From IMG/VR virus record IMGVR_UViG_2879765931_000006: a stretch of 22,395 bases of DNA, one strand, 5' to 3'. Below are positions 1-22,395 of this stretch, piece after piece. This stretch comes from a virus (Duplodnaviria > Heunggongvirae > Uroviricota > Caudoviricetes). The translations under genes and the position numbers were made by a program. The notes beneath the pieces were generated by a model that was given only the letters and a program-made list of their open reading frames with translations, ran no database searches and had not been told where the DNA came from. Position 1 is the stretch's first letter, and each line of letters begins with the position of its first letter.

Positions 1-8333: not shown

Positions 8334-11043
8334 TTTGGGGATTGATGCGGCAGAGTTTAAAAATGAAATTCCCCGTATCAAAAACCTTCTGAATGGTGCA
8401 GCCAGCGATGCAGAACGGTCTTCTGCCCGTATGCAGCGTTTTATGGAGCGTCAGACTCAGGCGGCCCGGCAGACAATGCAGGCGGCTTCTTCGGCTGCAA
8501 CAGCAGCATCAGCCCATGCGCAGACGGTGGAGAAGAATGCACGGGCTCATGAACGCATGGCCCGTGAGGTGGAACAAACCCGTCTGCGCGTGGATGCCCT
8601 GAATCAGAAAATGCGCGAGGAACAGGCGCAGGCCAGGGCGGCTCAGCTGGGGGTAAGCAGTGCTGCAGAAGTGTATATCCGCAAAATGGAGCGGGCAGGA
8701 AAAGCCACACATTCGCTGGGGCTGAAAAGTGCGGCAGCCCGGCGGGAGCTGGGGGTGTTAATCAGTCAGATGGCGCGCGGCAATTTTGGTGCGCTGAGGG
8801 GATCCGGGATAACGCTGGCTAACCGTGCCGGATGGACAGGCGCACTGATGTCGCCGAAAGGCATGATGACTGGCGGCGTTATTGGCGGACTTGTCGCGGC
8901 GGTCCTGGGTCTGGGTAAAGCCTGGCATGACGGCCGGAAGGAGGGCGAGAAATTTAACCGTCAGCTGGCGCTGACGGGACATTATGCCGGTGTCACTGTC
9001 GGGCAGTTGTGGAAACTCAGCCGGGCCATATCCGGGAATGGTATCACGCAACATGCGGCAGCCGGTGCGCTGGCACAGGTGGTGGGCAGTGGGGCATTTC
9101 ATGGAAACGATATTGGTATGGTGGCGAAAGCTGCCGCACAGATGGAGCGATCGGTTGGCCAGTCGGTCAGCGATACCATAAATCAGTTTAAGCGGCTGAA
9201 GGATGATCCTGTAAATGCCGCGAAGGCGCTGGACAATGCGCTGCATTTTTTGAATGCCACTCAGCTTGAGCAGATACGCGTCCTTGGGGAGCAGGGGCGG
9301 TCCAGTGATGCGGCCCGGATCGCCATGTCTGCGCTGGCAGAGGAAACCGGTAAACGCACATCTGATATTGATAATAATCTCAATGCGCTGGGTAGTACGC
9401 TGCAAACCTTGTCTGACTGGTGGAAGCAGTTCTGGGATGCGGCCATGAATATTGGTCGTGAAGACTCGCTGGATGCGCAGATTGATGCGTTACAGGAAAA
9501 AATTCAGCGCGCGAAAAAATATCCGTGGACAAACGCCTCCACACAGGTGGAGTACGATCAGCAGCGTCTTAACGATCTTCAGGAGAAAAAACGCCGGAAG
9601 GATTTGCAGGATGCAAAAGCGCAGGCAGAACGGAATTACCAGGAGCAACAGAAACGCCGGAATGCTGAAAATGCCGCGCTGAACCGGATGAATGAAACGG
9701 AAGCTGCACGACATCAGCGGGAAATTGCGCGTATTAATGCCATGCAGTACGCCGACCAGGCTGTCAGGGATGCGGCGATACAGCGTGAAAATGAACGTTA
9801 CGAAAAAGCCATTAAGAAAAATACACGGGCAACCCGTAATGATGAGGCCACCCGGTTATTGCTGCAGTACAGTCAGCAGCAGGCACAGGTGGAAGGGCAG
9901 ATTGCTGCTGCCAGACAGTCAGCAGGCATTGCCACTGAAAGGATGACTGAAGCGCATAAACAGCTTCTGGCCCTGCAGCAGCGCATCAGCGACCTGGACG
10001 GGAAAAAGCTGACGGCAGATGAAAAGAGTGTGCTGGCCCGTAAGAATGAGCTGATTCAGGCGCTGACGCTGCTGGATGTGAAACAGCAGGAGCTGCAGAA
10101 ACAGACAGCGCTTAACGACCTGAGAAAAAAAACGGTTCAGCTGACCAGCCAGCTGGCAGACAAAGAACGTGCACTGCGTGAGCAGCACAATCTGGATATT
10201 GCCACTGCAGGTATGGGGGATAAGCAGCGGCAGCGCTACCAGGCACAGTTGCGCATCCGGCAGGAATACCGGCAACAGTTGCAACAGCTTGAGAATGACA
10301 GTCGCCAGAAAGGCACTTACGGGACGGAGGACTACCGGAGGGCTGAGGAGGTGCTGAAGGGGAGCCTGAAGCGACAACTGAATGAAAACAAACGCTACTG
10401 GCAGGAACTGGAAGTGGCGCAGGGCGACTGGAAAAACGGTGCCATGCGGGCGTTTCAGAATTTTACGGCGGATGCGGATAATGCGGCGGGAACGGCAGAA
10501 CAGATGTTTACAGTGGCATTCAGCAGTGCCGGTAATGCACTGGCGACATTCTGTACCACCGGTAAGCTGAATTTTAAATCCTTCACCTCTTCCCTGTTGT
10601 CAGATATGGCCAGAATTATGGCACAGATGGCCATGATGCAGGCGGTAAAGGGCGTCGGTTCTTTATTCGGCTTCACGACTAATGCTGATGGCGGTGTTTA
10701 CCAGTCTGCTGATTTGAGTCGCTACAGTGGCACGGTGGTTAACCGTCCGACGTTTTTTGCTTTTGCAAAAGGCGCGGGTGTGATGGGGGAAGCGGGACCT
10801 GAAGCCATTCTGCCACTGCGTCGCGGTGCTGATGGTAAGCTGGGGGTTGTGGCGGATACTGGTGGTTCAGGCATGGTGATGTTTGCCCCGCAGTACAACA
10901 TTGAGATCAATAACGACGGCACGAACGGGCAGATAGGTCCGGCTGCCCTGAAGGTGGTTTATGACCTCGGGAAAAAAGCGGCCGCGGACTTTATGCAACA
11001 GCAGGCCCGTGATGGTGGCCGGTTAAGTGGAGCATACCGGTAA
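8305..11043 (+). CDS. H: lambda-like tail tape measure protein H
   Basis: ~912 aa from ATG 8305 (RBS GGAGGTG); coiled-coil Q/R/E-rich centre; C-terminus ...NNDGTNGQIGPAALKVVYD...DGGRLSGAYR matches lambda gpH. Confidence 0.9.
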   Translation: MDQIANLVIDLGIDAAEFKNEIPRIKNLLNGAASDAERSSARMQRFMERQTQAARQTMQAASSAATAASAHAQTVEKNARAHERMAREVEQTRLRVDALNQKMREEQAQARAAQLGVSSAAEVYIRKMERAGKATHSLGLKSAAARRELGVLISQMARGNFGALRGSGITLANRAGWTGALMSPKGMMTGGVIGGLVAAVLGLGKAWHDGRKEGEKFNRQLALTGHYAGVTVGQLWKLSRAISGNGITQHAAAGALAQVVGSGAFHGNDIGMVAKAAAQMERSVGQSVSDTINQFKRLKDDPVNAAKALDNALHFLNATQLEQIRVLGEQGRSSDAARIAMSALAEETGKRTSDIDNNLNALGSTLQTLSDWWKQFWDAAMNIGREDSLDAQIDALQEKIQRAKKYPWTNASTQVEYDQQRLNDLQEKKRRKDLQDAKAQAERNYQEQQKRRNAENAALNRMNETEAARHQREIARINAMQYADQAVRDAAIQRENERYEKAIKKNTRATRNDEATRLLLQYSQQQAQVEGQIAAARQSAGIATERMTEAHKQLLALQQRISDLDGKKLTADEKSVLARKNELIQALTLLDVKQQELQKQTALNDLRKKTVQLTSQLADKERALREQHNLDIATAGMGDKQRQRYQAQLRIRQEYRQQLQQLENDSRQKGTYGTEDYRRAEEVLKGSLKRQLNENKRYWQELEVAQGDWKNGAMRAFQNFTADADNAAGTAEQMFTVAFSSAGNALATFCTTGKLNFKSFTSSLLSDMARIMAQMAMMQAVKGVGSLFGFTTNADGGVYQSADLSRYSGTVVNRPTFFAFAKGAGVMGEAGPEAILPLRRGADGKLGVVADTGGSGMVMFAPQYNIEINNDGTNGQIGPAALKVVYDLGKKAAADFMQQQARDGGRLSGAYR

Positions 11044-11372
11044 TGGAGACGTTTCACTGGAAAGTGCGCCCGGATATGAATGTGGTATCAGAGCCGAAAG
11101 TGGTGACAGTGAAGCTGGGCGATGGTTATGAACAGCGTCGTGCGGCGGGACTGAATAACCAGTTGTCGACTTACAGCGTGACGATACGTGTTCGTAAAGG
11201 TGAACACCCATCTTTAAAAGCCTTTCTGGAACGGCACGGTGGCGTCCGCGCATTTCAGTGGACGCCACCTTATGACTGGAAACTGATCAGGGTGGTTTGT
11301 CGTAAATGGTCGGCAAGCGTGGGGGCGTTATGGGTGACTGTAACGGCCGATTTTGAACAGGTGGTGAACTGA
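11043..11372 (+). CDS. M: lambda-like minor tail protein M
   Basis: 109 aa; ATG overlaps the H stop (TAATG); order and size match lambda gpM. Confidence 0.85.
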   Translation: METFHWKVRPDMNVVSEPKVVTVKLGDGYEQRRAAGLNNQLSTYSVTIRVRKGEHPSLKAFLERHGGVRAFQWTPPYDWKLIRVVCRKWSASVGALWVTVTADFEQVVN

Positions 11373-12070
11373 TGCAGGATATCCGGCAGGAAACACTGAA
11401 TGAATGCACCCGTGCGGAGCAGTCAGCCCGGGTGGAGCTCTGGGAAATCGATCTGACAGAGGTCGGTGGTGAGCGTTATTTTTTCTGTAATGAGCAGAAC
11501 GAAAAAGGTGAGCCGGTCACCTGGCAGGGGCGGCAGTATCAGGCATACCCCATTCAGGGGTCGGGGTTTGAACTGAACGGCAGGGGCTGTGCTGCCCGTC
11601 CGACACTGACGGTCTCTAACCTGCACGGCATGGTCACCGGGATGGCGGAAGATCTGCAGAGTCTGGTCGGCGGAACGGTGGTCCGGCGTAAGGTTTACGC
11701 CCGTTTTCTGGATGCGGTGAACTTCGTCAACGGAAACAGCGACGCCGATCCGGAACAGGAGGTGATCAGCCGCTGGCGCATCGAGCAGTGCAGCGAACTG
11801 AGCGCGGTCAGTGCCTCTTTTGTGCTGGCCACACCAACGGAGACGGATGGCGCGGTTTTCCCGGGGCGTATCATGCTGGCGAATACCTGTATGTGGACTT
11901 ACCGTTCTGATGAGTGTGGTTACACGGGCAGGGCAGTGGCTGACGAGTTCGACAAACCAACAACGGATATCCGGAAGGACAAATGCAGCAAGTGTATGCG
12001 CGGGTGTGAGTTGCGCAACAATACCGGTAATTTCGGCGGTTTCCTTTCCATCAATAAACTTTCTCAGTAA
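11372..12070 (+). CDS. L: lambda-like minor tail protein L
   Basis: 232 aa; ATG overlaps the M stop; C-terminal cysteine cluster (CMWTYRSDECGYTG...KCSKCMRGC) as in gpL. Confidence 0.85.
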   Translation: MQDIRQETLNECTRAEQSARVELWEIDLTEVGGERYFFCNEQNEKGEPVTWQGRQYQAYPIQGSGFELNGRGCAARPTLTVSNLHGMVTGMAEDLQSLVGGTVVRRKVYARFLDAVNFVNGNSDADPEQEVISRWRIEQCSELSAVSASFVLATPTETDGAVFPGRIMLANTCMWTYRSDECGYTGRAVADEFDKPTTDIRKDKCSKCMRGCELRNNTGNFGGFLSINKLSQ

Positions 12071-12074
12071 ATCC

Positions 12075-12818
12075 ATGACACAGACAGAATCAGCGATTCT
12101 GGCGCACGCCCGGCGATGTGCGCCAGCGGAGTCGTGTGGCTTCGTGGTGAGAACGCCGGAGGGAGACAGGTATCTTCCCAGCGAGAATATCTCCGGTGAG
12201 CCGGAGGAACGGTTCCGGATGGCTCCGGAGGACTGGCTGCGGGCACAAATGCAGGGTGAGATTGTGGCACTGGTCCACAGTCATCCCGGTGGTCTGCCCT
12301 GGCTGAGTGAGGCTGACCGGCGGCTGCAGGTGCAGAGTGATTTGCCGTGGTGGCTGGTCTGCCGGGGGGCGATTCACAAGTTCCGCTGTGTGCCGCATCT
12401 CACCGGGCGGCGCTTTGAGCACGGGGTGACGGACTGTTACACGCTGTTCCGGGATGCTTATCATCTGGCGGGGATTGAGATGCCGGATTTTCATCGCGGG
12501 GATGACTGGTGGCGTCACGGTCAGAATCTCTATCTGGATAATCTGGAGGCCACAGGGCTGTATCAGGTGCCGTTGTCATCAGCACAACCGGGCGATGTGC
12601 TGCTGTGCTGTTTTGGTTCATCGGTGCCGAATCATGCCGCCATTTACTGCGGCGATGGTGAGCTGCTGCACCATATTCCTGAACAACTGAGTAAACGAGA
12701 GAGGTATACCGACAAATGGCAGCGACGCACACACTCCCTCTGGCGTCACCGGGAATGGCACGCATCTGCCTTTACGGGGATTTGCAACGATTTGGCCGCC
12801 GCATCGACCTTCGTGTGA
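12075..12818 (+). CDS. K: lambda-like tail assembly protein K (JAB/MPN metalloprotease-like + NlpC/P60-like domains)
   Basis: MTQTESAILAHARRCAPAESCGFVV...HSHPGG (JAMM-like H-x-H) ...TDCYTLFRDAYH (NlpC/P60-like Cys); 3' end overlaps I out of frame by ~100 nt. Exact C-terminus uncertain. Confidence 0.8.
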   Translation: MTQTESAILAHARRCAPAESCGFVVRTPEGDRYLPSENISGEPEERFRMAPEDWLRAQMQGEIVALVHSHPGGLPWLSEADRRLQVQSDLPWWLVCRGAIHKFRCVPHLTGRRFEHGVTDCYTLFRDAYHLAGIEMPDFHRGDDWWRHGQNLYLDNLEATGLYQVPLSSAQPGDVLLCCFGSSVPNHAAIYCGDGELLHHIPEQLSKRERYTDKWQRRTHSLWRHREWHASAFTGICNDLAAASTFV

Positions 12819-13357
12819 AAACGGGGGCTGAAGCCATCCGCGCACTGGCCACACAGCTCCCGGCGTTTCGTCAGAAACTGAGTGACGGCTGGTATCAGGT
12901 GCGCATTGCCGGGCGTGATGCAGGTGAAACCGAATTGTCTGCCCGTCTTAATGAGCCGCTGGCAAATGGTGCAGTGATCCACATAGTACCGCGTCTGGTG
13001 GGAGCTAAAAGTGGCGGTGTGTTTCAGGCGGTGCTGGGGGCAGCTGTTATGGCGGTTGCTATATGGATGCCGGGGGTAGGAATTATGGCGAGTAATCTGC
13101 TGTTTTCTCTCGGTGCCAGTATGACGCTTGGCGGTGTTGCACAGATGCTGGCACCGAAAGCCAGAACTCCCCGTACACAGACAACGGATAACGGCAAACA
13201 GAACACCTGTTTCTCCTCACTGGATAACATGGTTGCCCAGGGCAATGTTCTGCCTGTTCTGTACGGTGAAATGCGCGTGGGGTCGCGGGTGGTATCTCAG
13301 GAGATCAGCACGGCAGACGAAGGGGATGGTGGTCAGGTTGTGGTGATTGGTCGCTGA
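12716..13357 (+). CDS. I: lambda-like tail assembly protein I
   Basis: MAATHTLPLASPGMARICLYGDLQRFGRRIDLRVKTGAEAIRALATQLPAFRQKL... matches lambda gpI closely; hydrophobic middle segment. Confidence 0.9.
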   Translation: MAATHTLPLASPGMARICLYGDLQRFGRRIDLRVKTGAEAIRALATQLPAFRQKLSDGWYQVRIAGRDAGETELSARLNEPLANGAVIHIVPRLVGAKSGGVFQAVLGAAVMAVAIWMPGVGIMASNLLFSLGASMTLGGVAQMLAPKARTPRTQTTDNGKQNTCFSSLDNMVAQGNVLPVLYGEMRVGSRVVSQEISTADEGDGGQVVVIGR

Positions 13358-13376
13358 TGCAAAATGTTTCATGTGA

Positions 13377-13396
13377 AACCGCCTGCGGGCGGTTTT
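13377..13396 (+). terminator. hairpin + T-run between I and J (possible attenuator)
   Basis: AACCGCC-tgcg-GGCGGTT followed by TTTTG; 7-bp stem. Confidence 0.3.
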
Positions 13397-13417
13397 GTCG
13401 TTTATGGAGCGTGAGGA

Positions 13418-16400
13418 ATGGGTAAAGGCAGCAGTAAGGGGCATACCCCGCGCGAAGCGAAGGACAACCTGAAATCCACGCAGTTGCTGAGTGTGATTGA
13501 TGCCATCAGCGAAGGGCCGGTTGACGGTCCGGTGGATGGATTAAAAAGCGTGCTGCTGAACGGTACGCCGGTCCTGGATAGCGAGGGGAAGACAAACTTT
13601 TCCGGTGTTACGGTGGTGTTCCGCGCCGGCGAGCAGGAGCAGACACCGCCGGAGGGGTTTGAATCTTCCGGCTCAGAGACTGTGCTGGGTACGGAAGTGA
13701 AATACGACACGCCGATCACCCGGACCATCACGTCGGCAAACATTGATCGTCTGCGCCTGACCTTCGGTGTGCAGGCACTGGTGGAAACCACCTCAAAGGG
13801 GGACCGGAATCCGTCGGAAGTCCGCCTGCTGGTTCAGATACAGCGTAACGGTGGCTGGGTGACGGAAAAAGACATCACCATTAAGGGCAAAACCACTTCG
13901 CAGTATCTGGCCTCGGTGGTGGTGGGTAACCTGCCGCCGCGCCCGTTTAATATCCGGATGCGCAGGATGACACCGGACAGCACCACAGACCAGCTGCAGA
14001 ACAAAACGCTCTGGTCGTCGTACACCGAAATCATCGATGTGAAACAGTGCTACCCGAACACGGCGCTGGTCGGCGTGCAGGTGGATTCAGAGCAGTTCGG
14101 TAACCAGCAGGTGAGTCGCAATTATCATCTTCGCGGGCGCATTCTGCAGGTGCCGTCGAACTATAACCCGCAGACGCGGCAATACAGCGGTATCTGGGAC
14201 GGAACGCTTAAGCCAGCATACAGCAACAACATGGCCTGGTGTCTGTGGGACATGCTCACTCATCCGCGCTACGGCATGGGGAAACGTCTTGGTGCGGCAG
14301 ATGTGGACAAATGGGCGCTGTATGTCATCGGCCAGTACTGCGACCAGTCAGTGCCGGACGGATTTGGCGGCACGGAGCCGCGCATCACCTGTAACGCTTA
14401 CCTGACCACACAGCGTAAGGCGTGGGATGTTCTCAGTGATTTCTGCTCGGCGATGCGCTGTATGCCGGTATGGAACGGGCAGACGCTGACGTTCGTGCAG
14501 GACCGACCGTCGGATAAAGTGTGGACCTATAACCGCAGTAATGTGGTGATGCCGGATGATGGCGCGCCGTTCCGCTACAGCTTCAGCGCCCTGAAGGACC
14601 GCCATAATGTCGTTGAGGTGAACTGGATTGATCCGGACAACGGTCATGAGACGGCGACAGAGCTTGTGGAGGACACGCAGGCCATTGTCCGTTACGGTCG
14701 TAACGTCACGAAGATGGATGCCTTTGGCTGTACCAGCCGGGGACAGGCGCACCGCGCCGGGCTGTGGCTGATTAAAACGGAACTGCTGGAAACGCAGACC
14801 GTGGACTTCAGCGTCGGCGCAGAAGGGCTTCGCCATGTACCGGGTGATGTCATTGAAATCTGCGATGATGATTATGCCGGTATCAGCACCGGTGGTCGCG
14901 TACTGGCGGTGAACAGCCAGACCCGGACGCTGACGCTCGACCGTGAAATCACGCTGCCGTCCTCCGGTACCACGCTGATAAGCTTGGTTGACGGAAATGG
15001 CAATCCGGTCAGCGTGGAGGTTCAGTCCGTCACCGACGGCGTGAAGGTGAAAGTGAGCCGGGTTCCTGACGGCGTTGCAGAATACAGCGTGTGGGGGCTG
15101 AAGCTGCCGACGCTGCGCCAGCGCCTGTTCCGCTGCGTGAGTATCCGTGAGAACGACGACGGCACGTATGCCATCACCGCCGTGCAGCATGTGCCGGAAA
15201 AAGAGGCCATCGTGGATAACGGGGCACACTTTGACGGTGACCGGCGCGGCACGGTGAATGGTGTCACGCCGCCAGCGGTGCAGCATCTGACCGCCGAAGT
15301 CACCGCAGACAGCGGGGAATATCAGGTGCTGGCGCGATGGGACACGCCGAAGGTGGTGAAGGGTGTGAGCTTCCTGCTTCGCCTGACCGTGGCAGCGGAC
15401 GACGGCAGTGAGCGGCTGGTCAGCACAGCCAGGACGACGGAAACCACATACCGCTTCAGGCAGCTGGCGCTGGGGAATTACAGTCTGACAGTCCGGGCGG
15501 TAAATGCCCGGGGGCAGCAGGGCGATCCGGCGTCGGTATCGTTCCGGATTGCGGCACCGGCAGCGCCTGTCACTATTGAACTGATACCGGGGTATTTTCA
15601 GATAACGGTGGTCCCGAAACTGGCTGTATATGACCCGACGGTGCAGTTTGAGTTCTGGTTTTCGGAAAAGCGGATTGCGGATATCAGGCAGGTTGAAACC
15701 AGCGCCCGCTATCTTGGCACGGCGCTGTACTGGATAGCCGCCAGTATCAATATCAGGCCGGGCCATGATTATTATTTTTACGTTCGCAGTGTGAACACCG
15801 TTGGCAAATCGGCATTTGTGGAGGCCGTCGGTCGGGCGAGCGATGATGCGGAAGGTTATCTGAGTTTTTATAAAGGGTTGATCAATAAAACGCATCTCGG
15901 CAAGGAGTTGTGGACGCAGATTGATAACGGTCAGCTTGCGCCGGACCTGACTGAAATCAGGACGTCCATTACGAATGTCAGCAATGAAATCACGCAAACC
16001 GTCAATAAAAAACTGGAAAATCAGAGTGCTGCAATCCAGCAGATACAGAAAGTTCAGGTTGATACAAATAATAACCTGAACAGCATGTGGGCTGTGAAGC
16101 TGCAACAGATGAAGGACGGACGCCTTTATATTGCGTGGTATCGGTGCCGGTATTGAGAATACGCCAGCAGGAATGCAGAGTCAGGTGCTGCTGGCGGCAG
16201 ACAGGATTGCGATGATTAATCCTGCGAATGGCAACACAAAGCCGATGTTTGTTGGTCAGGGCGATCAGATATTCATGAACGACGTGTTCCTGAAACGCCT
16301 GACGGCTCCGACCATTACCAGCGGCGGTAATCCTCCGGCATTTTCCCTGACACCTGGCGGACGGCTGACGGCGAAAAATGCCGATATCAGCGGTAACGTG

Positions 16401-16898
16401 AACGCGAACTCCGGGACGCTCAACAACGTCACGATTAATAAGAACTGTCGGGTTCTGGGAAAATTGTCCGCGAACCAGATTGAAGGCGATCTCGTTAAAA
16501 CAGTGGGCAAACCTTTCCCACGGGACTCCCGGGCACCGGAGAGGTGGCCATCAGGGACCATTACCGTCAGGGTTTATGACGATCAGCCGTTTGATCGGCA
16601 AATTGTTATTCCCGCGGTGGCGTTTCGCGGTGCTAAACATGAGCGGAAGAATAACAATATTTATTCGTCATGCCGCCTGATAGTGAAGAAAAACGGTGCT
16701 GAAATTTATAACCGAACGACCCTGGATAATACGCTGATATATACGGGTGTTATTGATATGCCTGCCGGTCACGGTCACATGACGCTGGAGTTTTCTGTAT
16801 CGGCATGGCTGGTAAATGGCTGGTATCCCACAGCAAGTATCAGCGATTTGCTGGTTGTTGTGATGAAGAAATCCACAGCAGGTATCAGTATCAGCTGA
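13418..16898 (+). pseudogene. J: lambda-like tail tip / host specificity protein J, interrupted by a +1 frameshift near 16136 (ORFs 13418..16156 and 16131..16898)
   Basis: N-terminal 912 aa track lambda gpJ from [24 protein letters not shown] onward, then the frame ends ...[12 protein letters not shown]-stop. The next frame resumes [32 protein letters not shown]..., which is the contiguous J sequence. Junction reads gcgTggtatcggtgcc against expected gcgggtatcggtgcc. Confidence 0.8.
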
Positions 16899-16917
16899 AT
16901 TTTATAACCCAGATACG

Positions 16918-16941
16918 GGCACCAGAAATGGTGCCTTTTTT
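16918..16941 (+). terminator. intrinsic terminator after J (GGCACC-agaaat-GGTGCC + T6)
   Basis: Perfect 6-bp stem followed by TTTTTTATT. Confidence 0.6.
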
Positions 16942-16965
16942 ATTGCAGAAAAGCGAGAGGTAATT

Positions 16966-17565
16966 ATGCGTAAACTTTATGCTGCCATTTTGTCCGCAGC
17001 CATCTGTCTGGCTGTATCCGGTGCGCCTGCATGGGCGTCTGAACATCAGTCCACGCTGAGCGCGGGGTATCTTCATGCCTCGACGAACGCTCCCGGCAGT
17101 GATGATCTGAACGGGATTAACGTGAAATACCGTTATGAGTTTACGGACACGCTGGGGCTGGTGACGTCATTCAGCTATGCCAACGCTGAAGATGAGCAAA
17201 AAACGCATTACAGTGATACCCGCTGGCATGAGGATTCCGTGCGTAACCGCTGGTTCAGCGTGATGGCGGGGCTGTCTGTGCGCGTGAATGAATGGTTCAG
17301 CGCGTATGCGATGGCGGGCGTGGCTTACAGCCGTGTGTCGACCTTCTCCGGGGATTATCTCCGCGTAACTGACAACAAGGGGAAAACGCACGATGTGCTG
17401 ACCGGGAGTGATGACAACCGCCACAGCAACACGTCTCTGGCGTGGGGGGCTGGCGTGCAGTTTAACCCGACCGAATCCGTGGCCATTGACCTTGCTTATG
17501 AAGGTTCCGGCAGTGGCGACTGGCGCACTGACGGTTTCATCGTGGGTGTCGGTTATAAGTTCTGA
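16966..17565 (+). CDS. lom: Lom/Ail/PagC-family outer membrane beta-barrel protein
   Basis: 199 aa with signal peptide ([24 protein letters not shown]), alternating beta-strand pattern, C-terminal aromatic residue (…GVGYKF); sits after J as lom does in lambda. Confidence 0.85.
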
Positions 17566-17591
17566 TTAGCCAGGTAACACAGTGTTATGAC

Positions 17592-17618
17592 AGCCCGCTG
17601 GTTCAGGCGGGCTTTTTG
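17592..17618 (+). terminator. intrinsic terminator after lom (AGCCCGC-tggttcag-GCGGGCT + T5)
   Basis: 7-bp perfect stem followed by TTTTT. Confidence 0.6.
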
Positions 17619-17628
17619 TGGGGTGAAT

Positions 17629-19044
17629 ATGGCAGTAAAGATTTCAGGTGTACTGAAAGATGGGGCGGGTAAACCTGTCGTAAATTGTGCGATTGAACTG
17701 CGGGCCAGAAGAACCAGTCCGACCGTTGTGGCACACGTTGTTGCCACTTGCGTGACGGACAATAACGGTGCTTATGTGATTGAGGCTGAGCCGGGGTATT
17801 ACGAGGTTGCGCTTCACTGTAACGGCTGGCAGCCAACCCGTGTCGGGGATATTGATGTGGCACCGACTGATGCACCGGGGACACTGAACGCGTTTCTGAA
17901 TGCACCAAAGGATGGTGATTTACGTCCGGAGGTGATGAAGCGCTTTGAGGAAATGGTGGCGCAGGCGCAGCAGAGTGCCGGGGCTGCAGCCGGAAACGCA
18001 CAGCAGACGGCGCAGGATGTGGCGGCAGCCGCAACGGCCCGTGATGATGCACAACGTTTTGCGGAGAAAGCCCGACAGGATGCAACCGTCACAGCTGAGG
18101 ACAGAAAGGCCACTGCGGAAGATGTGACAAGCACAGGAGCAAATGCAGCCGCAGCCGGACAGAGCGCACAGGATGCCGCAGGTTATGCCCGCGCAGCAGA
18201 ACAGGCCAAAAATGACATTGATGCTGCGCTGACCGGCACTCTGAAAATGGCTAACCATCTGTCAGAAATCGCAGCAGCAGGCGAAAAGGCACAACAGAAG
18301 TCCCGGGATAATCTGGGGCTGAAAAGTGCGGCCACGATGGAAGCACAGAGCGACATTTACGACCGGACAAAAGGCCGTCTGGCGATACCCGGCGCATTCG
18401 GCTTTGGGTGTGCTTTTCTGCCTGAAGATGTTATCCGTTTTGACACTAAGAGTGATTTCCTGGCCTGGGTAAGGAATGCGCTGCCAGGTGAATATTCCGT
18501 TGCTGGCCCCTACGGCATCATCATACCCGACACACGGTTTGAAGGGGTGCTCAGCATCCGGTGGACTGATGCACGCCCTGAGACAACAGAACCGCGGTAC
18601 AGAGCCAAATCCCTTACTTTTTACGGCATTAACGGCCCCATTTATCACACCCGCTACTGCTACTGGCCCATATCCAGACTGACTGACTGGGTGAAAATAA
18701 ATATAACCACAGAAGATATTATTTACAGAATCGTGGCGAGCTCTGTCCGCAACAGATGGGGAGACCCTGACATTGGCGGGCTGATTATTGCTGCGTACCA
18801 GGGAGAAGCTGACGGTGATAAAGTCATCAGACTTGTCAGGGGGCAGTCATACAGAGGCTCACGACTGGGACCGGTGGGGATTTCAGTGCCCAGTACTCCC
18901 ACCGGAACGTATATAGCATCCCCACAATTTTTCATTACGGGATGTTCAGAGCATTCATTACCAGGGTCATATTGCGCCCTGTCCGGGGTGCCGGATGCTC
19001 ATGTCTCTGGCGCAATGCCCGGGCTTTTTATTCGCACATCGTGA
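17629..19044 (+). CDS. stf: side tail fiber protein (lambda Stf-like N-terminus, Ala-rich central region, divergent C-terminal receptor-binding region)
   Basis: MAVKISGVLKDGAGKPVVNCAIELRARRTSPTVV... matches the lambda Stf N-terminus (MAVKISGVLKDGTGKPV...); Ala/Gln-rich central repeats; C-terminal third has no lambda counterpart I recognise. The ORF track starts it at 17587; ATG 17629 is preferred. Confidence 0.8.
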   Translation: MAVKISGVLKDGAGKPVVNCAIELRARRTSPTVVAHVVATCVTDNNGAYVIEAEPGYYEVALHCNGWQPTRVGDIDVAPTDAPGTLNAFLNAPKDGDLRPEVMKRFEEMVAQAQQSAGAAAGNAQQTAQDVAAAATARDDAQRFAEKARQDATVTAEDRKATAEDVTSTGANAAAAGQSAQDAAGYARAAEQAKNDIDAALTGTLKMANHLSEIAAAGEKAQQKSRDNLGLKSAATMEAQSDIYDRTKGRLAIPGAFGFGCAFLPEDVIRFDTKSDFLAWVRNALPGEYSVAGPYGIIIPDTRFEGVLSIRWTDARPETTEPRYRAKSLTFYGINGPIYHTRYCYWPISRLTDWVKINITTEDIIYRIVASSVRNRWGDPDIGGLIIAAYQGEADGDKVIRLVRGQSYRGSRLGPVGISVPSTPTGTYIASPQFFITGCSEHSLPGSYCALSGVPDAHVSGAMPGLFIRTS

Positions 19045-19054
19045 GGAATGCACC

Positions 19055-22395: not shown

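Follow-up and report, generated by a model that had tools for sequence, protein, structure and literature searches.

The window, which is the whole stretch of 22,395 nucleotides analysed here, is a defective lambdoid prophage remnant that carries an ipaH gene at the yecD/aspS locus of Shigella flexneri, and its gene J is split by a single inserted T. We are highly confident that this T is a genuine and non-programmed insertion which turns J into a pseudogene in a dead remnant, and that it is presumably neutral, would go back to a single origin and would have been copied between two remnants by gene conversion. This is ordinary gene decay within an already defunct prophage.

Reading frames of gene J

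A gpJ protein is expected to be encoded by one uninterrupted ORF of about 1130-1160 codons. In the window this frame is split at position 16136, and the following parts are distinguished:

13418..16156, plus strand: 5' part of gene J, 912 aa, made up of 906 native residues and WYRCRY, followed by TGA
16136, plus strand: inserted T, a +1 frameshift mutation with G on both sides; the sole window-specific indel compared with L001-L003
16137..16898, plus strand: 3' remainder of J, in a different frame from the 5' part, 255-aa ORF

The codons around the insertion read tat att gcg T ggt atc ggt gcc ggt att gag, and positions 16130-16145 are a-ttg-cg-T-ggtatcggtgcc. The downstream ORF, as called mechanically, starts with TTG at 16131 and stops at 16898 in the +1 frame. 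Having a G on either side, the T is outside any homopolymer. Its removal in silico yielded an ORF of 3480 nt encoding 1159 aa with zero internal stops.

The entire J region was aligned by MAFFT to the three closest J genes from complete E. coli genomes (E. coli/EIEC; L001-L003, from FDAARGOS_943, O121 201805972 and FDAARGOS_944). T 16136 is the lone indel specific for the window, and the other indel in this alignment, a 6-nt deletion, occurs in L003 only. A sequence-only reading of the window had described a break in gpJ with the same coordinates and context, an ending in WYRCRY and a stop, and a resumption of the protein in the +1 frame, all of which agrees with the sequence and its translations. 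The single extra T which it had located at about 16136 is placed exactly there by the alignment, and the continuous length of about 1160 aa which it had expected corresponds to the 1159 aa obtained here. It had also suggested a comparison with related J alleles; both the E. coli/EIEC alleles and the majority allele of S. flexneri are without the T. Judged from its reading frames, J in the window is a pseudogene of the lambda-type gpJ family and not a functional member. An antisense ORF of 585 aa (14348..16105) is also found within J and was regarded as incidental to the long sense ORF.

Parts of gpJ removed by the truncation

The Pfam domains of gpJ are distributed over both fragments. In the 912-aa fragment, FNIII-A_GpJ, Phage-tail_3, Ig_J and Ig_J_second were detected (PF24801, PF13550, PF24421, PF24489; E-values of 4e-38 to 6e-43). 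The 255-aa fragment contains profile positions 36-138 of Phage_Tail_Tip (PF09327) and the whole of Ig_GpJ_C (PF12421). Since the match to PF09327 begins at profile position 36, the frameshift cuts inside this domain. PF12421 is present in the downstream fragment only, in agreement with the earlier statement that the truncation lies ahead of the C-terminal receptor-binding region.

A phmmer search of the restored J protein against the PDB allowed a residue-wise comparison with lambda gpJ (8iyk_J, 2137.9 bits). Residues 1-836 correspond to lambda residues 1-836 without gaps (1823 bits), residues 867-1158 align to lambda 839-1131 (319 bits; both 8iyk), and the last native residue of the truncated protein, A906, is the equivalent of lambda A878. 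The C-terminal part of lambda gpJ is described as comprising FNIII domains, the AHS helix bundle (809-861), a central straight fibre and the receptor-binding domain, RBD (PMC11101478). As the break at lambda A878 lies past the AHS at 809-861, at the top of the straight fibre, the hub and the helix bundle are retained. By this alignment, the truncated J would lose essentially all of the straight fibre together with the RBD, and any tail built with it could therefore not bind a receptor.

Apart from the lesion, the protein is collinear with lambda gpJ (PDB 8iyk, 8k35, 8xcj) over hub, FNIII/Ig domains, helix bundle, central straight fibre and C-terminal RBD, and the gene order M-L-K-I-J-lom-stf-tfa is that of lambda. 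The differences are the broken frame after the A878 equivalent, a stretch of about 30 residues (837-866) outside both aligned parts, and a length of the restored protein which exceeds that of lambda gpJ by 27 residues. Since the score of the fibre and the RBD is far below that of the N-terminal part (319 versus 1823 bits), the original receptor specificity may not have been LamB.

Loss of head and lysis genes and the ipaH cargo

Two insertion elements and an effector gene with its upstream region characterise the remnant outside the tail genes:

1..1217, plus strand: IS3-family element, IS600-like, with orfA at 1-303 and orfB at 330-1169 (Pfam HTH_Tnp_1, rve)
3563..5014, minus strand: IS110-like element of the ISEc20 family, transposase at 3587-4783 (Pfam DEDD_Tnp_IS110, Transposase_20)
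19798..21549, minus strand: cargo gene ipaH, a full-length 583-aa ORF with LRR_TTSS and the NEL E3 ligase domain (Pfam, on the identical locus L005)
21745..21761, minus strand: MxiE-box-like motif GTATCGTTTTTTTACAT, with 1 mismatch to the consensus, about 200 nt upstream of ipaH

As a reference for missing genes we used the orthologous prophage at yecD of EIEC strain RMDEC332 (L014), which is about 43 kb long and apparently complete. Window positions 1174-1218 match the DNA just beyond the annotated IS600 transposase CDS in this prophage. The IS110 element is 99.2% identical to annotated ISEc20 copies, and across it the window skips from position 15713 to 25899 of the reference according to the BLAST segments, so that about 10.2 kb (15714-25898) are missing. 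This segment contains the genes for holin, lysozyme, Rz, both terminase subunits and the head-tail joining protein as well as those for portal, protease, decoration protein and major capsid protein. The IS600-like element truncates the early region, of which a RusA gene, a Q antiterminator gene and a cluster of four tRNAs are all that is left.

The IS110 transposase is found 263-264 nt upstream of FI in genomes with the frameshift and in genomes with intact J alike. As this spacing is equal in both haplotypes, the loss of head and lysis genes predates the insertion in J, at which time J was no longer under selection for phage function. It follows that the lesion in J was without consequence for the phage, since the lysis, packaging and capsid genes were already gone. 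The sequence-only reading had seen the truncation as fitting a non-infective, decaying prophage. The element is indeed defective, with the IS110/ISEc20 insertion in place of head and lysis genes; the lesion in J, however, is not what killed the phage.

The ipaH orthologues in EIEC are annotated as ipaHd. For the MxiE-box-like motif the search with the MxiE box consensus returned 1 match, compared to 0.01 expected by chance. A full-length ipaH gene preceded by such a putative MxiE box agrees with the common view of these remnants as lasting carriers of ipaH.

Occurrence of the inserted T in S. flexneri

The exact 912-aa product is present on 704 contigs and in 798 collection blocks, under the name 'host specificity protein J [Shigella flexneri]', and the 255-aa fragment was deposited as a separate CDS on 777 contigs. 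All ten S. flexneri loci fetched (L004-L013, from seven assemblies, complete and draft) contain T 16136, and it is absent from the three E. coli/EIEC genes of the alignment, from 10 loci of the intact haplotype and from the EIEC outgroup. One of these loci, L005 (S. flexneri, CP026871.1 3511175-3533913), is 100% identical to window positions 3418-22395.

The repaired protein of 1159 aa is an exact match to Q81ZS6_SHIFL ('MULTISPECIES: host specificity protein J [Shigella]'), which is found in 4,943 blocks. With 798 blocks compared to 4,943 for the intact form, the allele with the T is a minority allele within S. flexneri. Intact J represents the ancestral state, since the EIEC outgroups also are without the T. 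The Q81ZS6_SHIFL haplotype lies at the same pair of chromosomal loci, within the same flanks, and its J protein is identical once the T is removed; it differs by lacking both the T and a 303-nt deletion in gene H and by having a 4-nt deletion in stf at the equivalent of window position 18677.

A 61-mer with the mutation had no perfect match among 7,073 J sites in 5,426 complete E. coli genomes, the best agreement being 60 of 61. A mutant 41-mer gave no exact match in the viral contigs of IMG/VR, consistent with no free phage bearing the lesion. The same 41-mer was also without an exact match among the GTDB species representatives, a result that is uninformative, as Shigella probably has no representative of its own there.

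A second remnant with the same lesion

There are two copies of truncated J per genome, each in a prophage remnant with ipaH, one at the window's yecD/aspS locus and one next to the bio genes. The yecD/aspS copy has a 583-aa IpaH, dinI and an IS-interrupted gene of the isochorismatase family; the bio-adjacent copy has a 587-aa IpaH, a PBP-family gene and bioA/B/F. Two further features are needed for the comparison of both loci:

5825..20726, no strand assigned: near-identical tract of about 14.9 kb which carries the J lesion, a putative gene-conversion tract
8275..11043, plus strand: tape-measure gene H, a mechanical ORF from TTG 8275; the gene call in L005 is 8305-11043, 912 aa

The tract comprises the late head-tail genes, all tail genes, lom, stf, tfa and the NEL-coding 3' half of ipaH. 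Between L005 and L004 there are 4 sparse differences within the boundaries of dense divergence at 5825 and 20726. In general, the two loci of one genome show 1-4 differences over 14.0-14.9 kb, and their flanks diverge densely. The left end of the tract varies by strain (5825, 6266, 6282 or 6751); its right end is fixed at 20726, inside ipaH. Identity between such 14-kb repeats may be inflated by repeat collapse or polishing, but each genome retains 1-4 private differences, which argues that the copies were assembled separately.

Three genomes with the frameshift and eight with intact J were compared, and both loci were seen in 3 and 2 of them, respectively. Among the loci compared, the tract exists as two haplotypes which differ at six places only. 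The frameshift haplotype has the T in J and an in-frame deletion of 303 nt in H, with a junction at 8631/8632 and 8 nt of microhomology (BLAST against L014). This deletion is present in all loci of the frameshift haplotype and is the derived state there; H is 912 aa long, compared to 1013 aa in the other haplotype. The SNPs 8778 C/A and 12369 G/A also distinguish the haplotypes, as does 17048 A/G, a marker without complete fixation (A in L020 and L023). The sixth difference is the 4-nt deletion at 18677, derived in the intact-J haplotype, which cuts stf to 367 aa. The fibre gene that is lost thus differs between the haplotypes, being J in the frameshift haplotype and stf in the intact-J haplotype.

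In every genome seen at both loci, all six changes (the H deletion, 8778, 12369, the T in J, 17048 and the stf deletion) have the same state in both copies. Strain-private SNPs are shared by both copies as well, namely 6989 and 14984 in the genome of the window and 18201 in GCA_000815665. Gene conversion is the most likely way by which the J lesion came to be at both loci, as far as can be judged from the comparison of the two copies. More generally, the two remnants probably evolve in concert by recurrent conversion of about 14-15 kb, so that lesions would be copied and not accumulated independently.

Proposed course of events and alternative explanations

We propose that the lysis, packaging and capsid genes were lost first, through the IS110-associated deletion, after which J would have drifted neutrally. 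The T would have arisen by a single event within one S. flexneri sublineage, along with the 303-nt in-frame deletion in H, and would then have been copied between the yecD/aspS and the bio-adjacent remnants by intrachromosomal gene conversion within the shared tract of about 14-15 kb. Translation of J would stop six codons past the insertion, with hub, FNIII/Ig domains and helix bundle retained. The remnant itself would persist as carrier of ipaH, a gene for a T3SS effector.

At this point it has to be asked whether the T is real and whether the split is without function. Among assembly errors, single-base indels are the most frequent, S. flexneri often has an intact allele whose protein is otherwise the same, and the call made here rests on agreement among assemblies; the true gene could thus be a continuous J of 1159 aa. 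However, the exact truncated product recurs in the 798 blocks and 704 contigs of many projects, complete and draft, the T is not part of a homopolymer, and it is in complete linkage with the H deletion and other markers, unlike a random error. Given the many independent assemblies and this linkage, an error in sequencing or assembly can in practice be dismissed, and we regard it as extremely improbable. The earlier argument that an error is less likely outside a homopolymer thus gains from the recurrence of the product across independent assemblies. Hardly any more weight can be given to a functional split, either by programmed +1 ribosomal frameshifting or by two ORFs forming a working two-piece tail tip. 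In its favour, the in-frame TTG at 16131 of the downstream ORF overlaps the upstream ORF, and every other tail gene in the tract is still open. For recoding, however, conservation would be expected, and the frameshift is absent from the 7,073 E. coli J sites, from the EIEC orthologues and from the majority allele of S. flexneri; as the closest relatives and this majority allele are unshifted, the site is not a conserved recoding site. By inspection, positions 16136-16156 (TGG TAT CGG TGC CGG TAT TGA), with 18 nt before the stop, offer no codon for re-pairing of a tRNA in the +1 frame, and the slippery heptamer of lambda G-T, GGGAAAG, was found only once, on the minus strand, where it is irrelevant. 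As to a two-piece protein, TTG 16131 has no AGGA closer than 14 nt upstream, a poor spacing for initiation, and the trimeric fibre domain PF09327 is itself interrupted by the break. In an element without head and lysis genes a working tail tip would moreover be purposeless.

The presence of the T at two loci could also be due to two independent identical mutations or to one incoming phage that replaced both tail modules. Lambdoid phages recombine readily with resident prophages, and the comparison of both loci covers five genomes only. Nevertheless, six haplotype changes, among them two indels besides the T, and the strain-private SNPs are common to both loci, for which parallel mutation cannot account. 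A donor phage with a frameshifted J could not infect, which makes an incoming donor implausible, and none bearing the T was found by the 41-mer search of IMG/VR. The ends of the tract vary by strain, as is expected from repeated internal conversion. We therefore consider both of these origins very unlikely and prefer a single insertion copied by gene conversion.

Relation to known systems and significance

PMC4226921 cites the ipaH islands I-V as previously characterised. The window resembles the S. flexneri ipaH islands in being a lambdoid remnant with IS insertions and with ipaH at its right end. In our literature search no account was found of the J frameshift or of concerted evolution of two ipaH islands. 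A stf mutation of laboratory lambda is mentioned in PMC11101478. Like the stf frameshift of lambda PaPa, the T in J is a small frameshift which inactivates a fibre gene in a lambdoid element; in lambda PaPa, however, the dispensable stf is affected, whereas in the window it is the essential central fibre gene J, within an element unable to form particles. The stf truncation of the intact-J haplotype echoes this classical laboratory frameshift. Large near-identical segments are also shared among the co-resident lambdoid prophages of E. coli O157 Sakai. Both the decay of J and concerted evolution are well-known kinds of phenomenon.

For phage biology the frameshift itself is of slight weight, since a frameshifted structural gene is to be expected in an IS-riddled Shigella remnant, and both J fragments have already been deposited hundreds of times as separate CDSs. 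In annotation, the pair of 912 aa and 255 aa is best treated as a single pseudogene. Together with the H deletion and the reciprocal 4-nt deletion in stf, the T is a clean binary marker for two haplotype groups of S. flexneri and may aid typing. Repeats of about 14 kb call for caution in short-read variant calling and assembly. The presence of these markers at both loci provides a clear and quantifiable case of concerted evolution between co-resident defective prophages. If the proposed conversion holds true, the shared tract, anchored in the NEL-coding half of ipaH, would offer a permanent opportunity for recombination between sites far apart on the chromosome, and the decay of prophages in Shigella would be partly 'contagious' between co-resident remnants.

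Organisation of the prophage remnant

The analysis of the window refers to the following features (window coordinates):

2578-2887: four tRNA genes (Met/Ile-type CAT, Arg-TCT, Thr-TGT, Gly-TCC)
3563-5014: IS110-like element of the ISEc20 family, with its transposase at 3587-4783 on the minus strand
5825-20726: near-identical tract of about 14-15 kb, shared by the yecD/aspS-adjacent and the bio-adjacent remnant within each genome
8275-11043: mechanical ORF of the tape-measure gene H, with a deletion junction at 8631/8632
17587-19044: side tail fibre gene stf, open in the window (485 aa)
21745-21761, minus strand: MxiE-box-like motif GTATCGTTTTTTTACAT, with one mismatch to the consensus

The comparison with the intact orthologous prophage of the EIEC strain RMDEC332 (L014) revealed that about 10.2 kb (L014 15714-25898), carrying the lysis, terminase, portal, protease, decoration and major capsid genes, occupies the exact site of the ISEc20-family element of the window. 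A second copy of this IS (19674-21136 of L005, the locus matching the window) interrupts an isochorismatase-family gene just past the right end of the window. The tRNA cluster is located downstream of the Q antiterminator gene. The EIEC prophage has kept it, with the annotation tRNA-Ile for its first member. The MxiE-box-like motif precedes the start of the effector gene ipaH by about 200 nt, at a chance expectation of 0.01 matches to the MxiE-box consensus.

Probable exchange between two remnants in one genome

The near-identical tract was studied in four within-genome pairs of loci (L004 and L005, L006 and L007, L016 and L017, L018 and L019). On the right, it always stops at one point within ipaH; on the left, the end point varies from strain to strain. 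Two SNPs, at 6989 and 14984 (T, not C), are private to the window-matching genome and are present there in both L004 and L005, a sign that this strain underwent gene conversion recently. Since the two tract copies are opposite in chromosomal orientation, inversions could also be mediated by them.

Further changes were observed at the bio-adjacent loci. In L004 (GCA_002950195.1), an IS1 element interrupts the major capsid gene (450-743), and an extra A at about 6764-6796, equivalent to window position 10124, divides the tape-measure gene into ORFs of 625 and 276 aa. This could be either further decay or a homopolymer error of that assembly. In L015 (GCA_048288445.1), a patch of about 1.2 kb over the genes L and K (equivalent to window 11401-12556) differs densely from every other S. 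flexneri locus and partially matches the EIEC sequence, suggesting a recombinant segment derived from another lambdoid element.

Tail genes in the two haplotypes

In the intact-J S. flexneri haplotype (L015-L024), a 4-nt deletion at 18677-18680 truncates stf to 367 aa. As stf is open in the window, a different fibre gene is inactivated in each S. flexneri haplotype. For the orthologous J of the E. coli O121 strain 201805972 (L002 1819-5298), the annotation gives a pseudogene containing an internal stop; here, the same gene is inactivated independently in another lineage. A 585-aa antisense ORF (14348-16105, minus strand) lies wholly within J; it is probably not a gene and results from the length of the sense ORF.

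Compared with the EIEC prophage and the majority S. flexneri haplotype, 303 nt (101 codons) of H are deleted in frame, with 8 nt of microhomology. Among the loci examined, this deletion is in complete linkage with the T inserted into J at 16136. The resulting tape measure would have 912 aa instead of 1013.
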